This document shows positions 1-64,000 of a stretch of 64,000 bases of DNA, piece by piece. Within the stretch, counting starts at the first letter, position 1, and every line of letters begins with the position of its first letter. The DNA is from a phage. Made by a program: the position numbers and the translations under genes. The DNA is taken from sequence record PZ386965.1, one strand, 5' to 3'. Under the pieces are notes generated by a model. That model made no database searches and had not been told where the DNA came from. It saw only the letters and a program-made list of their open reading frames with translations.

Positions 1-128
1 ACACTATGAAGGAATGCATCAGTGTAGTATTCTAATTGAACAGGTTCTTTAATCACTTTAGCCGCTTTGGTTTCAAACAGGCCCATAAGGGCCTTTTTAA
101 GAATTTGTTCGTTAGTGTTCAGTTTCAT
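1..128 (-). CDS. hypothetical protein, N-terminal part only (gene runs off window start)
   Basis: ATG at 128 on minus strand opens a stop-free frame to the window edge (MKLNTNEQILKKALMGLFETKAAK...). Confidence 0.3.
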   Translation of the reverse strand, partial: MKLNTNEQILKKALMGLFETKAAKVIKEPVQLEYYTDAFLHS

Positions 129-175
129 AGTCAAAATCTCTTCGTTAAGTTTATAATTAAAACTTTTTCTAGAAA

Positions 176-1345
176 TCATTCCGGGTACCTCAAAGCGTCA
201 TCAGAGTTAGTTATATCAATAATAGATATGGAGTTTTCTGCTAACCCGTTTTTAGATAATTGACGTTTATAATACCTTTCACAATATGTACACGTTGACC
301 CACAGATTTCATTAGCACAATCAAAATCTGGATGTCTGAACCACCTTTTTTCTAAAAAGCCATCTAACAAAGAGGTTTCAATATTTACTGTATGTGAAAA
401 CTCAGTCTCATTTTCAAGAGTGAAAATAGTCTCTAAAGGCTTCCACAGTTCTAACAAATTACCTTCAAACTTTTCAGAAGCGTATGCTTCAAGAACTTTC
501 AAAATGTAGTCTGTGCTACCTGTACGTCCTGAAACTTTGAATTGAGTGATACCAATATCATTATAAAGTTTCAAATCTTGAGGACGAACAAAACGAGTTC
601 TCAACCAGTTAAATGGGTCTGTATCACGAGCTTTAATACAGTGCTGCATTGGATATCCATTTAAGGATTTAGCATCATCAGCGGTAACATCAGTACTATG
701 GAAAATATAGCAAGAGTCACGATAGCTACAATGTGTTGTATACCCTTTACCAGCATTAGAACAGAACTCATTTACAAGAACTTCAAATATTATATTGTTC
801 TTATTGCAAAACTCTGCTGCACGCTTCAGGAAAGAAACTGAACGGTTCTTATGAATTCCACAGCAGACCTTTTTGATATTATATTGGTCATGCAAGTATT
901 TGATTTGAGTTACGGCATCAACATGTAGAATTGTTGAAACTTCAATCTCAATATCTTTATTGACTTCACGAACAATTTCCATAACAACAGGGTTAGCGAT
1001 AGTAATACGCCATACGCCTATTGACCAAAGATACTGAACATAATCCTGAATAGCTTTCTTCTTCCACTCAACTAGTTCTCTTTTTGAACCAGGATTTATC
1101 GTGTTGAGTGTATAGTTAAAGCAAATACCTAATTCATTACAACGTTTAACATAGTCTTCTAACATCTTTTTGTCAACGTCAGGAAGCCTAAAATCAGGTC
1201 TGGCTGCTACAAAAGCCATTTCTCTTGTAGAACCATATACTTCGTTTATCAAGCTATTAGGATAGGTTTTATTGAGCTCTACGATTTTATCAAGAAGAGC
1301 TAAATCAAAATTCGTTCCGATTTTAAAAGTATTCATTTTTTGCAT
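176..1345 (-). CDS. hypothetical 389-aa protein with C-terminal CxxxCxxC cysteine cluster; first gene of the sugar-nucleotide module
   Basis: Long ORF from track; C-terminal CANEICGSTCTYC cluster; immediately downstream of HAD phosphatase and NTase/kinase genes. Confidence 0.6.
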   Translation of the reverse strand: MQKMNTFKIGTNFDLALLDKIVELNKTYPNSLINEVYGSTREMAFVAARPDFRLPDVDKKMLEDYVKRCNELGICFNYTLNTINPGSKRELVEWKKKAIQDYVQYLWSIGVWRITIANPVVMEIVREVNKDIEIEVSTILHVDAVTQIKYLHDQYNIKKVCCGIHKNRSVSFLKRAAEFCNKNNIIFEVLVNEFCSNAGKGYTTHCSYRDSCYIFHSTDVTADDAKSLNGYPMQHCIKARDTDPFNWLRTRFVRPQDLKLYNDIGITQFKVSGRTGSTDYILKVLEAYASEKFEGNLLELWKPLETIFTLENETEFSHTVNIETSLLDGFLEKRWFRHPDFDCANEICGSTCTYCERYYKRQLSKNGLAENSISIIDITNSDDALRYPE

Positions 1346-1391
1346 CTCGCGTTAATTGATGCGATGGTTTTTACAGGTCTTACTTAAATTA

Positions 1392-1778
1392 TTATAGATT
1401 CGGTTTATATGATTTAAATGTTTCGAATTCGCCTTTATTCATAAGAGTTTTGAATTCGTCAGGACGCATAGCTTTGTCGTCGATAATCCAATCATATACT
1501 GGTTTATGTGTTAGCAAATTATGGTACTTCAAACCAATGTTTTCCAAGTTCTGAATCAGACTTGGGAGAATGTCAATTGCTATACGACCAGGACCTACTG
1601 ACTTCATACCACGAGCAGTGTAAAGCGTTATGGTATGCCCTGCATCATACAGGGCATTAATGGCAGACACCATTTCGACGTCCGGTTTGAAGTTCACGTA
1701 ATCACGATTGTTATTCCACTCTGTTATACAATCATCGACATCAAAACAAAGATTAAGCATGTTTTCTACACGGTGCAT
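1392..1778 (-). CDS. HAD-superfamily phosphatase-like protein
   Basis: Asp-rich DxD motif near N-terminus (FDVDDCIT); ATG overlaps upstream stop (TAATG); track ORF trimmed to internal ATG. Confidence 0.55.
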   Translation of the reverse strand: MHRVENMLNLCFDVDDCITEWNNNRDYVNFKPDVEMVSAINALYDAGHTITLYTARGMKSVGPGRIAIDILPSLIQNLENIGLKYHNLLTHKPVYDWIIDDKAMRPDEFKTLMNKGEFETFKSYKPNL

Positions 1779-3463
1779 TAGATTCGTTCCCATTGATGAG
1801 TGATATCGCCACCGATTGGACGATAGGAAACACCAGTTTCTTTATCAGTTAGTACCCATTTACCAGGATTTTTTGTAATCAGAGTAGCCATTACAGGTTC
1901 TGCTACGTCATAACTAATAGAGCCATCTTGAAGTACACGACCCATGTTACGTAATTGCTTAGTCAGAAGTTCCATACCTTTATAATATGCGGCTACCGCT
2001 TTAAGTGGATTATTCTTGAAATAACCACCTAATGCAATCCAGATAATTGCTACTGCCAAATGATGATACTCGTTAAACGAACTCATCTTTCCATATTTGT
2101 AAACTAATGGATTGATGTTAATAGTCACATTACAAGTTGTTTCATCAATAGTAAACTGTCCCCAGGTCGGATTAGCATTGAATTCATCATAACCTGAAAC
2201 AGCATAAAGCACTTTAGCTTCATCGTACAATTTTGGCCCGTAAATCTTGGTTTCACCAAAATATCCACGAGGGTCGATAAACTTGACTTCGCCGTTATCA
2301 GTAATCATAGTATTACTGAAGTTCGGGTCACCATGAATAACAGAGTACTGTCCCTGAGAACGGTTATGATAACGAATAAGATGTTCTAAAGCTTGTTTCA
2401 ACATTGGCTTCAGACGTCCAATCTTAGTGTAGTTCACGTGTGTGATTTTACCAAATGAATCAATCAATGGCTGAATGCTTTCACAACGATCAATAACTTT
2501 CGTATAGAACTCTTTAGTGAAATCACGGCGAACAGTTTCAGGACTTACAAAATAAGTGTCCGTGCTGAATTTCAGTGCATCTAAAATTGCATCAACAATT
2601 TGTGGACGAGCAAGACTTGATTTGGATTTAATATATTCAAATGCCGGCTTACCTTTAATACGTTCCATTTCAAAATTATTTTCATTTACCGAAACTAACT
2701 GAGGAACTGAATCTGATTTCACTTTCAAGTACCATGAAATCTCATCTTTTTGAAGAGCTCGACCTTGTTCGGTTAACGCGAATTTAGTTACAGTTTCTTC
2801 GCCAATTTCAACTGCATTAAAACTACGATTAAGTTCACGAACTTCATGAGCTTTTTCAAGTTTAGGCATATCACCTAAATCAATTAGATTCATAAGCTCT
2901 GATTTATTGAATGCACTCCCGTAAAGGAATTCTACAAAATCACGTCCTTTGCAGTATTCGTGAATTTCCTCATCAGTAGAACCCATGTAGAATTCCCAGT
3001 CTTTGAACTGATAAATTCCTACAACATTACCGCCTGTTGAACCTACGTTAGTGATATTTTCACCATCGAAATTATATCGACATTCATCACCCTTAACATA
3101 GATTGCGTTAACATTCCAAGACCATGAACCAAAATCAGGAATAATATCACACCAGTTAACAATTACGTTATGTCCATCTAAATCTTTGTATAATTTAGCA
3201 AGAGCATAAGCAGAACCATACGCTTCATCAACTGTACGAATAGTCACATTGAACCCTTCTTGCTCACAATAAGCTCGAACAGTTTCAGCAAATTTTGAAT
3301 GAACTACTACAATAATTTCATCTGCGCCAAGGTCAGAATAAATTGTATACAAATTGCTCAGAATAGTGTCTTGTTTATAGTTAACAAGCACCTTAGGAAT
3401 ATGATGCGTTATTGGATACAAACGAGTTGCCAGTCCAGCACCAAGAATAACAGCTTTTTTCAT
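1778..3463 (-). CDS. bifunctional sugar-1-phosphate nucleotidyltransferase / sugar kinase (APH-like)
   Basis: N-terminal GxGTRLxPIT-type signature (ILGAGLATRLYPIT) of NDP-sugar pyrophosphorylases; C-terminal HGDxxxxN (HGDPNFSN) and IDPRG kinase motifs. Confidence 0.7.
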   Translation of the reverse strand: MKKAVILGAGLATRLYPITHHIPKVLVNYKQDTILSNLYTIYSDLGADEIIVVVHSKFAETVRAYCEQEGFNVTIRTVDEAYGSAYALAKLYKDLDGHNVIVNWCDIIPDFGSWSWNVNAIYVKGDECRYNFDGENITNVGSTGGNVVGIYQFKDWEFYMGSTDEEIHEYCKGRDFVEFLYGSAFNKSELMNLIDLGDMPKLEKAHEVRELNRSFNAVEIGEETVTKFALTEQGRALQKDEISWYLKVKSDSVPQLVSVNENNFEMERIKGKPAFEYIKSKSSLARPQIVDAILDALKFSTDTYFVSPETVRRDFTKEFYTKVIDRCESIQPLIDSFGKITHVNYTKIGRLKPMLKQALEHLIRYHNRSQGQYSVIHGDPNFSNTMITDNGEVKFIDPRGYFGETKIYGPKLYDEAKVLYAVSGYDEFNANPTWGQFTIDETTCNVTININPLVYKYGKMSSFNEYHHLAVAIIWIALGGYFKNNPLKAVAAYYKGMELLTKQLRNMGRVLQDGSISYDVAEPVMATLITKNPGKWVLTDKETGVSYRPIGGDITHQWERI

Positions 3464-3504
3464 GTTGTGGTCCTCATTGGTAAGTAGGTGTATTGTACAC
3501 TATT

Positions 3505-3615
3505 CTAGTTAAAGCATTCATACTTTGCTTGTAGTCCAATCATAATCCATCCGATTATAAGAGTCGGAATCATTACTGGAGCCGTTAAGCTCCAGTAGAT
3601 AGTCATGACAAGCAT
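3505..3615 (-). CDS. possible small hydrophobic protein (36 aa)
   Basis: Short ORF MLVMTIYWSLTAPVMIPTLIIGWIMIGLQAKYECFN in the intergenic gap; no motif support. Confidence 0.2.
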   Translation of the reverse strand: MLVMTIYWSLTAPVMIPTLIIGWIMIGLQAKYECFN

Positions 3616-3644
3616 CAATAGTAAAAGTCCTATTGTTATTGCTT

Positions 3645-4280
3645 TCATTGCTCGCCTCGTAACATGGCACCTAGTGCACCGCCTGGATGGAACTTAAGGA
3701 AGTCATTAGAGGTAAATCCACGTTCAGACGAAAGGTTGATAGCGAACGTATCGATAAGCGCTAACAACAATGTAGTGGACATTGTCGGAGCTAAAGAGTT
3801 CTCGTCAACTTCTACCGCGATACCGGTACAGAACGTATAATCAAAAAGAGCTTCGTATTCTTGCGGAATGTCCGGGTTACAATGCAACAGAATCTGTTTA
3901 ACCTGAGGACGAATCATACGAAGATGTTTAGCAACACCTATCATTTCTTCAGTTTTACCAGAACGACTAATATGAATCAACACGTCATTAGGCGCAATGA
4001 ATCCTGCATCACCGTGAGAATAATGCCCAGTGTTCAAGTACATACTTGGGATACCGAGTGAAGCAAATGTCTCGGAAGCTTTAGTTGCAATATTAGCATT
4101 CTTACCAACACCTGTAATAATTACTCGGCTTTCATAATTACTAAGACCAGGGCGTCGAAGAGTTTCTAGAATAGCATTATAACGAGCAGGGTTTTGACTA
4201 ATTACTTTAGCCATAGCGGCCAAAGAAGAAGCTTGTTTTATGATTGCGTCAATAGCGATATTAATAGGAGTAGTTTTCAT
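3645..4280 (-). CDS. SIS-domain sugar-phosphate isomerase (arabinose-5-P / heptose isomerase-like)
   Basis: SIS-like phosphosugar-binding region (ITGVGKNANIATKASETFASLGI), ~210 aa typical of single-domain SIS isomerases. Confidence 0.65.
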   Translation of the reverse strand: MKTTPINIAIDAIIKQASSLAAMAKVISQNPARYNAILETLRRPGLSNYESRVIITGVGKNANIATKASETFASLGIPSMYLNTGHYSHGDAGFIAPNDVLIHISRSGKTEEMIGVAKHLRMIRPQVKQILLHCNPDIPQEYEALFDYTFCTGIAVEVDENSLAPTMSTTLLLALIDTFAINLSSERGFTSNDFLKFHPGGALGAMLRGEQ

Positions 4281-4320
4281 ATTTCTCTCATTTAATTAGT
4301 TTACCGTCCATGGTATTATA

Positions 4321-7032
4321 TCAAAAATCGAACATATCGAACAGAGATGCTTTCTTCTCGTAATCGAGTTTCGCTGCTGATGTGAATCCTTCAAGTGGTT
4401 TAATAAATGTCTTCTCAAGGAGAACAGTGTAGTCCATCCAATGAAGTACGTCGTCTTTAATTAAATCTGTGATTTCAGTACCAGAAGGCCATGCGATACA
4501 TTTATCACCGAATGGGTTTCCTTCACGTAAAGGCAGAACATATACTTTTTCACCTTCTACAACTTGTGGAGCATCAATATTACCTTTGATAGCCCGGTTA
4601 TACGTCAGAATTCCACGAATATGGAACGGACATTTAGGGCCAGGGAATCCACCAACATCATATTTAGCAATGTTATTCGCAGAAGATACCGACGCGATGC
4701 TAATATAATTCAATTGACGGAATTCTTTTTCAAACTCTTTAAAATATTCTTGTAATGATTCTTCACCTTCTTGAAGCATACGACGAATACATTCCTTAAG
4801 AGCTTTCTGTACTGCTTTAGGAGTCGAAGATTTCTGAGTCTCGAGACCCATGATTTTGAGTTTAGGCTCAGCGTATCTGGTTCCTTCCATATCCCACACG
4901 TTTAATGCATAACGTTTCTTACCAGTCCAAAATCCGCCAATACCTTTAGAACCGAGCGGAGGGCCAGCAATAGCTTCTCGGTCCATGAACATTAAGTGTT
5001 GTTTATTGTTCATGTATTCACACATTTCACGGAAACCTCTATCAATAGCTGGTTCCATACGTTCACGTGCAAACTTATCTAAGAAGTCTACCCAATGGTT
5101 AGTATCACGGAATTTAGATTCACCAACCTTATCAATAATTTTATCTGCAGATACGTAAATAGAGTCTGTATCACCATAAAGAACGAAAGCTTCACCTTCT
5201 GTACCACAAACTTCATTCAGATATTCATTAACTTTACGTTCAATCCACTGTAAAGCCATTTGTCCGAATGTTGTGATTGCAGTAGCATTACGCAAATCAT
5301 AATAACGGAACCAGACGTTGCCAAGTGCACCATAAAGTGAGTTGATAAGCAATTTACGGTTAATTTGTGCAGTCATACCTGCAACTTCAGTACGTTGAGC
5401 TCTAAACAACATTTCATTAAGAGATTTAGCAGACAACTTTTTAATCTTTTCTTTAATCTCATCACTGAAGTCGAAACGATAATCAACATCTAATGGTTCG
5501 TCAACAGAAAGATTAGGATTATGCAATGCCTCTTTAATTATTTCACCGTTACGTTGAGCTGCAAGCATGTAACCTTTATGTTCTTTACGTTGATTAAAGA
5601 CCTTAGTGATTTCAGTTGGAACTACACCATCACGATCTTTATAATACATCATGCCGTTAGGAGAACAACTGTACACATCTGAAGGACGTTCAGCGATTGC
5701 GTTAATATAATCATGCAATGGAGCTACTTTAAACGTTCCTGCTATTGTTTCCGGGCTAATATTCACTTGGCGAATAATACTTGGATACAGAGATGTAAGG
5801 TCGAAACTCATTACATATTTGTATCGATTTGGAATAGGTTCCTTAACAAAAGCGCCAGGATAAGGTTGAACCGGGTGAGAACGACCTTGTGGAATCACCT
5901 TGTTCTGCTCTTTAAGGCTATTAAAAATAATAGCATCCCATGTTTTAATTGGGCTAAACACAGATTGAATCTGTATCTTAGCATAATAACCCATGTCCAA
6001 ACTCAAGTTGATGAACTGACGCTTAGCATCAATTTGCAATACACGATACACGTCGATAATGTTATAAGAAATATATCGTTGGTGATTGCTTTCACGAAGC
6101 TTAGAAATAGGGCCGTCATATTTCAGTTTACCAACGTTCAATTCAAATTCTGAAATGTAATCCAGAGAATACGACGGTTGATTGGTAAAAGAGAATTTTT
6201 TGTAAAGGTCGATATAATCAAGAACAGAGATACCGAACAATGTAATGATTTCACGAGAACCATACATGTTTTCGATAACTTTAACACGAGTTTTACGATG
6301 TGGTGATAAACGTTTCGCAGTAGATTCGCCAAAAATATTCTTGATTCTGTTATACACATATGGAATATCAAATGACTCAACGTTCCATCCAGTCAAAATG
6401 ACAGGAGTTTTCTGTTGCCAGAAGTTGAGATATTCCATCAACAATTCTTTTTCGTTATCGAACGGCATATAAATGATTTTATCGATAATTTCAGATGGAA
6501 CTTCATCACCACCTTGTTCTTGAAGCTTAGCCGCAATTTCGATAGACCATTCTTCTACATTACCATACGGAGAATTCAATAGATCAAATACGTAGAACCT
6601 GTCGTCAATTGAGTCATAATGGGTGATAGCATCAATCGGATGTTTTGCTTGTGACGGCTCAGGGAACCCATCCGGAGATGTTACTTCGATGTCGAAGTTA
6701 GCCACACGAATTTTTGTATGGTCGTATTTGATTTCATAGTTATAAGTGTCAGACAAATACGCCAATTTGAAATCGTCCATGCCAAGTGCTTCAAGTCCGA
6801 TATCTTCCATGCGTTTAATCCATTGGGAGGCATCACGCATATTAGCGAACAACTTACGAGTACACGGCTTACCGTAGATATCGAAATATTTCGTAGCCTG
6901 ACTTTCTGGACAATGAGCAAACAGTGATGGTTTATATTCTACTTCACGAGTACGTTCACGGCCATTAGAATCGATGTAACGTTCAAAAATTGAATCACCA
7001 ATCTGTTCAACCGTTAAGTAAAATTCTTTCAT
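4321..7032 (-). CDS. 43: DNA polymerase (family B, T4 gp43 type)
   Basis: 903 aa; exonuclease FDIEVTS and polymerase YGDTDS motifs; N-terminus MKEFYLTVEQIGDSIFERYID matches RB69/T4 gp43 as I recall it. Confidence 0.97.
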   Translation of the reverse strand: MKEFYLTVEQIGDSIFERYIDSNGRERTREVEYKPSLFAHCPESQATKYFDIYGKPCTRKLFANMRDASQWIKRMEDIGLEALGMDDFKLAYLSDTYNYEIKYDHTKIRVANFDIEVTSPDGFPEPSQAKHPIDAITHYDSIDDRFYVFDLLNSPYGNVEEWSIEIAAKLQEQGGDEVPSEIIDKIIYMPFDNEKELLMEYLNFWQQKTPVILTGWNVESFDIPYVYNRIKNIFGESTAKRLSPHRKTRVKVIENMYGSREIITLFGISVLDYIDLYKKFSFTNQPSYSLDYISEFELNVGKLKYDGPISKLRESNHQRYISYNIIDVYRVLQIDAKRQFINLSLDMGYYAKIQIQSVFSPIKTWDAIIFNSLKEQNKVIPQGRSHPVQPYPGAFVKEPIPNRYKYVMSFDLTSLYPSIIRQVNISPETIAGTFKVAPLHDYINAIAERPSDVYSCSPNGMMYYKDRDGVVPTEITKVFNQRKEHKGYMLAAQRNGEIIKEALHNPNLSVDEPLDVDYRFDFSDEIKEKIKKLSAKSLNEMLFRAQRTEVAGMTAQINRKLLINSLYGALGNVWFRYYDLRNATAITTFGQMALQWIERKVNEYLNEVCGTEGEAFVLYGDTDSIYVSADKIIDKVGESKFRDTNHWVDFLDKFARERMEPAIDRGFREMCEYMNNKQHLMFMDREAIAGPPLGSKGIGGFWTGKKRYALNVWDMEGTRYAEPKLKIMGLETQKSSTPKAVQKALKECIRRMLQEGEESLQEYFKEFEKEFRQLNYISIASVSSANNIAKYDVGGFPGPKCPFHIRGILTYNRAIKGNIDAPQVVEGEKVYVLPLREGNPFGDKCIAWPSGTEITDLIKDDVLHWMDYTVLLEKTFIKPLEGFTSAAKLDYEKKASLFDMFDF

Positions 7033-7090
7033 TTAATTTCCTTTAGACGAGTTATTGTCTTTTGTTTGTTGATGAACTTATTATACTCCA

Positions 7091-7111
7091 AATGGGACCG
7101 AAGTCCCATTG
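7091..7111 (-). terminator. stem-loop with UUCG tetraloop between regA and gene 43
   Basis: GGGAC-TTCG-GTCCC hairpin on transcribed strand. Confidence 0.4.
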
Positions 7112-7113
7112 CT

Positions 7114-7482
7114 TTAATTACCAATTGTATATTTTGCTTTCAAAGTCCAGTCATCTTTCTGTTTAAAAGAGATAACACGGAAGTTATTAGTCAGGCCAAA
7201 CAGATCTTCACGAGCAGAGTCTTCAATAACAATTAATCCCCAGTCTTCAAGCAACTGAGCAATCGAATCACGTCGCTGATAGTCTTCACCATCAATATCA
7301 ACCTGACGTCCATCCATACGCAACATTTCTTTAAAGTGGACGATATAATACTTACCTTGCTTTTGGAGGATATGACAAGACTGGTAAAGGACTTTATCCT
7401 TGTTATTAGCGATGCCCATACGAGTCAAAGTCTCTTTGACTTTCAGAAAATCTTCAGGGTTCTTCAATTTAATTTCAATCAT
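7114..7482 (-). CDS. regA: translational repressor RegA
   Basis: 122 aa from MIEIKLKNPEDFLKVKETLTRMGIANNKDKVLYQSCHILQK, collinear with T4 RegA; start overlaps gene 62 stop. Confidence 0.9.
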   Translation of the reverse strand: MIEIKLKNPEDFLKVKETLTRMGIANNKDKVLYQSCHILQKQGKYYIVHFKEMLRMDGRQVDIDGEDYQRRDSIAQLLEDWGLIVIEDSAREDLFGLTNNFRVISFKQKDDWTLKAKYTIGN

Positions 7483-7484
7483 TT

Positions 7485-8048
7485 TTACCATTCCAATGCT
7501 ATTTTTTTAAATTGTTTTTGTTCTTTCACATTTTTTGTAACTTCTTTGAGAAACTCATCAGTGACCATGGCCTTCAGTTCTTTAAGGACTATTGGCAGCT
7601 TGTTATTTTTTTCAAGGAGCCGCTTATACTCGGTAGCATCATTCATGTTGATTGTGTAACGTTTCATCAACAGTTTGATAACTAGTAACTCTGAAGTGTC
7701 TTCGACTAGTTTAGCCCATTTAGAGAATCGACGACCATGCGGAATTGCCACCATCATATAGTTGAAGTGCGCTTCATCACTTAATTCAGAACCGACTAAG
7801 TTCATCATGTAAACAGCTGGCATACATTCCGGGAACTGTGATAATGAGTTCTCAACCATAAATTTTGAGTAGTCGACCTGAGCAATTGACATAGATTTCT
7901 TTTCATTAATAGCATTAATGATTTTAAAGAATTCATTCTCAGGTTTTTCTTTAAACATATCAGCACATTTTTGAATCGCATCAGCGTCATTAGACTTCCA
8001 TGCAATTTGGTGCTCGTTAAGTTGGACGTCATCATCAAATAAGTTCAT
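7485..8048 (-). CDS. 62: clamp loader small subunit gp62
   Basis: 187 aa, position between 44 and regA as in T4. Confidence 0.85.
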
Positions 8049-8049
8049 A

Positions 8050-9012
8050 TTATTTCCAAGTCAGTTCGCAGGTCAGTTGAAGAAGCATATACATAACATG
8101 TAATTCAATATTACTTGCTAATCCATGAAACTTATTATTTTCGCCTGCAATTTCATAAAGCGAAATAATACTTTTACCAGGTGCAACTTGGTCATAACAT
8201 TCTGAAACTAATTTATCGATGAACCATGAATAATCTGCAGCATATTTTGGAGCTAATGCACGAAGTTGTTTGATATCTTTGTTCTTCATTGCTTCGATAA
8301 CATCAGAGACTGTGCCACGGTCATTAGTTACGATAGACAAAATACCTGCATCAAGAACACCTTTAGACGAGTACTGGTCTAATTGACCAATTGTACGACG
8401 AAAGTCCGGGAAGTTCTTTTTAACCAGAGCTGCAACAACTTTCATATCAGCGATTTCGATATTTTCATTCTTACAGATTTCAACCATACGATGAATCATT
8501 TTCTTCATCATCGAGATTTTATCTTCTTCGGTTGGACGTCCGAATTCGATAACTCGACAACGACTACGTAATGGTTCAATAATTCCATCGATGTTGTTAG
8601 CAGTAATAACAATAGAGCAGTTACTAGAGAATTCTTCCATAAACGTACGAAGGTGACGTTGTGATTCGGCGAGGCCACTACGGTCAAATTCATCAATAAC
8701 AATAACTTTAGGCTTGCCTTCCATTGAGACTGAACGAGCGAATGCAGTTAACGGACCACGCACAAAATCAATCTTACAATCAGAACCGTTGACGAACATC
8801 ATTTCGGCATTGATATCATTACATAATGCTTTTGCTACGGTTGTTTTACCTGTACCAGGAGAAGGAGAGTGCAAAATAATATGAGGAAGTTTTCCTTTAG
8901 ATACTAAAGACTTGAATGTTTCATGGTCATACGCAGGCAGAATACATTCGTCAATGGAAGAAGGACGATATTTCTGTTCTAGAATGTGTTCTTTAGAATT
9001 GATAGTAATCAT
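8050..9012 (-). CDS. 44: clamp loader ATPase gp44
   Basis: Walker [11 protein letters not shown], Walker B VIVIDEFD; [19 protein letters not shown]-terminus as in T4 gp44. Confidence 0.95.
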
Positions 9013-9087
9013 GTAATTTTCCTCATTATCATTAAACTGGAGGATTTCTCCTCCATAATCGTATCACAATAAACGTAAAGCTTTGAC

Positions 9088-9774
9088 TTAGAAGTCGTGA
9101 GTAGAATCGGCTTCCATCGCAATAACATAACTTACTTGAGAGCTTTCAAACTTAGCTGCAACTTTATCACCAGCTCCCCACAACATTACTTTATAGTTAC
9201 CTGGCTGGATTTTCATATTAGCCATATTGATTACGAAGTTAAAGTTGTTAGAACCATCATAATCAGTAAGAGTCAAAGAATACTTAGGACGAGTTAGACC
9301 AGAATCTTCAACTTTATTATAACCATTGATAACAATTTTACCATCTTTATTTGTAATAGCAATTGTATCAATCTGAAGACCACGTGAAACTCGAAGCAAT
9401 TGTTGAAGGTCTTCAGCTTTAATTTCAGTAATCACAGAAGCCACTGGGAATTGAATTGGCTTATTAGGAAAAACAATGGTGCTCTTGTCAGCGGCAGGCC
9501 AATAAACCGTGGAACGTGTATCTGCAATTTTAATATTGCCATCGGTGTGCATTGAAATTTCGGCATCATCAGACACTAGACTCAAAATGCTTAAGAAGCT
9601 ATTCAAATCATAAAGTGCTACGTCAAAATCAATTTCATCAGAGATATTTGCTTCCGCATAAGTGGTGCCATTAACTGCACGAGTCATAATAAATTTACCT
9701 TGACTCAGCAGAATGCCGGAGTTAATAGAGGCAAAGTTTTTCAGAATAGCGATAGTATCTTTAGACAGTTTCAT
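9088..9774 (-). CDS. 45: sliding clamp gp45
   Basis: 228 aa from MKLSKDTIAILKNF; collinear with T4 gp45. Confidence 0.93.
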   Translation of the reverse strand: MKLSKDTIAILKNFASINSGILLSQGKFIMTRAVNGTTYAEANISDEIDFDVALYDLNSFLSILSLVSDDAEISMHTDGNIKIADTRSTVYWPAADKSTIVFPNKPIQFPVASVITEIKAEDLQQLLRVSRGLQIDTIAITNKDGKIVINGYNKVEDSGLTRPKYSLTLTDYDGSNNFNFVINMANMKIQPGNYKVMLWGAGDKVAAKFESSQVSYVIAMEADSTHDF

Positions 9775-9816
9775 TTTATTTCCTTTCAAGACAATTCAAA
9801 GTTTATAACAAATTTA

Positions 9817-10233
9817 TTATGCAGCAACCATTTGCTTTTTGATAGCTTCAGGCAGTGATTCAATATATTCTGGAATTTTAGAAGCAACAATTTCGCCAGC
9901 TGCAATTAGTTGTTCGTCGGCATCAACACAATAGAAATCTTCCAGACGCTCAGAACCATCTTTATCAAGAACGATTTTTCCACCTGCTTCAATAGAATCT
10001 TTATAGTGCTTACGCATCAGATGAATCCACATATCAGATACATCGTTATCAATAAAACCATAAATCATAAAACGAGTTTCTTGTGGCAAAGATTGAAGCT
10101 TTTTAGCACTTGCGTCATCACAATGCAGGACCCATGCTTTACGAACACGATTATGGTTATGCGGGTTAGCGTCAGTACGGATAGAAGTAACTTTCAGATC
10201 AGCAGCGGTAAAACCTTTAGCAGTAGTAAACAT
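9817..10233 (-). CDS. rpbA: RNA polymerase binding protein RpbA
   Basis: Position between 45 and 45.2; size similar to T4 RpbA. Confidence 0.7.
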   Translation of the reverse strand: MFTTAKGFTAADLKVTSIRTDANPHNHNRVRKAWVLHCDDASAKKLQSLPQETRFMIYGFIDNDVSDMWIHLMRKHYKDSIEAGGKIVLDKDGSERLEDFYCVDADEQLIAAGEIVASKIPEYIESLPEAIKKQMVAA

Positions 10234-10245
10234 ATTATTTCTCTC

Positions 10246-10437
10246 TTATTCGTAGAAGTCAGTAACTGTCCATGCGGAATTGCGATTAGACATTATTTTA
10301 TTATACTCATCTTTAAAAGCAGATTTGAGCATTTGTTCAGTAACAATATGTTCTTCACCTGAAAACGTATTGGTCAAAACATATTTTTTAATTTCAGGGA
10401 CAACGAGAAGATGTTGTCCGGTTGAATACTCCGCCAT
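10246..10437 (-). CDS. gp45.2-like small protein
   Basis: 63-aa ORF in T4 45.2 position. Confidence 0.6.
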   Translation of the reverse strand: MAEYSTGQHLLVVPEIKKYVLTNTFSGEEHIVTEQMLKSAFKDEYNKIMSNRNSAWTVTDFYE

Positions 10438-10461
10438 TATAAATCTCCGTGTTTAAAGCAA

Positions 10462-10469
10462 TATAAATA
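10462..10469 (+). promoter_or_regulatory. late promoter TATAAATA upstream of HNH endonuclease gene
   Basis: Exact TATAAATA about 45 nt upstream of ATG at 10515. Confidence 0.5.
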
Positions 10470-10514
10470 GGTTTATCAATTTATCTGTTGCTGTATCAAA
10501 TAAGGATTTAGTAA

Positions 10515-11231
10515 ATGAATTATAACTCAATATACGAAAAGCTTATTACCAATGCTAAATCAAGAAGTTTAGATGGTTATACAGAACGTCATCACATTAT
10601 ACCACAATGTTTAGGTGGAAGTGATGATGCTTCAAACTTAGTAGACTTAACACCAGAAGAACATTATTTGGCACATCAACTGTTGGTAAAAATCTATCCA
10701 GATAATGCCTCTTTAATATACGCTGCTCGTATGATGACCATATCATCTCCTAAAGCAGATAGAAGCAAAAACAAATTATTTGGATGGCTTCGTCGTAAGA
10801 ATCAAGAAGTTCAAAAGAACAAAGAATTCACGGCTGAAACCCGTAAGAAAATGTCCGAGTCTGCAAAAAATAAACCAAAGATTACCTGTCCACATTGTGG
10901 TTTAACTGGAACTGAAGGAAACATGCGTCGTTGGCATTTTGATAATTGTAAACAAGGTCCAACGCCTAAAATAGTAAAATTATCTGATGATGAAAAACAG
11001 AGGATAAGTTCTAAACTTAAAACAATAGAGTGGAAACTCCACACATGTGTACACTGTGGTCTAGAAGGAAAAGCTTGCAATATAGTTCCTCATGAGAAAA
11101 ACTGCAAACTTAATCCTAATAGAATAAAACCTAATGTAACAATAGTGGAATGTCCATACTGCTCTAAAAGTGGTTCTATATCAAATATGAAAAGATGGCA
11201 TTTCGATAATTGTAAATATAAGCCTCATTAA
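10515..11231 (+). CDS. free-standing HNH homing endonuclease with three Cys-rich repeats
   Basis: HNH core HHIIPQCLGGSDDASNLVDLTPEEHYLAH; three repeats of CxxCG...RRWHFDNCK; only plus-strand gene inside a minus-strand block. Confidence 0.85.
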   Translation: MNYNSIYEKLITNAKSRSLDGYTERHHIIPQCLGGSDDASNLVDLTPEEHYLAHQLLVKIYPDNASLIYAARMMTISSPKADRSKNKLFGWLRRKNQEVQKNKEFTAETRKKMSESAKNKPKITCPHCGLTGTEGNMRRWHFDNCKQGPTPKIVKLSDDEKQRISSKLKTIEWKLHTCVHCGLEGKACNIVPHEKNCKLNPNRIKPNVTIVECPYCSKSGSISNMKRWHFDNCKYKPH

Positions 11232-12916
11232 GAGGCTTTCATCACAGTAAATCGTCCAACTTTGCTCATTTGAAGATGTTGTCCATAAGCTTGTGGGTCA
11301 TGGTCTCTGTGACTAATTATAAACACGTTTGCATCGGTTAGAGAGTTAAGAATTGTTGAAATAGCTTTAATACCTTCAGAATCAGTCGCGGAATCCATGA
11401 CTTCGTCCATAATTAATGTATTGATTCTAACACCAGAGACCTTTTCAGCAATATCTCGCCATGTAAACAACAATGCGATATCGATACGTGCCTTTTCACC
11501 TTGACTAAATGAAGCATAACTGAACTCTTCACGGCCACGTGATTTTATAGATTCATTGAATTCTTCATCAATAGAAAACACGTAATCAGCTTCCATGATT
11601 TTAAGGTAATGGTTAATCTGCTTGTTGAACAGAGGCACATATTTTTTAATGATAGCACCTTTAATACCAGAATCTTTTAACATATCTGTGATAATACCAC
11701 GATGGTATTTTTCAAGAACGATATCTGATTTTGTTTTAATGATTTTATCAAGTTCTTTTTGAAGCAAAGCTATCTCATCGGCATGGTCGATAAATTCCGC
11801 CGAGGCTTGTTCTATTGCAGCTTTAACTTTCTTAGCTTTATCAATAGTGGCAATCATTGCTTGTTTCTTGGTACGAATATCAGATGCAAGGTCCTGTTTA
11901 GTCTTAACATTAGCTCTATATTCGTCCACTAGGACACTCAGATTATCTCTGTGACATGTAAGTTGCTCGAATGAGTGATTACATTCATGAAGCTTATCGG
12001 TAATCTTAGAGACAATAGGATCACCCTGGTGCAACTGTGATGCACAAGTAGGACATGTACCGCCATCATGATACATCTTAATAACTTTGTTATATGAGTC
12101 AATTTTAGATTTAATCAAGAATGCTTCTTGTCCGATCTTGTTGAATGCCTCAGTAGGGTCTTCGTCAAGAACGATATTAAGTAGACGCTCATTAGCTTCT
12201 TCGATTTCTGCTTTTAATGAACGAGCTTCTTTGGCTAGGTCGTCATACATATTCTGTAGACGCGCTACATTATCACCAGATAATTTCTTTTGACGTTCGA
12301 TATTCTCGTTATAAATCTTAATTTGTTGGATAACACCATCTTTCTTGGCATCGAGAACTTGTCCCTGGGAATTAAGTTCTCGAACTTGAGACTTATTGAT
12401 TTTATCCATTTCAGCAAGTGTGCCGACTTCTAAAAGGTCTTCGACAAGTTTTCTACGAGCAGGGGTGCTAAGAGCCATGAAAGGGGTATACCCTGCCGTC
12501 CCAAGCACAACGATCTGTTTAAAAGACGCGTATGACATTCCGATGCTACGTTCAAATTCTTCTTGGAAGTCACGACTGCTGGCAGATTCATCGAGACGAA
12601 CACCGTCAACGGAGATTTCGAAAATATTGGGCTTTTGGCCACGTTTAATGAAGTATTTTTTATCATCGAATTCCATCCAAAGCTCAACTAAGAGCTCTTT
12701 CTTGTTCGTGCTATTAATGATTTGTCCTTTCTTAACATCACGAAATGGTTTACCGAAAAGTCCGAAAGTAATGGCTTCTAACATCGTAGATTTACCACCG
12801 CCATTTTTACCAGTGATTAATGTTTTTTGGACTTTATCTAATTGGATATCAATAGGATTCCCACCTACCGACATGATGTTTTGATAACGAACACGATTTA
12901 ATTTAAATGATTTCAT
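11228..12916 (-). CDS. 46: recombination endonuclease subunit gp46 (Rad50/SbcC-like)
   Basis: 562 aa; Walker A GKNGGGKST; coiled-coil middle; T4 order. Confidence 0.93.
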   Translation of the reverse strand: MKSFKLNRVRYQNIMSVGGNPIDIQLDKVQKTLITGKNGGGKSTMLEAITFGLFGKPFRDVKKGQIINSTNKKELLVELWMEFDDKKYFIKRGQKPNIFEISVDGVRLDESASSRDFQEEFERSIGMSYASFKQIVVLGTAGYTPFMALSTPARRKLVEDLLEVGTLAEMDKINKSQVRELNSQGQVLDAKKDGVIQQIKIYNENIERQKKLSGDNVARLQNMYDDLAKEARSLKAEIEEANERLLNIVLDEDPTEAFNKIGQEAFLIKSKIDSYNKVIKMYHDGGTCPTCASQLHQGDPIVSKITDKLHECNHSFEQLTCHRDNLSVLVDEYRANVKTKQDLASDIRTKKQAMIATIDKAKKVKAAIEQASAEFIDHADEIALLQKELDKIIKTKSDIVLEKYHRGIITDMLKDSGIKGAIIKKYVPLFNKQINHYLKIMEADYVFSIDEEFNESIKSRGREEFSYASFSQGEKARIDIALLFTWRDIAEKVSGVRINTLIMDEVMDSATDSEGIKAISTILNSLTDANVFIISHRDHDPQAYGQHLQMSKVGRFTVMKAS

Positions 12917-13152
12917 ATGTATTCTCTTCGAATGAAGTCCTCTACATATTTTAACATGTCATCTCTATCAGCAAAATACTCATCTAGTTCTGCATACATA
13001 ACAACACCTGGTGCGTACTCACAGGTAACATACATTGTTCCAAAGAAACGAGGAGTTGTCTCCTCGTAATTCTCAGTCCATTCAACGATACCAATATAAC
13101 CGTCACCAATACTAAATTCGTGACGATGGATTTCATAGTCAGTCTTCGTCAT
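12913..13152 (-). CDS. gp46.1-like protein
   Basis: ORF trimmed to ATG overlapping upstream stop. Confidence 0.55.
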   Translation of the reverse strand: MTKTDYEIHRHEFSIGDGYIGIVEWTENYEETTPRFFGTMYVTCEYAPGVVMYAELDEYFADRDDMLKYVEDFIRREYI

Positions 13153-13396
13153 TATACGCATCCTCGATACACGCTTCAGCCATTTTAAGAATAGAGCCAG
13201 GAGTATCATTGTCCATTATATTAAAGCTAAATTCAATAGCCCAGTCGGTACAGACATGAACGGCTTTAACTTCATTGCCTTCAACGCGTAATGGCTCAAT
13301 CCAATACTTGATAGTGTTCTCGAATCCATCATCATCTTTAACGTCTATTTCAACTTCAAGCCCGAGCCCAGCATTATTAAATTCATCTAAAGTCAT
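13139..13396 (-). CDS. gp46.2-like protein
   Basis: 85-aa ORF, overlaps gene 47 stop. Confidence 0.55.
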   Translation of the reverse strand: MTLDEFNNAGLGLEVEIDVKDDDGFENTIKYWIEPLRVEGNEVKAVHVCTDWAIEFSFNIMDNDTPGSILKMAEACIEDAYNDED

Positions 13397-14412
13397 TGTG
13401 TTGCCTCAATATAAAGTTCGTTGGAATATTTGACCAGCGCTTCTCTGTCTTCGTCTGAGATATCTGGAATAGCGTCAATATATTCTTTAATGATATCTTG
13501 AAGTGATTTAATCTCGATTTCCTGGTCATCATCAGATTCAACACTGTTATCAACTTTAGAAACCATACGAAGAGAGTGAACTACTTTTTCAAGTTCAGAT
13601 TCAAACTTAGTCAACTCTGAATCAATTTCTGATACTATAACACGTACGGCTAGATTAGTATAATCAGAATAATTGATTTTGCCTTTAAATGGATAAGTGA
13701 TTCGTCGATGCCATGTTGTTTCATTAGGAATAAATTCCATACGTTCAACATCAGTGTCAAATACCCAGAATCCACGTGGGTCGTTCTCGTCACCTGCAGT
13801 AAGGGTCCATGGTGTCCCAATATATTTGACGTTAGCAGCTTCAGAGATTGTGTGGAAGTGGCCGGACCAGACTTGTTTATAGGTCTTTAAGAAATCAGGT
13901 TCAAGCCCATGGGACTTCATTCCTTTATAGAAATAAAAGCCGTTCAGTTCCCAGTGACCAACACAATACGCAGCAGAAGAAGTCTTGATGTGCTCTAAGA
14001 TTTCACCTGTATTTTCTTCACACATCCATGGAACGATATCAATCAGACATCCGTCAAAATCTACAGTAGTTGGATGCTCGTAAATAGTAAAGTTTTCAAA
14101 TTGAGTTAACAATTCAGAAACAGTGTTAGGTGTTATTGTATTCTTAAACGCCATGTCATGGTTTCCTATCGTGACATGAACGTGAATGCCTGCTTTAGAA
14201 ATCATATCAACGATTTCACGATTGAATTCCATTGTACGATGTGTTATTGCTTTACGGACGTCAAACCAATCACCGTACTGAATCCAAGTTTTAATCCCGT
14301 GTTTCTTAGAGTATTCAATTGCTTGTCGAATACCATCACGTTGAATATCTTGAACCCATGGGTCGTCTTGTTTGACTCCGATATGGAAGTCGCCTAAGTG
14401 CAAAATTTTCAT
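13393..14412 (-). CDS. 47: recombination endonuclease subunit gp47 (Mre11/SbcD-like)
   Basis: Phosphoesterase motifs LHLGDFH and GNHD; 339 aa. Confidence 0.93.
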   Translation of the reverse strand: MKILHLGDFHIGVKQDDPWVQDIQRDGIRQAIEYSKKHGIKTWIQYGDWFDVRKAITHRTMEFNREIVDMISKAGIHVHVTIGNHDMAFKNTITPNTVSELLTQFENFTIYEHPTTVDFDGCLIDIVPWMCEENTGEILEHIKTSSAAYCVGHWELNGFYFYKGMKSHGLEPDFLKTYKQVWSGHFHTISEAANVKYIGTPWTLTAGDENDPRGFWVFDTDVERMEFIPNETTWHRRITYPFKGKINYSDYTNLAVRVIVSEIDSELTKFESELEKVVHSLRMVSKVDNSVESDDDQEIEIKSLQDIIKEYIDAIPDISDEDREALVKYSNELYIEATQ

Positions 14413-14460
14413 ATTATTTCCTCATTAGTTAATTCATTCTATCATCCGTTTATAAAGCAA

Positions 14461-14490
14461 AAAAGGAACTCCGAAGAGTTCCTATCCACA
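14461..14490 (-). terminator. rho-independent terminator
   Basis: GGAACTC-TTCG-GAGTTCC hairpin followed by TTTTTTG on minus strand. Confidence 0.75.
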
Positions 14491-14655
14491 TAGTACACCA
14501 TACAGAGGCTCATTTGAACTTTTAAATCGAATTGGCTTGTATGTAATAGTTCCTTCGGCTTTAGCTTTATCATAAGACTCTTTAAAACGTCTCATTCTTT
14601 CTGCTTTGCCTTTACGGATTTTATCAAAATTTTCAGAAGTCGGGATGTTCGTCAT
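14482..14655 (-). CDS. small basic protein (57 aa)
   Basis: ORF MTNIPTSENFDKIRKGKAERMRRFKESYDKAKAEG... ending at terminator hairpin; below track length cutoff. Confidence 0.4.
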   Translation of the reverse strand: MTNIPTSENFDKIRKGKAERMRRFKESYDKAKAEGTITYKPIRFKSSNEPLYGVLCG

Positions 14656-14694
14656 GCATAAGCACCTCTCAGAAAATGCCTAAATCGATTTCTC

Positions 14695-14901
14695 TCATCG
14701 TTTCCACCATTTCTTAACTTGAAATGAATCAACCCACACGAGTTGTTTTGGGTCTGCCTTTACAATAGGCGGACAAATTTCTGTAATAGAACCGTCGTGA
14801 TATTCCTTTTCGGAAATTTTAACACAAAGAGGACCACCCAATTTAATGGTGAACCCTGCGTTCAGCTTCAGACGTTTAAACTTTGTTTGAACTAGCGCCA
14901 T
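14695..14901 (-). CDS. hypothetical protein
   Basis: Track ORF, trimmed start. Confidence 0.45.
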   Translation of the reverse strand: MALVQTKFKRLKLNAGFTIKLGGPLCVKISEKEYHDGSITEICPPIVKADPKQLVWVDSFQVKKWWKR

Positions 14902-15199
14902 TAATGATGTCCTCAATAGCTTGACGAGTAGTAACCCACTGGATTTTAATTAACTTGTCATTATATGGTTGTCGTAGAATATCCCGAGATTTCTTAATAG
15001 CATATTCGTAAGCTTCGAAGTTGTTTTGAATTGCTGCTTCTTGAGCATGAGCATAAAGACGGTTTAGTTCAAAACGGTTCTTTTTAAGAATCTTTTCGGA
15101 TTTTTTACGTGCTTCAGCTTCATTTTTCTTTTGGATTTCTTGTAGCATTTTAGCTACTGCATCTTCTGCTTCTTTATTTTCAATAATCTCGGTAGTCAT
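14876..15199 (-). CDS. hypothetical protein (55.x region)
   Basis: 107-aa ORF, lysine-rich. Confidence 0.5.
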   Translation of the reverse strand: MTTEIIENKEAEDAVAKMLQEIQKKNEAEARKKSEKILKKNRFELNRLYAHAQEAAIQNNFEAYEYAIKKSRDILRQPYNDKLIKIQWVTTRQAIEDIINGASSNKV

Positions 15200-15200
15200 A

Positions 15201-15416
15201 TTATCTCATTAAATTAAAATAAAAACGTCCGTCCTCTTCAATACAGAACTCGTACTCAACTGGAGTCCCATTTATCGAAAATGACACGTCATGCGGGTTC
15301 AAAGGGTCGATGTCAAAATTAATTTTAAATTCTCGACCCAACAGTTTTACCAAATAAGGGATTGCTTCGTCAAAAGGTTCTTCTAAGTAGTTAGAGATGT
15401 CAATTGTCATCCTCAT
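15201..15416 (-). CDS. hypothetical protein
   Basis: ATG overlapping gene 55 stop. Confidence 0.45.
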
Positions 15417-15975
15417 ATAAAAAATCCAAACTAGGCGAATCGCTAACAACTTCCTTCTTTTCAGCCCCAGGAGCTTTATAAGCGGATTCTTCATAATGCG
15501 TCATTTTATCGTAGATGTCTTGAATAAACGTTTCATCTACCAACGCTACCATATCATCGTCATGACTGTCGTAGACATTATGAACGAAGTAACTATATTT
15601 CTTTGCAACTTCCTTACGTTCTTTTTTGATACGTTGGACAAAAGCATTAAAACAAGCTCGAGTTATGTATGCATGTGGGTTATTGTACTTAGTTTCGTCG
15701 AAATTATGAAGTCCCTTAATAGAGGCTTCAATCCCATCTGCAATCATCTCCTGCTTCCAAGACTGGGTATATCCTGAAAAGTTGAAACGTTTGGACAGGC
15801 CTTCGGCGATAAGCATAATTGCTAAACCGATGGTATCATTCTGACGAATAATTTTGTTTGGGTCTTTATTATTTAAGAGCTCCTTTTTCCACTCGATTAT
15901 AGCGGCGAGAAGCTCTTTATTATTCACATAGTTATTTTTAGGTTTTTGTTCAGTCATAAGTACCTCTTGGCTCAA
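15400..15975 (-). CDS. 55: late transcription sigma factor gp55
   Basis: [21 protein letters not shown] region collinear with T4 gp55; ~190 aa. Confidence 0.9.
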
Positions 15976-16029
15976 TTCATAGGTCTATTATATCATAATA
16001 TTTAGAGGCCTATCTTAAAGCACGAGATA

Positions 16030-16299
16030 CTATCGGAGCAAACAATACGCCTGGAATACTTTTTCCATTAAACGTTTGAACTCATGTATATCAATATAAA
16101 GCTCGGTTAATCCAGCTCCATAAAGAAAATCTAAAAAGTTCTCATGTGTTTCGTTATAGTCGCCTTCGTTTAATTGAGATACATGAGTTTCCCAAAAACC
16201 GACACCTTTAACAAATGGAAAATACGTAACTTTCATAAAGTTGTCGACGTAAAATTCGCCCAGCTTTTCTTCAGTTATACTGATTCGAGTTAATTTCAT
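16030..16299 (-). CDS. hypothetical protein
   Basis: Track ORF. Confidence 0.5.
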   Translation of the reverse strand: MKLTRISITEEKLGEFYVDNFMKVTYFPFVKGVGFWETHVSQLNEGDYNETHENFLDFLYGAGLTELYIDIHEFKRLMEKVFQAYCLLR

Positions 16300-16523
16300 T
16301 CTAGTTCCTTTGCCGCTTCAAGAGCAGCATCCAATGAATCAAATTGGTCAACGAAATCAATATTCAACGCATCGTCAACCGTAGCATATAACCACCATTG
16401 TTTGAATTCGTATTCTAGAATAAATCCAAGCCCTTCAATCTGAGAAAGACCTAGACTATTTGTACCAACTTCGTAACCAGCTAGACGCAGGTCATTAATC
16501 AAAGCTTCTGTTAATACGCTCAT
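16296..16523 (-). CDS. hypothetical protein
   Basis: Track ORF, coupled stop/start. Confidence 0.5.
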   Translation of the reverse strand: MSVLTEALINDLRLAGYEVGTNSLGLSQIEGLGFILEYEFKQWWLYATVDDALNIDFVDQFDSLDAALEAAKELE

Positions 16524-16855
16524 TTTACCGCCTTAACAATTTTCAGGTCAACGAATTTTTTCTTACGTTGATTTTTCATACGACGGATAGTCTTTTCAGA
16601 GATTTCATGTTTCTGATAAGCTTTAGATTCAACACCAAATGCAGCAACGTCAAATTCAGAAAGAATATATTGTACTAGAATTTCACGAATAGAATTACGT
16701 CCAATTTTCTGGTCGTGTTTTTGCATGATTTCATAAAGACGGAATTCCCAGGCGTCAAGAACTTGAGGAGTAACAATATTGCCAGATTCCAGAAGAGCAA
16801 CAACTTTATCGAAAGCGAAAGAATTAACTACGTTTTTGATTTTAGTAGACATATT
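16520..16855 (-). CDS. hypothetical protein
   Basis: ATG with GAGGA RBS; downstream of promoter cassette. Confidence 0.5.
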   Translation of the reverse strand, partial: NMSTKIKNVVNSFAFDKVVALLESGNIVTPQVLDAWEFRLYEIMQKHDQKIGRNSIREILVQYILSEFDVAAFGVESKAYQKHEISEKTIRRMKNQRKKKFVDLKIVKAVK

Positions 16856-16880
16856 ATTTTCCTCGGTTATTTTATTATCC

Positions 16881-16922
16881 AACGAGAGAATTATACTCAT
16901 CTCTCAAGAGTTTGTATATTAT
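16881..16922 (-). promoter_or_regulatory. early promoter / stem-loop cassette
   Basis: TATAAT -10 on minus strand embedded in GAGAGA/TCTCTC inverted repeat. Confidence 0.5.
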
Positions 16923-17158
16923 TTTTTAAGCATGAAAAGTAAGTAATTTGTATCACGTGGAGTAATATCAACACCCATATCAAAGATGCCTTTATAGATT
17001 GGGTATTTGTTTTCGGTTGTATCGAAGCTGAAACTATTTCCATCACAACTAACAGTAATAGCATCTGTTAAAATGTCATACTCAATCCTAACAATTGAAT
17101 CCCCAATTTTAACGTCGAGGTGTTTTTTGAATTTGATAAAATCTAATTCTTGGGCCAT
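16919..17158 (-). CDS. hypothetical protein
   Basis: Track ORF. Confidence 0.5.
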   Translation of the reverse strand: MAQELDFIKFKKHLDVKIGDSIVRIEYDILTDAITVSCDGNSFSFDTTENKYPIYKGIFDMGVDITPRDTNYLLFMLKK

Positions 17159-17170
17159 GATATTTTCCTC

Positions 17171-17222
17171 ATTTTAAGACGATAGGAAGATAATAACATG
17201 TCTTCCTATCGTTGTACATTAT
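17171..17222 (-). promoter_or_regulatory. early promoter / stem-loop cassette
   Basis: GATAGGAAGA...TCTTCCTATC inverted repeat plus TGTACA -35-like. Confidence 0.45.
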
Positions 17223-17434
17223 TAACCGAACTTTTTAGCGCCTTTCCAGCCTTCGTACATAACTGCACAAGTCAATAGTACAGCATGTTGGCATTCTTTG
17301 TATTTGTAAATCCAGAACCAGCGTAAGAAGTCTTCATCCTCAACACCATTGAGTTTCATGTTGGCAAAGAATTCGGCACGTTCTTCACGAAGCTTTTGCG
17401 ATAACATAGATTCAGGATTCATTTTATATTCCAT
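17222..17434 (-). CDS. hypothetical protein
   Basis: Track ORF. Confidence 0.45.
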   Translation of the reverse strand: MEYKMNPESMLSQKLREERAEFFANMKLNGVEDEDFLRWFWIYKYKECQHAVLLTCAVMYEGWKGAKKFG

Positions 17435-17646
17435 GCCCCATTTTCATCGATGAACTTAATCCAGTCATTTACAGACCATTTAGTTGTATCACCCTTTGGA
17501 TTAACATTTAAAGTATATAATCCCTGCTTAAAAAGCATTCGTTTGATATTCATAATTTCCTCAACTGTAACGATAACATTCGTTAGCTTTACGTTTGGCT
17601 TCAGTATGAGAAGTATTATAATCATACTCTTCTTTACTGTAAACAT
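17419..17646 (-). CDS. hypothetical protein
   Basis: Track ORF. Confidence 0.4.
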   Translation of the reverse strand: MFTVKKSMIIILLILKPNVKLTNVIVTVEEIMNIKRMLFKQGLYTLNVNPKGDTTKWSVNDWIKFIDENGAWNIK

Positions 17647-17854
17647 CTTTTTTCAACTTACGAACTTCTTTGCGGAGTTGTCGATTCATTTCATTCTTGA
17701 CTTCAGAATCAACACCTTTCATACGTTTCCATTTATCTGAGCGGAAGATGTTTTCAACCATGTCTTTGTGGCTAACACCATCAGGAGCTTTACGCTTACC
17801 AAAATAGTCGTAATCGCGAACTTTCAAATCTTTACGACGATATGTTTTACCCAT
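17561..17854 (-). CDS. hypothetical basic protein
   Basis: Track ORF trimmed; overlaps neighbour in another frame so one of the pair may be spurious. Confidence 0.35.
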   Translation of the reverse strand: MGKTYRRKDLKVRDYDYFGKRKAPDGVSHKDMVENIFRSDKWKRMKGVDSEVKNEMNRQLRKEVRKLKKDVYSKEEYDYNTSHTEAKRKANECYRYS

Positions 17855-17861
17855 AAGTACC

Positions 17862-18110
17862 TCAGAGGTTGATTGATACAATGCGTTTGATAAAATTCAC
17901 TTCACTTACTGAAAGGTCTTTAAGACCGATTGATTCTAAACGCTGAGTAAGCGTCAACATCGGGATATAATCCCAATGAGTTTTATTTGCTTGATAAGTA
18001 CGAACGCCATTAGCAATTTCAACATGCAAATCTGAAATGGTAACGAATACCAGACGCTCATCATTAACTTTAAGGGTTAGAACAACTTTCTTTGAATCTA
18101 AACTAATCAT
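17862..18110 (-). CDS. hypothetical protein
   Basis: Track ORF. Confidence 0.45.
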   Translation of the reverse strand: MISLDSKKVVLTLKVNDERLVFVTISDLHVEIANGVRTYQANKTHWDYIPMLTLTQRLESIGLKDLSVSEVNFIKRIVSINL

Positions 18111-18289
18111 AGTTTAATTTCCTTCGCGATTGAACAGAAGATACCACGGTCACAAAGCAGTTCACCAATTTCTGGATATTTGATTGAACGGTACCAAACA
18201 TCCAGGCTTGAAATTCTGGTTATCTGTATTGCATTACCGTTGACAGAATAGTACTGGTCAACCTTAATTTCTTTATCTTCAATTGACAT
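18107..18289 (-). CDS. hypothetical protein
   Basis: ATG with AGGAAA RBS. Confidence 0.4.
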   Translation of the reverse strand: MSIEDKEIKVDQYYSVNGNAIQITRISSLDVWYRSIKYPEIGELLCDRGIFCSIAKEIKL

Positions 18290-18456
18290 TTTGTTTTCCT
18301 CTGTGGTAGATGATGCTAATCTTAACATATCTATCGAGGATGTAAACTGTTTTATGAAAATATTTTTGATTTGAGAGGGGCACAAGGAGATAGTGAAGTG
18401 AAGATTCTAATGGATTATATTAGAAATAAGGATAAAGAAGACCAGGCGGCACCTGG

Positions 18457-18780
18457 TCAATCTTCTATGATATCAGAGTCGTATCCTAATGAAATCAAGG
18501 ACTTTTTAAACTCTGCAATATTCTTTTGTTTCTTATCATTTAAAAATATGACAGGATAACGAATATTAAGTGAAGTGAATCCTGCACGTTTAGCAAGAGA
18601 TACGATTAAAGGACGATCATATTCAATCTTACCATTATTAGTGAGGACTTTATAAAATGTATAAGGAGCATTGAGCTCCTTTAAAAGTTTTGTAACGGTA
18701 TAACATCCTGGACAACGTCCAACTTCTTCAGGGATGCCATAGACTTCAATCTTATTCTTTAAGTTCGAGTTTTGTTCCAC
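18457..18780 (-). CDS. nrdH: glutaredoxin-like protein (NrdH-like), probable GTG start
   Basis: CPGC redox motif after KIEVYG strand; T4 nrdH position; GTG with AAGGAA RBS. Confidence 0.65.
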   Translation of the reverse strand: MEQNSNLKNKIEVYGIPEEVGRCPGCYTVTKLLKELNAPYTFYKVLTNNGKIEYDRPLIVSLAKRAGFTSLNIRYPVIFLNDKKQKNIAEFKKSLISLGYDSDIIED

Positions 18781-19063
18781 GAGAAATAATTCCTTGGTAA
18801 GCCCAATAAGGAGGATTAACAGAATCATCACCAGAATTTTCTTCAGGGAAATAAACCTGGATAACGAAGCCGGATTCATCAAAGGTGAAATAAGTAGTAG
18901 GCAGTTCACCTAACAAATCGGCACGAGCGTTGATTTCTTCGAGGTCTTGTTCACGTCCAGCCCAGAAGCTTGGGTTCAGACTACATTCATAGAAATAATA
19001 GTCATTACCGAACATATCAAACCCCTTCCAACTCTCTACCACGTACTGCTCAAAACTAATCAT
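18752..19063 (-). CDS. hypothetical protein
   Basis: 103-aa ORF. Confidence 0.5.
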   Translation of the reverse strand: MISFEQYVVESWKGFDMFGNDYYFYECSLNPSFWAGREQDLEEINARADLLGELPTTYFTFDESGFVIQVYFPEENSGDDSVNPPYWAYQGIISRGTKLELKE

Positions 19064-19065
19064 AA

Positions 19066-19281
19066 TTAAGCCTTTTTATCAAGAACAGAATTCAGTTTGT
19101 TAGTAATTTTGTCCAGACGCTCATTGAACTCACTAGAAGATAAGCCCTTTTCTGGAGAAATTAAACTAATCACGAAAAATACACCAGTAAAAGGAATAAG
19201 AAAAATAGCTCCAACTGCCATAAACAAAAAGAACGTTACAGTTGTAAGAAAATCAGCTAAACCTTTACGAAATTTATACAT
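19066..19281 (-). CDS. small membrane protein
   Basis: Hydrophobic core FFLFMAVGAIFLIPFTGVFFVISLI. Confidence 0.5.
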   Translation of the reverse strand: MYKFRKGLADFLTTVTFFLFMAVGAIFLIPFTGVFFVISLISPEKGLSSSEFNERLDKITNKLNSVLDKKA

Positions 19282-19392
19282 ATTTACCCTTAATTAATTA
19301 ACCAAGCGTTGATAAGCAAACAATATTGCGAATAAAATTCTGGACCAAAATGAAAAATCATATCATTTATAGTGTCCATAATGTAATTCAAT

Positions 19393-19863
19393 TTAATCAT
19401 GTTTCCACACCCCATCGGTATTTGACCAAAGTCGCTGATTATCTGATCCTCGCCACAACTTTTTGGTCGGAAGATTTTTCTCATACTTACCATCAATAAT
19501 AACATCAACATATTTAAGCATTTCTAGTTGTTTAATATCTTCAAACTTATATCCTGTCCACAACCAAATGCTTTTACTGGGATAAAGATTTTTAATAGTT
19601 TGAACCACAGAGTGAATCACATCTCTGTTATCAGGATAGAGAGGGTCACCTCCGGTTATAGTCAATCCTTCTATATAATCATTATTCAAACATTCAATTA
19701 ATTGTTCTAGTGTCTCTCCGGTGAATGGAGCACCATTTCTAGCGTTCCATGTTGATTTATTATAACACCCTTCGCATTTATGCAAACAACCTGTAACGAA
19801 AAGAACGACCCTGCAACCAGGGCCATTAACAAAATCGCAAGGATAAAATCTATCATAATTCAT
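19393..19863 (-). CDS. nrdG: anaerobic ribonucleotide reductase activating protein NrdG
   Basis: Radical-SAM CxxxCxxC (CLHKCEGC); 156 aa. Confidence 0.93.
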   Translation of the reverse strand: MNYDRFYPCDFVNGPGCRVVLFVTGCLHKCEGCYNKSTWNARNGAPFTGETLEQLIECLNNDYIEGLTITGGDPLYPDNRDVIHSVVQTIKNLYPSKSIWLWTGYKFEDIKQLEMLKYVDVIIDGKYEKNLPTKKLWRGSDNQRLWSNTDGVWKHD

Positions 19864-21677
19864 TGGTGTTTAACCCTATGCATGATTTCTTTATTTTTAC
19901 CGAGATTAAATCCGCGTTCGTTCGGATTTCCAAGATAACCGCATGTTCTTCTTATGGTGTTCATCTTTTTAGGATCAGTTTCTCCACAAACTGAACAAAC
20001 AAATCCATTTTCAGTAGGAGTCATTTCATGAGTACTTCCGCATGTAAAACATTTATCCACTGGCATATTAACACCAAAATAATCTAAATGTTGCGCAGCA
20101 TAATCCCAGACAGCCTCAAGTCCCTTTAAATTGTTTTTCATATCTGGAAGTTCAACATAAGAAATGTGACCACCTGTCGCAATGAAATGATACGGCGCTT
20201 CACGAGAAATCTTTTCAAACGGAGTAATATTTTCTTCTACTGAAACATGGAAACTATTAGTGTACCAGCCTTTATCGGTAACATCTTTTACGCTTCCATA
20301 TTTTTCAGTATCAAGTTTACAGAAGCGATAACAAAGGTTTTCAGCAGGAGTAGAATATAAACTAAAAGCAAATCCAGTTCTTTCGGTCCACTGTTTAAGA
20401 TGAGCATTCATTTTAGTTAAAATTTCTTGTCCAATATCACGACCAACAAGAATATTCAATTCATGAATACCAATGTATCCTAAAGACACTGAACTTCTGC
20501 CGTTTTTAAATAACTCAATTATATCGTCATCAGGTTTAAGACGAACCCCGAATGCACCTTCTTGGTAAAGAATAGGAGCAACAGTCGCTTTAACTCCTTT
20601 TAAAGAACTAATTCTACACATCAAGGCTTCAAAACACAGATCCATTCGTTCATTAAATAGCTCAACAAATTTCTGTTCATTGAACTGTGTTCCAATATAA
20701 GAATCTAACGCGATACGAGGAAGATTCAGTGTTACAACACCAAGATTATTACGTCCATCAAGAATTTCATTACCAGTCGAATCTTTCCATACGCTCAAGA
20801 AACTACGGCAACCCATTGGAGAAACAGGAACTGAAGAACCGGTAATAGCTTTATTATTCTTAACAGAAATAATGTCAGGATACATTCTTTTGCTTGCACA
20901 TTCTAACGCAAGTTGTTTAATATCATAGTTTGGATCATCTTTATAAAGATTAACACCTTCTTCAACAAACATAACAAGTTTAGGAAAAATAGGAGTTATT
21001 CCATCACGACCAAGACCTTTAATGCGGTTTTTAAGAATTGCCTTCTGAATCATTCGTTCAGTCCAGTCGGTTCCTGTTCCAAATGTTATAGTAACAAAAG
21101 GAGTTTGCCCGTTTGAACTAAAAAGAGTATTTACTTCATATTCATAAGCTTGGAATGCATCGTATACGTCTTTTTCCGTTTTAGATTGAGCATAATTCAA
21201 CGCATCAGCGATTTGCCATTTTTCTGCATCCTCAATATGTTTTGCATAGGTGCGTTTAACATAGGGAGAAAGTACTTTATCTACATTAGCAAAAGTCGTT
21301 CCGCCGTATTGATGGGAAGCAACTTGTGCAGTAATTTGTGCCATAATTGCAGTAGCAACACCAATCGATTTAGGCGTTTCGATTTGAGCATTGCCTAATT
21401 TAAAACCATTCTCAAGCATCCCCTTTAAATCGACTAAACAGCAATTAGTAAACGGAAGAGCAGGAGAATAATCAATATCATGCATGTGGATAATTCCACT
21501 TTCATGCGCATTCATAATAAAAGACGGGACCGTATTTTTGGCAATGTGCTTAGACACAATACCAGCCATAAGGTCCCGTTGAGTTGGAAAAACACGAGAA
21601 TCTTTATTAGCATTCTCGTTCAAAAGATCTTTATTAGTTTTACGAATTAATCCTTCAATTTCTTTTTCAATTTTCAT
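19860..21677 (-). CDS. nrdD: anaerobic ribonucleoside-triphosphate reductase NrdD
   Basis: 605 aa continuous; C-terminal glycyl radical motif RRTCGYLG and Zn-ribbon cysteines. Confidence 0.95.
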   Translation of the reverse strand: MKIEKEIEGLIRKTNKDLLNENANKDSRVFPTQRDLMAGIVSKHIAKNTVPSFIMNAHESGIIHMHDIDYSPALPFTNCCLVDLKGMLENGFKLGNAQIETPKSIGVATAIMAQITAQVASHQYGGTTFANVDKVLSPYVKRTYAKHIEDAEKWQIADALNYAQSKTEKDVYDAFQAYEYEVNTLFSSNGQTPFVTITFGTGTDWTERMIQKAILKNRIKGLGRDGITPIFPKLVMFVEEGVNLYKDDPNYDIKQLALECASKRMYPDIISVKNNKAITGSSVPVSPMGCRSFLSVWKDSTGNEILDGRNNLGVVTLNLPRIALDSYIGTQFNEQKFVELFNERMDLCFEALMCRISSLKGVKATVAPILYQEGAFGVRLKPDDDIIELFKNGRSSVSLGYIGIHELNILVGRDIGQEILTKMNAHLKQWTERTGFAFSLYSTPAENLCYRFCKLDTEKYGSVKDVTDKGWYTNSFHVSVEENITPFEKISREAPYHFIATGGHISYVELPDMKNNLKGLEAVWDYAAQHLDYFGVNMPVDKCFTCGSTHEMTPTENGFVCSVCGETDPKKMNTIRRTCGYLGNPNERGFNLGKNKEIMHRVKHQ

Positions 21678-22147
21678 TTTAAACTCTTTCTAAGCTGCTT
21701 TTTGAATGAAGCTATTAATTGTGTTTTAGTATCAGATTCATTATATTCAAATCCTCTTTGAAGCATCTCGGCCATCATTTCCTCTTTACCTAGTCTTGAG
21801 AACTCTTTAGTTTTGTCTGGAACAAAATTAGGATGGATATTATTATCAGAATAATCTTGTTTCAAATAAGCAAGAAGAGCTTCAAGCCATTCTAAGTAGT
21901 CAACGTTTTGACCTTTCAAACCGGAACGGTTGAACTTATGCTTCATTTGACCTTCTGCTGCGTTGCACAGATTACAGAGTAATCCACGAACTCTACCGGC
22001 TTTTGGCCCATTTAATTCGTGGTCATGGTCAAGATGGTTACCTTGAACATCAGGGTCTAATTCACGGTGGCAAATAGGACACTTACCGTTCTGTGCATCA
22101 TAAAATTTTTGTTTTTCTTCTTTATATTTTGCGCCTGATAATAACAT
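21674..22147 (-). CDS. 49: endonuclease VII (Holliday junction resolvase) gp49
   Basis: 157 aa; CPICHRELD and HLDHDHELNG motifs as in T4 EndoVII. Confidence 0.93.
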   Translation of the reverse strand: MLLSGAKYKEEKQKFYDAQNGKCPICHRELDPDVQGNHLDHDHELNGPKAGRVRGLLCNLCNAAEGQMKHKFNRSGLKGQNVDYLEWLEALLAYLKQDYSDNNIHPNFVPDKTKEFSRLGKEEMMAEMLQRGFEYNESDTKTQLIASFKKQLRKSLK

Positions 22148-22166
22148 GATAAACCCTTACCTTAAA

Positions 22167-22175
22167 TAGATAAGG
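22167..22175 (-). promoter_or_regulatory. late promoter TATAAATA upstream of gene 49
   Basis: Plus-strand tatttata at 22168 = TATAAATA on minus. Confidence 0.5.
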
Positions 22176-22185
22176 GTATTTATAA

Positions 22186-22365
22186 TTTAGTAAACGTTAT
22201 AAAAGTCTCGATGGAAACGCTTATACTGACGAATCATTCTTTTAGTAGGACGAGTTTCTGAAATAATTGAAGTCCTCATATTTGGATTGTTTGGGGCCCC
22301 AATCATAATAAATTTCCAAGATTTTTGACCGTTTGTTCTTTCGCCAAAAAATAACGCAGTTTTCA
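22186..22365 (-). CDS. small hypothetical protein (59 aa)
   Basis: ORF MKTALFFGERTNGQKSWKFIMIGAPNNPNM... below track cutoff. Confidence 0.35.
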
Positions 22366-22375
22366 TAATAAGCCC

Positions 22376-22789
22376 TTAACTTAAACGTCTTTCTAAATAT
22401 TCAATGTATTCCGCTGCGGCTTGCATCAGATTGCCTTCATAACCGTCATTATTTTCTTGACCAGCTAATTTAGCTAAAGCATAAGAAATACGTTCACCTT
22501 CGAATTCGCCAAGTCCACCATCACAAACTACTTGGTCAATTTCTTCGAGTTCGTCTATTGAATGGGATTCCCAGAAGCACCAAAGAGAAGTATCACGGTC
22601 ATAGATGCAAAGTTTCTCACCTGTGTTCAACATCACTTCGATAATGCCATGGTCGCCATAACCATCTTCGGTAGTAGTACCAATTACCTTGATGATTGTT
22701 CCTTTCTTTAATTCAGGAAACTTGTCTTGTAGTTCTTCGTCTTCTTTAACAATCTTGAACCATTTACCGCGAGTTTCAGAAATATTCAT
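22376..22789 (-). CDS. hypothetical acidic protein
   Basis: Track ORF trimmed to internal ATG. Confidence 0.5.
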   Translation of the reverse strand: MNISETRGKWFKIVKEDEELQDKFPELKKGTIIKVIGTTTEDGYGDHGIIEVMLNTGEKLCIYDRDTSLWCFWESHSIDELEEIDQVVCDGGLGEFEGERISYALAKLAGQENNDGYEGNLMQAAAEYIEYLERRLS

Positions 22790-22790
22790 A

Positions 22791-22988
22791 TCAATATTCT
22801 CTATAAAAGTTACGATGAGAACGTTTAGCTTTGCGAAGCTGACGTTTAGTAGGACGAACTGTAAATGGTTGTCCAGAGAAAAAATTCGGATCGGTTTTAA
22901 TAAGCAAACACCAATCATGCTTGCCATTTTTTAATAAACGGTACAATAATTTAACTTGCATAATAATCTCTTCCCATTTCCATATCAA
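22791..22988 (-). CDS. hypothetical basic protein
   Basis: Track ORF. Confidence 0.4.
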   Translation of the reverse strand: MIWKWEEIIMQVKLLYRLLKNGKHDWCLLIKTDPNFFSGQPFTVRPTKRQLRKAKRSHRNFYREY

Positions 22989-23089
22989 TTAATTCATTTA
23001 TTGAAGGTTCATCATAACATGGTTCTTCGTCGTTGTAAACCGTTTCGACGTCTGGCTCGACAGTCTCCCATCGAGCCGAATACCACGGT

Positions 23090-23446
23090 TTAACCCCGGA
23101 GTTTATTGAGCTCTTCATAATCAATCCAGGATTCTAGCCCTGATGGCAGGTCACATTCAATGTTCCACAGAAGCTCTTCAATGGCTTGCAGGCGATTATA
23201 TTCTTCAACGGTAATGGTAACCATTGGTGCAACCGGTTCTGCCTTTTTAACCATCATATCGTTCATCAGGACGTAAAGGTCATCACGAACGACAGTGTCG
23301 TTCCAACCCCATGATTTGGCTTCGTAAGCTAATGACGAAGGGAGCACATTTAAAACTTCAATAATAGATGGAGATTCAGGACCAAGCTCTGATACACAAA
23401 CTTCGTATGCATCTTGGAAATCTTTAAGATTTAATGAATATGTCAT
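23090..23446 (-). CDS. hypothetical protein
   Basis: Track ORF. Confidence 0.5.
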   Translation of the reverse strand: MTYSLNLKDFQDAYEVCVSELGPESPSIIEVLNVLPSSLAYEAKSWGWNDTVVRDDLYVLMNDMMVKKAEPVAPMVTITVEEYNRLQAIEELLWNIECDLPSGLESWIDYEELNKLRG

Positions 23447-23464
23447 TTAAAATATTCTCGCAGT

Positions 23465-23761
23465 TTATTGTTCTACCCAGGCACAGGAAACTTCGAAATC
23501 AGGACCACCGTATTCCCAGTGATATTCACCAACAGGAATCCAGTCACCGTGCTCGTTTTCTTCGTAGTCTTCAGGTTCAAGACCAACGAATCGCCATTGA
23601 ACACCTATGATTCGATTACCCATTAATATACGAAATTCACCCCATGGATTATCGATAGCATATTGGATATCGTTCTTAGCACGAGAACACATTTCTTGAT
23701 ATAACAAAGCTTCTAATTCGCCCTGATCATAAGGGCCCGGGAAAGTTAAATCAATACTCAT
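23465..23761 (-). CDS. hypothetical protein
   Basis: Track ORF. Confidence 0.5.
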   Translation of the reverse strand: MSIDLTFPGPYDQGELEALLYQEMCSRAKNDIQYAIDNPWGEFRILMGNRIIGVQWRFVGLEPEDYEENEHGDWIPVGEYHWEYGGPDFEVSCAWVEQ

Positions 23762-24021
23762 TTAAAATATTCTCGCAGTTGGTCAAATCCACCAATATGA
23801 CTTCCGTCAGGAGCAAATACTTGAGGCATAGTCAATCCAACTTGTGATTCACGTCCAAGCTTAACCAGAAGCTCAGCAATTTTTTCTTCATCGAATACAC
23901 CTTTTTCTGGCATAATGTTGATAAATTCAAACGGCTGTTTCTTAACAGTCAGCAATCGTTTCGCATTATCGCAATAAATGCATTTATGAATAGTAGAGTC
24001 ATACCCGTACACTTTAAACAT
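23758..24021 (-). CDS. nrdC: thioredoxin/glutaredoxin NrdC
   Basis: MFKVYGYDSTIHKCIYCDNAKRLL... collinear with T4 NrdC (87 aa), CIYC redox site. Confidence 0.93.
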   Translation of the reverse strand: MFKVYGYDSTIHKCIYCDNAKRLLTVKKQPFEFINIMPEKGVFDEEKIAELLVKLGRESQVGLTMPQVFAPDGSHIGGFDQLREYFK

Positions 24022-24427
24022 TATTTTTCCTTTCATCGATTAAATATGCAACGCCAAATACAATACATGTAATAAAACCTGTGATACAGATAGAAACCAA
24101 CAACACTGTACCAAAGAACCAAATCAAGTTATCTTTAGTAGTTTGTTTGATATCCATCTCACGAATTTCTATAGCTATCGTATCACCTTTATTCAGAAGC
24201 GTATAAAATGACGGTGATACACGCCTGTCAAAAACTCGTCCTTGCTCATCTTTATAGACTGCAATAAATTCTAATTTAGAATATTTTCCTGTAGATTGGC
24301 CTGAGATTAATTCCACTACCTCCACAGGAATTACTTTAGTTTCCATGTAAGTATTCTGGCTGTTCCAAATGAATGGAATAATAGCAAAAACTAAAGCTGC
24401 GATAAAACAACGAAGGCTATATCTCAT
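24014..24427 (-). CDS. membrane protein (nrdC.1-like position)
   Basis: N- and C-terminal hydrophobic segments. Confidence 0.55.
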   Translation of the reverse strand: MRYSLRCFIAALVFAIIPFIWNSQNTYMETKVIPVEVVELISGQSTGKYSKLEFIAVYKDEQGRVFDRRVSPSFYTLLNKGDTIAIEIREMDIKQTTKDNLIWFFGTVLLVSICITGFITCIVFGVAYLIDERKNNV

Positions 24428-24732
24428 TATAATGTTCTCTCAAATTTGTGGAAGCATTTACGGCATTTCAATTTCAAGTTATCAGTGGTCCAGTTAACCA
24501 GTTGGACTTGGATAGTTCCACATTCCGGGCATGGATGTTTTGCTGCCGATTTGGCAGCATTTTCACGTCGTTCAACCATTTTCATTATTTCGTTCCATGC
24601 TGGAGGAACGAACTCTTCTTCACCGTGGATTTTATCTCGCTGAACAAATTCAATCTTTGAACTATCGTCAATAAACTTAACCAAGCCATGATTAGTGCTC
24701 ATATCAATATCCTCTAAAAGACGTAGGTTCAT
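24427..24732 (-). CDS. zinc-ribbon protein
   Basis: CPECG ... CRKC cysteine pairs at C-terminus. Confidence 0.55.
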   Translation of the reverse strand: MNLRLLEDIDMSTNHGLVKFIDDSSKIEFVQRDKIHGEEEFVPPAWNEIMKMVERRENAAKSAAKHPCPECGTIQVQLVNWTTDNLKLKCRKCFHKFERTL

Positions 24733-25673
24733 TATAACACCTCAATGGCATTTCGTAAACCGTCCGCTTTCGCATTCAGAGCTTTTAACGATTTAGTCTG
24801 TTCTTTAATCTGAGCTTCGACTTCTTTCAGACGAGATTTGAGATATTCACGTTCTTCGCTCAGGTTATCAACCTTTTCAACTTTAGGTTCTTTAGGCTTA
24901 TACTCGTTAGGATTCTTCAGTTTAATTCGAATTCGAGAACTGAATAACATTGAACCGTTATCTTCGGTTTCGTCGAACATTTCAACAACATCCATAGTCT
25001 GTAACATCACGCAGAGTTTATAAGACAACGAACGAATAGTTTTGTTGTGCTTATTAATTTCTTCGGCTTTCATGGCACCGAGATTACGTGAGTAGTAATA
25101 AGGAACCTGGATATCAATTGATAATGATGCGTTACCATTACCTGTTGGTTTGAATACTGCAGTAACCCAATCTTTAACATGAACTTTATTTGTACGATCA
25201 TCGCCGCCTGTGAATAATTTACGAGAATGTTTAAAAAGCATATTCACTTGGTTATTGAATTCACAAGCAAATTTATCAGCAAATTTAGTTTCAGGAATGG
25301 TAGATAACCAATCAGCCAAATGAGTCTTTTTAACATCATTAACAATAGTGAATTCAACCAAATCGGTTTTAGATGTCACAGATTTAATAAAGCTCGGTTT
25401 CATAAAGTTTTTAATGTTATCGCGAGCTACAGTAGAAGATAATAAACGAGAACGTTTGAACCATTGAAGCAGCGTCCCTAATGAATGAGAATATGCATTT
25501 TGAGTATCTTTACAGATATGATTTTCTTGGTCCGTGTATGTACCAAAATCTCGAAGAATACCACTTACTACATCTCGGTGTGGAATATCAAATCCTAGTG
25601 CACCAGAAGCGCGCTGAGCATGAACGTTAGCGATAAGACCGGCAAAGTATTCAATGTAATGTGAACGTGTCAT
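24732..25673 (-). CDS. hypothetical 313-aa protein with C-terminal coiled coil
   Basis: Long ORF; heptad-like tail; own upstream promoter cassette. Confidence 0.65.
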   Translation of the reverse strand: MTRSHYIEYFAGLIANVHAQRASGALGFDIPHRDVVSGILRDFGTYTDQENHICKDTQNAYSHSLGTLLQWFKRSRLLSSTVARDNIKNFMKPSFIKSVTSKTDLVEFTIVNDVKKTHLADWLSTIPETKFADKFACEFNNQVNMLFKHSRKLFTGGDDRTNKVHVKDWVTAVFKPTGNGNASLSIDIQVPYYYSRNLGAMKAEEINKHNKTIRSLSYKLCVMLQTMDVVEMFDETEDNGSMLFSSRIRIKLKNPNEYKPKEPKVEKVDNLSEEREYLKSRLKEVEAQIKEQTKSLKALNAKADGLRNAIEVL

Positions 25674-25698
25674 AATATTTTCCTCTCGTTAAGATAGA

Positions 25699-25738
25699 AA
25701 GATTATACTCTAACCATCCTTGGTTGTAAACTGATTTA
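25699..25738 (-). promoter_or_regulatory. early promoter / stem-loop cassette
   Basis: Minus strand GTTTACA-N17-TATAAT with AACCA..TGGTT hairpin in spacer. Confidence 0.55.
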
Positions 25739-26695
25739 TGATTTTAATGCATTCATTGCGTTAAAAAGTTTAGAGTATTGCAACTGGAGATTGGTCACCA
25801 CCTGTTGAGCATCACGAAGCTTAGCTTGTGCCTTATCAAGTTCAGCAGACAGTTGGTCTACAGTAGCCTTGATTTGATTGTAATAATAATCTTCAGCCGG
25901 AAGAAGGTCATTAGAAACATTTAGTTTTACTGCCGACAGTTTGCACACATTTGGCAAACCTTTAAACATACCAGATTGTGCTGGAGAATATGCACCTAGA
26001 ACCTCTGCATTACCGACTGGTGTTGCTGTAATATTGCCTTCAAACAATGCATTTTCCTTTTTAAGATTTTGATAGTATTCAGAGTCTTTGTGCCACCATG
26101 GTGCAGGAACCTTTTTACCAATAGATACACGAGCTTGGATAGCGATATGGCCCTTATTCTTGATAAGGTCGACAATATTAAGCTCACGAGAATAAATTGC
26201 TTTAATCTGGTGGATATTATCACCTAAAACTTCCAACGCTTGGTGGAATACACGAGCAACGTTATCATTCTTAGGTTTATACGTAAGAGTGAACTCATTC
26301 TCACTGATAACCATGATTTCCAACTTATCGTAAGTATATTTCAAATGTTTCATGTTAATTGCTTGAGGACGAATACGAGAAGCAATGGCCATCAGATTGT
26401 TAAGGTTATTCCGGAACTGCTTAGCGAAATATTGTCCTTCACCGCCAATACAAAAATTACGAAGTTTCTGTTTGGCCAGTAAACGACTGAACTCGCCATT
26501 TTTAATGAACTCTTTAACGGGTGTGTTAGTAACGCATTCAAATTGAGTAAACTTACGAGAATTAATCCCATAATACGAACAGATTTCTTCAATCTCTTCA
26601 GGAGTCTTTACAGGCATACGGATAGGATTAGGTCCTGGGGTATATGCGTTCGAGGTAAATTCTTTGATAAGTTCTCTACGTGTAATAAAAGCCAT
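25736..26695 (-). CDS. hypothetical 319-aa protein with C-terminal coiled coil
   Basis: Long ORF; same architecture as neighbours. Confidence 0.65.
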   Translation of the reverse strand: MAFITRRELIKEFTSNAYTPGPNPIRMPVKTPEEIEEICSYYGINSRKFTQFECVTNTPVKEFIKNGEFSRLLAKQKLRNFCIGGEGQYFAKQFRNNLNNLMAIASRIRPQAINMKHLKYTYDKLEIMVISENEFTLTYKPKNDNVARVFHQALEVLGDNIHQIKAIYSRELNIVDLIKNKGHIAIQARVSIGKKVPAPWWHKDSEYYQNLKKENALFEGNITATPVGNAEVLGAYSPAQSGMFKGLPNVCKLSAVKLNVSNDLLPAEDYYYNQIKATVDQLSAELDKAQAKLRDAQQVVTNLQLQYSKLFNAMNALKS

Positions 26696-26718
26696 TTTAT
26701 ATTCCTCATGTTGAAAAA

Positions 26719-26758
26719 TTTATTATACTCCAACCATCCTTGGTTGTACATCATTCCT
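26719..26758 (-). promoter_or_regulatory. early promoter / stem-loop cassette
   Basis: Near-identical to cassette at 25699. Confidence 0.55.
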
Positions 26759-27746
26759 TAAGAAGTTTTACTACTTGAATAAGATTAGCTCGTTCTGTTT
26801 TATTTTTACCATTTAAGCCTGCTAATCGTGAGATTTCATCGTCAGTCTGTTGAATAGTTACATTAAGTTCGTTAATCAAAGCTTCAAAGTATTTGATTTG
26901 CTCAGCATGTTTTGATTCAAATTTCTGAACCGGAATAACGTCTTGGTTTAGTTCGTCAATAAGGTCTTTAAGAGCATCTTCTTGGTTGATATCGTATTCA
27001 ACTTCTTTTATTTCTTCAACTAGCTCGTCTTTATATCTAACGTCTTTTAGTCCTGGTGCTGGTCCTGAAATCTCTTCTTTAAGAGTACAAACATACCCAA
27101 TACGGTATCCAGTGCCGTCTCGCTTGATATCAACTTCGTCGATAAATCCACAATGTTTGAGACCAGAGCCGATTAGGTCAAAATATCCTTGACGACGTCC
27201 TTCAAACGTTACACGAACTACTAAGACAGTTTTGCCTGCAATCTTTTGAAGCTCACATTTATAAAAGTCAGTTGAACCTGAATAACGTGGATGAGTTTTA
27301 AAGTTCATCTGACGATCTAGGCCCATTTGTAAACGTGCTGTTACGGCCATAAAACGTGTTTGGTTCTCGTTAAGATGAGCAACAATCCATTTCAAAGGCA
27401 TTTTACACTGTTCACGACCGAACAAATCAGTACGTCCTAGATTACGCAGGATGTTGTTAGAGTTAATCATCGACAGAACGTTAAGTTTATTCAGCGCGCT
27501 GAAGATTCCATCAGCCATTGATTTTCCGTAGCCTTTACACGCTTTAATAAGCGCTCGCGGTAGATTAGTATAGATTTCAGACGGCATATGAAAATCAAAT
27601 TTACTAACCAGTAATTGATGAACTTGGATAGCAATTCGTTCATAATTAAGCGCTCTGCGATCATTATGGTCTTTAAACCACACTTTAATCTGTGAAGCAC
27701 ATAAACCGTTAATTTCATGTTTTATCGCATCAGATGTAATGCTCAT
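26751..27746 (-). CDS. hypothetical 331-aa protein with C-terminal coiled coil
   Basis: Long ORF; acidic then coiled-coil tail. Confidence 0.65.
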   Translation of the reverse strand: MSITSDAIKHEINGLCASQIKVWFKDHNDRRALNYERIAIQVHQLLVSKFDFHMPSEIYTNLPRALIKACKGYGKSMADGIFSALNKLNVLSMINSNNILRNLGRTDLFGREQCKMPLKWIVAHLNENQTRFMAVTARLQMGLDRQMNFKTHPRYSGSTDFYKCELQKIAGKTVLVVRVTFEGRRQGYFDLIGSGLKHCGFIDEVDIKRDGTGYRIGYVCTLKEEISGPAPGLKDVRYKDELVEEIKEVEYDINQEDALKDLIDELNQDVIPVQKFESKHAEQIKYFEALINELNVTIQQTDDEISRLAGLNGKNKTERANLIQVVKLLKE

Positions 27747-27808
27747 AACTATTTCCTCAGATTGAATTGGAACTCAAAACCATTATAACCCGTCCTTGGG
27801 TAAAGCGT

Positions 27809-28336
27809 TTATGCGTGAACCGTCTTTAAACGTTCTTCAAATTTCCGAAGAGTACTAATACGTTCTGCTTTCTGTTTTGTATAGTTTGCAATACGTTCTG
27901 AAGTGAGAGCGTATCGTTCGTTTACTGTTTCTTTCATGAAGTCAGGGATTTCACGAGAAGCTTTAATTTCATCAAACTTGTCGAGTACTGCCTGGTCTTC
28001 AGCGATTAAATTTTCATACATCTCGATATCTTTCTTGATAAACTCGATATCTTCCTGAGTTACTTTGGATAAACGAGATGCTTTATCCTTTTTGTACTGC
28101 TCGTTAGTTTCACGAGACCAGAATAATGTACGTTTTTTGTTAGTGTTTTTGTAGACTTCCACAATTCCAACTGAATCGATGATAACAATCCAATTCCAGC
28201 GAGATTTGAAAATCTGACCTCCATCCACAGTAATCTCGTTACCATAAGCAACGTCATTAAAGAACTTGCTCTGTGCTTCAGATTTAAATTTACCGTCGTT
28301 ATAATTTACCAGGTTGAAAATATCTTTAGCGTTCAT
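27809..28336 (-). CDS. hypothetical protein
   Basis: 175-aa ORF. Confidence 0.55.
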   Translation of the reverse strand: MNAKDIFNLVNYNDGKFKSEAQSKFFNDVAYGNEITVDGGQIFKSRWNWIVIIDSVGIVEVYKNTNKKRTLFWSRETNEQYKKDKASRLSKVTQEDIEFIKKDIEMYENLIAEDQAVLDKFDEIKASREIPDFMKETVNERYALTSERIANYTKQKAERISTLRKFEERLKTVHA

Positions 28337-28350
28337 GTTTTACCTCCAGT

Positions 28351-28398
28351 AGTTGATAGGTCTATAATAACATAACCATAGACCTTGTAAACAACTAA
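28351..28398 (-). promoter_or_regulatory. early promoter / stem-loop cassette
   Basis: GTTTACA -35 and TAGGTCTAT/ATAGACCT palindrome. Confidence 0.5.
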
Positions 28399-28682
28399 AA
28401 GAAACTTTTTTCGGTATTTTTTCCACTGAACCAAACAGACTTCGGGATTTTTTGTAATTTTTCAGATTTAAGTTTCTCTTCCTGTTCTTTCTTATATACA
28501 CTCTTGTCGTACTGGAGCATCTCTATGGCATTCTTTTGCAAATGATCTAAGGTAATTAAGGCTTTAGTTTTTCCTTTCAAGGAAGAGTCCTGGCGAACCT
28601 CCTCGCTATATTGCATTGTAGAACTAACCATACGATGTGCATAGAGTTCGACTGCGGCTTTAATTTTTTGCATAAAATCCAT
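28395..28682 (-). CDS. hypothetical protein
   Basis: 95-aa ORF. Confidence 0.45.
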   Translation of the reverse strand: MDFMQKIKAAVELYAHRMVSSTMQYSEEVRQDSSLKGKTKALITLDHLQKNAIEMLQYDKSVYKKEQEEKLKSEKLQKIPKSVWFSGKNTEKSFF

Positions 28683-28820
28683 AACATATCCTCTTTGATT
28701 TGTACATCATTATTTTTAAATATTTCTATGCCCTCAGTAGGTTCCTGGTGTCCTTCTTTGAGGTAAGCCATATGATTATTCATCTTTATGGCTTTTGTTA
28801 CCTCAGAACTTCCTATAAGC

Positions 28821-29822
28821 TTATTTCAGTAAAGTAACTTCCGAGATTTCTTCCCAACCATCTTTATCAGTTGAAATAAAATCTGCTACATAAAGAGCCG
28901 TACGTAATGATACATTGCGAAGACGAGATACGTTAGCCTTCATCCAGGACAATGCTTTATACGTTTCTGCATCCGTCAGACCACGTTTCTGCATCATGTC
29001 AGTAGATAATATTACATCTTCAACTCGAACCATAATCTCTTCATTAGAGTGTACTCCAAGGTCGAGATACACTGAACGAGATACTAAAGCTTGAAGGTGT
29101 GGAGCAAGTTTCGAACCCCGTTCTAACTCTTTATCGATATCAACGTTTGTAATGAAAACGATAGTACCTTCAAACTCAAATTCTTTATCAATACCCTTAT
29201 CCTCGAGATAAGATGACGCAGTGCTCCAACAAACTTTGCGTTTATCTCCGGTATCTAATGCGGCTTTAAGAAGGTTCAGGATGTCCATATCTGAGAATAC
29301 GTCAACGTCATCGATTAAGAGAACGCTGTCTGCATCACGGTTGAGCCAAAGTTGTTCGTAAAGGCCAATACCAGAGATTTTACCATTAATGCTTTTGTAT
29401 TTGATGAAACCATTATCATTAGCATTACTAAGTGCTTTATCCAGAGAATACGTCTTACCAATACCAGCTGCACCTGAAATAATGAGTGAACGAATTTTGC
29501 CATCGATAATGCCATTCGTCATCATGTTCATTACTTTAAAGCGTTTGTTGATACGAGTTTTCATATCTTCAGTGCTTTCAACAACTGCAACTGGTGATGT
29601 CTCAACTCCTTCCATTACGATGTCTGATTTGAAGACCCATACTCCACGTTCAGAACCATCAATCATAACGAAAATTTTACCGTCACCTAAGTGAGAACAT
29701 TCAGGATTAAGCTTTGCCGGGAACCAGGTCTTTGTGGCAACATAAGAACCAGAGATTTCGTTATTACGATAGATACCTTTTTTGATTTGAACGTTGAACA
29801 TTTTATTCTCCAATTTACTCAT
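28821..29822 (-). CDS. P-loop NTPase (Walker A/B ATPase)
   Basis: Walker A SGAAGIGKT, Walker B VLLIDDVD; 333 aa. Confidence 0.7.
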   Translation of the reverse strand: MSKLENKMFNVQIKKGIYRNNEISGSYVATKTWFPAKLNPECSHLGDGKIFVMIDGSERGVWVFKSDIVMEGVETSPVAVVESTEDMKTRINKRFKVMNMMTNGIIDGKIRSLIISGAAGIGKTYSLDKALSNANDNGFIKYKSINGKISGIGLYEQLWLNRDADSVLLIDDVDVFSDMDILNLLKAALDTGDKRKVCWSTASSYLEDKGIDKEFEFEGTIVFITNVDIDKELERGSKLAPHLQALVSRSVYLDLGVHSNEEIMVRVEDVILSTDMMQKRGLTDAETYKALSWMKANVSRLRNVSLRTALYVADFISTDKDGWEEISEVTLLK

Positions 29823-29889
29823 TTCGTTTCGATAGGTCTATAGTATCATATCCTAAAAGCATGTACACTACTTTTTAAAAATATTTTAA

Positions 29890-29918
29890 CCCCCTAAAGG
29901 GACCCGAAGGTCCCCACA
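29890..29918 (-). terminator. stem-loop with UUCG tetraloop after secreted-protein gene
   Basis: GGGACC-TTCG-GGTCCC hairpin right after stop. Confidence 0.45.
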
Positions 29919-29919
29919 T

Positions 29920-30186
29920 TTACTTATCACACTTAGCAACATAATTAGGCATATCACAGAATACGGAGCGTGTAACTACTCGACCCTTTGACCATGCTTC
30001 AGTTGCTTGTCCGGCCGTGCTATTAATATAGCTTGATTTGATATTCTCAATACCCTGAGAATGTGATGCATTTACCGAACCGTTAGAAGGCGCAGAAGAC
30101 TGGTTACCACCAGCTCCTGTACCTGTGGTAGCACCAACAGAGAATGCCATCATTACTGCGAATAAACCAATTACTAATTTTTTCAT
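29920..30186 (-). CDS. small secreted protein (signal peptide)
   Basis: N-terminal MKKLVIGLFAVMMAFSVGA signal-like segment, Gly/Ser-rich mature part. Confidence 0.6.
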   Translation of the reverse strand: MKKLVIGLFAVMMAFSVGATTGTGAGGNQSSAPSNGSVNASHSQGIENIKSSYINSTAGQATEAWSKGRVVTRSVFCDMPNYVAKCDK

Positions 30187-30217
30187 ATTTACCTCAAGTT
30201 AATGGTTATTTATCTAC

Positions 30218-31207
30218 TTATTTATAGTAAGAATTATGATTTTCGAGATAGACTTGCTCAAGGAAATCATCCCAGAAACTCATATCTACTTTTTGTTGCA
30301 TACCATTCTTGGCAGCTTGTTCTGACGCATGTTCAACTTGGTCAACGATATCTTCTAGGAATTCTTGTACAGTTTTAAACGTATGTTTACCAAGCTTAAC
30401 ATCGAGAATAAATGGAGCATCTTGAAGTGGGTAAACCAGGTCGCCGGTTTTGTAAATTTCCAATAATTGAAGTCCACCACGACATGCATGACTCAATGCT
30501 TTCCAGTCAATACCTTCGTTAGCTTCTGCCTTACGAGCACGTTCACCATAGTTCTCTTCTAGTTTAACCAGGATGGCATTGAACTCTTTATTGGTTAACG
30601 TGTCTTGGAATTTACGGTCTAACAGATTATAGAATGTTTGCTTACCTGTTTTCTCGTTTTCGGTTTCAACCCACGAAGCAAATTCACCTACAGGCAGAAC
30701 ATTCTTCATATGTGATAAACGAATTACTGCACCATTATCAAAGTATTGTCCCCATTCATTAGAACGTTTAAGGGCTTGACGAAGAACAGCCAGTCGAGAA
30801 CCCTTGACACCGTATTTAGAAGCTTGCTTACGGACATACCCTAAATAAGATTTCATGTTAGTGGTATAGAAACGAGACCTGTTATCTTGAATATACTTCC
30901 ATACATCAGGCAAATCAGATTTAACTACTAGACTTGGTGGAGTGTGAAGCATATCTAATGCGACGGTTTCACCATCCGCAGCTAGTTTAAAGAAATATTT
31001 GAGACTATACAACTCATGGTCTACGTCGTCTTTTGTGTTCTTAGAAGATGTGTTATTCGTGTTCTTGCTCATGTGTTCTTTAACGTTACCGGTCAAGATA
31101 TCACGAGCATGAGGGACATAAATTTCTTTAAAATCGACGTCAGATTCAGGAGTAGACGTTCCATAAAGGTGGCTACCAAAGTAGCTTTTCATAATTGTTT
31201 TCATCAT
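30218..31207 (-). CDS. Pol-beta-superfamily nucleotidyltransferase-like protein
   Basis: GS-x11-DxD at N-terminus (YFGSHLYGTSTPESDVDF) typical of minimal nucleotidyltransferases; 329 aa with helical C-terminal domain. Confidence 0.6.
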   Translation of the reverse strand: MMKTIMKSYFGSHLYGTSTPESDVDFKEIYVPHARDILTGNVKEHMSKNTNNTSSKNTKDDVDHELYSLKYFFKLAADGETVALDMLHTPPSLVVKSDLPDVWKYIQDNRSRFYTTNMKSYLGYVRKQASKYGVKGSRLAVLRQALKRSNEWGQYFDNGAVIRLSHMKNVLPVGEFASWVETENEKTGKQTFYNLLDRKFQDTLTNKEFNAILVKLEENYGERARKAEANEGIDWKALSHACRGGLQLLEIYKTGDLVYPLQDAPFILDVKLGKHTFKTVQEFLEDIVDQVEHASEQAAKNGMQQKVDMSFWDDFLEQVYLENHNSYYK

Positions 31208-31677
31208 TTAGCCTTATATTCAAGAGTAGGACAGACTTTTTCTTTACGAGCTTTAAGGTATTCACCTATTAATGATTTCTTACGTTCAATAGGTTCAAGT
31301 CCATTTTTAATTCGTTCTTGGTTTTGCGCAATGAGCTCAATTTCTTTATAATATTTTCTGTCGTTATATTTGTCTAATAACCAAGATGGACCAATTACCG
31401 CCCCGACAGCAATAAGAACCATTACTGATATTGTTAAAATGCCTATACCAATTGAAGCAGGAACTAATGTCCATAAACTACTAAAGACAAAGAATTTAGT
31501 TAAAATTTCTTGGCCAATGATTGCGGCACCTGCTAAAGTTGCAAATCCAACAATTGAAACAGCCAATACCGGAATAAACGTTTTCCAAAAATAAGCACAT
31601 AATGTTTTCGGACGATTCCATGTACTATTGAACGTGGCATAAATTTTAAAGTGCCAAGAGTTTTCATTGATAATCAT
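31204..31677 (-). CDS. membrane protein
   Basis: Two long hydrophobic segments. Confidence 0.55.
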   Translation of the reverse strand: MIINENSWHFKIYATFNSTWNRPKTLCAYFWKTFIPVLAVSIVGFATLAGAAIIGQEILTKFFVFSSLWTLVPASIGIGILTISVMVLIAVGAVIGPSWLLDKYNDRKYYKEIELIAQNQERIKNGLEPIERKKSLIGEYLKARKEKVCPTLEYKAK

Positions 31678-31686
31678 AATAATTCC

Positions 31687-32229
31687 TTATTTCAAAGTCG
31701 GGATAATAGAATCGAGATAAGCTTTAAGAGCAACTGCTTCATCTTTGTCTAATGTAATGATATGTTGACGAAGGTCGTCAATTTGACGAATAACTACAAC
31801 ATCACCGTCTTCATAAGAAGGATTAACGCTCAGGACTGTTGTATAGTCAGGGTTGTCCTGATTTGTAATAAAAGCATTACGACATTTAGCCCATTGAAGT
31901 TTGGCCTTTTTGGCTGTTTCAGATTCCATGAATTCTTTCACTTTAGCGACGAATGTTTTCCAATTATTAATAGAAAAACATTCGTCTTCTGTTTCGATAT
32001 TAACCCCACTATAAAGTCCGTGATAAAAACGAACTTGAAGGTCTTCATCAATGTTAATTACAGATGCATGGCCTGGTGGATTGAGTTTCAAAATCTTGTC
32101 CAGTTCCATAGGAAGAATAGTAACAGCATCATCTTCTTGCGTCAGAACGTAAGCATAACCGCGTTTTTCAATACATAAATCACCAAACAATTCAGTTGTT
32201 TCAATTACAGTTTTCATATTATTCACCAA
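31687..32229 (-). CDS. hypothetical protein
   Basis: 180-aa ORF. Confidence 0.55.
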   Translation of the reverse strand: MVNNMKTVIETTELFGDLCIEKRGYAYVLTQEDDAVTILPMELDKILKLNPPGHASVINIDEDLQVRFYHGLYSGVNIETEDECFSINNWKTFVAKVKEFMESETAKKAKLQWAKCRNAFITNQDNPDYTTVLSVNPSYEDGDVVVIRQIDDLRQHIITLDKDEAVALKAYLDSIIPTLK

Positions 32230-32399
32230 TTAAAGTTTCAACAAAATTCACCAAAGCATTCTGGCAAGCGTCAACCTGATTTTCATAAAAGTCTCCGTTA
32301 TCATTTACCGCATGATAAGCTACATCATTCAAATCTGAATCGGCTTCACGTAAGTCATGGATAAGGTCCATCAATTTATTAGCTTGTTCACGGGTCATT
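32222..32399 (-). CDS. small acidic protein (~59 aa)
   Basis: ORF MTREQANKLMDLIHDLREADSDLN... below track cutoff; coordinates approximate. Confidence 0.3.
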
Positions 32400-32520
32400 T
32401 TACCATACTCGTTTCAATAAGATTCACTATGCCGTTTACCATGTTATAAGTAAACATCGGATAATTGTATTGTACTACAACATAAGCGATAAGCAAAAGT
32501 TTCATTTTGTTCTCCGTTCG

Positions 32521-32566
32521 TTTTGATAGGACTACTATAACATAGTCCTATCAAGTTGTAAACTAC
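32521..32566 (-). promoter_or_regulatory. early promoter / stem-loop cassette (high-identity copy)
   Basis: TTGATAGGACTACTATAACATAGTCCTATC + GTTGTAAAC. Confidence 0.55.
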
Positions 32567-32799
32567 CGATTGTGTTTTAAATGTTGATAAAGTTCTTCAA
32601 CTTGTTTAGGGTCCAAAACAATTAAGTCATTTTCTTGACGAAGATAAATCCATCCCTTATCCCCAGGGCCATTTTTACAAAACATCACCGTCGTCATATC
32701 GTCATCTTCAGCGCTTTCAGGTAAAAGTTCAAGTACACCATCTTCAGATTTTCCAGTATAATCGTAAAGCATAATATCCTCACATAATCTCGTTAACAT
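32563..32799 (-). CDS. hypothetical protein
   Basis: 78-aa ORF. Confidence 0.5.
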   Translation of the reverse strand: MLTRLCEDIMLYDYTGKSEDGVLELLPESAEDDDMTTVMFCKNGPGDKGWIYLRQENDLIVLDPKQVEELYQHLKHNR

Positions 32800-32959
32800 A
32801 CATTTGCAATTCGGTGTGCGTATCAGCCATCTTTTTCATAGCTCTGTTAATGTCGATGTCTCCATCTTCGCAACCATGAGCATTTTCCCAATCAGATACC
32901 GCATTAGCGTACTCTTCAATCAAAAACATTAACTTAGAAATTTTTTCTTTACGTGACAT
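32780..32959 (-). CDS. hypothetical protein
   Basis: ATG with GAGGAGAA RBS just downstream of cassette. Confidence 0.45.
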   Translation of the reverse strand: MSRKEKISKLMFLIEEYANAVSDWENAHGCEDGDIDINRAMKKMADTHTELQMYVNEIM

Positions 32960-33030
32960 AACGTTCTCCTCTAGTAAGTAAGGTCTACTATAACACAACC
33001 TGAGGAAAAGTAAACTGCTAAATGCCAAAA

Positions 33031-33058
33031 AGCCCCAACCTTTCGGAAGGGGCTATTA
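33031..33058 (-). terminator. rho-independent terminator after rI
   Basis: AGCCCCTTCCGAAAGGTTGGGGCT hairpin followed by TTTTTGG. Confidence 0.7.
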
Positions 33059-33060
33059 AA

Positions 33061-33363
33061 TTAGATAGATGTAGGCTCTAATTTTATTTTCATGAACTCA
33101 GCAAATTGTCTGGCGGTTTTTATGCCTTGTTCATGACATTCAAATGCATCATCACAGGGACTATTTTTGTAATGCTTTGCCATATACTTATAGAATTTTT
33201 CAGAATTCTCGACATTTTGAATTTCAAACAAAGTATATACGTTTTTAATCCCTGATTCCATAAAGTTATCAAAATATGGGTCGATATGTGCAGTACCAAC
33301 GATAGGAGTTGTTGCTGCAAAAAACCCCAGCATCGCTATGACAGCTATCGCTCTTAAGGCCAT
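33061..33363 (-). CDS. rI: lysis inhibition regulator RI (antiholin)
   Basis: MALRAIAVIAMLGFFAATTP signal-anchor then DPYFDNFMESGIKNVYTLFE, collinear with T4 RI. Confidence 0.85.
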   Translation of the reverse strand: MALRAIAVIAMLGFFAATTPIVGTAHIDPYFDNFMESGIKNVYTLFEIQNVENSEKFYKYMAKHYKNSPCDDAFECHEQGIKTARQFAEFMKIKLEPTSI

Positions 33364-33375
33364 ATAGGCCTCCTG

Positions 33376-33588
33376 TTAATTTTGGCCAGTATTTATTTTT
33401 CGCCTTTGGACGGCCTTAACATCTGTGAGGTATTTTTCCAGCTTGCGCTTGCGTGTATAATCAGCTTTAGAACCAGTTTGACGGATATCCTCATTTAAAT
33501 GAGAAATAGAATGTCCTAATTCTCTTCGGATTTCATCCAATTGGGTTACAGTAAGATTACGAAGTTGTCTTTCGTTTAATTGCTGCAT
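33376..33588 (-). CDS. hypothetical protein
   Basis: 70-aa ORF. Confidence 0.5.
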
Positions 33589-33615
33589 ATATACCTCTTG
33601 GTTAGATATTAGTAT

Positions 33616-34197
33616 TTATAACAACCCTGTCAAATCATTCCAATGCTTCCGGCATAATGACACGTATCTATCAGTATCACCAATTTCAATTTGACTGCCA
33701 TCTGTAATTGGAAGTCCGTCTTCCGTGACTCTAGCTACCATTGTGGCCTTTTTACCACAATGACAGACACCTTTAAGTTCAACAAGCTTATCGGCAATAG
33801 CCATTAATGCTTGAGAACCTTCAAATAGATTACCTTTAAAATCTGTTCGTAGTCCATATGCCATTACTGGCACATTGTATACGTCAACAATACGACTAAG
33901 TTGATACACCTTTTCAGTAGTTAAGAACTGAGCTTCGTCAACAAATACACAATGAATATCCTTTTGTGCTGCAGCCCATTTATAGAATTCAAAGATGTCC
34001 ATGTCTTTTGTAATTATATTGGCATCCTGACGAATACCAATACGAGAGACTATTTCACCTTTTGAATCACGAGTATCAATAGCCGGTTTAAGAACTAATA
34101 CACCCATGCCACGTTCTTTATAGTTATGTGCAGCAGTAAGTAATGAAGCAGACTTACCGGCATTCATAGCGGCATATGTAAAAATTAAACTAGCCAT
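33616..34197 (-). CDS. tk: thymidine kinase
   Basis: 193 aa; P-loop YAAMNAGKS; C-terminal zinc cysteines. Confidence 0.95.
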   Translation of the reverse strand: MASLIFTYAAMNAGKSASLLTAAHNYKERGMGVLVLKPAIDTRDSKGEIVSRIGIRQDANIITKDMDIFEFYKWAAAQKDIHCVFVDEAQFLTTEKVYQLSRIVDVYNVPVMAYGLRTDFKGNLFEGSQALMAIADKLVELKGVCHCGKKATMVARVTEDGLPITDGSQIEIGDTDRYVSLCRKHWNDLTGLL

Positions 34198-34206
34198 AAG
34201 AGTCCC

Positions 34207-34389
34207 TTATAGTGAATTCACGTAGTCAATGAGTTCTTGTTCTTTCCTGTCAAATGATTCCATCAATGCGTGATATTCTTCGTCCGTCAAAGGAGCATAT
34301 TCATCGTACGCATTGGTGGCTGCTTGTTCATCCAATAGGTCATGGATAAGTTCGAACAGTTTAGCTTTCTCTTCTTTAGTTAATTTCAT
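34207..34389 (-). CDS. hypothetical protein (tk.x)
   Basis: Track ORF. Confidence 0.45.
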   Translation of the reverse strand: MKLTKEEKAKLFELIHDLLDEQAATNAYDEYAPLTDEEYHALMESFDRKEQELIDYVNSL

Positions 34390-34598
34390 TTAGGTTCACC
34401 TTCTTTAACGAAATCTGGGTAAGGGTAAAATCCTGAGTAAAATCCTTCACCTTTATGATTGCTACAACCTTTGTTCGAACAGTAACACCAATAATCAAAA
34501 TCACAAGCCATTTCGTCATTGCATAAAGCAAAAACTACAGGCCATTCGCATTTTTCGCATTTAGCACCTGTAAGAATTTTTGTTTGGCTCATAACCAT
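34386..34598 (-). CDS. cysteine-rich small protein (tk.x)
   Basis: CEKCEW...CDFDYWCYC...CSNH. Confidence 0.5.
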   Translation of the reverse strand: MVMSQTKILTGAKCEKCEWPVVFALCNDEMACDFDYWCYCSNKGCSNHKGEGFYSGFYPYPDFVKEGEPK

Positions 34599-34816
34599 GT
34601 CACCTTTAAGCAGTATTCTTCTACATGCTGTTTACGACCTTTCTTATCAATAAAGGTATATTCAACGAATGTTCCAATGTAGTCTTTATCTACGTCATGT
34701 GGACTATTAATTGGACATTTAGTACGACAAATGCGTTCCCATTGACGAATAATTACTGCTTTATTTTTAGGATCAAACGGATGTGGGTAATGCACATTCA
34801 TAATAATGGTTCCCAA
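34589..34816 (-). CDS. hypothetical protein (tk.x)
   Basis: Track ORF. Confidence 0.45.
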   Translation of the reverse strand: MGTIIMNVHYPHPFDPKNKAVIIRQWERICRTKCPINSPHDVDKDYIGTFVEYTFIDKKGRKQHVEEYCLKVTWL

Positions 34817-35265
34817 TCAACAATCACAATTTCTAGTTTAGTGGAATATGTATCAAGAATTTCTTCAATGATATCCCAGTTTCCACCACCTATACCTGCA
34901 CCAATTCTTGGCATATAAATTACAGGCTTTGTTATCTTATTTTTTCCGAATTCATTTAATTCTATTATACAATTCATTAAAGCATAGTACTCAAAATTAG
35001 GTCCCGGCTCAAACTGTGTATAAAGATTAAAGCAATAAGCTTTATGGGTCTTAAAATATTTTTCATAAACCGAATAAGTCCCGAGTTTAGACTCATCTCC
35101 GAATTCGGTTTGAAGTTTATCGGCTTCTAAAATTTTTGGATAAGCCTTTGCCAATTGACCTGCTACACCGGCGCCCATTGTATGAAAACAATTGCACCCA
35201 TGAGCAATATTATTACCTTTAGAAAACAGGGCGATATTGTCGCCCTTGATATAGTTTTTAATCAC
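34798..35265 (-). CDS. macro-domain protein (ADP-ribose binding / hydrolase-like)
   Basis: Aligns by eye to macro motifs: NIAHGCNC..MGAGVAGQLAKAYP (cf NAAN..GGGVxGAI..AAG) and RIGAGIGGG (cf ISTGIYGYP). Confidence 0.6.
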   Translation of the reverse strand: MIKNYIKGDNIALFSKGNNIAHGCNCFHTMGAGVAGQLAKAYPKILEADKLQTEFGDESKLGTYSVYEKYFKTHKAYCFNLYTQFEPGPNFEYYALMNCIIELNEFGKNKITKPVIYMPRIGAGIGGGNWDIIEEILDTYSTKLEIVIVDWEPLL

Positions 35266-35605
35266 TTGCTACAAGTCCTCTAGTATAAGAGTCAACTAGA
35301 CGGTCCACCATAGAATTGCATGCTGCCTTATCTTTAGGTTCCGCCACCGAGCATTCTAATATTTGCCATTTTTTATAGTATCTTTTAATTAAAGTAGACG
35401 CCTTGAACCTACTAGACGCCCCATCTTTTTCTCCGTCTTTATATGCATATAACAATTTTTGTGAAAAATCTACTTTACACTCTTGACTTTTACCACAATA
35501 ATCAGACGCCGTTCTGTTTGTATACTCCGTTACATCAGTATATGTAGTATTAGCAAGAGCGTTAAATGAAACCAAGCCAACTATTAAAGCCAACATTTTG
35601 GTCAT
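35258..35605 (-). CDS. secreted protein in vs position (115 aa)
   Basis: Signal peptide; same length and position as T4 Vs, identity not verifiable from memory. Confidence 0.5.
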   Translation of the reverse strand: MTKMLALIVGLVSFNALANTTYTDVTEYTNRTASDYCGKSQECKVDFSQKLLYAYKDGEKDGASSRFKASTLIKRYYKKWQILECSVAEPKDKAACNSMVDRLVDSYTRGLVASD

Positions 35606-36144
35606 TCTTTTATTTCCAGTAGTTTATTTGATTTAAGGTAATTAGCCTTTTCTAGGACTTCAGAAGCATATTTACTTCCAGCACTTGTCTTCCATCCCGC
35701 ATTATATGAGGATATAGCTTTTCTTATATCCCCGTTATGTATATTTAACCAATAAGAAAATTCGATATAAGCCCATCTGGTTGAATTAGACCGCTTAGAT
35801 AGCATTTTCTTAATTTGGGCATCAGACATATTATAACCAAGCTGGTTAATTCTTGCCCTCATTGTTGGTAGATAATTTTGGAACATTCCATACGCATGGT
35901 GACCTTTCTTATCTTTAAGATTAATACCGGCAGATGATTCCTGCCATAGTATTGCGGCCATTATGTATCCAAGTCCTTTCTTATGCATATTTTCATGCGT
36001 TTTAAATTTTCCATCCTTAGAAAACTGTTCCCCAAACTGATAAGCATAATTCAAGTTATCGAGTTGGACATTACTAAAAGTATGCTCGGAGCTATGTGCT
36101 GATAATGAAAGAGCAAATAGACCAGCGAGTAGTGCTTTTCTCAT
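35602..36144 (-). CDS. secreted lytic transglycosylase-like protein (SLT domain)
   Basis: Signal peptide; SLT motifs WQESSAG, AYGMFQ, YNAGW. Confidence 0.6.
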   Translation of the reverse strand: MRKALLAGLFALSLSAHSSEHTFSNVQLDNLNYAYQFGEQFSKDGKFKTHENMHKKGLGYIMAAILWQESSAGINLKDKKGHHAYGMFQNYLPTMRARINQLGYNMSDAQIKKMLSKRSNSTRWAYIEFSYWLNIHNGDIRKAISSYNAGWKTSAGSKYASEVLEKANYLKSNKLLEIKE

Positions 36145-36152
36145 GTTTACCT

Positions 36153-36611
36153 CTAGATTTTAATCACTGCTTTAGAAGCTTTTCCTGGTAGTCGTTTATT
36201 GTTAATAATAGCCATTCTGCATTGAAGAGTCTTCATTTTGAATGCTGGATTTTCGCGACAAACTGTAAGTCCTAACCAAAGATTTCCATCAGTTATTTCT
36301 AAACGGCCTGGGCGATATTCGACACCTTCGACAAAATCTTCATCAACATCTGGACGTGCCGGCATTGATAAAAATTCTGCAACTTCTTTAACATGATTTT
36401 TTACTTTACGAAATAATTCAAAAACGTAATTCTCATCTATTTCTCTCTGGATGGCACGATCTAAGAGATGTTGAGAATACTTGATATGAAAGCCCGGTAG
36501 TCCAAGAGACTTTGCAGCATCTTTTATACTGGCATTTATTTTGCGGAACTCCGTTTCAAAGATTCGACGGAGTTTATTGCGGCGGATAAAAACGTCTGAA
36601 TTGATAGTCAT
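36153..36611 (-). CDS. regB: endoribonuclease RegB
   Basis: 152 aa in T4 regB position and size. Confidence 0.7.
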   Translation of the reverse strand: MTINSDVFIRRNKLRRIFETEFRKINASIKDAAKSLGLPGFHIKYSQHLLDRAIQREIDENYVFELFRKVKNHVKEVAEFLSMPARPDVDEDFVEGVEYRPGRLEITDGNLWLGLTVCRENPAFKMKTLQCRMAIINNKRLPGKASKAVIKI

Positions 36612-36623
36612 TTTGATTTCTCC

Positions 36624-36668
36624 TCTAGTTGACAGGTCTATAGTAACACAACTAGAGGAGAAGTAAAC
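36624..36668 (-). promoter_or_regulatory. early promoter / stem-loop cassette
   Basis: TCTAGTTG..CAACTAGA inverted repeat, GTTTAC -35 on minus. Confidence 0.5.
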
Positions 36669-36967
36669 TACTCTTTGAAAGGAATTAACTTTTTAACTGC
36701 TTTAGATACTTCGTCACGAACCTGGTGGAAGTTCTTGAGCTGTTCAAGGCGTTGTTCGTAATACGCAATCTCATCTTCTTCAAGACAATCGTCAGCGTCT
36801 TCTTTCAGATATGCCTTGTACTCATTAAAGAGGGCCCATAGGCGATTCTCAAAGTCATCAAGGCTTTGAATTTTCTTGTGCTTCGGAACAAGGCCAAAAG
36901 GATTGCTTTCAGTTATGCGTCGAGATGCTTCATAATGAGTTCCAAAGCCTGATAGGATTTGAGCCAT
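36668..36967 (-). CDS. hypothetical protein (vs.x)
   Basis: ATG overlapping upstream stop (TAATG). Confidence 0.45.
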
Positions 36968-37212
36968 TAGTATTTTTCCTCTGGTTGAAATACCGCACGA
37001 CAAGCCCACATACTAGCTTCCTTTAGGCGTTCTTTAGCACAGTTCAATTGGGACAAAGCCGTCAGAGCTTCAGGAGTATTTGCTGATAATGCTTCTTCTG
37101 CCAGGGCGTCTAGAATAAGTCCTAAACGAACTTCGGCATCTTTAATAGCGTTCACTTTACCGATTTTATCATCGGTATGCGGCTTGTAGCCTTTGATGTC
37201 TTCAATCGACAT
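36967..37212 (-). CDS. small helical protein (vs.4 position; possible Acb2-like sponge)
   Basis: 81-aa ORF with coupled start; position only. Confidence 0.4.
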
Positions 37213-37426
37213 AAGGAATTTCCTCATCTGTGGCAAGGTCATATTCGACCAATTGGATAGGCTCATTAATACCATATCCACGTACAGTGATATCAGTTGT
37301 CGGATAGTTTCCAGTAATATCACCCATTCTAAATGCTTCAATGAATGATTGCTCGCCTGAGCAACTAAACCAGGCGGCAAAACATTTTAAAACATCTTCA
37401 GACCCTTCTATAATCAATTTAGTCAT
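37202..37426 (-). CDS. hypothetical protein (vs.x)
   Basis: 74-aa ORF. Confidence 0.45.
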   Translation of the reverse strand: MTKLIIEGSEDVLKCFAAWFSCSGEQSFIEAFRMGDITGNYPTTDITVRGYGINEPIQLVEYDLATDEEIPYVD

Positions 37427-37788
37427 TATAGACTCTCGGTAAAGGTACGAGCGATAACGTCGCGCTGCTGTTCCGGAGTCAGAGAGTTAAAGCGAACTGC
37501 ATAACCGGATACACGGATGGTCAGCTGCGGATATTTTTCCGGATGCTTAACTGCATCTTCCAGAGTTTCACGACGCAGAACGTTAACGTTCAGGTGCTGA
37601 CCACCTTCAATTTTAACTTTAGGTTGATGTTCAATTTCAATTTCACGAGCATTCAAACCGTAGAAAATTTCTGGATCTACAATAGCGTCTTCTTTAAAAG
37701 TCTTAGAGACAATAATCCGGGCTTGAGTACCGTCTTCAAAATAAATAGTGCCTTTATGTTCACCTTCAAGAATTTGATATGCTTTCAT
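37426..37788 (-). CDS. autonomous glycyl radical cofactor (GrcA/YfiD-like)
   Basis: C-terminal glycyl radical motif RVSGYAVRF in ...[60 protein letters not shown]. Confidence 0.9.
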
Positions 37789-37794
37789 ATAACC

Positions 37795-38103
37795 TCAATT
37801 AGAAAATAAATTTATCCAAGTTTTTTCTTTAATCAAAAATGGGTCGGAATTAAACGCCATTAAACTTTGGGTGATTAATCCTTTAAATGGCCCATCAATA
37901 AATTCCATTTTGAAATGCGGAATACTAGTCATCAACCGTGCATTAGGAGCGGTACAAAGAACCTGCTGCCCTGCGAACGGACCTTTAGTCAAACGGTATC
38001 GTTTAGGTTTAAAATGGTAAATCTCATAATTTTCTACAAGTGCCCTTTTATTGCATACTGGACTGTTATAACAATATTCAAAAACTTCAATAGTTGTCAT
38101 CAT
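37795..38103 (-). CDS. hypothetical protein (vs.x)
   Basis: ATGA-coupled start. Confidence 0.45.
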   Translation of the reverse strand: MMTTIEVFEYCYNSPVCNKRALVENYEIYHFKPKRYRLTKGPFAGQQVLCTAPNARLMTSIPHFKMEFIDGPFKGLITQSLMAFNSDPFLIKEKTWINLFSN

Positions 38104-38639
38104 TGCATTCCAATCACAAAAAATTGAGGACGAGCAATACCACCGATGCAATATTTGCTTTTGCAACAGTGTTGGACTGTTTTAATATGGATGTCGTAAA
38201 TCTTATCCATATCAGGAGCTTTAATAGGCTCGTCAATTATGTACAGAATACGAGAAAGTGTTAATCCACGGAATTTATGTCCTTCATTACCAATAAAACT
38301 ACGGACAGAATCAGTAAATAAACGGAATCGAATATCATCGCTAGAATATCGAGAAAATTCTTTTTCAATGTTGCCAGCAGAAATTTTAGCATAAGCTGAA
38401 GTATTAGAAAGAACAATAACCGTTCCGCCATCATACAACCAATTAGCAGCAAAATTAGTCACAGCAATTGATTTACCTGATTGTCGGCCGCCGTCTAAAC
38501 GAAGTGTACAGTACTGCTTGAGTACGTCTTCAAATGGTGGGACATAACCGTTCTTACAAATTTCTTCTACTCTAGCATCAGAATGGTGTGTAAAAGCATT
38601 CATCAGGGATAGATAAGGTCCAGTTAAAAATGTTCTCAT
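38100..38639 (-). CDS. P-loop-containing hypothetical protein (vs.x)
   Basis: GGRQSGKS Walker-A-like. Confidence 0.5.
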   Translation of the reverse strand: MRTFLTGPYLSLMNAFTHHSDARVEEICKNGYVPPFEDVLKQYCTLRLDGGRQSGKSIAVTNFAANWLYDGGTVIVLSNTSAYAKISAGNIEKEFSRYSSDDIRFRLFTDSVRSFIGNEGHKFRGLTLSRILYIIDEPIKAPDMDKIYDIHIKTVQHCCKSKYCIGGIARPQFFVIGMQ

Positions 38640-38811
38640 ATTATTTCTCTTAAGGTTTGGGCCATTCCGTGGCACATGTTAGGTCCTTCGACTCGCTATG
38701 TAAACCCATTACCGCATTGCGCTCGACCTTATTACAGGTTGGAAAAGGTACATCACTCAGAGGACTCGACGTTCATGAGGAGAGGTTGCGTTTCCCTTTA
38801 TTAGGCAAGAA

Positions 38812-39141
38812 TTATACTCTAGGCTTTTGAGCTTGTTTGGTATTGGATTCCCATGCGGCTTTGGTAATTTTGTTAGCGGCATAACCAAAGGCATTAGATA
38901 GAACACCTTTAGAGTTGAATACATCCAATCCAATAAGTACACCGGCTGCGTTAAATTTAGGAGCAAAGTACGCATTAGTTTTAGAAAGAGCTTTTTTCAA
39001 TTCAGGGTCTTGAACCAAGCCATCAAAAACGCCTTTACTATTTACTTTATATGTTACTTTGGGATTCTTACCTTCTTCGATAGCAGCTTTCTGTTCCGCA
39101 GATAATGTAACTTCAGTGATAAACTCCTGATATGTTTTCAT
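38812..39141 (-). CDS. internal head protein (capsid-targeting MKTYQEF N-terminus)
   Basis: MKTYQEFITE start like T4 IP capsid targeting sequence. Confidence 0.7.
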   Translation of the reverse strand: MKTYQEFITEVTLSAEQKAAIEEGKNPKVTYKVNSKGVFDGLVQDPELKKALSKTNAYFAPKFNAAGVLIGLDVFNSKGVLSNAFGYAANKITKAAWESNTKQAQKPRV

Positions 39142-39166
39142 TTTGTTCCTATTGTTTTAATTTATG

Positions 39167-39481
39167 TTATTCTTTAGGGAAGTTTTTAGAGTATGCATCA
39201 TAAAGTTTATTACCAATACGACGGAAGACTTTAGCTGCAAAACGGTTTTCAGGGTTTTTAATCATGATTTGCATCATGTAAGTTCCTGCATCCGAAAGAG
39301 CTTCTTCATAGTACCCATTAATTTCTTTAAGAGTCCTACGTTTACCACCAGGACCGTCAACAGTAATTTTCCATTTACCTGTAGAAGTGCGGCTCGGTGG
39401 CTCAACTTGTTCAATCCAAATATAACCACCTTCAACGCGTTGGTTGGCGGATTCTGCAATAAATTCTTTATACGTTTTCAT
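39167..39481 (-). CDS. internal head protein (capsid-targeting N-terminus)
   Basis: MKTYKEFIAE start. Confidence 0.7.
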   Translation of the reverse strand: MKTYKEFIAESANQRVEGGYIWIEQVEPPSRTSTGKWKITVDGPGGKRRTLKEINGYYEEALSDAGTYMMQIMIKNPENRFAAKVFRRIGNKLYDAYSKNFPKE

Positions 39482-39545
39482 TTTTTGTTTCCTTGTTTGT
39501 TTTGATAGAGTAATTATACCATATTAATACTTAAGCGTAAACAAT

Positions 39546-39806
39546 TTAAGCTTTACCTCCAGAAATAATTCCGAAGTTGTTAAAATCGTATCCAATATCG
39601 TCAACATCTACTTTAGGACTTACTACAACATAAGCAATTTCACTACGTTTTGCATAGGTGTTGATTTCTTTACCATCGCCACCTAAGAAAGAATACCCAT
39701 TACGTTTTAATGAGCCAAAGTCTTCCGCATCACCAATGAAAGCTTTAACTTTAAATTTGGGGTCTTTGGCATCTGCTTCAATGATAAATTCTTGATACAT
39801 TTTCAT
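39546..39806 (-). CDS. internal head protein (capsid-targeting N-terminus)
   Basis: MKMYQEFIIE start with AAGGA RBS. Confidence 0.6.
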   Translation of the reverse strand: MKMYQEFIIEADAKDPKFKVKAFIGDAEDFGSLKRNGYSFLGGDGKEINTYAKRSEIAYVVVSPKVDVDDIGYDFNNFGIISGGKA

Positions 39807-39813
39807 TTTTTCC

Positions 39814-40227
39814 TTAGTAAATTGATTTACCATAGTATTTGTACCAAGACGGCCGTTGAGCAATTTTTTCATCTAAGCGTGCTTGACTTATCGCAATGGA
39901 CGCTTCGGACGGGACGTAATTATTACGAAATTCTACAGGAATGTCGGAAATATCCTGGACAGTCGTGTCCTTGATTTTGAAACCACGTTTCAAGCATTCA
40001 GCGATTAGCTCGATTTGACGTAAACGTAAAAATTCGAGTTTGTCGTAAAAGAATGTTACGTGACCTGTGCCTAAGATAAATGTTGGAGAGATTTTAAAAT
40101 CCTTTACACGTTTACCGTTTTGAACATGTTTACGGACTGCACCAAATACGCGTGGTAATTCACGATACTCGGCCATAAGATGTTGGTCGGCCAGTTCAGA
40201 AACAAGTGTTAAATTGATACGGGTCAT
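39814..40227 (-). CDS. denV: pyrimidine dimer DNA glycosylase DenV (endonuclease V)
   Basis: [34 protein letters not shown] collinear with T4 DenV; 137 aa. Confidence 0.95.
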
Positions 40228-40230
40228 AAT

Positions 40231-40280
40231 TTCCTCCAAGTAGTTGATGAATGTATAGTATCAAAACTCTTGGAGGAAGT
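40231..40280 (-). promoter_or_regulatory. early promoter / stem-loop cassette
   Basis: TTCCTCCAAG..CTTGGAGGAA inverted repeat around -10, GTTTAC -35 on minus. Confidence 0.5.
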
Positions 40281-40285
40281 AAACA

Positions 40286-40567
40286 CTATTTTTCTGAAGC
40301 GCCTGAAATATATTTTTCAAGACGTTGTTTCATCAGCGAGCCGTTCTTAGCAATTTCTTCCGGTTTATCGCACATGCGCAACAATGCTTCAAGCTTAACG
40401 ATATCACTGGTACGTTCAAATTTGCGAGTATCTATCTTACTAGCAAGTTCAGAAATACGTGCTAATAGACTTTCAGCTTCAACCAAAGCTGCACCTAGCT
40501 TAGTTGCAAATGTGTCAGTAGCTTCGTTAAGAATAGATTCTGATAAAAATTCACTATATGTTTTCAT
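40286..40567 (-). CDS. internal head protein (capsid-targeting N-terminus)
   Basis: [10 protein letters not shown] start. Confidence 0.65.
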
Positions 40568-41052
40568 ATATACGCTTTCCAAGTTCCTGTTTTAAATGTT
40601 GAGATTACGCGTTTCGCTCGATTAGGTGTCTGACGATACCATTTAGATTGGGCTAGATTTACTGCCGCCTCGTCCCAACGTTTCTGTTGAAGCATACGAA
40701 GAGAATTAGTAAAACCGGCAACGCCTGCTACACCCATTTGGAAGACCATATTGATCAATGCACATCGACGAACCGCATCTAAAGAATCATATACCGGTTT
40801 AAGTTTAGCATTACCCAAGATTCCTCGAACGGCTTTATCAACGTCTTCATTAAATAGCTTTTCAGCCTCATCAAGGGTAATTGTACCGTTGCATTTACGA
40901 CCGATCATTCTGTCAAGTTCAGCTTTAGCTACGGCTAAAGACGGGTTCTTTGTTACTAAATGGCCTATGCCAATCGTCCAAAAGCCTTCAGTGTCTTTAT
41001 ATAAAGTCAGTCTAAGACCTTCGTCATTACGAAGCATTTCAAATATATTCAT
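40564..41052 (-). CDS. e: endolysin (T4 lysozyme)
   Basis: [32 protein letters not shown] with catalytic Glu/Asp/Thr positions as in T4 lysozyme. Confidence 0.96.
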
Positions 41053-41080
41053 AATACCTCCCACGTTTATAGGAGGTATT
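41053..41080 (-). promoter_or_regulatory. RBS-sequestering hairpin with embedded late-promoter-like TATAAACG upstream of e
   Basis: Minus RNA ACCUCC-UAUAAACGU-GGGAGGU-AUU-AUG: SD paired in stem. Confidence 0.6.
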
Positions 41081-41086
41081 TATTAC

Positions 41087-41545
41087 TTATAGGATGGTAG
41101 TGAGCACCTTATATAACGATTTGCCCATTACATATTCCCATTGAGAAGGTTTAATTAAAGCGAATGCATCAAATTCAGGAATCTGACGTCCGTCTGGGAA
41201 TGTATGATAGGAATTACAAACACTGTTTCTGAATTGCTCGTGCTCTACAGGGATGGTATATAGGAACAGATGAATATTCTTATTGTCTGAGTAATGATGT
41301 TCACCTAGGTCTTTCAGGAAGGCAGGGTCATATTGTGTAAACCCAGTTTCTTCTTCGCATTCACGAATAGCGGCTTCGATAGGAGATTCACCTGGCTCGA
41401 CACGGCCTTTAGGAATATCCCACCGATGAGCTAAAGAACCTTTAGGACGAGAACCAGTTACACGCCCCATGAATAATTCTTTATCTTCGGTAAGGAAAAT
41501 AATACCGGCTGATAGTTCTTTCACTTTATTTTTCTTACTCATCAT
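41087..41545 (-). CDS. nudE: Nudix hydrolase NudE
   Basis: Nudix box GRVEPGESPIEAAIRECEEETG. Confidence 0.9.
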   Translation of the reverse strand: MMSKKNKVKELSAGIIFLTEDKELFMGRVTGSRPKGSLAHRWDIPKGRVEPGESPIEAAIRECEEETGFTQYDPAFLKDLGEHHYSDNKNIHLFLYTIPVEHEQFRNSVCNSYHTFPDGRQIPEFDAFALIKPSQWEYVMGKSLYKVLTTIL

Positions 41546-41786
41546 CTCGGTCCCATGATTTAGCCATTAATTCGGACATAAATTCTTCAATGCGCGTTTC
41601 TTTAGATGGACTTTCACTATTAGAGACCGCAAGTTTGTAATCTGCAATAGGACAGAACATATCAAGGTCCGTATTAAGGTCGTCTTTGATTTTTTCTTCT
41701 GACACATCTTTATCGTATGTGTACAGATAACTATCACATGATTCTGATTTAATGTAAATTGCTATACTCATCTCAAATTCCTGCAT
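41535..41786 (-). CDS. hypothetical acidic protein
   Basis: Track ORF. Confidence 0.45.
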   Translation of the reverse strand: MQEFEMSIAIYIKSESCDSYLYTYDKDVSEEKIKDDLNTDLDMFCPIADYKLAVSNSESPSKETRIEEFMSELMAKSWDRDDE

Positions 41787-42259
41787 TCGGTAATAAAACG
41801 TTCAACTTCATTATTCTTGGCCTTTATCTTGTCTTTACGTTCCTGTAAACTACTTTTAACAAGATTAATAATGATGGCGGCGGTACCGCCGCCAATGATG
41901 CCACCAACAACACTTATGATACTAGATGCTAATAAGATAGCAATAATATCAACAAAACCGAAAGAACTCACCTTAGTACTGAAAAACCATACCGACGGTA
42001 CAAATATAATCCATCCTGTTATCCATTGGCACTTATTGAAAAACTTTTCAAGCTCAGCTTGAGTTGTTCGTATTACTTCATCGATAGGTTGATATCCATT
42101 AATGTATCTGTTCACGATAATACCTGCTGGCTGGTCGATTTTAAATTCTTGGCAAATACGTTTCACTAAGTAGGATGGACATCCTGTCCAATCTACTGAA
42201 TAGTATGAAATACCTTCGTTGCCATCGTCTATATTAGACCAATATGTTTTGTTAATCAT
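41768..42259 (-). CDS. membrane protein
   Basis: Hydrophobic segments plus Gly-rich IGGGTAAIII. Confidence 0.5.
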   Translation of the reverse strand: MINKTYWSNIDDGNEGISYYSVDWTGCPSYLVKRICQEFKIDQPAGIIVNRYINGYQPIDEVIRTTQAELEKFFNKCQWITGWIIFVPSVWFFSTKVSSFGFVDIIAILLASSIISVVGGIIGGGTAAIIINLVKSSLQERKDKIKAKNNEVERFITECRNLR

Positions 42260-42945
42260 TACCAGCCTTCCATAGGGAATTCTAGATAAACTTGAGCGTT
42301 GACACGAATTTCATTGGTAATCTTTTTAACTCGGTCTGTATTACGAGATACACGTCCGAACCAACGCCATCCATTACTAATTGCACGAGAACCAGTGTGC
42401 CATGTTTGCCAATCAAACTGAAGAAGAGTACGGTCTGGAGCTTCCCATTTCTCTAGTTCACCTTTTTCAATTTTTTCGAGGACTTCTTTGTGCCACTGGC
42501 GATAGATAAGTTCGCCATCAGGAATCTGACTGAACTCTGCAGTTCCTGTTGCAAAATGAGTAGGACACACGTCAGCGTTAACAAGACCAAGAATATGTTC
42601 AGAATGGTAACGAGGGTTATCATAGTCAGGTTGTCCTGCAGTAATAAAGTGTTGGCCGACTGGAATATCAGGGCGAGGAACATCGTCATGGTGGTATCCA
42701 GGAATAGCAGGATACCAACCAGGCATAAGCATATGAACACGTGAATCGAATACTACTTCATTAGTGTTCCAGTCATCAGGCAGATTCATGATGAAAGAAC
42801 GAGTGATAGGACCGCCGTTATCAAAAGCAAACTTCAGGTTGCAGTTGAAGAACATAGGCTCATTTTTAATTTTATCATTACTGATACGGCCAGCGAAACC
42901 ACCTACTGCACGAGCTTGACTATTAAACACTTTAGAACTATTCAT
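42259..42945 (-). CDS. hypothetical protein (Trp-rich, 228 aa)
   Basis: Track ORF. Confidence 0.55.
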   Translation of the reverse strand: MNSSKVFNSQARAVGGFAGRISNDKIKNEPMFFNCNLKFAFDNGGPITRSFIMNLPDDWNTNEVVFDSRVHMLMPGWYPAIPGYHHDDVPRPDIPVGQHFITAGQPDYDNPRYHSEHILGLVNADVCPTHFATGTAEFSQIPDGELIYRQWHKEVLEKIEKGELEKWEAPDRTLLQFDWQTWHTGSRAISNGWRWFGRVSRNTDRVKKITNEIRVNAQVYLEFPMEGW

Positions 42946-42946
42946 A

Positions 42947-43252
42947 TTATTTTCCTCGACATTCTTTAATGAAATTTTCTAGATTGGTAGATTCAATAGC
43001 TTTTTTACGAGCTTCAGCGTGTTCTTCTTCAGTTAATCTACGTTTAAACTTGACCCAAACATTATGGTCGAAACCTGTTGTCGCGTATAATAACAGAGCA
43101 CCAACGAATAACAAAAACGGTGATAAAAATACACAACCAGGAACACCATCCATATCGTAAGCCTTTTGTAATACTGCAACAGAAAGAGCTGCGTAAAAAG
43201 GTGATGCAAATATTGTTAAAAGACCAATTCGGTTGGTTTCGCCTAATTTCAT
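42947..43252 (-). CDS. membrane protein
   Basis: Two hydrophobic helices. Confidence 0.5.
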   Translation of the reverse strand: MKLGETNRIGLLTIFASPFYAALSVAVLQKAYDMDGVPGCVFLSPFLLFVGALLLYATTGFDHNVWVKFKRRLTEEEHAEARKKAIESTNLENFIKECRGK

Positions 43253-43267
43253 AATATTCTCCTCATG

Positions 43268-43316
43268 TTTTAATAGGACTACTATAACATAGTCCTATCT
43301 TGTTGTAAACAGTTTT
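43268..43316 (-). promoter_or_regulatory. early promoter / stem-loop cassette (high-identity copy)
   Basis: TAATAGGACTACTATAACATAGTCCTATCTTGTTGTAAAC. Confidence 0.55.
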
Positions 43317-43322
43317 GTGAAG

Positions 43323-44279
43323 TTATTTGAAAGGTTTTACCATATGAAAATTTTGTTTGAAACGCTTGACGTAATCGTCGTGTCCTAAGCTTTGATACAT
43401 ACTTACTACTTTGCCATAGTTCTCCCAGGCATACTCACGGAACCAGCCTGATGTGATTGAAGTACAGACCTTTTCTAATGCCATCATAAAACTATCACGA
43501 GGATGGATTTCAAAGCCATTAGGAATCTGAGAACGTTCTAATGCTAGTACACATGATTCTTCGTATACGCCGGCCAATTTGACCATTTCCGGTAATGATT
43601 CGAACTTCTCGCGTGAGGTCATGACTTCAGAACCATCTTTCATATAAAATGTATACGCTGGACGGTCTGTTAGTGCAATGGCTTCGTGAATAGTATCATG
43701 GTCATACGTATAGATGTCATCTTTAAAGAATGCGCTTTTAGAAGTGTCAAGAACCGGGTGAGCATAGTTCAAGGTTTCTTTCTGGCGTTTCAGCATAATT
43801 TCAGTAAGTTCATCGTCCAGTGTAACACCTTTACCACGAAGATACTGAATATGGTTCATAGTCTTTAAAAAGAATGGATTATTTTTCTTGAAACGATGAG
43901 ACATCTTAATTGCAAGACACATCTCAGGAGTTGCCCAGTAAAACCCGTTCAAACGGTCTTTAGTCAAATTTTTCTTGGCGTATTTTAAAAGGTCATAAGA
44001 AGACGTGAAATCTTCAGGAGTGAGTTCACCGACTAATTCACGGACATTAGTGATTGCCGGAACAATGTATGCTTCAAAATGAGTTTCGCGTCCGTTATGG
44101 AAGCATTTGAAAACTTGGACATCAGGGTTATCTTGGTGAACATATACACCCATCATTTGATTTTTGAATACATTCCAAGAACCTTGGTCCGCAATAAAGT
44201 CCCAATCACTATTTTTGATAGCGCTAGAATCAATAAGGCCGTGATAGTGAAGTGCACGAGAACCAATAACCAACATCAT
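43323..44279 (-). CDS. hypothetical 318-aa protein
   Basis: Long ORF. Confidence 0.6.
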   Translation of the reverse strand: MMLVIGSRALHYHGLIDSSAIKNSDWDFIADQGSWNVFKNQMMGVYVHQDNPDVQVFKCFHNGRETHFEAYIVPAITNVRELVGELTPEDFTSSYDLLKYAKKNLTKDRLNGFYWATPEMCLAIKMSHRFKKNNPFFLKTMNHIQYLRGKGVTLDDELTEIMLKRQKETLNYAHPVLDTSKSAFFKDDIYTYDHDTIHEAIALTDRPAYTFYMKDGSEVMTSREKFESLPEMVKLAGVYEESCVLALERSQIPNGFEIHPRDSFMMALEKVCTSITSGWFREYAWENYGKVVSMYQSLGHDDYVKRFKQNFHMVKPFK

Positions 44280-44304
44280 AATAATTTCCTCGAATTTAGA
44301 TTAC

Positions 44305-44556
44305 TTAAATTTCGCGACATGCGATATTATATTCATCCCAGAGGTCGTCATGTGAAGCCTCTACCAATGGAACGATTGTGCCGTTTATGTCTTCATTATA
44401 AGGGCAAATTGTACAGTGCGCATCTTCGAATCGGATGCCTTTGTGTTCAGATTTTTTATAACGCATATCGAATATCTTTGCAAACTTTTCACGAGTAATA
44501 GTTTTAGCAACTACTTCGGTTCCGATACTTTCGTAATAAATCATTGTAGACTCCAT
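44305..44556 (-). CDS. hypothetical cysteine-containing protein
   Basis: Track ORF. Confidence 0.5.
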   Translation of the reverse strand: MESTMIYYESIGTEVVAKTITREKFAKIFDMRYKKSEHKGIRFEDAHCTICPYNEDINGTIVPLVEASHDDLWDEYNIACREI

Positions 44557-44557
44557 T

Positions 44558-44602
44558 TAATTTGATAGGACTACTATAACATAGCCCTATCTTGTTGTAA
44601 AC
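44558..44602 (-). promoter_or_regulatory. early promoter / stem-loop cassette (high-identity copy)
   Basis: TTGATAGGACTACTATAACATAGCCCTATCTTGTTGTAAAC. Confidence 0.55.
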
Positions 44603-44606
44603 TGTT

Positions 44607-44804
44607 TTAGCAAGAATAACTAGATGATACCCAGCCTTGAACAGTAATACTATTATTTGATAACGAGATTGCGTCCTGGAGATTAAGACCTGCGTTATCT
44701 TCAATCCACAATGTAACTTCTTCACGCTCTTCGGTTGCAATCTGGAACAGGTTTTCTAGGGCAGCTACTGCTGTACGTACAGCACAATCTAATTCACGAG
44801 ACAT
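44607..44804 (-). CDS. small protein, WVSSSxxC C-terminal family member A
   Basis: Ends ...QGWVSSSYSC. Confidence 0.55.
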   Translation of the reverse strand: MSRELDCAVRTAVAALENLFQIATEEREEVTLWIEDNAGLNLQDAISLSNNSITVQGWVSSSYSC

Positions 44805-44813
44805 ATGATTTCC

Positions 44814-45086
44814 TTAACAAGTGTGAGAAGATGCAACCCAACCGCCATCTTCAAGGCTCAAGTTGTAGTCGTATTGGTAAACATCGGCCCATTCAGCATA
44901 ACCGTTTTTTGTACAACGTTCAAGATCGGCTTTAAGATGTCCTGGCGAATGATAGGTTCCACCCATGCCATAAGCTGGATACAAGTCGAATGTTGTGTTT
45001 TGTTTATCAGCAATTTCTTTGGCAGCCTCAATAGCTGCATAGATTTTTGCTACGGCTTCAGCCAGTTCGGTTTGTTCTTTAGACAT
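44814..45086 (-). CDS. small protein, WVSSSxxC C-terminal family member B
   Basis: Ends ...GGWVASSHTC; shares YGxGxTY motif with member C. Confidence 0.6.
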   Translation of the reverse strand: MSKEQTELAEAVAKIYAAIEAAKEIADKQNTTFDLYPAYGMGGTYHSPGHLKADLERCTKNGYAEWADVYQYDYNLSLEDGGWVASSHTC

Positions 45087-45095
45087 AATGATTCC

Positions 45096-45401
45096 TTAGC
45101 ACAACGCAGAAGACGAAACCCAAGCACCTTCAGTAATAACGTAACCATTACCTTCACGCTTAACGTCGCCACCATTATTTTCAATTTCATTTTTCATCCA
45201 CTGGGATACGATTTCACCCTTAGGATAATAAGTACGACCGCTACCATAATCACCTACAGAAAACGATACAGCGTATTGGTCTGCGATCTTTGTTGCTTCT
45301 TCTTCGATACGTTCAGCTTGATTCAGAAGTTTATAAATTGCATCTGAAGCGGATTTGGCATCATTAAACTCTGGTACTTTAATTTCAATAATCTTACTCA
45401 T
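45096..45401 (-). CDS. small protein, WVSSSxxC C-terminal family member C
   Basis: Ends ...GAWVSSSALC. Confidence 0.6.
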   Translation of the reverse strand: MSKIIEIKVPEFNDAKSASDAIYKLLNQAERIEEEATKIADQYAVSFSVGDYGSGRTYYPKGEIVSQWMKNEIENNGGDVKREGNGYVITEGAWVSSSALC

Positions 45402-45757
45402 TTTCTACATTCCTTAATAAAGTTTTCGATTGTTTCATTTTCACGTCTAGCTAGGAGTTCATTATAACTAATCATTTGAGAAGCGTAAACCTTTTTATTT
45501 TTCTTGTTATGGTTTATAAAATCGTAGTAAAAATAGACTACAGTACAAAAGGATGCTATTGATGCAAAGGCTTGGGTATACCGTAAGTCCTGCCATTGGT
45601 CTGTGAATCCACCGGTGTTACCTATAAATCCTAACACAACGCCATCAATAAGAAATCCAACTAATCCAAAGGCAAATCCCATGCCAATACTCATAATAAA
45701 AATTAGAATGTTCTCGCCAAGAGAAGGCCATACGGTTAAGAGTTGAGGCTTTTGCAT
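45398..45757 (-). CDS. membrane protein
   Basis: Multiple hydrophobic helices. Confidence 0.5.
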   Translation of the reverse strand: MQKPQLLTVWPSLGENILIFIMSIGMGFAFGLVGFLIDGVVLGFIGNTGGFTDQWQDLRYTQAFASIASFCTVVYFYYDFINHNKKNKKVYASQMISYNELLARRENETIENFIKECRK

Positions 45758-46131
45758 CTTATTTCCTTAACGAATTCCATAGCTTCTTCATATTCATACT
45801 TTTTAACAGCTTCAACATACTGAGCTTGGGCTTTTGCGCACTGAACTTTCCACTCGCGAACTCGAGCTCTGTGATGACGGCCTTGGTGCCAATATCCTGC
45901 CCAATTAATAGGCATTAATAAAAACGGTACAATAAGTGGTGCGACGAACATTAATGAAAACGCTGCATCAGACGATATAACTTTATTGGAATCTAAAATA
46001 GCTCCTATAATCATAAAGATTAAAAATGCTAAAGCTAAAATAGGGCCAAATAGTACTTCGTTTGGGATTAATTTACGTTTGTATTCGTATGCCCAGGGCT
46101 TAATTGGCATGTACAGGGTTGGCTTTGACAT
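45736..46131 (-). CDS. membrane protein
   Basis: Hydrophobic helices; start uncertain (track start is non-ATG). Confidence 0.45.
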   Translation of the reverse strand: MSKPTLYMPIKPWAYEYKRKLIPNEVLFGPILALAFLIFMIIGAILDSNKVISSDAAFSLMFVAPLIVPFLLMPINWAGYWHQGRHHRARVREWKVQCAKAQAQYVEAVKKYEYEEAMEFVKEIRCKSLNS

Positions 46132-46696
46132 ATTCTCTACATTCCATAATAAATTGCTCAAGGATTAAATTGTTAGTGAAATTAGGACTAACAACCATAG
46201 TTTCATAAAGCGCATCAATAGCACTTAAAGCATCAACTCTTTTAAGCAAAGGCTTGCCTTCATACATAGTTTCAGAATCGATGATTAACGTAAAGTAATA
46301 TTTTTTATTATCGACTAGAACTTCTGTATCGATATAAAACATATTAGACCTCAGAAGCTTATCTCTAAAACCATAATAATCTTCTGAACGTTCGCTGATA
46401 TATTCCCATTCAGTGTTTAAACAACAAACAGACCATGTAGGAGCAACGAAATCAGTGAATCTAATATCATGGTCTGCAACTAGTTTAGCAATAGCTCCGA
46501 TATCATGAATCATAATACCTGGGGCTAATAAAGATTTTCGGCGATTTGCGTATTCAGTTGTCTCATAAGAAGCTGACCAGTACCATTTACGTCCAGTTGC
46601 AACATATCGTAATGAATCAACTAAAGACGTAGGTGGATTTACCTTATCTCGGAACTCTTCGAACATTGAGTCAATATCATTATTTTGGTTTCGCAT
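46100..46696 (-). CDS. hypothetical protein
   Basis: ATG with AAAGGAG RBS. Confidence 0.55.
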   Translation of the reverse strand: MRNQNNDIDSMFEEFRDKVNPPTSLVDSLRYVATGRKWYWSASYETTEYANRRKSLLAPGIMIHDIGAIAKLVADHDIRFTDFVAPTWSVCCLNTEWEYISERSEDYYGFRDKLLRSNMFYIDTEVLVDNKKYYFTLIIDSETMYEGKPLLKRVDALSAIDALYETMVVSPNFTNNLILEQFIMECREYVKANPVHAN

Positions 46697-46745
46697 GTTA
46701 ACTCCTTTATTATCCAAAAGGAGGACCGGAGTCCTCCGTATTATT

Positions 46746-47339
46746 TTATTTCAAAGAGTTAATATATTCTTGTACATCAGCAGAAGTGGTTTCGACACCG
46801 GCTGGAGTACCATTGAACGTTTCAACACGAGTCAGAGTGTCTTCGATATCAACCTTGGTCAGTGCAGCAATTTCGATCACATCATCGGCCGTAGAGATAC
46901 CAAGGGCATTGGCTGCTCGAGTTTCGCGGATGTATTCAAGTTTGATTGCCAGATTCTGACGAGCATCGTCAAGTTCAACCACCTTACGAGCAATTTCAAT
47001 TCGCATAGCGGCATAACCGTCAGCTTTTGTATTAAGTTGTTCGGCAGTTCGACGATACAGAAGACCAAGCTTAGCATGCATGGTAACATCTTGTCCTTCA
47101 GCCAGGAGCTTACGAATTTCACGTTCCTTAGAAGCGGCTTGCTTGTTCTTTTCATTAACAAGTTCGCGAATACGTTTTTCTTCATTAATAGATTTAACAG
47201 AAGCCGTTTTTAGTTCTTTGATTTGGGTAATCAACTTATCTGCGGCTGCGTTATACTGTTCTTCGACAGTCAGATTTTTAGCCATAGCAGTACCCAGTTT
47301 AGTGCGGATGAATTCAACAAGTTTCTTCAGTGTGTTCAT
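46746..47339 (-). CDS. coiled-coil protein (PspA/IM30-like architecture?)
   Basis: ~197 aa, mostly helical heptad repeats. Confidence 0.5.
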
Positions 47340-47364
47340 ATTATTACCTTTCAATTGGTGGTTT

Positions 47365-47410
47365 ATTATCCATGAGAGCATTATACTCTGCTCTCAAGAG
47401 TTTGTACACT
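47365..47410 (-). promoter_or_regulatory. early promoter / stem-loop cassette
   Basis: GAGAGC..GCTCTC inverted repeat around TATAAT, TGTACA -35 on minus. Confidence 0.5.
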
Positions 47411-47691
47411 TATTTGTACGAATTAATAATCTCTTCCATTTTATCCAGAACATGGATATCGATTATACGAGGAAGTGCCGAAAGATTAGAACCGTCGAAA
47501 GATTTAAGGTCTTCCAAAATAATATTTTCAATGGCCTTTAAAGCTTCCGCAGATTCTGATGCAGAATTAAATTCAGGAATTTCTCCAAAAAGACGTAAGA
47601 ATGAACCAAAGTATTCTGCGGCGATTTCTTTAGCTTGTTCGATATCAGACTTAAACATTTTGTTTTCCTCATTTGTTGGTGGAGTAATCAT
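47410..47691 (-). CDS. hypothetical acidic protein
   Basis: 93-aa ORF. Confidence 0.5.
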   Translation of the reverse strand: MITPPTNEENKMFKSDIEQAKEIAAEYFGSFLRLFGEIPEFNSASESAEALKAIENIILEDLKSFDGSNLSALPRIIDIHVLDKMEEIINSYK

Positions 47692-47715
47692 ATCACCATC
47701 CTTGGCGTTTGTACA

Positions 47716-47943
47716 TTATTTTTTAATCAAGTTGACATAAAATTCTGCATCTTCAGGGTGCATGCCTTCGCAGTATTCTTCAACCATGAACTTCTTAACA
47801 GCTTCATAAGGACCGCTCAGATTAAGTTCAGTTGTCCAGAACTTGGAATCTTGAACCGAATCGATACGAACTTCAGGGTGTCGGTTGCGAATAACTTCTT
47901 CGGTGTATTCATAATCAACTACATCAATACTAACTTTAGCCAT
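47716..47943 (-). CDS. hypothetical protein
   Basis: 75-aa ORF. Confidence 0.5.
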   Translation of the reverse strand: MAKVSIDVVDYEYTEEVIRNRHPEVRIDSVQDSKFWTTELNLSGPYEAVKKFMVEEYCEGMHPEDAEFYVNLIKK

Positions 47944-47989
47944 TTTGTTTTCCTCTTGATTTGATGTGATTACTATAACATAAACTTAC

Positions 47990-48154
47990 TTAGATGTAAA
48001 TTATTTCAACGTCACCTTTAGCTGCTTTATAACCTTCAGCCCAAGATACAACAGAGTTTTTATCTGAGGATTCAAATTCAGGCATTGGACTTTCACCAAT
48101 ATTCACACAGTATGTTTCTTCATTTTCATCGAACCAAATAATTAAAGTAGTCAT
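47990..48154 (-). CDS. small hypothetical protein
   Basis: ATG with AGAGGAG RBS directly downstream of cassette at 48171. Confidence 0.4.
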   Translation of the reverse strand: MTTLIIWFDENEETYCVNIGESPMPEFESSDKNSVVSWAEGYKAAKGDVEIIYI

Positions 48155-48170
48155 TTTGTTTACTCCTCTG

Positions 48171-48220
48171 TAGTTGATAAGTCTATAGTAACACCGTCCT
48201 TGGTGTTTGTACATCATTTA
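48171..48220 (-). promoter_or_regulatory. early promoter / stem-loop cassette
   Basis: GATAAGTCTATAGTAACACC...TTTGTACA. Confidence 0.45.
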
Positions 48221-48223
48221 TTT

Positions 48224-48529
48224 TTAATTTTTCCAACTTAACAACTTGTAGTGTCCTTCATTCGTACGAGGTTTATCCCAAGAAATACTAATATATGATT
48301 CGCCATCAATAGAAGTCGCCGGGTTTTTCTCTACTGTAAGACCTTCACTTTCCAGCCATTCAATAGTATTTGCGCATAAATCGGAAGAACACCTCATCGG
48401 AAACTGGCAAGATTTTTCACCTTTAGCTGCAGTGTTATACATCTTTTCTAAAATACGCTTTTGCACGTTTTTAAAAATAGTTTCAGCAGATTCTTCAGAT
48501 TTTTTATTCAGTTCAGTGTAAAGACTCAT
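48224..48529 (-). CDS. hypothetical protein
   Basis: 101-aa ORF. Confidence 0.5.
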   Translation of the reverse strand: MSLYTELNKKSEESAETIFKNVQKRILEKMYNTAAKGEKSCQFPMRCSSDLCANTIEWLESEGLTVEKNPATSIDGESYISISWDKPRTNEGHYKLLSWKN

Positions 48530-48540
48530 AACATTTTCCT

Positions 48541-48590
48541 CATGTTTTGATAGGTCTATAGTAACACATCTATGGAAGAAGTAAACAACT
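48541..48590 (-). promoter_or_regulatory. early promoter / stem-loop cassette
   Basis: Minus strand GTTTAC-N17-TACTAT with GATAGGTCTATAG element. Confidence 0.5.
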
Positions 48591-48610
48591 TTTTCAGTAA
48601 GTTATAGACC

Positions 48611-48636
48611 CCCTAATGGGGACCGAAGTCCCCATT
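48611..48636 (-). terminator. stem-loop with UUCG tetraloop
   Basis: GGGGAC-TTCG-GTCCCC directly after stop of 48639..49259. Confidence 0.4.
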
Positions 48637-48638
48637 CT

Positions 48639-49259
48639 TTACTTACGAGTTTTTGCATACTGAGCAGCGTCAGCAGCCAAACGACCTGCCTGACGAAGTT
48701 TTTCTTTAATCTCATCATGAAGTGGTTGAGTATACTTCAAACCTTCGATAGTCAAATAAAGACGATAAAGGTCTGGGGTGTCAAGGTTGTTGATATGTTG
48801 GCCATTACGAAGAATATTGAATTCACGAACGAGTGAAGATGTATCAGATTCAATATCACGAACAAGCGAAGATAGTTGTTTATATTTTTTTTCCAGGCTA
48901 GAAGTATCAAACTTAAGAGCAGGAGCTTTAGGAGCTGCTTTTACTTCCGGCTTAGGCTCAGGTTTTGCTTTAGGGGTCGCAGGTTTAGGAATGGTAGGAG
49001 CAGGTTTTACTTTAGGCGAACCAGATTTAGCAGAAACACCACCACTAACAATATCTTTGAATGCTTTAGAAGCTCTGTAATATTCTTTTTGGCTGGAAGT
49101 GTCGATACCATACATGGCTTGAACGTTTTTGAAAAACTCTGTACTAGTTTTTGTACCAGAAATAGCATCGTAAGCAGCTTGCCATTTCTCTTTTGTCATG
49201 CGTACACCGGCTTCGGTGATTACTTCCGTTTCGGCTAAAAATTCATTAAAAGTATACAT
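48639..49259 (-). CDS. internal-protein-like protein with Pro/Lys-rich linker (variant capsid-targeting N-terminus)
   Basis: MYTFNEFLAE start; PKPATPKAKPEPKPEVKAAPKAP linker; late promoter TATAAATA upstream. Confidence 0.6.
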   Translation of the reverse strand: MYTFNEFLAETEVITEAGVRMTKEKWQAAYDAISGTKTSTEFFKNVQAMYGIDTSSQKEYYRASKAFKDIVSGGVSAKSGSPKVKPAPTIPKPATPKAKPEPKPEVKAAPKAPALKFDTSSLEKKYKQLSSLVRDIESDTSSLVREFNILRNGQHINNLDTPDLYRLYLTIEGLKYTQPLHDEIKEKLRQAGRLAADAAQYAKTRK

Positions 49260-49286
49260 TGATGGTCCTTAGAAAGTAGGTTTATT

Positions 49287-49296
49287 GTTTACTATA
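49287..49296 (-). promoter_or_regulatory. late promoter TATAAATA
   Basis: Plus-strand tatttata = TATAAATA on minus about 30 nt upstream of ATG at 49259. Confidence 0.55.
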
Positions 49297-49304
49297 TTTA
49301 TACA

Positions 49305-49337
49305 AAAAAGCCCCAACCTTTCGGAAGGGGCTTTATA
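49305..49337 (-). terminator. rho-independent terminator
   Basis: AGCCCCTTCCGAAAGGTTGGGGCT hairpin followed by TTTTTTG on minus. Confidence 0.75.
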
Positions 49338-49339
49338 CC

Positions 49340-49634
49340 TTGTTGGGGTTTCCACCTACTAGGTAAGTGTTTGTACGAAACGCCGGGATTTGAACCCGGT
49401 TATTAAGTAGTTGACGCTACTCAATATTTTTAAAAGGCCATATCTCGACCATATCCGAACGTTCCGTCAAAAACGCTACTCGGCTTACGGCAAAGATATT
49501 TCCTCGAATCGTTAATTAGGTGCGCCGTTTCTGCTGTGATGTAAGGGGATATTAACAAATCGTAAAGATTTATTAAGACCAGTCCTTACTCAGGGAACAT
49601 CAGTCCGACGACTTGCCGGTAGCGACCCGGCTTC
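49340..49634 (-). ncRNA. candidate structured stable RNA region with tRNA-like T-arm
   Basis: ~300 nt non-coding, GC-rich; CCGGG-TTCAAAT-CCCGG T-arm-like hairpin at 49392..49410; no full cloverleaf found. Confidence 0.3.
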
Positions 49635-49979
49635 TTATTTTGGCATATCATCAATTTGCTCTCGACGCCGACGCCATAGATTAATCGCTTCATAAACACA
49701 TTCAGCATTTGGTATATGGCGACAATAGTATAGTGATTCGCGTTTCTGGAACCGATGTTGTAATGGAATTTCGTTTAAAAGGTCTTTACGGTCAAAGTAT
49801 TCAAAACTAGTTAACCCGGAACGGTTTTTAAGAAACTTCCAATGTCCGAATTCATTTTTAAAATAAACGTAATCAGCGTGTTGATATAACGAATTAATCA
49901 ACCGGTCGGAAATAACTGTATCTTGTTCGTTAAAATAAAACGTTAAATCATGAACTACTAAGTAAACATTACCTTTCAT
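49635..49979 (-). CDS. hypothetical protein adjacent to tRNA genes
   Basis: ATG with GAGGAAAA RBS; track ORF trimmed because its 5' end overlaps tRNA-Arg. Confidence 0.5.
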   Translation of the reverse strand: MKGNVYLVVHDLTFYFNEQDTVISDRLINSLYQHADYVYFKNEFGHWKFLKNRSGLTSFEYFDRKDLLNEIPLQHRFQKRESLYYCRHIPNAECVYEAINLWRRRREQIDDMPK

Positions 49980-49997
49980 ATTTTCCTCACTTAAAGT

Positions 49998-50074
<77 letters not shown>

Positions 50075-50080
50075 AATATA

Positions 50081-50154
50081 TGACCCAGACCAGATTCGAA
50101 CTGGTAACCTTTCCCTTATGAGGGGACTGCTGCTAACCATTGAGCTACAGGGCC
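50081..50154 (-). tRNA. tRNA with CAU anticodon (Met or lysidine-Ile)
   Basis: Hand-folded: D-arm TAGCTCAATGGTTAGC, anticodon loop CTCATAA, T-arm ACCAG-TTCGAAT-CTGGT, acceptor with one mismatch. Confidence 0.7.
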
Positions 50155-50250
50155 TAAATAACTTTCTATTATGAAAGGCACTTGAGGGAGCACCTTTGGT
50201 AATAGAGGGTAGATTAATAATAACACATAATTCTTAAAGCAAATTACGTT

Positions 50251-50541
50251 TTACCGTACCATATTAATGTAGTTATATTCAATGCAACGTAATTTCAAAG
50301 GGTTCTTGAAAATATCATATTCAAGAGGGCCTGATTCAGTTTCAATAAAGAAATCAAAGTTCACACTATTAAATTTGCGGTCTTCCCAAAGTAATTTAAC
50401 CTGTGAAGATGAACGGTCGACGTAAACCTTTTCAACCTCAAAGTTAGTCAGAATACCGTAGTCATCGACTAGTGCTTTAGCTGCACGTCGGTCACTTTCA
50501 TATCCATTCTCAACGGATTTTACCTTAGCATAAAGAATCAT
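50251..50541 (-). CDS. hypothetical protein
   Basis: 96-aa ORF. Confidence 0.5.
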   Translation of the reverse strand: MILYAKVKSVENGYESDRRAAKALVDDYGILTNFEVEKVYVDRSSSQVKLLWEDRKFNSVNFDFFIETESGPLEYDIFKNPLKLRCIEYNYINMVR

Positions 50542-50900
50542 GAATGTTCCACCACTTCGAAGGTATGAGCATCAACAATATGATACCAGTCAAAATTTTC
50601 TTCTGCGTTTTTATAAATTTCGCGAAGAGCATCCACAGTTTTTCCTGTAGCAACAAGGTCGTCAATACCACCAAGAGGATAACAGTCATAACCAGCAAAC
50701 AGAAGGAAATTAATAGTTTCTGTAGGTTCTGGATGCAGTGTACCATTGTCATCGACTACTTCAAAGAACATATAACCAGGCGATTTAGTTTTAATCCAAG
50801 CCCATGCTTGAGCCGCTGAATCAAATGGTCTGCGTATCAAACGACAATCAGTGTCTTTAGAAGGATTTGCTTCAAAATCCGCATATACATGATATTTCAT
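50538..50900 (-). CDS. hypothetical protein
   Basis: 120-aa ORF. Confidence 0.5.
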   Translation of the reverse strand: MKYHVYADFEANPSKDTDCRLIRRPFDSAAQAWAWIKTKSPGYMFFEVVDDNGTLHPEPTETINFLLFAGYDCYPLGGIDDLVATGKTVDALREIYKNAEENFDWYHIVDAHTFEVVEHS

Positions 50901-51107
50901 TTACTCACCTTTTGCAATTTTATCCATAACGATAGCGATTAAGCCGATTAGAAATGCTACTACCAATGAGATAGAATTTTCGGTTGTTGTCAGTAGTCCG
51001 CAAATGAATCCTACAAACATCGAAAAACTAAAAGCCATTGAAGCAATTACTACAGCAACATTACGAATCAGTTCAGCGCGTTTCATTTTATTTCTCCATT
51101 TACTCAT
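50901..51107 (-). CDS. small membrane protein
   Basis: Two hydrophobic segments. Confidence 0.5.
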   Translation of the reverse strand: MSKWRNKMKRAELIRNVAVVIASMAFSFSMFVGFICGLLTTTENSISLVVAFLIGLIAIVMDKIAKGE

Positions 51108-51152
51108 TTGTTTTGATAGGACTACTATAACATAGTCCTATCGGCATGTAAA
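51108..51152 (-). promoter_or_regulatory. early promoter / stem-loop cassette (high-identity copy)
   Basis: TTGATAGGACTACTATAACATAGTCCTATCGGCATGTAAAC. Confidence 0.55.
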
Positions 51153-51156
51153 CTAC

Positions 51157-51444
51157 TTACAGAAGAGTTTTTGCAATAATTTTAAGTTGAGCTACAGAAA
51201 TATGCTTAGCTTTAAACAGTGCGGTCTCTTCAGCCGGAGAGATAACAATAGTAGCGCCATCTTTCTTAGCAGACCATCCATCCCCTAAGTAAACAGTACC
51301 TTTTACTTCTTCGCCGTCAACCAGACTAATCATTGGTTTACCCTCACGGCCTTTGTTTGCTTTAATAACTTCGGAAGTAAGGGTTGCTTCGGTCAGAGTA
51401 GAAACGTTAGCAACAGGTGATATAAATTCTTTATAGGTTTTCAT
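51157..51444 (-). CDS. internal head protein (capsid-targeting N-terminus; ipI position)
   Basis: MKTYKEFISP start; 95 aa; adjacent to 57B as T4 ipI. Confidence 0.7.
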   Translation of the reverse strand: MKTYKEFISPVANVSTLTEATLTSEVIKANKGREGKPMISLVDGEEVKGTVYLGDGWSAKKDGATIVISPAEETALFKAKHISVAQLKIIAKTLL

Positions 51445-51460
51445 TTTATTTCCTTGAGGT

Positions 51461-51510
51461 TGTTTATTTGATAGGATGATAGTAACACACCATCATCCTT
51501 ATGTAAACCA
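51461..51510 (-). promoter_or_regulatory. early promoter / stem-loop cassette
   Basis: AGGATGAT..ATCATCCT inverted repeat, GTAAAC element. Confidence 0.5.
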
Positions 51511-51521
51511 TTTTGTGAAAA

Positions 51522-52207
<686 letters not shown>

Positions 52208-52211
52208 TTTA

Positions 52212-52946
52212 TTACCTTAAGATTGTTTCAATTTTAGAATAAAGCTCTTCTAAAGAGCCGTCGTTTGTAATAACTAAATCGCCTTCTTCAATAGGCAACC
52301 CAGCTTCTGTAATATGTTTATCAGTGGATTCCGTACCAGAGCGAACCACATGAATAACTGTAGCACCCATCGCTCTAGCGGTTTCCATTTCATGGACTTG
52401 GCGTGTATCGGTTACAACATAGTAATCGAAATCACTTCCAATATAATCCATATAATTTAATGCAAAAAGTTTAACCCAATACATACGGTCAAATAAATTA
52501 ACGACAACATCCGTACCGAGGGCTTGCATAAGACGGCGGATTGACCATGTGTCGTTGATATTATTTATAGCTTCACGCAGGGCTTCATATGGTTTAATAT
52601 CTAGATACGAATATCCACCTTCTAACGATGATAATACTTTAACATTATTAATTGGTAAATATTGACTTTGTAAATAAATTAACGCTTCTTCCAATAATTC
52701 AATAACATCCAACTTATTGAGATTTAATGGCGTTTCACGGTCGTATCCAATGCCTTCAAAGTATTCGTATTTCAACTCTGTGAATACATCAGGATTTTCA
52801 GCATGCCTACGTCCCCAGGCTATTGCTAGAGCGTCTTTAATCGGATATGCCAATTGGTATTTTACGGATTTAAAGTTTGAATTGATGTAATCAGCAGTAG
52901 TGTCTTTACCACTACGTTTGATGCCGCTTAAAAAGATTAGCTCCAT
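52212..52946 (-). CDS. 1: deoxynucleoside monophosphate kinase gp1
   Basis: FLSGIKRSGKDTTADY P-loop; GATVIHVVR..ITNDGSLEEL collinear with T4 gp1. Confidence 0.93.
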   Translation of the reverse strand: MELIFLSGIKRSGKDTTADYINSNFKSVKYQLAYPIKDALAIAWGRRHAENPDVFTELKYEYFEGIGYDRETPLNLNKLDVIELLEEALIYLQSQYLPINNVKVLSSLEGGYSYLDIKPYEALREAINNINDTWSIRRLMQALGTDVVVNLFDRMYWVKLFALNYMDYIGSDFDYYVVTDTRQVHEMETARAMGATVIHVVRSGTESTDKHITEAGLPIEEGDLVITNDGSLEELYSKIETILR

Positions 52947-52999
52947 AGGTTTTCCTCATATAATTTATGAGTGATTATAACATACGGAGCTAGAAGCGA

Positions 53000-53590
53000 T
53001 TATCGCAAGGAAGGGTGTCTAGAAATGGATTTAGATTCGACTGCTTGACGTGGTTGTTGAGATACAATGACTTCGCCATCCTTTTCTATCGTCATATACG
53101 CGTAGTGAATAGTTGCTACGCACGTAACGGCAGGGTCAGAGTCTTCAGTGTAACTAAATTCAATTTCACTCAAATCAGAAATCCATGGTTTATAGAAATT
53201 TGCCGTCAAAACTACTTCGGTCTTATTGTTGTTTAAAATGTGCAAAGTAACAAACTCAGGACCATCTGAGTGGGCCGTATTATGTCCGGTTATATAGTTA
53301 TTAGTGCTGAGCATCCATTTATACATGTTCATCCAGGACGTCATGTCTTCATCAACTATAAATCGTACAACAAAAGGGTCATATTCAAATGTGGTGCCTG
53401 CACGCATTGCACGTCCTAACCCCATTGTGCCTGTCACAGTTTCAACAACAGGAATTCTCACACCTGGCAATGGTGCCGTTTGGGCATTGAGCACAAAACC
53501 TGAAGTTCGTGTACTATCCGGGATATCCACAACAAAGTTTGTTATATTTGTTTGGTTAAAAATCTGTCTCGCTGGACGAGTCATAAGCAC
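53000..53590 (-). CDS. 3: tail completion / sheath stabilizer gp3 (by position)
   Basis: ORF between genes 1 and 2 as in T4; start uncertain. Confidence 0.65.
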   Translation of the reverse strand: MLMTRPARQIFNQTNITNFVVDIPDSTRTSGFVLNAQTAPLPGVRIPVVETVTGTMGLGRAMRAGTTFEYDPFVVRFIVDEDMTSWMNMYKWMLSTNNYITGHNTAHSDGPEFVTLHILNNNKTEVVLTANFYKPWISDLSEIEFSYTEDSDPAVTCVATIHYAYMTIEKDGEVIVSQQPRQAVESKSISRHPSLR

Positions 53591-53686
53591 CTCAAAAACG
53601 CTTTAATAAAAATGCAGTATAATGGTTTTAGGTCTCTTCCATTAATCCGGTTCAACAGAATATCAGAAGAACGGAAGAGAATAGAA

Positions 53687-54508
53687 TTAAGATTTCCAAA
53701 CAGTATTCGCGGAGAAACGTTTTCCTTTTGACATAAACTGCTGAGTAGGTAACATGATTATGTTAGCCCAGTCTTTAGGAGCTATTTCTGTTATTGTTCC
53801 TCTAATGTGGCCTGGCAGGTATGCTTTAATCATTTTGTCAGCACCTTGAAATCCTTTCACCTTGCTCCAGTCTATCTTCAACTTCGTGTTATTAGTAATA
53901 GTAGTTGTGCTAGCATATTGCTTCAGCAATTCTTCAAGAAACTGTTGTCGTGCTTTAGGTGGGATATAGTGCAAGTTTAACCCATACATCAAATTATGTT
54001 TACCCAATCCTAAATAAATAATCAAAGGATATCTGTCCCAATACGGCAGAGTATCTTTATGTTTAGCATCATACACGTAAGTATAAATTTTGCCTGGCGT
54101 AGGCTTGACTACTTTATGACCTTTTACACTTTTCTTAATTGTTTCAACAAACCACTTAGATGATTTGTTGTTTACTGCTGCGCCTTCATTTCTAATCTTT
54201 TCTCGTATTGAACTGCGAAACGAGTTTATCATCAGAAGTTGACGTTCTTGCTTATTAAGTTTATTTTTAGGTTTAGATTCAAGCGTTTCAATTTTCTGTG
54301 CAGTCTTAATAGATGATGCATATCTAGACATTGCAGATGTAAACGACGAGTATTTTATTCCTTTTGATTCTGCAAATGCTTTTGCAGTGATTCCTTTCTC
54401 TTTAGCTTTCTTGTATTCTAATCCTATCTCAATCCATTTTCTTTCATTCATAGACTGAGCAATCTTAGGGGCTTGTACGCCTTCAGATATAATTTGGAAT
54501 ATGCTCAT
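53687..54508 (-). CDS. 2: DNA end protector gp2
   Basis: 273 aa; [39 protein letters not shown] collinear with T4 gp2. Confidence 0.9.
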
Positions 54509-55155
54509 TCAACTTTCCTCATTTTACAATTATCACCATGCCAACGTTTATAAGGCGCAGGTTTACATTCTATACCGCAGTATTGGCATATCTTATTAGG
54601 AGTATTTAAGTATCCTAATCTCATGTTTTCCTTTTCTTCAGGAGTTCTATTTCGTCCCGTAAGAGTATTTTTTATTTTGTCTCTAATCTCTTTAGGCATT
54701 ATCCTGCCTCGGCCTGCTTTACCTATTTTAGCTTTATGCTCTTCGGATAATTTCTTACCCTTCTTAGCTAAACTCATTTTCTTTTTAGATTCTTCGGAAA
54801 TAGGACCTAATTTTCTACCTCTGGATGAATCGCCTATTCTTTTTCGCACATCAATAGAACGGCCTCGTCCTCCCTTTCCTCCTAGGTCTATATTATATGT
54901 ATCTTCTCTATCCACAAAAGATTGATCAACTAATTCTGCTTCCTTTTGGAAAGCCATTTCTTCATTTAGTAATTCGTCACCGGTATCATACACATATAAT
55001 ACTTCTTTTACAAAATTATCTAATCCGTATTTAGCATGGGCTTTTAAGATAATTTTACCTGTTCCTTTATAAGAATCATCCGGGTTATTAGTTTTATGAA
55101 CACCTATATAAATTTTATTATTTACGATGTTAGTTATTTTATATACAGTATACAT
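54505..55155 (-). CDS. free-standing GIY-YIG homing endonuclease (Seg-like)
   Basis: [27 protein letters not shown] motif; basic linker; C-terminal [22 protein letters not shown]; inserted between genes 2 and 4. Confidence 0.85.
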
Positions 55156-55156
55156 A

Positions 55157-55606
55157 TCATCCCTTATATCCTAAACGACGTAAACCGTCTTCTGTGAGAA
55201 TTCTGAATTTAATATTTCTTTTAGCCGCTAATGCTGACGCAGCTTTCCATTTGTCGCAGTTCACAGACCACACGTAGATCTCGTTCATATAACGTTTCTT
55301 TGCTGCAGTAGTAAGATTTGCAGGCTTAATAGGCGGTTGAGTTTCTTTCTTTGGTTTTATTTCTACAAAAAACTCTTGACCTGATGCATCTTTCATCCAT
55401 ATGTCCATATAGTATCGACGTTTCTTACCTTCTGCGTTACAGAAATATGGAATTACTGCTGTTTCACTACCCCATGCAATAATTTCTGGATTTTTATCTA
55501 ACCATTCGAAAAAGAATTTTTCCCAGTTTGAACGATACGTTATTTTGGTATGGTCTCCACGGTATTTTTTTAAATTTTTCGGGACCCATTTACCAGAGTA
55601 GGCCAT
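55157..55606 (-). CDS. 4: head completion protein gp4
   Basis: MAYSGKWVPKNLKKYRGDHTKITYRSNWEKFFFEWLDKNPEIIAWGSETAVIPYFC collinear with T4 gp4. Confidence 0.93.
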   Translation of the reverse strand: MAYSGKWVPKNLKKYRGDHTKITYRSNWEKFFFEWLDKNPEIIAWGSETAVIPYFCNAEGKKRRYYMDIWMKDASGQEFFVEIKPKKETQPPIKPANLTTAAKKRYMNEIYVWSVNCDKWKAASALAAKRNIKFRILTEDGLRRLGYKG

Positions 55607-55617
55607 GTTGTCCTCCT

Positions 55618-55625
55618 TATAAATA
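55618..55625 (+). promoter_or_regulatory. late promoter TATAAATA for gene 53
   Basis: Exact TATAAATA 43 nt upstream of gene 53 ATG. Confidence 0.6.
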
Positions 55626-55633
55626 GTATTATT

Positions 55634-55641
55634 ATTTATAC
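55634..55641 (-). promoter_or_regulatory. late promoter TATAAATA for gene 4
   Basis: Plus tatttata = TATAAATA on minus, ~28 nt upstream of gene 4 ATG. Confidence 0.55.
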
Positions 55642-55667
55642 CAATTTCATATTGGAAGGAGACTATC

Positions 55668-56243
55668 TTGTTATTTACATTCTTCGACCCAATAGGATAT
55701 AGTGCTAAAACAGTTGATAAGAATGCACCTACTATTCCTATGACAGACATATTTCGTAACTATAAAGAGTACTTTAAGCGTGTGGCTGCCAATTATAGAT
55801 TACGTTCTTATTACATTAAAGGCTCTCCACGTCCTGAAGAACTAGCAAACATAATTTATGGCAACCCGCAATTATACTGGGTTCTTTTGATGTGCAACGA
55901 TAACTACGACCCGTATTATGGTTGGATTACATCTCAGGAAGCAGCGTATCAAGCGTCTATTCAGAAATATGCAAATGCTGGTGGAGACCAAATTCTTTAC
56001 CATATTAACGAGAACCGTGAGAAATTTTACAATTTAGTTTCATATCCGGATGAGCCTTTAGTGTGGTATGATAAAGGTGATGAAGCTCGTAAGTATCCAC
56101 AATATAAAGGACCTTTAGCTGCAGTAGATACTTATGAAGCGGCAGTATTAGATAATGAAAAACTTCGTAAAATAAAAATTGTTGCAAAAGAAGATATAAA
56201 CTCGTTTATTACTGATTTGATTCGTGAGATGGAGATTGCATAA
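55668..56243 (+). CDS. 53: baseplate wedge protein gp53
   Basis: MLFTFFDPIGYSAKTVDKNAPTIPMTDIFRNYKEYFKR... near-identical to T4 gp53 as recalled. Confidence 0.95.
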   Translation: MLFTFFDPIGYSAKTVDKNAPTIPMTDIFRNYKEYFKRVAANYRLRSYYIKGSPRPEELANIIYGNPQLYWVLLMCNDNYDPYYGWITSQEAAYQASIQKYANAGGDQILYHINENREKFYNLVSYPDEPLVWYDKGDEARKYPQYKGPLAAVDTYEAAVLDNEKLRKIKIVAKEDINSFITDLIREMEIA

Positions 56244-57976
56244 TGGAAATGATTAGCAGTAGCCTTAATTGGTTCGTGGGTGTTGTCGAGGACAGAATGG
56301 ACCCATTAAAACAAGGACGAGTTCGAGTTCGAGTCGTTGGTCTTCATCCGGCACAGAGAGCACAAGGTGATGTACAAGGTATTCCTACAGAAAAACTTCC
56401 ATGGATGACTGTTATTCAACCTATTACGTCTGCGTCAATGTCAGGTATTGGTGGTTCTGTTACAGGTCCTGTTGAAGGAACTCGAGTATATGGTCATTTC
56501 TTAGACAAATGGAAAACAAACGGGATTGTACTTGGTACATACGGCGGGATTGTACGTGAAAAGCCTAATAGACTTGAAGGTTTTTCTGACCCTACAGGTC
56601 AATATCCACGACGTTTAGGTAATGATACGAACGTATTAAACCAAGGTGGTGAAGCTGGTTATTATTCAAACTCTAACGTAATTCAAGATAACAACTTGGA
56701 TTATGGTATAAACCCAGATGATACAGATTTAGCAAATATTCCAGAAGATGACGACCCTAATTTTACAATAACAGAAATGTTACGTCGTGACGAAGGTCTT
56801 CGTGATAAAGTGTATTGGGACCATCTCGGGTATCCTACAGTAGGTATTGGACACCTTATCGTAATGGAAAAGACCCGAGATATGTCTCGAATTAATAAAT
56901 TGTTATCCGATCAAGTAGGGCGTGAAGTAACAGGAAATCCCGGGACTATTACATTAGAAGAAGCAACAGCGTTATTTGAGAAAGACCTTGCTAAGATGCA
57001 GAAAGACATTCGTTCTAATTCTAAAGTAGGTCCTGTTTATGCTAAAATGAACAGGTCTCGCCAAATGGCATTAGAAAACATGTGTTTCCAAATGGGCGTT
57101 GGTGGTGTAGCAAAATTCAATACTATGCTTAAAGCAATGGCCACAGGTGATTGGAAAACAGCATACAAATCTGGGCGTGATTCATTATGGTTCCAACAGA
57201 CTAAAGGTCGTGCTTCACGCGTAACAACAATTATTTTAACTGGTAACATGGAATCGTACGGTGTTCCTGTTAAAACACCACCTTCACCAGGAGTCGGTGC
57301 CGATTTAGTTACTAGAAATACCGATTCAGAAGACCCGGCCGGTCCTCCTGTTCCATTAGATTCACGTATCCTTTTTAAAGAACCGGAATCAAGTTATCGC
57401 GGTGAGTATCCATACGTTCATGCTATGGAAACAGAAAGTGGTCATATCCAAGAATTTGACGATACTCCAGGTAATGAACGTTATCGATTAGTTCATCCAA
57501 CAGGGTCATATGAGGAAGTTTCTCCGTCTGGGCGTCGTACTCGTAAAACTGTAGAAGACCTTTTTGACATCACTAATGGTGATGGGAACTTCTTGATTTC
57601 CGGTGATAAACTTGTTAACGTTGGTGCTAATGAAATATATTATAACATGGCAGACCGCCTCCATCAAATAGACGGCAATGACACAATCTTTATTCGTGGT
57701 AACCAAACTAAAACTGTTGAAGGCGATGGAACTCTTTACGTTAAGGGCAATATCAAAATAGTTGTTGACGGAAATGCAGATATTCTTGTTAAAGGTGATG
57801 CTAAAACTCAGGTTGAAGGGAACCATGATTACACCGTCAACGGAAACGTTAAATGGACTGTTAATGGTAATGTTGATATGACTGTTGCCGGGGATTGGGC
57901 AGAAACGATGTCCACAATGAGCTCAGTAGCTTCAGGACAATACACTGTTGACGGATCTCGTATTGATATTGGGTAA
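56243..57976 (+). CDS. 5: baseplate hub / tail lysozyme gp5
   Basis: 577 aa; internal lysozyme domain EMLRRDEGLRDKVYWDHLGYPTVGIGHL; C-terminal beta-helix octapeptide repeats. Confidence 0.95.
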   Translation: MEMISSSLNWFVGVVEDRMDPLKQGRVRVRVVGLHPAQRAQGDVQGIPTEKLPWMTVIQPITSASMSGIGGSVTGPVEGTRVYGHFLDKWKTNGIVLGTYGGIVREKPNRLEGFSDPTGQYPRRLGNDTNVLNQGGEAGYYSNSNVIQDNNLDYGINPDDTDLANIPEDDDPNFTITEMLRRDEGLRDKVYWDHLGYPTVGIGHLIVMEKTRDMSRINKLLSDQVGREVTGNPGTITLEEATALFEKDLAKMQKDIRSNSKVGPVYAKMNRSRQMALENMCFQMGVGGVAKFNTMLKAMATGDWKTAYKSGRDSLWFQQTKGRASRVTTIILTGNMESYGVPVKTPPSPGVGADLVTRNTDSEDPAGPPVPLDSRILFKEPESSYRGEYPYVHAMETESGHIQEFDDTPGNERYRLVHPTGSYEEVSPSGRRTRKTVEDLFDITNGDGNFLISGDKLVNVGANEIYYNMADRLHQIDGNDTIFIRGNQTKTVEGDGTLYVKGNIKIVVDGNADILVKGDAKTQVEGNHDYTVNGNVKWTVNGNVDMTVAGDWAETMSTMSSVASGQYTVDGSRIDIG

Positions 57977-57979
57977 TAT

Positions 57980-58495
57980 ATGGCACAAATACTTCCTTTA
58001 AATACCGACTTAGGAGAAGACATGGAAGGGGCGTCTATTGACGTCCTTTTTACTCCACAGTTAGAAACAACCGAAACTTTAGTGTCAATAAATATAACAG
58101 ATTATGAACCGACACAAGGCATTACGGTAGATGGTAATCGTTTATATGGAACATATGAAAGTGTGTTTAGCTTTTCTTCGGATGCATTGAAATACCGATT
58201 AAATGATGATTTTGAAACCGCATCTTCATGGGATGATTTACCGAAAGATGAATCCACACAGTTATATTTGTGGAGAGCTCCTCAGAATCTTCGTAAAGTG
58301 TTTAGTTATACGGTTGAAATGATTTATAACTACCAAGAAGAAAGTTCATCAGGCGGCACAAGAAGTGACTCTGGTACAGAACCTCCACCGGCTCCAGTAC
58401 AAAAAACTCTTACTAAGGTTTATACAAAAACTATAGTAGGAAATTGGAGCAAATGGGCACAACAATTACGAAACTATGTTTATATGAGGCCATAA
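57980..58495 (+). CDS. gp5.1-like protein
   Basis: 171-aa ORF between 5 and 5.4. Confidence 0.6.
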
Positions 58496-58497
58496 AA

Positions 58498-58791
58498 ATG
58501 TCTGGCTTAAGTTACGACCAGTGCGTTACAACAGGTCATGAAGCATGGCCTCCTACGGTAATTAACGCTTCTCAATCTAAAGTATTCACCGGTGGTATTC
58601 CTGTTCTTGTAGCAGGAGACCAAATAACACCTCATACAGAAATTAAAAAACCATACGAGACTCATGGAGGTGTTACTGAACCTCGTACATCTAAAGTATA
58701 CGTCACCGGTAAAAAGGCCGTTCAAATGGCTGACCCAATTTCATGCGGGGATACTGTTTCTCAGGCCTCGTCAAAAGTCTTTATAAAATAG
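58498..58791 (+). CDS. 5.4: PAAR-like spike tip protein gp5.4
   Basis: 97 aa from [41 protein letters not shown]. Confidence 0.75.
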
Positions 58792-58799
58792 GAATTAAA

Positions 58800-60773
58800 A
58801 TGGCAAACACTCCTGTAAATTATCAATTAACCCGAACAGCGAATGCTATTCCCGAGATTTTTATCGGGGGCACATTTGCCGAAATCAAACAAAACATTAT
58901 CGAATGGCTCCACGGGCAGAATGAATTTCTTGATTATGATTTTGAAGGTTCACGCTTAAACGTATTGTGCGACCTTTTAGCATATAACACTCTTTACATC
59001 CAACAGTTCAGTAATAGTGCAGTGTATGAAAGTTTTATGCGTACGGCAAACTTGCGTAGTTCTGTTGTACAAGCGGCTCAAGATAACGGATATCTGCCTT
59101 CATCTAAATCAGCAGCACAAACAGAAATTATGCTCACATGTACGGATGCATTAAATAGAAACTATATCACCATTCCACGTGGCACTCGTTTCTTAGCATA
59201 CGCTAAAGATACTTCTGTTAACCCGTATAACTTTGTTTCTACTGAAGATGTCATTGTAGTTAAAGACAAAAATAATCAATATTTCCCACGTCTTCGATTA
59301 GCTCAGGGTCGTATTGTTCGCACTGAATTAACATTTGATAAATTAAAACCTATCATTATTCGTGATAAGAACATTGACCGTAATTTGGTTAAGTTGTATG
59401 TTGACGGGGCAGAATGGATTAACTGGACTCGTAAGTCGATGGTTCACGCCGGTTCTACATCAACAATCTATTATATGCGTGAAACTGTTGATGGTAACAC
59501 CGAATTTTATTTTGGTGAAGGCGAAATCTCTATTAACACATCAGAGGGTGCGTTAACATCTAACTATATTGGTGGCCTTAAACCTGTTCAGGGTTCTAAA
59601 ATCGTAATTGAGTATATTTCTACTAATGGTGCAGATGCTAACGGAGCTGTAGGATTTTCTTATGCTGATACATTAGCTAATATCACGGTAATCGATATTA
59701 ACGAGAACCCTAGCAATAACCCAGACTTTGTTGGGGCTGACGGTGGTGGTGACCCTGAAGATATTGAACGTATCCGCGAATTAGGCACAATTAAACGCGA
59801 AACTCAACAACGTTGTGTAACCGCTTCCGACTATGACACATTCGTTTCTGAGCGGTTTGGTTCTATTATTCAAGCAGTTCAAACATTCACAGATTCATCT
59901 AAACCAGGGTACGCATATATTGCCGCTAAGCCTAAATCTGGATTGTATTTGACTTCTGTCCAACGTGATGATATCAAAAATTATTTGAATGATTATAACT
60001 TAGGGACTATTACACCTGTTGTTATTTCGCCTGATTATTTGTTTATCAAAATGAATATCAAAGTTACATACGCGTTGAATAAACTTCAAGAATCAGAGCA
60101 ATACCTTGAAGGACAGATTATTAATAAAATTGACCGTTATTATATCGAAGATGTAGAAATTTTTAACTCATCGTTTGCAAAATCTAAAATGCTAACTTAT
60201 GTCGATGATGCAGATATTTCTATTATTGGTTCTTCGGCTACTATTCAAATGGTTCGCGAAGTACAGAACTTTTATAAAACGCCTGAGGCCGGTATTAAAT
60301 ACAATAATCAGATTAAAGATAGATCGATGGAATCTAATATATTCTCGTTTGATTCACACAGACCTAATCCAGAAAATGCAAACGAAACTATTAAATACGG
60401 CGTTCGCATAGTATCTTCTGACCGTAATGACCGTGGCATAGGTCAAGTTATTATTGGTCCATTTGCAGACGGTGATGTTGTTGAAAACGAAAATATACAA
60501 CCTTATACAGGTAATGATTTTAATAAACTTGCTGTTACTGACGGACGAAACAAATACTATTCAATTGGTGAAGTGAATTATCCTGCCGATTCGATTTATT
60601 GGAACATTGCTAAAATTGACCTCACTTCAGACCGTTTTGAAGTTCAAACAATTGAACTTTATTCCGACCCTGCAGATGATATTATTTTTACAAAGGATGG
60701 TTCTTTAATCGTATTTGAAAATGACTTACGTCCTCAGTACTTAACTATAGATTTGGAGCCTATTTCACAATGA
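58800..60773 (+). CDS. 6: baseplate wedge protein gp6
   Basis: 657 aa from MANTPVNYQL; T4 order. Confidence 0.9.
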   Translation: MANTPVNYQLTRTANAIPEIFIGGTFAEIKQNIIEWLHGQNEFLDYDFEGSRLNVLCDLLAYNTLYIQQFSNSAVYESFMRTANLRSSVVQAAQDNGYLPSSKSAAQTEIMLTCTDALNRNYITIPRGTRFLAYAKDTSVNPYNFVSTEDVIVVKDKNNQYFPRLRLAQGRIVRTELTFDKLKPIIIRDKNIDRNLVKLYVDGAEWINWTRKSMVHAGSTSTIYYMRETVDGNTEFYFGEGEISINTSEGALTSNYIGGLKPVQGSKIVIEYISTNGADANGAVGFSYADTLANITVIDINENPSNNPDFVGADGGGDPEDIERIRELGTIKRETQQRCVTASDYDTFVSERFGSIIQAVQTFTDSSKPGYAYIAAKPKSGLYLTSVQRDDIKNYLNDYNLGTITPVVISPDYLFIKMNIKVTYALNKLQESEQYLEGQIINKIDRYYIEDVEIFNSSFAKSKMLTYVDDADISIIGSSATIQMVREVQNFYKTPEAGIKYNNQIKDRSMESNIFSFDSHRPNPENANETIKYGVRIVSSDRNDRGIGQVIIGPFADGDVVENENIQPYTGNDFNKLAVTDGRNKYYSIGEVNYPADSIYWNIAKIDLTSDRFEVQTIELYSDPADDIIFTKDGSLIVFENDLRPQYLTIDLEPISQ

Positions 60774-63700
60774 CAGTAAAAGCGCCAGCAGTCACAAGTC
60801 TCAGAATATCCAAGTTGTCCGCTAACCAAGTTCAAATACGCTGGGATGACGTTGGTGCTAATTTCTACTATTTCGTAGAAATCGCTGAGACTAAAACGGC
60901 AGACGGGGAAACAATTCCTCCTGCCAGCTACAGATGGATAAATTTAGGATATACTCCTAATAGCAACTGGTTCGAAAGTAGCTTAGACCCATTAACTTCT
61001 TATATTATTCGTGTATCAACTGCCGCTGAAGGCTTCGAGAGATCTGATTGGGTATATACCGAAATATTTGAATCATTTCAGACTAACGCGTATACATTTC
61101 AACATATGATTGAAATGCAATTGGCTAACACTTTTATTAGAGAAAAATTTACAAATAACAACACGGCTTATGTCGATTTTAATAACGACACTATAATGGC
61201 AGCTCTAATGAATGAATCGTTCCAATTTAGCCCTGCTTATGCGGATATTTCATCTATTAAAAATTTCATTATTGGCGAAAATGAGTATCATGAAATTCAA
61301 GGTTCGATTCAACAGGTGTGTCATGATATAAACCGTGTTTATTTGATGGAATCTGAAGGAATTCTTTATTTGTTTGAACGGTATCAGCCTGTGGTTAAAG
61401 TCTCTAATGATAAGGGACAAACCTGGAAATCGGTTAAATTGTTTAATGACCGTGTAGGGTACCCTGTATCAAGAACAGTGTATTACCAAACAGGTTATAC
61501 CACGTATGTTCTTGGGTATGATAAATTATTTTACGGCCGTAAATCAACTGACGTTCGTTGGTCTGCTGATGATGTGAGATTTAGTTCTCAAGATATAACA
61601 TTTGCTAAAATTGGTGACCAGTTAAATTTAGGATTTGATGTAGAAATATTTGGTAACTACGCATCATTACCTGCTAACGTATCACGTATTGCAGAAGCTA
61701 TCGTTTGCAACGACGATTATGTATACGTTGCTGCTCGAGATAAAGTTCGTTTTATTAAAACTAGCAATGCCCCTATTGATTCAGACCCGTTATCTCCGAC
61801 ATATTCCGAACGTTTGTTTGAACAAGAAACATTTAACATCACAGGTAACCCTAAGGCAGTTTGCTATAAAATGGATTCTGTTGGCGGTAAAATATTTGCA
61901 CTGATTATCGGCGAAGTTGTTAATCTTAATGACGACCCGAGGACCACTCCTATTGTTGATTCTGCTGATAAGGGCGTTTACGTTCTAGACCATGATGCTG
62001 GCACATTTAAACGTGTGTTTGGTAATACTGAAGAAGAACGCCGTCGTATTGAACCTGGGTACACCAGTATGTCTACTGATGGTGTTGAGTTATCTATTTC
62101 ATCTAGTAATTTTAAATTTCTAGAATCGGATATTGTTGATGACCCAAAAACACAAATCAAGTACGGTTTAATCGGTGCTGTTAAATATGAGTATCCTCGC
62201 GAATGGTTGGCTGATAAACATTATCATATGATGGCATTTATTTCAACTGAAGACTCTCAATGGGAATCGTTCACTCCCCAACCAATGGAATACTACGCTG
62301 AGCCATTCTTTAGTTATTCTAGAAAGTCTGGTACTCGTTGTTGGATTAATAACTCGGACAAGGCCGTTGTAATTTATTCTGATTTACTTTACACTAAGGT
62401 TATTGAGAATCATCCACTTAGTTCTTCAGACCGTGAAGTTCATGAATATTGGAAGGACGGTGACTGTACAATAGTGATGCCTAACGTGGATTTCACCGGA
62501 TTTAAAAAATATGCATCCGGCATGATTTTCTATAAATCATCGGGTGAGATTATTTCTTATTATGATTTTAGTTATCGTGTTAGAGATAATGTTTCTATAA
62601 TTTGGAAGCCTACTAATATATTCTTAACAGCATCGTTACAAAACCAAGAAAAAGATACCACATGGACTCCTGTAGAAGAGAACGGCATTGCGGACCCAGA
62701 TTTACGACCATTGCTCACTACAATGATGCCGGAGTCTTATCTTTTAGATAATACAAACTTCGAAGCATTCTGCGAGGCTTATATTCAGTATCTTTCTGAC
62801 GGTTATGGGACCCATTATAACAACCTTTTGAATCTTATTAAAAATCAATATCCGCGAGAAGAACATGCGTGGGAATATTTATGGTCTGAGATTTATAAAC
62901 GAAACATTTACTTAAACGCCGAAAAACGCGATTTAGTGTCTCGTTTCTTTGAATCAAGAAGTTATGACTTCTATTCAACTAAAGGAACTGAAGCGTCATA
63001 TAAATTCTTGTTTAAAGTGCTTTATAATGAAGATGTTGAAATTGAAATTGAATCTAGTTCCGGGACCGAATATGATATCATCATTGAATCTGATTCGTTG
63101 ACAGAAGATTTGGTCGGACAAACCATATACACCGCTACAGGACGTTGTAATGTGACGTATATCGAGAGAAGTTACTCTAAAGGTAAATTACAATGGACTG
63201 TAACAATTCACAACCTCTTAGGTCGTTTAATCCAAGGACAGGAAGTTAAAGCTGAAAGACTCCCGGGTTTTGAAGGTGAAATTGTTCGTGGTATTAAAGG
63301 TAAAGAGCTTTCTCAGAACAACATCGATTACATAAATCGTGGTAGAGCATACTACGTAATGAAGATTAAATCTAAACTTCCATCATCTCGTTGGAAATCA
63401 GACGTATTACGTTTTGTTCATCCGGTTGGATTTGGATTTATCGCAATTACCCTTCTCACAATGTTTATTAACACCGGATTAACACTTAAACATGTTGAAA
63501 CCATTATTAATAAATACAAAAACTATAAGTGGGATTCTGGATTACCGACTAAATATGCAGACCGAGTGGCTAAATTAGACCCACAAGGAAATGTTGAGTT
63601 TGACCCTATTACAGGTAAAGCGATATATGAAATAGGCCCTATGGCCGGTCAAGATTATCCATTGCCTGAAGATTATAACGCTGAAAACAATAACTCCATA

Positions 63701-63868
63701 TTTCAAGGTCAACTTCCATCGGAACGACGTAAACTGATGAGCCCATTATTTGATGCGTCCGGAACAACATTCTCTAGATTTAGAGATTTGGTTGAACAAC
63801 GGTTAATCGATAATGTAGGAAATCCAAGAGACCCCGTGAATCCACCACAGGTTAAATTAGATGAATGA
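60770..63868 (+). CDS. 7: baseplate wedge protein gp7
   Basis: 1032 aa, same length as T4 gp7; ATGA-coupled to gene 6. Confidence 0.9.
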   Translation: MTVKAPAVTSLRISKLSANQVQIRWDDVGANFYYFVEIAETKTADGETIPPASYRWINLGYTPNSNWFESSLDPLTSYIIRVSTAAEGFERSDWVYTEIFESFQTNAYTFQHMIEMQLANTFIREKFTNNNTAYVDFNNDTIMAALMNESFQFSPAYADISSIKNFIIGENEYHEIQGSIQQVCHDINRVYLMESEGILYLFERYQPVVKVSNDKGQTWKSVKLFNDRVGYPVSRTVYYQTGYTTYVLGYDKLFYGRKSTDVRWSADDVRFSSQDITFAKIGDQLNLGFDVEIFGNYASLPANVSRIAEAIVCNDDYVYVAARDKVRFIKTSNAPIDSDPLSPTYSERLFEQETFNITGNPKAVCYKMDSVGGKIFALIIGEVVNLNDDPRTTPIVDSADKGVYVLDHDAGTFKRVFGNTEEERRRIEPGYTSMSTDGVELSISSSNFKFLESDIVDDPKTQIKYGLIGAVKYEYPREWLADKHYHMMAFISTEDSQWESFTPQPMEYYAEPFFSYSRKSGTRCWINNSDKAVVIYSDLLYTKVIENHPLSSSDREVHEYWKDGDCTIVMPNVDFTGFKKYASGMIFYKSSGEIISYYDFSYRVRDNVSIIWKPTNIFLTASLQNQEKDTTWTPVEENGIADPDLRPLLTTMMPESYLLDNTNFEAFCEAYIQYLSDGYGTHYNNLLNLIKNQYPREEHAWEYLWSEIYKRNIYLNAEKRDLVSRFFESRSYDFYSTKGTEASYKFLFKVLYNEDVEIEIESSSGTEYDIIIESDSLTEDLVGQTIYTATGRCNVTYIERSYSKGKLQWTVTIHNLLGRLIQGQEVKAERLPGFEGEIVRGIKGKELSQNNIDYINRGRAYYVMKIKSKLPSSRWKSDVLRFVHPVGFGFIAITLLTMFINTGLTLKHVETIINKYKNYKWDSGLPTKYADRVAKLDPQGNVEFDPITGKAIYEIGPMAGQDYPLPEDYNAENNNSIFQGQLPSERRKLMSPLFDASGTTFSRFRDLVEQRLIDNVGNPRDPVNPPQVKLDE

Positions 63869-64000
63869 TTCAAGTGTTATCTATCGTGCAATAGTTACAT
63901 CAAAATTTAGAACAGAGAAAATGCTGAATTTTTATAATTCGGTTGGGGATGGAGATGATAAGAACTCCATTTATATTACGTTTGGGCGTTCAGAGCCTTG
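63861..64000 (+). CDS. 8: baseplate wedge protein gp8 (N-terminal part, runs off window)
   Basis: MNDSSVIYRAIVTSKFRTEKMLNFYNS matches T4 gp8 N-terminus. Confidence 0.85.
   Translation, partial: MNDSSVIYRAIVTSKFRTEKMLNFYNSVGDGDDKNSIYITFGRSEP

Follow-up and report, generated by a model that had tools for sequence, protein, structure and literature searches.

Three tandem Mosigvirus genes of the nrdC.3, nrdC.5 and nrdC.6 lineages: a candidate fast-diverging counter-defence family

Most T4 accessory genes still lack a function, and three adjacent genes of similar size in a T4-type phage raise the question of what such genes are, whether they descend from one ancestor and what they might do during infection. 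The window analyzed here, 64,000 nucleotides of sequence record PZ386965.1, is from a Mosigvirus (RB69-like, T4-type). Its three open reading frames, wA (24732..25673, 313 aa), wB (25736..26695, 319 aa) and wC (26751..27746, 331 aa), have exactly the positions and sizes reported in the initial annotation; all three lie on the minus strand, on which that annotation was silent. A GAGGAA-type Shine-Dalgarno sequence is found 6-9 nt ahead of the ATG in each. The annotation had matched none of them to a known T4 protein, and in this it was wrong: identity and family profiles show them to be the Mosigvirus counterparts of T4 nrdC.3, nrdC.5 and nrdC.6, in the same order as in T4, except that Mosigvirus lacks NrdC.4.

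The NrdC.3 orthologue wA is syntenic with T4 nrdC.3, is 56.6% identical to its product and matches phrog_1435 over its full length (residues 1-313, E 8e-103), and all of its homologues carry PF26897. T4 NrdC.4, a paralogue of NrdC.3, falls in the same phrog_1435 (hhalign 87% probability). In the NrdC.6 lineage, wC matches phrog_2257 (E 3e-127), its homologues carry PF26899, and its residues 27-330 align with KIT03 NrdC.6 at 33% identity (E 1e-32); wC keeps the tail that the T4 reference NrdC.6 has lost by frameshift, and its linker is longer and acidic relative to that of the T4 protein. The assignment of wB to NrdC.5 is carried by DUF7235 (PF23882), which wB matches over profile positions 1-307 of 307 at 393.8 bits (E 7.8e-118; curated cut-off 30 bits) and T4 NrdC.5 over its full length at 420.6 bits (E 5.3e-126), and by phrog_2351 (E 8e-98). 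Pairwise, wB and T4 NrdC.5 are 24.5% identical (E 2e-8), and T4 NrdC.5 as a tblastn query finds wB reciprocally (E 2e-9). The two proteins are thus alike in full-length Pfam and PHROG family, genomic position, size and a conserved C-terminal helix, but unlike in their low identity and in the linker, which is different and hypervariable. In a comparison of gene order with T4, KIT03 and IME08, wB keeps the conserved position: it is flanked by nrdC.6 and nrdC.3/4 and lies upstream of nrdC.2 and nrdC. T4 nrdC.5 abuts nrdC.6, but wB is served by a promoter cassette of its own.

The upstream sequences bear out that each gene is preceded by its own promoter/stem-loop cassette, likewise on the minus strand. 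The cassette of wA (25702..25731) is of the early PeSL type and comprises GTTTAC, the hairpin AACCA-AGGA-TGGTT and TATAAT (GTTTAC-AACCAAGGATGGTT-AGAG-TATAAT), that of wB (26722..26751) comprises (A)TGTAC, the hairpin CAACCA-AGGA-TGGTTG and TATAAT (ATGTAC-AACCAAGGATGGTT-GGAG-TATAAT), and that of wC (27782..27806) is a PmSL-like middle-type variant in which a GCTT MotA box, the hairpin ACCC-AAGGAC-GGGT and TATAAT take the layout of a MotA-box middle promoter (GCTT-TACCCAAGGACGGGT-TATAAT). The description of the three cassettes as near-identical therefore holds for wA and wB, which agree at 25 of 26 positions from ACAACC through TATAAT, but not for wC, which is only related. A sigma-70-like promoter scan scored the wA and wB cassettes at 11/12 and 10/12, respectively. 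The cassette core ACCAAGGATGGTT was matched six times with at most two mismatches versus 1.4 expected, and five cassette copies occur within the window (at 25722, 26742, 27798, 47704 and 48202). Their hairpins fold only weakly (-3.5 to -8.2 kcal/mol; -6.9 kcal/mol and z -1.98 for wB) and have no U-tract; across phages they covary, with 88% of cells paired versus 65% when shuffled and none of 500 shuffles as good.

The same cassettes are present in T4, upstream of nrdC.3 and nrdC.4, in IME08 and in all Mosigvirus loci, where that of wC is always kept, and the annotation of OL960576 places a promoter at the site equivalent to the wA cassette and a T4-like middle promoter at the site equivalent to the wC cassette. 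Judged by their layout, these cassettes belong to the promoter-early and promoter-middle stem-loops (PeSL/PmSL) already published for T4-like phages (Arbiol et al. 2010; Comeau et al. 2014): like these, each is a promoter, either early (TTTAC...N17-18...TATAAT) or of the Mot-box middle class, whose spacer contains a short stem-loop, and they are repeats in the hyperplastic region, located before variable genes. Unlike the stem-loop types quoted from the 2014 paper, the elements found here have a conserved AGGA loop and covarying stems of 5-6 bp. T4 nrdC.5 has been described as an early gene (PMC9391042), and the cassettes suggest early expression of wA, wB and wC in this phage as well; transcription of each gene would start at its own early or middle cassette as soon as the cell is infected. 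The genes flanked by cassettes differ in presence between related phages, and the hairpin and repeated sequence probably double as points of recombination through which genes are gained and lost.

Whether the three genes share an ancestor is less readily seen. The N-terminal heads had been called too diverged to align by eye, and pairwise sequence searches agree, detecting no similarity among wA, wB and wC (BLASTP E > 2). First-pass hhalign among the families gave P = 0.006 to 0.45, Pfam and PHROGs hold the families as three separate entries, and Foldseek detected no cross-family match between NrdC.3 models and NrdC.5/6 models. These results are what would be expected if the genes were unrelated ORFans that acquired a similar length and a C-terminal helix by convergence or tail shuffling, with any weak profile matches being artefacts of composition and forced alignment, an account that we consider improbable. 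The HHalign check proposed with the initial annotation was extended by adding homologues from further T4-like genera to the family profiles and leaving out one family at a time; the superprofile of the others matched NrdC.6 at E 5.5e-6, NrdC.5 at 5.8e-9 and NrdC.3/4 at 4.3e-14. Against the artefact explanation, the links persist when tails are removed (3.7e-4, 7.7e-7 and 3.6e-8, respectively; NrdC.3/4 versus NrdC.5 head-only, 77% probability, E 2e-5, collinear with the tail match), an HMM leave-one-out search gave top matches at E 3.6e-4, and the negative controls (30 single-ORF and 11 family-profile) stayed at P >= 0.04, the best being 0.041. The link to NrdC.6 relies on the superprofile, in which divergent sequences are forced into one MAFFT alignment, and wC as a lone sequence scores only P = 0.017, a point in favor of non-homology. 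Conversely, the matches are collinear on shared motifs (M(K)TR..Y, K.S.LLS....A...LRNF/Y, F..N...L..A.RL..GDDR, L...L..MDVVE and, in the tail, L..A(L/I)..L(K)), and EnA02 gp82 and LilPanda gp192 bridge the families.

Structure prediction, also proposed at the outset, supports this picture in part. The order of secondary-structure elements agrees between wA and wC in independent AlphaFold runs (z = 3.0, 1 of 1000 permutations as good), and both models share a weak BFVD match to the Acinetobacter-phage protein E5EYP0, but pLDDT is low (50.2 for wA and 46.8 for wC) and the 3D coordinates are unreliable; with models this poor, a common head fold is not demonstrated. The leave-one-family-out profiles and the matching secondary-structure order together support the common architecture that had been proposed, with wA, wB and wC as highly diverged copies within a single gene family, and argue for uniting NrdC.3, NrdC.4, NrdC.5 and NrdC.6 in one superfamily, which is new here. 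On the shared plan, a helical N-domain would be followed by an alpha/beta core (long helix, beta-hairpin(s), helix, beta-hairpin), then by a linker that varies and is probably disordered, and last by an amphipathic helix of 40-55 residues at the C-terminus. The genes would be ancient tandem paralogues, and the superfamily would also take in T4 NrdC.4 and single members of ~270-350 aa that occupy the equivalent position in further T4-like genera.

The C-terminal tails had been described as heptad-rich, charged coiled coils. In wA, the tail (aa 272-313; 24735..24860, minus strand) is one long amphipathic helix ending in ...GLRNAIEVL, which AlphaFold predicts as a single helix over 272-312 (pLDDT 60-76). 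The tail of wB (aa ~268-319; 25739..25894, minus strand) is Pro/Gly-free and heptad-rich and ends in ...KLFNAMNALKS, and that of wC (aa ~273-331; 26754..26930, minus strand) ends in ...LIQVVKLLKE, with helices broken at LAGLNGKNK and predicted at low confidence within 257-330 (273-294, 302-312 and 316-330). All three proteins have their strongest heptad contrast in the tail (wA 278-305, wB 271-298, wC 281-308), but the contrast is only weakly significant relative to shuffles (p = 0.085, 0.04 and 0.445, respectively), and "charged" fits wA best, with D, E, K and R making up 40% of the last 45 residues versus 22% in wB and 29% in wC. The tail is better conserved than the head: 74% versus 58% identity between wA and T4 NrdC.3, and 59% versus 30% between wC and KIT03 NrdC.6. 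It is likewise the most conserved block between wB and T4 NrdC.5, and the NrdC.5 and NrdC.3/4 tail profiles match each other with 92% probability (E 6e-7). Such a tail would oligomerize the protein or supply a function common to all paralogues.

Sequence comparison shows that the three genes diverge much faster than their neighbors. Identity between Mosigvirus and T4-type phages is 24-57% for the trio versus 77-83% for NrdC.8 and NrdC.10, and dN inside Mosigvirus is 0.023-0.099 versus 0.003-0.016 for neighboring genes. Selection on the trio is purifying (dN/dS 0.12-0.19), and the dN/dS analysis gave no sign of positive selection in wA, wB or wC. Family copies vary from about one to four by genus across the related phages (four in Tequatrovirus, three in Mosigvirus and Dhakavirus, about one in ACG-C40, and one recognizable member in each Karam-, Moon-, Jiaoda- and Lazarusvirus genome sampled), and natural deletions exist. 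Rapid divergence and variable copy number sustain the suggestion of a diversifying locus, albeit one under purifying selection.

As to function, T4 NrdC.5 alone restores T4 plating on cells with the SIR2-type Dsr1 (Srikant et al. 2022, eLife; PMC9391042), an effect shown genetically only, for the T4 protein against ECOR17 Dsr1 (PMC9391042), and Pin and the anti-OLD protein Gp49.2 are encoded nearby (PMC13096335). The phenotype and the neighbors lend support to the earlier guess of host-takeover or anti-defence effectors, for which homology to T4 nrdC.x proteins of routine function had been named as a counterindication; the homology exists, but the known function, anti-Dsr1, is not routine. Since the anti-Dsr1 role of T4 NrdC.5 is already published, the cluster is real but largely charted. 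In our assessment the balance tips toward wA, wB and wC forming a fast-diverging, early-expressed paralogous counter-defence family, in which the fast-evolving head would bind and block one particular host immune protein. For wB this would be a Dsr1-type SIR2 NADase, and blocking it is proposed to leave NAD+ undepleted and so let infection proceed; as wB and T4 NrdC.5 share only 24.5% identity, conservation of the Dsr1 target is uncertain. The anti-defence roles suggested for wA and wC would be directed at targets other than that of wB.

A different division of labor, in which only the NrdC.5 lineage is counter-defence while wA and wC are host-takeover or housekeeping accessories that share no more than ancestry or hyperplastic position and act, for example, on transcription in the host, on nucleotide metabolism or on the envelope as modulators, seems to us unlikely. 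It accords with a published literature without a phenotype for NrdC.3, NrdC.4 or NrdC.6, and with the metabolic genes nrdC, nrdD/G and tk in the region. A frameshifted nrdC.6 is moreover tolerated in T4 lab strains, which together with the natural deletions fits a dispensable function of any kind. However, the common architecture, conserved tail and same early expression logic suggest one type of job for all three, arms-race genes typically show such rapid divergence and changing copy number, and the known neighbors are anti-defence proteins. A wider form of the counter-defence reading, which we put forward tentatively, is a modular, hitherto unrecognized Straboviridae superfamily made up of NrdC.3-6 and their single syntenic Dhaka-, Karam-, Moon-, Jiaoda- and Lazarusvirus homologues, with a rapidly evolving head that would direct every paralogue to a host immune protein of its own, PeSL-driven birth and death of copies, and a conserved C-terminal coiled-coil "handle" that would give oligomerization or a common partner; wA and wC would then neutralize non-Dsr1 defences.

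The direct binding assumed in the counter-defence reading is only a guess, because the mode of Dsr1 inhibition was not found in the literature searched, where Dsr1 is described as poorly characterized. The family might instead act indirectly or enzymatically, by removing or masking the phage trigger of Dsr1 or by repairing the NAD+ pool as NARP does. DSR1 can indeed be overcome by NAD+ reconstitution (NARP) pathways, the published NrdC.5 result is purely genetic, and wB shares eight invariant polar residues with T4 NrdC.5 (R95, S106, R107, N114, K116, E132, N133 and K140). We nevertheless regard such a mechanism as quite improbable: searches of wA, wB and wC against enzyme, defence and RNA families gave no match, enzyme-family matches being absent across Pfam, NCBIfam, PDB sequences and PDB folds; no nucleotide-binding motif is present; the best profile matches among all PDB chains (E 0.23, 0.41 and 0.98) were all spurious and helical; and enzymes rarely combine such extreme divergence of the head with conservation of a coiled-coil tail.

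A counter-defence role would place the trio beside DSAD1, the anti-OLD protein Gp49.2, TifA and Dmd, small early phage proteins that each neutralize one host immune protein. DSAD1, the inhibitor of DSR2, binds a SIR2-type NADase; it differs in architecture and in target (DSR2, not Dsr1), and profile searches of all PDB chains found no similarity to DSAD1 or any solved structure below E 0.2. If the four tandem nrdC.x genes are one family, of which one member defeats a sirtuin-type immune protein, three "hypothetical proteins" of about 600-750 sequenced coliphages become concrete candidate inhibitors of other defences. The suggested design, in which a conserved coiled-coil tail carries a variable head, is simple and testable and might be used to give therapeutic T4-like phages a broader host range. 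Lastly, single-protein defence inhibitors, like this trio, cluster in accessory regions.

The window derives from a T4-like phage of the RB69 group (genus Mosigvirus), and the 4-kb region considered here shares 96-97% identity with many other phages, among them Shigella phage ESh15 and Escherichia phage SA79RD. ORF listing confirmed the three genes of the initial annotation at exactly the coordinates proposed there, all on the minus strand: 24732-25673 (313 aa, product wA), 25736-26695 (319 aa, wB) and 26751-27746 (331 aa, wC), each with a GAGGAA-type ribosome-binding site and with no competing long ORF on the opposite strand. The locus is the T4 'nrdC.x' block and reads, on the transcribed strand, nrdC.11, nrdC.10, nrdC.9-like, nrdC.8, wC, wB, wA, nrdC.2, nrdC.7-like and nrdC. 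The NrdC.10-like protein (28821-29822, minus strand), a P-loop protein (AAA/STAND-like), is far more widespread than its neighbors, being conserved in 1312 phage records across Straboviridae, Vibrio and Acinetobacter phages included, and several jumbo phages. The 101-aa NrdC.2-like protein (24427-24732, minus strand) harbors two CxxC pairs (CPEC...CRKC), suggesting a zinc ribbon, and weakly matches a PHROG labeled 'NrdC-like thioredoxin'.

The three products had been thought to match no known T4 protein, which proved wrong: their T4 counterparts are NrdC.3, NrdC.5 and NrdC.6. wA, with 56.6% identity to T4 NrdC.3, a full-length match to phrog_1435 and PF26897 on all homologues, is identified as the NrdC.3 orthologue. 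wB and T4 NrdC.5 match Pfam DUF7235 end to end (394 and 421 bits, respectively) with an identity of only 24.5%, and a T4 NrdC.5 query reaches the Mosigvirus type by tblastn (E 2e-9), placing wB in the NrdC.5 family. wC, which matches phrog_2257 and is 33% identical to KIT03 NrdC.6 over residues 27-330, is assigned as the NrdC.6 orthologue. The fourth T4 gene, nrdC.4, is an nrdC.3 paralogue (hhalign 87% probability; same PHROG) and is missing from Mosigviruses. In many GenBank records all nrdC.x genes, these three included, are labeled 'thioredoxin'; the proteins have neither a thioredoxin motif nor a thioredoxin Pfam match, and we reject that identity as a propagated artefact of the nrdC gene-name prefix. 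In the T4 reference (NC_000866), nrdC.6 (10067-10894) is frameshifted close to its 3' end, and the conserved NrdC.6 tail, ...GLSSKAKSEREKLIKIVDLLKS followed by the stop, is still encoded out of frame (9997-10075) within the 70-nt 'intergenic' stretch ahead of nrdC.5; an intact 295-aa NrdC.6 is found in KIT03, ACG-C40 and IMG/VR relatives.

Pairwise BLASTP among wA, wB and wC found no similarity, and a first hhalign round on shallow family alignments gave support for NrdC.3 versus NrdC.4 alone, with no more than a hint for NrdC.3 versus NrdC.5 (P = 0.006). Word-indexed homologue searches turned up nothing beyond close relatives (at least 55%, 81% and 68% identity for wA, wB and wC, respectively). 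With the wB profile, exhaustive HMMER searching of 1.84 billion representatives retrieved only its own cluster and one fragment, T4 NrdC.5 not reaching E 0.001 at that database size; by this search the NrdC.5 family is very narrow. The four loci from an IMG/VR scan all belong to Mosigvirus or Tequatrovirus. Jackhmmer started from single heads (the N-terminal parts) joined NrdC.3, NrdC.4 and Jiaodavirus LilPanda gp192 (4e-21), stopping short of NrdC.5 (E 0.017) and of NrdC.6. Because BLAST was blind, shallow profiles were weak and public databases held only close relatives, syntenic regions from other T4-like genera were fetched using the conserved neighbor NrdC.10 as anchor. Dhakavirus IME08 has, in unchanged order, NrdC.6, an NrdC.5-family gene (orf82) and NrdC.4. 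Karamvirus EnA02 gp82, Moonvirus KM16 gp109 and Lazarusvirus Konradin gp116 (~330-350 aa) lie just upstream of nrdC and end in a C-terminal helix of the same kind.

With the enriched alignments, the C-terminal helical tails of NrdC.3/4 and NrdC.5 matched at 92% probability (E 6e-7), and an independent comparison of the heads with tails removed gave 77% (E 2e-5). Joint profiles of all groups minus the one under test matched NrdC.6 with E 5.5e-6 (head-only 3.7e-4), NrdC.5 with E 5.8e-9 and NrdC.3/4 with E 4.3e-14, and none of the negative controls from the same genomes (30 unrelated single ORFs and 11 unrelated family profiles) was better than P = 0.04. Simple HMM leave-one-out searches were in agreement: the excluded family supplied the top non-member matches for NrdC.5 and NrdC.3 (E 3.6e-4), NrdC.6 reaching only 0.11-0.18. 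In the joint alignment, collinear motifs run from the N-terminal M-K-T-R..Y to the final tail turn, L..A-L/I..L-K. Common ancestry of NrdC.3/4/5 is well supported, and that of NrdC.6 with them is probable.

Independent AlphaFold runs for wA (24 sequences) and wC (5 sequences) yielded models of poor confidence (pLDDT 50 and 47, respectively) whose elements nevertheless follow one order. Five N-terminal helices and a loop lead to two helices that end near residue 141-156; next come a beta-hairpin, starting at residue 162 in both proteins, another helix, another hairpin and a long unstructured linker before the C-terminal helix. This agreement has z = 3.0 and was equaled by 1 of 1000 element permutations; wA and wC share an element order in the models, and a common three-dimensional fold remains putative. 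Owing to the low confidence of the models, Foldseek against BFVD and PDB returned own-family matches or noise only, and PDB sequence-profile, NCBIfam, PADLOC and Rfam searches gave no meaningful match.

Between Mosigvirus and T4-type phages, protein identity is 57% for wA, 24% for wB and ~30-33% for wC, as against 83% and 78% for the flanking NrdC.8 and NrdC.10. Within Mosigvirus (window versus phage moha), dN is 0.023, 0.099 and 0.067 for wA, wB and wC, compared with 0.003-0.016 for NrdC.8/10/11, and dN/dS is 0.12-0.19, indicating that the three genes are functional yet evolving 2-30 times faster than NrdC.8/10/11; the dS values of the three, also elevated, hint at mosaic exchange. Between genera the tail is in every case the best-conserved part (74/40/59% for wA/wB/wC versus 58/26/30% for the heads) and the linker the worst. 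The wB linker (residues ~216-257) is indel-rich and hypervariable among Mosigvirus orthologues otherwise at least 87% identical, for example ...ATPVGNAEVLGAYSPAQSGMFKGLPNVCKLSAVK versus ...VAPTIGTINAASTQPVMFNGTPS. The families are confined to about 580-740 Tequatrovirus and Mosigvirus records in the phage collection, plus Dhakavirus, and copy number varies among T4-like genera, a point that had been flagged for checking. Besides the missing nrdC.4 of Mosigvirus, copies are lost in nature: a deletion in ACG-C40 (5721-6129) took out nrdC.4 completely and nrdC.5 and nrdC.3 for the most part; what is left is an N-terminal NrdC.5 stub of 71 aa and a remnant of the NrdC.3 tail with 84% identity to that of wA. 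Phages Pinarejo and TH54 likewise have tail-only remnants.

A T4 clone missing a block of accessory genes does not grow on ECOR17 or on MG1655 with ECOR17 dsr1, and expression of nrdC.5 alone, an 'uncharacterized early gene', restores its plating (Srikant, Guegler and Laub, eLife 2022, PMC9391042). Dsr1 has a SIR2 domain and is believed to act by depleting NAD+; it was still called poorly characterized in 2026. The literature searched assigns no mechanism to NrdC.5 and no function to NrdC.3, NrdC.4 or NrdC.6. The neighborhood is rich in counter-defense genes, such as those for Pin, which inhibits Lon, and for Gp49.2, for which inhibition of OLD was demonstrated in 2026 (PMC13096335). The trio described in the initial annotation is real, and a diversifying host-takeover or anti-defense locus, as it had it, is essentially the right reading. 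Virion or structural proteins are rejected on the early promoters and lack of a late promoter, and a phage-carried defense system on the lack of a PADLOC match. Pfam, NCBIfam, PDB sequence profiles and Foldseek revealed no enzyme signature in wA, wB or wC, so that binding proteins are favored over enzymes, an indirect route of action being a less probable alternative. On the binder reading, the likeliest, the proteins would be expressed immediately and oligomerize via the tail, which would set the oligomeric state or contact a common partner, while the variable heads would block particular host immune proteins, Dsr1 being the putative target of the NrdC.5 lineage. Most of what the initial annotation described is already on record under other names, as T4 nrdC.3/.5/.6, the promoter/stem-loop cassettes and the anti-Dsr1 activity of NrdC.5; the increment is evidence for a single divergent superfamily, marked by a conserved tail, that unites NrdC.3/4/5/6 with single homologues from other Straboviridae genera, which makes wA, wC and their T4 counterparts candidates for inhibiting other defenses.

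The cassettes upstream of wA, wB and wC are the published promoter-early/middle stem-loop (PeSL/PmSL) cassettes, proposed mediators of modular shuffling in T4-like hyperplastic regions (PMC2839356, PMC4122927). Their supposed near-identity holds for wA and wB (GTTTAC/ATGTAC-AACCAAGGATGGTT-(A/G)GAG-TATAAT; 25/26 identical, and the best sigma-70-like matches of the region), whereas that of wC is a variant with the same core in a Mot-box (GCTT) middle-promoter layout. A good T4-early-type promoter match within the tail-coding end of wA (24731-24759, minus strand; GTTTAC-N18-TATAAT with upstream TG) has a -10 box that overlaps both the stop codon of wA and the ATG start codon of the nrdC.2-like gene (ATAATG), and any transcript from it would hence begin downstream of this ATG; the match may be spurious or serve a gene further on.

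Hairpins occupy the promoter spacers at 25712-25725, 26731-26746, 27788-27801, 47690-47706 and 48189-48206 (minus strand). The AGGA loop is invariant, and the 5-6-bp stems vary across cassettes and phages by compensatory substitutions, one G.U pair among them (CAACCA/TGGTTG, AGCCA/TGGCT, CCACA/TGTGG, CATCCA/TGGATG). Stem pairing holds in 88% of cells versus 65% in shuffles (0/500 as good), with four of the six pairs changed on both sides, figures that carry some ascertainment bias because the sample came partly from a stem-requiring search. The compensatory changes point to selection on an RNA or DNA structure. The hairpins are thermodynamically weak (-3.5 to -8.2 kcal/mol) and lack a U-tract, and on these features a terminator is rejected. 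The same element precedes T4 nrdC.3 and nrdC.4 and IME08 nrdC.4 and nrdC.6. Two extra cassettes at 47704 and 48202 (minus strand; ATGTAC...CCAAGGAYGG...TATGAT/TACTAT) precede small early ORFs at 47410-47691 (93 aa) and about 47990-48150, and the cassette family is thus not specific to the nrdC.x trio.

Follow-up and report, generated by a model that had tools for sequence, protein, structure and literature searches.

Four adjacent genes in the early region of a T4-like phage encode an ATPase, a small secreted protein, a nucleotidyltransferase, and a membrane protein, which raises the question of whether they work as one system. The earlier note on this DNA had proposed that they form an undescribed module with an anti-defence or superinfection-exclusion role. 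We analyzed the locus within the window, that is, the whole stretch of 64,000 nucleotides, which is DNA of a T4-like coliphage, a Mosigvirus. Mosigvirus genomes match the region with 97.8% identity (~98% here for O157 typing phage 3 and JS09), and the region is syntenic with T4 from nrdC.8 to mobD.1. Two of the four genes are already known, namely, T4 nrdC.10 and nrdC.11, a pair whose annotation as an AAA ATPase and a COG3541 nucleotidyltransferase goes back at least to 2006 (PMC1524935). We consider it likely that the region is a part of the variable nrdC-to-tk early region and that its genes are four independent accessory genes belonging to two transcription units, with no functional module.

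The four ORFs are all present on the minus strand (Table 1), and the strings that the earlier note had quoted from them, including YFGSHLYGTSTPESDVDF with the GS...DxD motif of the transferase, occur in the translations. They are real genes conserved across other phages: a tblastn search found homologues of the ATPase in 1312 phage records, of the transferase in 1543, of the membrane protein in 1137, and of the 88-aa protein in 103 (out of 50,697 records, T4 not being among the 103). Neither NCBIfam nor PADLOC gave a match for any of the four proteins, and an Rfam scan of positions 27500 to 32600 found nothing.

Table 1. Features of the nrdC.10–nrdC.11 locus, in positions of the window
Feature	Coordinates	Strand	Details
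Small membrane protein (PHROG 944)	31204..31677	-	157 aa; phrog_944, E=3.5e-52
nrdC.11 orthologue, predicted Pol-beta-type nucleotidyltransferase, RlaP family (PF10127)	30218..31207	-	329 aa; Pfam, PHROG, T4 orthology
TATAAATA, T4 late-promoter consensus	30219..30226	-	overlaps the end of nrdC.11 (last codons and stop); 88-aa gene begins 33 nt downstream
88-aa secreted protein	29920..30186	-	phrog_2243, E=2.2e-38
Terminator-like hairpin	29888..29915	-	GGGGACC-UUCG-GGUCCCC (29898-29915), -12.9 kcal/mol, weak U-tract
Putative early-type promoter cassette driving nrdC.10	29831..29887	-	GTGTAC-N17-TACTAT at 29840-29868; sequence match
nrdC.10 orthologue, AAA+ ATPase	28821..29801 (ORF to 29822)	-	326 aa from M8; N-terminal five-stranded beta domain
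Long hairpin just downstream of nrdC.10 stop	28747..28813	-	-20.8 kcal/mol, z=-3.85, no U-tract

The transferase is assigned by its family match to the RlaP family of the Pol-beta superfamily, in agreement with the Pol-beta-type enzyme first proposed. It scored 49.4 bits for PF10127 (cut-off 23, E=6.3e-13) and matched phrog_388 with E=2.6e-126, and it is the orthologue of T4 NrdC.11 (NP_049709), with 78 to 80% identity and the same map position. The Pfam match is confined to the N-terminal half (residues 4–138), and all 39 diverse homologues matched PF10127 and no other family. The invariant residues across these 39 sequences are G11, S12, D23, D25, and D61, with D85 nearly so; the alignment shows the Pol-beta core as a G[GS] loop, a DxD motif, and a third conserved carboxylate. 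The spacing is GS-x10-DxD, which corrects the GS-x11-DxD given before, and this core with a third invariant aspartate is what the RlaP family shows. The enzyme of Pseudomonas fluorescens, PfRlaP, has three strictly conserved aspartates, and its crystal structure shows a transferase domain at the N-terminus and a helical domain at the C-terminus, with a cleft between them; the phage protein is predicted to have the same order of domains. Sequence and profile searches of the PDB with the transferase found no RlaP structure. An AlphaFold2 model reached a pLDDT of 37.7 from an alignment that was shallow because almost all matches in two protein-database searches were at least 98% identical to the query.

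The RlaP family was named for its genomic association with RNA ligase and RNA-repair genes, a name reportedly given by Burroughs and Aravind in 2016. No RNA ligase gene adjoins nrdC.11 in this phage. Unlike at the loci that gave the family its name, Rnl1, Pnk, and Rnl2 are far off on the genome, all of them more than 50 kb from nrdC.11 in a 97.8%-identical relative that encodes them. Because only some members of the family have a ligase neighbor, this leaves the assignment to RlaP standing. In the Rheinheimera phage Barba19A, the transferase homologue lies one ORF from a CCA-adding tRNA nucleotidyltransferase.

A 2025 preprint placed T4 NrdC.11 in cluster 5 of PF10127 and reported that RlaP enzymes add one or two NMPs to RNA 3'-OH ends, with a preference for mimics of cleaved tRNA (PMC12776372). 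Only the enzymes of P. fluorescens and P. aeruginosa have been shown to have this addition activity (PMC12776372); unlike them, which belong to cluster 1a, the phage transferase falls in the distant cluster 5. Host anticodon nucleases of the RloC type, which excise a nucleotide, had been believed to defeat phage repair (PMC2610378). NrdC.11 probably helps in tRNA repair as a phage counter-defence: its activity would allow the phage's own polynucleotide kinase and RNA ligases, whose genes lie in other parts of the genome, to rebuild tRNAs that have lost a nucleotide to nucleases such as RloC. The basis for this role is family membership together with the one preprint on distant bacterial members of a different sequence cluster, and our survey of the literature found no experiment on any T4-type NrdC.11. 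The anti-defence role once suggested for the locus is, in this form, plausible for the transferase alone; it does not extend to the four-gene combination.

The ATPase has a true AAA+ fold. Both SGAAGIGKT and VLLIDDVD occur in its translation, as first read, and we located Walker A, Walker B, sensor 1, an arginine finger, and sensor 2 in an alpha-beta-alpha core with a helical lid. The ORF holds, but the length of 333 aa given for its product probably does not: the true start is most likely the second ATG (M8), which is preceded by a GGAG ribosome-binding site common to T4, and relatives are annotated from the equivalent position. The protein shares 77 to 78% identity with T4 NrdC.10 (NP_049708) and belongs to PHROG 1250. 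It matches NrdC.10 in its N-terminal beta domain, AAA+ core and lid, and in having its own early-type promoter, and nothing material differs. Fold searches confirmed AAA+ and singled out no one clade; a PDB sequence search found nothing, and a PDB profile search gave weak matches to RFC4 and Cdc6 only. The Walker A and Walker B motifs are shared with clamp-loader/RFC-type ATPases such as T4 gp44, PHROG searches gave weak clamp-loader matches, and an S-R-S motif aligned with the SRC arginine finger of clamp loaders (profile comparison with gp44 of this phage, E=4e-4, with an hhalign probability of only 35%). Unlike clamp loaders, the ATPase has an extra N-terminal beta domain and lacks a collar domain. 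We suggest that nrdC.10 encodes a stand-alone phage AAA+ ATPase.

The membrane protein is a member of a widespread uncharacterized phage family, which comprises 380 clusters at 50% identity with C27, Y29, K147, and C149 invariant. It carries the motifs NSWHYK...SLCPYFWK at the N-terminal and KxKxCPxLEFK at the C-terminal. A membrane protein had been proposed, correctly, but with two helices; hydropathy shows two hydrophobic stretches (25–58 and 62–103), and because the second could hold two helices, we count two to three transmembrane helices. Sub-threshold Pfam matches of distant family members to Oleosin and LapA were judged spurious.

The 88-aa protein consists of a Sec-type signal peptide, as noted before, a Gly/Ser linker of varying length, and a conserved C-terminal domain of ~50 aa. 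In the family alignment, in-frame indels occur in the linker, and C77 and C86 are invariant. Judging from where it occurs, the gene is inserted only sporadically in the slot that follows nrdC.11, and its product would be a small periplasmic protein.

The terminator-like hairpin and the early-type promoter of nrdC.10 both lie between the 88-aa gene and nrdC.10; they exist as the earlier note had described, but because of this position they divide the proposed unit instead of bracketing it. The pair is homologous, as a three-way alignment shows, to the one between nrdC.11 and nrdC.10 in T4, where the hairpin GGGAGCC-TTCG-GGCTCCC, followed by a T-run, stands directly after nrdC.11, and the promoter reads GTTTAC-N18-TACTAT. 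A terminator is annotated at the equivalent site in SA35RD, as is another at the place of the long hairpin behind nrdC.10, for which 0 of 200 shuffles folded as well. All promoter and terminator assignments are sequence matches, and read-through into nrdC.10 is possible since the U-tract of the first hairpin is weak. The first transcription unit would run from the membrane protein gene through nrdC.11 and the 88-aa gene to the hairpin and would reach further upstream, through mobD.1/y05I; the second would begin with the early-type promoter and continue into nrdC.10.

The hairpin and promoter resemble the promoter-early stem-loop (PeSL) cassettes of T4-like phages, in which a stem-loop followed by an early promoter stands between variable ORFs (PMC2839356, PMC4122927). 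The published consensus sequences come from other phage pairs (RB49/phi1, PST, nt-1); the likeness described here is one of arrangement. As with PeSL, the cassette is repeated 1.5 kb away: a second copy of the 57 nt lies at 28355–28411, upstream of nrdC.8, as a direct repeat (D1) with 70% identity, and corresponds to a T4-type early promoter annotated in SA35RD. Also as with PeSL, a sister phage has another ORF in this slot, flanked by two copies of the promoter. Slot genes appear to be gained and lost between such repeated terminator/promoter cassettes. The late-promoter consensus TATAAATA, which precedes the 88-aa gene and carries a late-promoter annotation in SA35RD, could have marked this gene as late. 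We down-weighted that idea because the motif occurs 8 times in the window, where chance predicts 8.3, and because the Y-K-stop codons force the motif, T4 showing TATAAATGA from the same codons; its function is doubtful.

The four genes are inherited independently. Among 79 viral transferase loci, the ATPase lies within 10 kb in 36, the membrane gene is found at 41, and the 88-aa gene is found at one; where the transferase is less than 45% identical, the ATPase is nearby in none of 19 loci. Klebsiella phages account for 286 transferase records versus 149 ATPase records, and Vibrio phages for 59 versus 121.

NrdC.10 and NrdC.11 could act as a pair, with the AAA+ ATPase remodeling damaged RNA or ribonucleoprotein, or delivering it to the RlaP enzyme, during repair. 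The two genes are conserved from T4 to Acinetobacter phages, and nrdC.10 is always downstream in the 36 loci where both occur; this adjacency weighs little because synteny is generally conserved among T4-like phages. Against the pair, the genes lie anywhere from 91 to 2272 nt apart, with unrelated inserts in the gap, they are divided by a terminator and a separate promoter, and 43 of the 79 transferase loci have no ATPase. Outside the T4 family, none of the three ATPase loci examined (121Q, Atu_ph07, and VAP7) has a transferase nearby, and bacterial RlaP is active alone in vitro (PMC12776372). We regard such a partnership as unlikely.

Within the Tevenvirinae, the order of membrane gene, nrdC.11, and nrdC.10 is kept in 29 of 36 loci at 60 to 90% identity, and this conservation, taken with the apparent coupling of the membrane gene to nrdC.11, makes cooperation within that lineage conceivable. 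It is quite improbable, in our estimate, that NrdC.11 of the Tevenvirinae forms a phage-specific RNA-repair or counter-defence machine with NrdC.10, the coupled membrane protein, or both (for example, by remodeling or localizing damaged tRNA), or else that the sporadic 88-aa periplasmic protein acts as a new factor in superinfection exclusion or lysis timing and moves between phages on terminator/promoter cassettes.

The stop of the membrane gene overlaps the start of nrdC.11 (ATGA), from which the two genes are predicted to be translationally coupled, and they are 0 to 3 nt apart in 11 viral loci. A functional pair of the two, such as a membrane-tethered or membrane-regulated transferase, is nevertheless very unlikely: the distance is 356 to 1840 nt in most other loci, 38 of the 79 transferase loci have no membrane homologue, and T4 has nrdC.11 without the membrane gene. 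Members of the membrane family are also present in ICP1 and in a Pseudomonas phage, neither of which gave a match to nrdC.11.

That all four genes make up one co-functional anti-defence or superinfection-exclusion system, we consider highly improbable, even though they are adjacent on the same strand, their mix of ATPase, transferase, membrane, and secreted proteins resembles multi-component conflict systems, and this exact arrangement recurs in at least 152 phage records (covering at least 80% of the region). The 88-aa gene is missing from T4 and from a 98%-identical Mosigvirus, the locus of VR25 carries it without nrdC.10, and the mobD homing endonuclease takes the place of the membrane gene in T4. 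The ATPase and the transferase are found apart in many lineages, the region is split by its internal hairpin and promoter, and the PADLOC defence models match none of the four genes. The notion of an undescribed module is not supported: the genes are inherited separately, a hairpin and an early-type promoter lie inside it, and two of the genes are known from T4. What we found is essentially what the earlier note had named as refuting it, separately regulated, unrelated conserved T4 genes.

Finally, it is scarcely credible that the transferase serves in signalling or as a toxin (as a CD-NTase, an MNT with a HEPN partner, or an AMPylator) and not in RNA-end repair. In favor of this reading are the GS...DxD core, which the transferase shares with all minimal Pol-beta transferases, and a very weak and short match to NTP_transf_2 (17 residues, E=0.12), the sole extra Pfam match at E values up to 10. 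Against it, PF10127 is the only significant family in all 39 homologues; profile comparison with the CD-NTase, MNT, and ANT families, which the earlier note had called for, matched RlaP and none of those; PADLOC gave no match for the transferase; no HEPN or effector gene adjoins it; and the RlaPs characterized so far label RNA but neither protein nor DNA (PMC12776372).

On the preferred reading of independent accessory genes, the region is of little importance in itself, as it consists of catalogued T4-type accessory genes with near-identical copies in more than 100 GenBank records. Both NrdC.10 and the membrane-protein family occur widely among phages. RNA repair was discovered in T4, and if NrdC.11 does restore the nucleotide that RloC-type nucleases excise, a gap in the picture of this repair would be closed.

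The 2857-bp region (28821-31677) shares 97.2 to 97.8% identity over its full length with many Mosigvirus T4-like coliphages, O157 typing phage 3, JS09, APCEc01, and CEV1 among them, and is matched by 770 phage records. All its genes are on the minus strand, and the maps of the annotated relative NC_041863 and of T4 place it in the variable early block that runs from nrdC (thioredoxin) to tk (thymidine kinase). The four ORFs reported in the earlier note, for an ATPase, an 88-aa secreted protein, a nucleotidyltransferase, and a 157-aa membrane protein (31204-31677), were found exactly where it had placed them, and their translations contain the motifs it quoted. PHROG matches and tblastn against phage records show that all four are conserved genes and exclude chance ORFs. 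The ATPase has 77 to 78% identity to T4 nrdC.10 and the transferase 78 to 80% to T4 nrdC.11; both were already on record by 2006, nrdC.10 as an AAA ATPase and nrdC.11 as a nucleotidyltransferase of COG3541 (PMC1524935). T4 differs in lacking the 88-aa gene, with a spacing of only 114 bp between nrdC.11 and nrdC.10, and in carrying the HNH homing endonuclease mobD in place of the membrane protein gene. In viable genome-reduced T4 mutants, nrdC.11-mobD.3 is among the lost fragments (PMC9825161). The observation in the earlier note is largely correct, and the gene set consists of already known, T4-type genes. In many GenBank phage records, the nrdC.10 and nrdC.11 orthologs go under the name "thioredoxin"; Pfam found a thioredoxin domain in neither protein, and the label appears to be an annotation error that spread because of the gene-name prefix nrdC. 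Elsewhere in the window, sugar genes adjoin the DNA polymerase gp43 gene and have 98 to 99.6% identity to their O157 typing phage 3 counterparts; we take them to be probably the sugar-nucleotide genes that underlie the modification of DNA with arabinosyl-hydroxymethylcytosine in RB69-type phages.

Genes, hairpins, and repeats in and around the region
Feature	Position	Strand	Best PHROG (E value)	Phage records (tblastn)	Remarks
ATPase (nrdC.10 ortholog)		minus	phrog_1250 (1.8e-161)	1312	
88-aa protein		minus	phrog_2243 (2.2e-38)	103	
Transferase (nrdC.11 ortholog)		minus	phrog_388 (2.6e-126)	1543	
Membrane protein		minus	phrog_944 (3.5e-52)	1137	
mobD.1/y05I	31687-32229	minus			Next gene upstream of membrane gene; PF24449 + PF24448
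Hairpin	29898-29915				
Promoter-like element	29840-29868				
Second hairpin	28747-28813				Just past nrdC.10 stop; -20.8 kcal/mol, z = -3.85, 0/200 shuffles as stable
57-nt early-promoter cassette	29831-29887 and 28355-28411				Copies 70% identical; upstream of nrdC.10 and nrdC.8
27-nt repeat	25702-25728 and 26722-26748				Copies 96% identical; intergenic, both sides of nrdC.4-like gene
Sugar genes	1395-4229	minus			Arabinose-5-phosphate isomerase (KpsF-like), GlmU-like bifunctional enzyme, phosphoheptose isomerase

The four genes had been read as a candidate undescribed module that could be an anti-defence or superinfection-exclusion system, bracketed by a promoter cassette and a hairpin. 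Both elements are real, but they lie between the 88-aa and ATPase genes, so that the proposed unit is split rather than bracketed. The T4 nrdC.11-nrdC.10 spacer contains a classical terminator (GGGAGCC-TTCG-GGCTCCC) and a T-run, followed by GTTTAC-N18-TACTAT; in the window, a hairpin homologous to that of T4 and then GTGTAC-N17-TACTAT precede nrdC.10. Linkage was examined in 79 viral metagenome or genome loci, each centred on a transferase homolog. The ATPase gene was within 10 kb of the transferase in 36 of them, downstream every time at a gap of 91 to 2272 nt, the membrane gene was present in 41, and the 88-aa gene in one; none of the 19 loci whose transferase was <45% identical contained the ATPase. 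No transferase was found near the ATPase homologs at three loci, those of 121Q (Asteriusvirus), Atu_ph07, and VAP7 (Ackermannviridae), and the genus-level phage record counts for transferase and ATPase from tblastn were discordant. The gene order conserved within the Tevenvirinae is what would be expected of these genomes, in which synteny is generally strong. Tight coupling is indicated only by the membrane gene and nrdC.11, which overlap at ATGA; this overlap is lost in most other genera, with gaps of up to 1840 nt. Because of the internal hairpin and promoter-like element, the weak linkage across the 79 loci, and the ATPase loci without a transferase, the four-gene module reading is not supported; the ATPase, 88-aa, and membrane genes are independent accessory genes.

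The 88-aa protein does possess the signal peptide, which is of the Sec type, and the Gly/Ser-rich stretch ascribed to it, and sequence inspection found no lipobox cysteine. Its Gly/Ser linker changes in length through in-frame indels, whereas the ~50-residue C-terminal domain is conserved, two of its cysteines being invariant. The tblastn matches were essentially from Mosigvirus, plus scattered others; the gene is present in Tequatrovirus F2 and in Gaprivervirus VR25, at a locus without nrdC.10, and absent from a sister Mosigvirus contig of IMG/VR (L012) with a 98% identical transferase. In T4 the hairpin directly follows nrdC.11; here the 88-aa gene separates it from the nrdC.11 stop codon and was therefore inserted into that slot. 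In this part of the sister contig (L012:10985-11400), an unrelated ORF of ~70 aa is located between the hairpin plus promoter and a second promoter copy, directly upstream of nrdC.10, and looks like a cassette-mediated gene replacement in the slot of the 88-aa gene. The late-promoter consensus TATAAATA overlaps the nrdC.11 stop, where a promoter is annotated in phage SA35RD, but this sequence is dictated by the Y-K-stop codons of nrdC.11, and the window has eight copies versus 8.3 expected by chance. In its order of hairpin and promoter, the region is similar to the PeSL terminator/promoter cassettes, to which the shuffling of genes in hyperplastic regions of T4-like phages has been linked (PMC4122927), and the 57-nt and 27-nt repeats are consistent with PeSL-type shuffling cassettes. 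The second hairpin, long and unusually stable, lacks a U-tract; it may end transcription, be cut by an RNase, or stabilise the transcript.

The ATPase ORF is as described, except that its start is probably the second ATG (29801), which has a TTGGAGAATAAAATG ribosome-binding context common to T4, giving 326 rather than 333 aa. Walker A, Walker B (DD), N226, R249, and R307 are invariant in a 74-sequence alignment, and in a confident AlphaFold2 model (pLDDT 89.8) residues 9-71 form an N-terminal beta domain of five strands, which is followed by a linker helix and then by the AAA+ core with its helical lid. In BFVD the family is represented in diverse phages, a Roseobacter siphovirus among them. 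In some phages (SHFML-11, T6, RB7), a homing-endonuclease gene interrupts or adjoins nrdC.10, which in Shigella phage SHFML-11 is in two pieces (165 and 152 aa); nrdC.10 is therefore a homing target, like the T4 nrdC.11/mobD.1 junction. The membrane protein, previously called two-helix, has two hydrophobic stretches (25-58 and 62-103), which implies two or three helices. Its family, large and uncharacterised, comprises 380 clusters at 50% identity and is found in T4-like phages, Vibrio phage ICP1, and a Pseudomonas phage; Pfam scans that included distant members assigned it to no Pfam family. An N-terminal NSWHYK...SLCPYFWK motif and a C-terminal KxKxCPxLEFK motif, both termed cytoplasmic, flank variable transmembrane helices, and C27, Y29, K147, and C149 are invariant.

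The transferase is a member of the known RlaP family, T4 NrdC.11. PF10127 ("RlaP, RNA repair pathway DNA polymerase beta family") was its sole significant Pfam match (49.4 bits versus a cut-off of 23) and the only family matched by 39 of 39 diverse viral homologs (28-80% identity). Relaxing Pfam to E = 10 added one other transferase family, NTP_transf_2, over 17 residues (E = 0.12), and the PADLOC defence models gave no match; the suggested kinship with CD-NTase, MNT, or ANT families was not borne out by this profile comparison. The proposed GS...DxD signature is present with a spacing of x10, not x11, and G11, S12, D23, D25, and D61 are invariant among homologs, D85 nearly so. The structure model (pLDDT 37.7) was built on an alignment too shallow for fold comparison, and a PDB sequence search found no RlaP chain.

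Two Pseudomonas RlaPs, characterised in a December 2025 preprint, extend RNA 3'-OH ends by one or two NMPs, prefer cleaved-tRNA mimics, and do not use DNA or protein as substrates; three aspartates are strictly conserved in their N-terminal transferase domain, and the C-terminal domain is helical (PMC12776372). Its authors explicitly assigned T4 NrdC.11 to PF10127, cluster 5, and proposed that, before ligation takes place, RlaP replaces nucleotides taken by RloC and other "smart" ribotoxins (PMC12776372). The 3'-OH ends made by RlaP are exactly those that T4-type ligases require. According to an earlier comparative study, RlaP and RNA ligases have matching distributions in jumbo phages (PMC7824862), and genes for RNA ligase 1, polynucleotide kinase, and RNA ligase 2 are present at other places in the genome of a near-identical relative of the present phage. 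In Rheinheimera phage Barba19A, which is not T4-like, the gene of a CCA-adding tRNA nucleotidyltransferase is followed, one ORF further downstream, by the RlaP homolog (28% identity; L005:5247-7900), and this independently hints at tRNA ends as the site of action of the family. On the basis of the PF10127 matches, the preprint, the ligase and kinase genes, and the CCA-adding neighbour, we assign the transferase to RlaP and consider tRNA-repair counter-defence a plausible role for it.

Follow-up and report, generated by a model that had tools for sequence, protein, structure and literature searches.

A T4-like phage carries an ortholog of tk.4 (adfM), a stand-alone macrodomain with a SCO6735-type glutamine at its predicted active site

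[quoted passage not shown] T4 lacking both adfA and adfN was still resistant to DarTG2, and a further factor was therefore predicted in 2025 (PMC11825919). In a transposon sequencing study on a DarTG2 host (HIDEN-SEQ), tk.4 was the single significant T4 hit; the phage did not need the gene on E. coli K-12 that lacked DarTG2, and tk.4 reads fell specifically when DarTG2 was present (bioRxiv 10.1101/2025.11.20.689424). A clean T4 tk.4 knockout was sensitised to DarTG2 and the gene was renamed adfM (bioRxiv 10.1101/2025.11.20.689424), so that the requirement for it under DarTG2 has been shown for T4, by genetics alone and in one preprint. The same preprint (November 2025) proposed, from its genetic data only, a role for the protein in stripping DNA of ADP-ribose (bioRxiv 10.1101/2025.11.20.689424). 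The domain itself had been described long before, as an A1pp/macro domain was reported in tk.4 orthologs in 2006 (PMC1524935), and in GenBank the gene is variously annotated as 'macro domain protein', 'phosphatase' or 'Poa1p-like'. Our full-text literature searches found no further papers on tk.4/AdfM function.

Other proteins that act against DarT have been described. Chimallivirus macrodomains were independently named AdfM, and one of them, PhiKZ gp104, strips thymidine-linked ADP-ribose (T-ADPr) from oligonucleotides in vitro (PMC13309987); the strategy is therefore workable for phages. ICP1 AdfB, which has no macrodomain, neutralises DarT by direct binding. Among cellular macrodomains, SCO6735 removes thymidine-linked ADP-ribose from DNA and protects against DarT (PMC9411070). 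Neither the Lys nor the Asp of TARG1 and DarG is present in it, and Gln85 fills the Lys position; the Q85A and N27S substitutions abolished its activity or nearly so (PMC9411070). In simulations of SCO6735, the Gln contacted the ring oxygen of the distal ribose, and the mechanism proposed for thymidine-linked ADP-ribose is water-mediated and independent of lysine (PMC9411070).

The DNA analyzed here is a stretch of 64,000 nucleotides (the window). Over 4 kb around tk.4 it is 98–99% identical to several Escherichia Tequatroviruses, e.g., vB_EcoM_LNA2, and the window is therefore from a T4-like phage. The 155-aa ORF that had been predicted in this region was found exactly at its predicted place and on the minus strand (Table 1). 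It begins with GTG, which is the tk.4 start in this phage clade, with ATG in its place in T4, Sf24, RB49 and CC31. This start is secure, because the conserved residues G8, H22, G23 and N25 all precede the first in-frame ATG (M30) and because the ATG of T4 lies at the identical position. The GAGGA upstream of it is a putative ribosome-binding site. Compared with T4, 47 codons of the gene differ synonymously and 27 non-synonymously, a ratio that points to purifying selection, and its homologs are encoded in 2788 of 50,697 phage records. Judged by this conservation, tk.4 is a genuine gene and no chance ORF. When Tk.4 was used as a tblastn query, no second macro-like sequence was found in the window, the next best match having an E-value of 0.08.

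Table 1. Positions of tk.4, its sequence elements and surrounding genes in the window
Feature	Position	Strand	Remark
Glycine-rich loop 2 (phosphate-binding loop), residues 117-128	34882..34917	-	YMPRIGAGIGGG
Gln84 codon	35014..35016	-	CAG; site of DarG K80, TARG1 K84 and SCO6735 Gln85
Loop-1 region, residues 19-43	35137..35211	-	NIAHGCNCFHTMGAGVAGQLAKAYP; with H22, N25 and G31-x-G33
Asn25 codon	35191..35193	-	Invariant residue
GC-rich hairpin, tk.4 codons 7-13	35228..35246	-	AGGGCGA-CAATA-TCGCCCT, then GTTTTCT; terminator-like match
tk.4 / adfM CDS	34798..35265	-	155 codons and a stop; one macro domain
tk.4 start codon	35263..35265	-	GTG, within the final vs codons (GTGATTAA)
Shine-Dalgarno-like GAGGA	35276..35280	-	10 nt 5' of the tk.4 GTG; T4 also has one (CGAGGA)
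vs (valyl-tRNA synthetase modifier)	35258..35605	-	Upstream neighbour, same order as in T4; stop codon TAA at 35258..35260
tk.3	34589..34816	-	Downstream neighbour; T4 ORF at the same position
Cys-rich ORF	34386..34598	-	70 aa, between tk.1 and tk.3
tk (thymidine kinase)	33616..34197	-	So annotated in near-identical phages
RlaP-family nucleotidyltransferase ORF	30218..31207	-	329 aa
Glycyl-radical domain ORF	37426..37788	-	120 aa
NUDIX hydrolase ORF	41087..41545	-	152 aa, adjoins the lysozyme gene

The product of tk.4 was assigned to the macro domain family by several methods. Pfam PF01661 matched it with 28 bits (gathering score 22), the match covering residues 22–136 and profile positions 2–117 of 118. 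A phmmer search against the PDB returned BT1257 (2e-10) and also Poa1p, SCO6735, DarG and TARG1, and a profile of 78 homologs matched these five macrodomains with E-values between 1e-17 and 6e-12. The AlphaFold2 model (pLDDT 95.9, pTM 0.91) has the three-layer alpha/beta/alpha macro fold. The original prediction of a macro domain was therefore borne out by the Pfam score, the matches to solved macrodomains and the model, and the two glycine-rich loops on which it had been based are both present (Table 1). The ORF thus encodes a macrodomain that stands alone and belongs to the ALC1-like class, which includes TARG1, DarG, SCO6735 and Poa1p, and its product is predicted to bind ADP-ribose.

The closest described relative of this protein is T4 Tk.4, also of 155 aa, to which it aligns over the full length and without gaps (129 of 155 residues identical, 83%). 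Both genes occupy the same position between vs and tk.3 and have a start that overlaps the vs stop, and the two proteins share all invariant residues. They differ at 27 positions, one of which lies in loop 2 (residue 127, G here and K in T4). On sequence and position, the window ORF is an ortholog of T4 tk.4, i.e., of adfM (anti-DarT factor, macrodomain). By analogy, an allele that is 83% identical would act like T4 Tk.4 against DarTG2. The original prediction had implied that a phage macro domain at this locus was new. This was not the case, as the domain was reported in 2006, its function in 2025, and GenBank labels exist; the finding of an anti-DarTG2 macrodomain in tk.4 is correct and already known.

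Divergence of tk.4 is not exceptional among the genes of this region. Identities to T4 are 83% for tk.4, 67% for vs, 76% for regB, 82% for tk and 97% for tk.3; the possibility that tk.4 is an unusually T4-divergent gene was considered and rejected, since its neighbors vs, regB and tk have comparable or lower values. DNA sequences of T4 and Sf24 were also compared. These are 98–100% identical in vs and up to ~40 nt into tk.4, only 35–72% identical over the body of tk.4, and again 97% identical in tk.3. The body of tk.4 thus behaves as a divergent cassette that is swapped among otherwise near-identical Tequatroviruses. Database alleles form three classes by identity to the window ORF (95–99%, 80–90% and below 60%), all three of which have N25, Q84 and the loop glycines.

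The 5' breakpoint of this swap between T4 and Sf24 coincides with a conserved hairpin, which starts 18 nt into the coding sequence, has a calculated stability of about -12 kcal/mol and is followed by a U-rich tract. The stem is also present in T4, in Sf24 and in the distant RB49 (47% amino acid identity), and is formed with the GC-rich codons GGC and GCC. It was absent in CC31 and in Klebsiella phage 15882-1 when upstream and 5' sequences were compared. Attenuation and stabilization of the RNA are possible roles of this hairpin; it may also be a chance product of the codons for G-D and I/V-A-L.

Conservation within the T4-type family is concentrated in the predicted ADP-ribose pocket. The glycine-rich loops M30-G31-A32-G33 and P119-R-I-G-A-G-I-G-G-G128 show little or no variation among 121 homologs; P119, I121, G122 and G124 are invariant, N25 is found in 120 of 120 sequences and H22 in 119 of 121. 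Gln84 is present in all 121 T4-type sequences, which reach down to ~37% identity. To compare the catalytic site with that of other families, we aligned Tk.4 of the window, T4 and RB49 with solved structures (whose sequences were rebuilt from HMMER output) and with macrodomains of PhiPA3, the PhiKZ type (KTN4) and SU10. Loop 2 aligns with PRIGCGLAGG of BT1257 and SCO6735, N25 with DarG N22 and SCO6735 N27, and H22 with SCO6735 H24. HMMER, MAFFT and hhalign alignments agreed on the register of Q84. In the HMMER profile, this residue is aligned with the Gln of BT1257, which is the best PDB match and itself closely related to SCO6735 (E 7e-53), and in the hhalign comparison with SCO6735 (probability 98.4%) HGCN corresponds to H24-V-C-N27 and NLYTQ to NMIGQ85. 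In SCO6735, His24 and Asn27 hold the Gln in position.

In contrast to the Y-T-Q of the T4 type, a T-K is present at the catalytic site of DarG (Taq, K80, and Mtb), of TARG1 (K84), and of chimallivirus (PhiKZ, K78) and kuravirus proteins. The Gln84 feature is not mentioned in the HIDEN-SEQ preprint or in the chimallivirus AdfM paper (PMC13309987). The sole new mechanistic element of our analysis, and a modest one, is this invariant Gln in place of the Lys found in DarG and chimallivirus AdfM.

These observations, together with the T4 genetics, suggest a function for the protein. We consider it likely that the tk.4 ortholog is an orphan 'antitoxin' that hydrolyses the thymidine-ADP-ribose made by DarT2, using Gln/Asn chemistry of the SCO6735 kind. 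During infection, tk.4 would probably be co-expressed with its neighbors on the minus strand. DarT2 released from the DarTG2 system of the host would place ADP-ribose on thymidines in single-stranded DNA and thereby block replication. The cleft between the two glycine-rich loops of AdfM would bind the DNA-attached ADP-ribose, and, by analogy with SCO6735, Gln84 and Asn25 would position the distal ribose while water acts as the reactive species. Hydrolysis of the bond between ribose and thymine would yield free ADP-ribose and a DNA template that can be replicated. We infer such T-ADPr hydrolysis both for the T4-type AdfM family and for the window allele by analogy with the characterized macrodomains.

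Another possibility is that the protein protects mainly by stoichiometric binding or occlusion of DarT2 without hydrolysis, as do ICP1 AdfB and the C-terminal domain of DarG. DarT is inhibited in vitro even by the catalytically dead SCO6735 Q85A, DarG K80A and TARG1 K84A, SCO6735 being the best inhibitor (PMC9411070); since dead SCO6735 inhibits by binding, protection might not require hydrolysis. AdfB is a precedent for a block by direct binding, and the swapping of tk.4 cassettes would be in keeping with a co-evolving protein partner. However, the residues that are invariant among the 121 homologs form the ADP-ribose pocket and not a surface patch, and the 155-aa protein lacks the DarT-binding C-terminal domain of DarG (28 versus 250 bits with NCBIfam DarG), and we regard this explanation as unlikely. 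The labels 'phosphatase' and 'A1pp' imply instead a housekeeping enzyme, either a Poa1p-like ADP-ribose-1''-phosphate phosphatase or an O-acetyl-ADP-ribose deacetylase, which seems quite improbable. These labels are homology transfers, Poa1p has Ser at the site of the invariant Gln84, and, to our knowledge, the T4 RNA repair enzymes (Pnk and Rnl) make no Appr-1''-p. In addition, DarTG2 sensitivity is the sole phenotype recorded for the gene (bioRxiv 10.1101/2025.11.20.689424).

It is also conceivable, but very unlikely, that the protein reverses or tunes the ADP-ribosylation or RNAylation of host proteins by the phage enzymes Alt, ModA and ModB. T4-type phages encode three ADP-ribosyltransferases. 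However, Alt and Mod modify arginine, and we know of no ALC1-like macrodomain that cleaves N-glycosidic arginine linkages, these enzymes acting on ester (Asp/Glu) and thymidine linkages. Although TARG1 and SCO6735, which are ALC1-like, also act on protein-linked ADP-ribose (PMC9411070), the dispensability of T4 tk.4 on E. coli K-12 without DarTG2 (bioRxiv 10.1101/2025.11.20.689424) argues against this role, as may the occurrence of the same macrodomain family in many phage groups. Finally, breakdown of immune signals made from NAD, such as the gcADPR or His-ADPR of Thoeris, or another counter to NAD-based defence, is extremely improbable. The original prediction had offered counter-defence against DarT or Thoeris, or regulation of the phage's own ADP-ribosylation, as possible roles. 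Its DarT branch agrees with the sensitivity of the T4 knockout to DarTG2, and is right yet not new because it has been published for the T4 ortholog; the Thoeris and regulatory branches are without supporting evidence. Hydrolysis of DarT2-made thymidine-ADP-ribose thus remains the preferred explanation.

The genomic neighborhood was also examined. Gene order is common to the window and T4 (regB, vs.1, vs, tk.4, tk.3, small ORFs, tk, rI.1, rI). Sf24 has the same arrangement, whereas only parts of it were seen in more distant phages, with vs directly upstream of the homolog in RB49 and tk directly downstream in CC31. The macro domain gene had been described as next to thymidine kinase. This is loose: tk is close, 600 bp downstream on the same strand with three small ORFs intervening, but the direct neighbors of tk.4 are vs and tk.3. 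The vs stop codon overlaps the tk.4 start, and the overlap of the two genes is 8 nt here (GTGATTAA) and 4 nt by T4 coordinates, the C-terminal end of vs differing accordingly; at the other end, tk.3 and tk.4 overlap by 19 nt. The start-stop overlap of vs and tk.4 suggests translational coupling. A promoter/terminator scan of positions 33000..38000 detected 14 sigma-70-like sites, fewer than the 17.1 of shuffled controls, and so has no bearing on expression; its one notable item was the hairpin inside tk.4.

Several other ORFs in the window were noted. The Cys-rich ORF (CEKCEWP...CNDEMAC...CYCSNKGCSNH) had no tblastn match in the T4 locus; Sf24 DNA is 77–90% identical over it, and the corresponding Sf24 ORF is annotated only as hypothetical, 'similar to phage vB_EcoM_112 gp115'. 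It may code for a zinc-ribbon-like protein. A NUDIX hydrolase (Pfam 2e-16) is encoded ~6 kb from tk.4 and, judged by position, is likely the ortholog of T4 nudE/e.1. T4 NudE hydrolyses ADP-ribose, and it is tempting to speculate that the NUDIX product could dispose of ADP-ribose freed by AdfM. Another ORF encodes a glycyl-radical domain on its own (Pfam Gly_radical, 2e-18). It resembles a 'spare part' glycyl-radical cofactor and is probably the vs.6 glycyl-radical ORF of the 2006 comparison of T4-like phages (PMC1524935). Similarly, the RlaP-family nucleotidyltransferase (RNA repair pathway, DNA polymerase beta-like; Pfam 6e-13) is probably the nrdC.11 nucleotidyltransferase ORF noted in that study (PMC1524935).

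A more specific version of the preferred explanation is that T4-type AdfM is a non-DarG, almost exclusively phage-borne branch of ALC1-like macrodomains that takes ADP-ribose off thymidine independently of lysine, with Gln84 and Asn25 positioning the substrate, as proposed for SCO6735. We hold this version only tentatively, with somewhat less than even confidence. If it is true, phages would have recruited anti-DarT2 de-ADP-ribosylases at least two times, as a Lys type in chimalliviruses and kuraviruses and as a Gln type in many myoviruses, the T4-like ones among them, and the swapping of tk.4 cassettes could reflect adaptation to DarT2 variants or to additional substrates. If enzymology agrees, the lysine-independent mechanism would extend to a very large phage family, found in ~5% of phage records. 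In practical terms, adfM is the correct label for the gene in this phage, and it predicts resistance of the phage to hosts with DarTG2. Such a prediction is relevant to phage therapy and to forecasts of host range.

Comparison with known macrodomains shows how far the similarity to each of them goes. Tk.4 fails the DarG family by sequence. The DarG macrodomain (Taq, 5m31/5m3e; Mtb, 5m3i) is ~21% identical to it and shares the loop-1 Asn (N22 in DarG, N25 in Tk.4), but the catalytic Lys80 is replaced with Gln. The NCBIfam DarG model (NF048014) gave 28.1 bits, with a cutoff of 250, and aligned only over profile positions 19–146 of 338; the C-terminal DarT-binding domain of DarG is missing from Tk.4. 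No darT was found beside tk.4, the neighbors being vs and tk.3. Two of the more distant homologs (from a Nitrospirae MAG assembly and from metagenome contigs) lie on phage-like contigs without a recognisable toxin and are therefore uninformative as to a pairing of Gln-type macrodomains with darT. A plasmid collection contained 32 weak Tk.4 homologs, none of them annotated as DarG.

TARG1/OARD1 (PDB 4j5r) was the top Foldseek match (E 4.6e-10; profile E 4.6e-16) and has a similar loop 2 (MPRIGCG), but its dyad Lys84/Asp125 corresponds to Gln84/Gly126 in Tk.4. Poa1p (PDB 6lfq), the yeast ADP-ribose-1''-phosphate phosphatase, differs from Tk.4 in the Ser at the Gln84 site, in a divergent C-terminal half and in having a small molecule as its substrate. 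Chimallivirus AdfM (PhiKZ gp104, PhiPA3 gp108) is also phage-encoded, stand-alone and directed against DarTG2, and has the same gene name. It nevertheless represents a separate lineage (17–18% identity), which shares the loop-1 Asn (N23) but has Lys (K78, in FPTK) in place of the Gln of the T4-type YTQ, and it is imported into the phage nucleus.

The active-site Gln of Tk.4 is shared with the Gln-type ALC1-like macrodomains SCO6735 and BT1257 (PDB 5e3b and 2fg1/2afc; ~23–30% identity), where IGQ corresponds to YTQ and where the essential Gln85 of SCO6735, at the Lys position of DarG and TARG1, aligns with Gln84. T4-type AdfM thus carries a SCO6735-type, and not a DarG-type, active-site signature. 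By sequence, however, it is no SCO6735 ortholog. The pairwise match is weak (23% identity, E 2e-10), the DNA-contacting Lys34 of SCO6735 is Ala32 in Tk.4, and the loop that follows the Gln is 5 residues shorter than in SCO6735 (HGMKTGSKG) and has no equivalent of Lys89. Because of the missing lysines and the short loop, the SCO6735 mechanism is not simply transferable to Tk.4. In addition, SCO6735 is a chromosomal, DNA-damage-regulated gene, whereas tk.4 is phage-borne. The weak pairing with SCO6735, and the similar profile E-values to all five macrodomains, place Tk.4 in a subfamily of its own. With Gln84 at the site of SCO6735 Gln85, T4-type AdfM is therefore probably DarG-like in action but not a DarG-type enzyme; most likely, it does the work of a DarG without being one and represents a separate subfamily of ALC1-like macrodomains that is carried largely by phages.

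Follow-up and report, generated by a model that had tools for sequence, protein, structure and literature searches.

Our analysis of a 64,000-nucleotide stretch of phage DNA (record PZ386965.1; hereafter the window) indicated that the small open reading frame between vs.5 and vs.3 very probably encodes a functional Acb2-type cyclic dinucleotide sponge, in an 81-residue form with a shortened hairpin tip. On the homology evidence, the protein is an orthologue of T4 Vs.4 (Acb2). The source phage belongs to the genus Mosigvirus of T4-like coliphages and shares about 99% identity with phage pEK20; in the 2.2-kb region around vs.4, identity was 99.0% to Escherichia phage vB_EcoM-pEK20 and 97–99% to the remaining top Mosigvirus matches, HX01 and AlbertHofmann among them. 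A first-pass annotation had assigned this reading frame to the T4 vs.4 position by counting genes from regB, and both the position and its coordinates proved correct, as the local gene order of vs.8, vs.7, vs.6 (GrcA-like), vs.5, vs.4, vs.3, regB, vs.1 and vs agrees with that of T4, annotated JS09 and an annotated Tequatrovirus, with the regB neighbour supported by a match to Pfam REGB_T4. The same slot is labelled gpvs.4 in JS09, 'anti-CBASS protein 2' in a Tequatrovirus and 'BLASTp hit to T4 Anti-CBASS protein 2' in Mizar. Coordinates of the features discussed are collected in Table 1.

Table 1. Features of the acb2 and acb1 loci, numbered along the window.
Feature	Position	Strand	Description	Basis
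vs.4 / acb2 CDS	36967..37212	-	81 aa plus stop; predicted cyclic-dinucleotide sponge, short-tip allele	ORF and homology
GAGG Shine-Dalgarno of vs.4	37222..37225	-	9 nt upstream of the ATG	Read from sequence
vs.3 / TadIV-1 homologue	36668..36967	-	99 aa, long form; predicted N7-cADPR sponge against type IV Thoeris	PDB 9WIW match
gene 57B / acb1	51522..51977	-	151 aa; predicted 2H-phosphoesterase cleaving cyclic oligonucleotide signals	Sequence match

The earlier Acb2 call had been positional only, and it is now supported directly by the sequence. A search of Vs.4 against all PDB chain sequences returned a single match, T4 Vs.4 (7UQ2; E=7.8e-30, residues 3–81), while Pfam identified the Acb2_Tad1_hairpin family (PF24729; 65.5 bits, cut-off 27) and the PHROGs search identified PHROG 717 (E=1.6e-25), the family by which Jenson et al. 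2023 defined Vs.4 homologues (PMC10097602). A further 1,233 phage records contained a tblastn match to Vs.4, and this body of homology excludes a chance open reading frame. Identity to T4 Vs.4 was 75% overall (60/80 aligned residues), with 30/33 residues identical in the N-terminal segment and 19/19 in the C-terminal segment.

Published T4 Vs.4 residues were placed on the 81-residue protein through a global alignment and their conservation was followed in a family alignment of 121 sequences, comprising the 81-residue protein and 120 homologue cluster representatives. All six T4 cGAMP contacts (Y8, H11, K23, S74, R79 and F82) have identical counterparts in Y9, H12, K24, S67, R72 and F75; an S74N mutation in T4 Vs.4 interferes with cGAMP (Jenson 2023, PMC10097602). 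The T4 helix cap T12 corresponds to T13, and the four hexamer residues L29, A66, A73 and A77, mutation of which abolishes oligomerisation and binding in T4 Vs.4 (PMC10097602), are likewise identical as L30, A59, A66 and A70. Across the family the six contacts and A59 were invariant (121/121), and T13, L30, A66 and A70 were retained in at least 97% of sequences. The sole difference among the mapped residues was T4 F33, which is L34 in the window protein; leucine occupies this site in 43 of the 121 sequences, and F33A destabilised the T4 hexamer only in part (Jenson 2023, PMC10097602).

AF2 models built with and without an alignment gave the same two-helix hairpin (helices 12/14–44 and 47–74), with a pLDDT of 86 overall and 95–98 in the core, so that the two long antiparallel helices expected of an Acb2 protomer are present in the model. 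Foldseek comparison of the model to the PDB returned 7uq2_B first (E=7e-6) and PaMx33 Acb2 (8h2j) second, and the comparison to T4 Vs.4 that had been proposed as a check on the Acb2 call revealed similarity in both sequence and predicted structure.

The vs.4 reading frame runs on the minus strand from an ATG at 37212..37210 to a TAA at 36969..36967, and the protein ends in FQPEEKY. Its start overlaps the vs.5 stop by 11 nt (37202..37212), its GAGG falls within the 3' end of vs.5 and its stop overlaps the start of vs.3 in a TAATG at 36969..36965, an arrangement that places vs.4 in a tightly packed and, judging from this layout, translationally coupled gene run. The Mizar record annotates a ribosome binding site at the place equivalent to the vs.4 GAGG. 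An in-frame ATG at 37225..37227 on the same strand, 15 nt upstream of the conserved start, overlaps the GAGG and would add MRKFL to the protein. This ATG (37227..37225) was rejected as the vs.4 start, as homologues begin with MSIEDIK, MAIEDIK or MIEDIK and the GAGG precedes the ATG at 37212. A promoter and terminator scan of 36400..39600 gave counts that were not above those of shuffled sequence, and we therefore claim no transcription unit boundary in this interval.

Several neighbouring genes of the region also gave domain or family matches. Just downstream of vs, positions 34798..35265 (minus strand) encode a 155-residue protein with a Macro domain (PF01661, 28 bits; cut-off 22), which could reverse ADP-ribosylation-based defence; the same gene also adjoins vs in a divergent metagenomic T4-like contig (L008; ENA ERZ27235606 k119_179815). 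Two genes upstream of acb2, vs.6 (37426..37788, minus strand) encodes a 120-residue GrcA-like autonomous glycyl-radical cofactor (Pfam Gly_radical, PF01228, E=2e-18), a gene that is missing from contig L008, which keeps an 81-residue acb2. The vs.8 product (38100..38639, minus strand; 179 aa, PHROG 1488) may represent a P-loop protein, as it is weakly similar to large terminases in their N-terminal ATPase region (PHROG 2, E=1.8e-4), with Pfam matches to Terminase_6N and AAA_14 that are below threshold.

By homology with T4 Vs.4 and PaMx33 Acb2, six copies of the Vs.4 hairpin would interlock into a hexamer, and its three dimer interfaces would each form one pocket sandwiching one cyclic dinucleotide, for example 3'3'-cGAMP or cUA. 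Base stacking would be provided by Y9 and F75, and the backbone would be held in place by H12, K24, S67 and R72, with the ligand bound at nanomolar affinity and without cleavage, as described for the hexamers of T4 Vs.4 (PMC10097602) and PaMx33 Acb2 (PMC10312549), which have three dinucleotide pockets. Sequestration would keep the signal below the activating threshold, so that the CBASS effector would stay off and the phage cycle would be completed. It is from these two homologues that we infer hexamer assembly, ligand binding and ligand spectrum for the 81-residue allele. Together, the Acb2 sponge and the Acb1 nuclease should cover most CBASS signals, because the Acb1 of the same genome would cleave cGAMP, cUA and cAAA. 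Active Acb2 also sequesters the decoy 2',3'-c-di-AMP and thereby triggers the Panoptes defence (PMC12657218), for which reason the phage is predicted to be Panoptes-sensitive.

With respect to ligand range, the 81-residue Vs.4 is predicted to bind dinucleotides only, like T4 Acb2. The Arg/Thr pair of the PaMx33 trinucleotide pocket (R67/T74) is absent, its equivalents being S54 and E61, and an R/K plus T/S pair at these sites was found in 0/121 sequences of the T4 clade; in T4 Acb2, which likewise fails to bind cA3, D61/T68 occupy these sites (PMC10312549). By the same Arg/Thr pair, the window protein falls outside the broad-spectrum Acb2 subgroup of trinucleotide binders (PaMx33, JBD67). The pocket on the three-fold axis, which is the cA3 site of PaMx33 Acb2 (PMC10312549), is lined by the variable hairpin middle, and it could be argued that the shorter middle has remodelled this pocket towards a different second ligand or towards a non-CBASS signal, as in Acb2_43. 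Such a shift would fit the hypervariability of positions 41–58 beside an invariant dinucleotide pocket, as well as the binding of 3'cADPR by some Acb2 homologues (PMC12393519). It would also fit the substitutions at three of five T4 positions that have been suggested to keep cA3 out (Y37, A57, L60, D61 and T64; PMC10312549), where mostly smaller residues occur (A38, S54 and N57); T4 A57, in contrast, is enlarged to L50, and L60 is preserved as L53. We nevertheless consider a changed ligand range very improbable, as not only is the trinucleotide pair missing throughout the clade, but a T4 D61R mutant gained no cA3 binding (PMC10312549), the extra beta-strands used by Acb2_43 to bind 3'cADPR are absent from the 81-residue protein (PMC12393519), and the substitution pattern of the middle, presented below, reflects relaxed rather than positive selection. 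A T4-like dinucleotide sponge is consequently the reading that we retain for the ligand pocket.

Sequence variation in vs.4 was bipartite. Across the 121 sequences, residues 1–33 and 63–81 were near invariant (0–1 bit of entropy), in comparison to residues 41–58, which were hypervariable (2–3.4 bits) and contained every indel. Values of dN/dS across alleles were approximately 0.02–0.1 for codons 1–33 and 63–81, and pairwise Nei-Gojobori comparisons of the middle gave approximately 0.3–0.45 with saturated dS and showed no sign of values >1. This indicates that the middle is under a constraint 10–30 times weaker than that on its flanks, consistent with relaxed constraint.

The 81-residue length is the shortest form in the T4-clade Acb2 family, whose other members range from 87 to 98 residues, and it was found in 3 of the 121 sequences, namely the window protein, its own 90% cluster and one 74%-identical lineage. 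Its tip is reduced to a two-residue turn (N45-T46), with 7–8 residues missing from the variable hairpin tip: seven in comparison to Kanagawavirus Q7622, the nearest of the longer types, and eight in comparison to T4 Vs.4, including both tip cysteines. At least 33 phage genomes carry the form intact, among them AlbertHofmann, a BASEL-collection phage (locus tags bas47_*) whose copy, bas47_0217, differs by one residue (Q76R) and is accompanied by a 99-residue vs.3, and a second 81-residue Acb2 with 74% identity lies at the same locus of contig L008 (1108..1353); on these grounds the short form is not a recent accident. An origin by simple in-frame loss of 21 nt from the JS09/Mizar allele was rejected, as the vs.4 middle has just 43% DNA identity to JS09 and has more in common with the type found in Kanagawavirus Q7622.

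An alternative is that the short allele is decaying or already inactive, in which case the tip loss would prevent hexamer packing and with it CBASS sponging. Such a loss might be favoured since active Acb2 triggers Panoptes, which in T4 selects for Acb2 loss of function (PMC12657218), and both the extreme shortness of the protein and the leucine in place of F33 would be in keeping with it. The T4 escapers from Panoptes, however, were frameshifts, stop codons or the binding-site mutation F82C and included no tip deletions (PMC12657218), whereas the vs.4 reading frame is intact and AF2 models the tip as a clean tight turn with a pLDDT >95. Moreover, nonsynonymous divergence was near zero in the ligand and hexamer segments against dS values of 0.1–0.33 even inside the short-allele lineage (window compared to AlbertHofmann), and the 74%-identical short allele of another phage lineage has the same length and residues. 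An inactive allele is therefore judged highly unlikely, and an active short-tip sponge remains our preferred interpretation.

The gene following vs.4 extends the repertoire of this region. Pfam searches of vs.3 and vs.5 gave no match, and vs.3 was recognised through the PDB sequence search, where it matched 9WIW (UPEC07 TadIV-1; E=1.6e-35, residues 1–99 against 1–101); in PHROGs it matched PHROG 2037. The 9WIW entry is the UPEC07 homologue of T4 Vs.3, a protein that recently received the name TadIV-1 and that forms dimers sequestering N7-cADPR, the signalling molecule in type IV Thoeris (Chen et al. 2026, PMC13243611). In that study, TadIV-1 proteins of approximately 90–100 residues with a flexible N-terminal arm were active and those of approximately 70 residues were inactive, the arm of about 30 residues being required for activity (PMC13243611). 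The alignment showed that vs.3 of the window retains this arm, in contrast to the short forms of JS09 and Q7622 that lack it. Of the UPEC07 residues compared, R18, R19, S23, N24, K34, E58 and H83 are shared as R16, R17, S21, N22, K32, E56 and H81, all seven being implicated in binding in UPEC07, among them the Arg-Arg/Lys set implicated in N7-cADPR binding (R18, R19 and K34 in UPEC07; R17, R18 and K24 in T4; PMC13243611), while S16, S21 and K60 are replaced by Ala, Thr and Ala, respectively. The protein has 99 residues in comparison to 101 in UPEC07 and 92 in T4 Vs.3, and we assign it as a long-form TadIV-1 with a predicted anti-Thoeris sponge function. The first-pass annotation had described an anti-CBASS repertoire only; its Acb1 and Acb2 components were both matched, and its scope proved too narrow in view of this anti-Thoeris homologue.

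Comparison to JS09, a member of the same genus, revealed a mosaic structure across vs.4 and vs.3. DNA identity was 98% in vs.5 and 89% in the spacer upstream of regB, in comparison to 87%, 43% and 88% for vs.4 codons 1–33, middle and codons 63–81, and 39% for vs.3. JS09 possesses an 88-residue Vs.4 together with a 71-residue short vs.3, and in Mizar a Vs.4 middle of the JS09 type stands beside a vs.3 protein with the same sequence as that of the window. This mosaic, along with dS values between Mizar and the window of 0.1 for the vs.4 3' end and 0.54 for the 5' end, places the recombination breakpoints inside the conserved ends of vs.4, and vs.4 and vs.3 make up a recombination-shuffled accessory block (36668..37212) in these phages. 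Contig L008 lacks both vs.3 and vs.6, so that in this region TadIV-1 and GrcA count as accessory and dispensable. These observations can also be combined into a joint reading, in which the vs.4 middle is a specificity or evasion module exchanged by recombination through the invariant flanks, the 81-residue tip has brought a second pocket with a new ligand range or the loss of a surface recognised by some host factor, and the gene pair is a selected two-sponge cassette with an active TadIV-1 and not a chance mosaic; we regard this combination as quite unlikely. The interpretation favoured here is that of an active dinucleotide sponge whose middle has been under relaxed constraint.

The first-pass annotation had also assigned gene 57B to the Acb1 family from two HxT/S motifs of a 2H phosphodiesterase, and this assignment was supported by sequence and gene order. 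The gene product gave a full-length match to T4 Acb1 (PDB 7T26; E=7.9e-59) and matched Pfam PF23474 over profile positions 1–144 of 144 (196.8 bits, cut-off 27). Both motifs are intact, with H43-S44-T45 and H111-I112-T113 aligned to the T4 tetrad H44, T46, H113 and T115, through which T4 Acb1 cleaves cGAMP, cUA and cAAA (Hobbs 2022, PMC9117128). As in T4, 57B follows gene 1 and 57A. It differs from T4 Acb1 by a one-residue indel and in its first motif, which reads H-S-T and not as worded in T4, and the position matching FBB1 W74 has W in place of an aromatic F. Genes for tRNA-Arg(TCT) and tRNA-Met(CAT) lie next to each other at 49998..50154 (minus strand), approximately 1.4 kb from acb1.

The assignments of Vs.4 as Acb2 in T4-like phages, of 57B as Acb1 and of Vs.3 as TadIV-1 are all already published, and the Acb2 and Acb1 genes are recognised automatically by Pfam. 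What is modestly new is the minimal-tip allele and its shuffling with long and short TadIV-1 forms. There is also a small gain in annotation, as identical or near-identical proteins in GenBank are mostly listed as 'hypothetical protein' and the vs.3 of pEK20 is mislabelled as an 'endoribonuclease Regb domain-containing protein'. The window describes a Mosigvirus with a T4-like layered counter-defence, in which an Acb2 sponge and an Acb1 nuclease would act against CBASS and a TadIV-1 sponge against type IV Thoeris, and this helps to predict host range on CBASS or Thoeris strains in addition to Panoptes sensitivity. As a natural minimal Acb2, the short-tip allele could reveal what the hexamer requires of the hairpin tip, and AlbertHofmann, which carries the same allele, is available for experiments.

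Among characterised Acb2 proteins, T4 Vs.4 (PDB 7UQ2) is alike in its slot between vs.5 and vs.3, its ligand contacts, its four hexamer residues and its helical hairpin. It differs in having 88 residues in comparison to 81, in its tip segment EALDNCEDCEFAKNYAES, which is replaced by a different 10-residue stretch in the 81-residue protein, and in its two tip cysteines, F33 and D61/T68, where the window protein has no tip cysteines, Leu and S54/E61. PaMx33 Acb2 (PDB 8H2J/8H2X; Huiting 2023; Cao et al., PMC10312549) belongs to the same Pfam family and shares the dinucleotide-pocket residues Y11 and K26 (Y9 and K24 here), although structural alignment gave only about 17% identity; its hexamer additionally takes up two cyclic trinucleotides by means of R67/T74 and a kinked helix (PMC10312549), and these residues are absent from the window protein. 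Acb2_43, a homologue that inhibits Thoeris (Hadary et al. 2025, PMC12393519), is again of the same family and hexameric hairpin architecture, but its extra terminal beta-strands form a pocket for 3'cADPR and it does not inhibit CBASS (PMC12393519), while the 81-residue Vs.4 carries the T4-type dinucleotide pocket instead.
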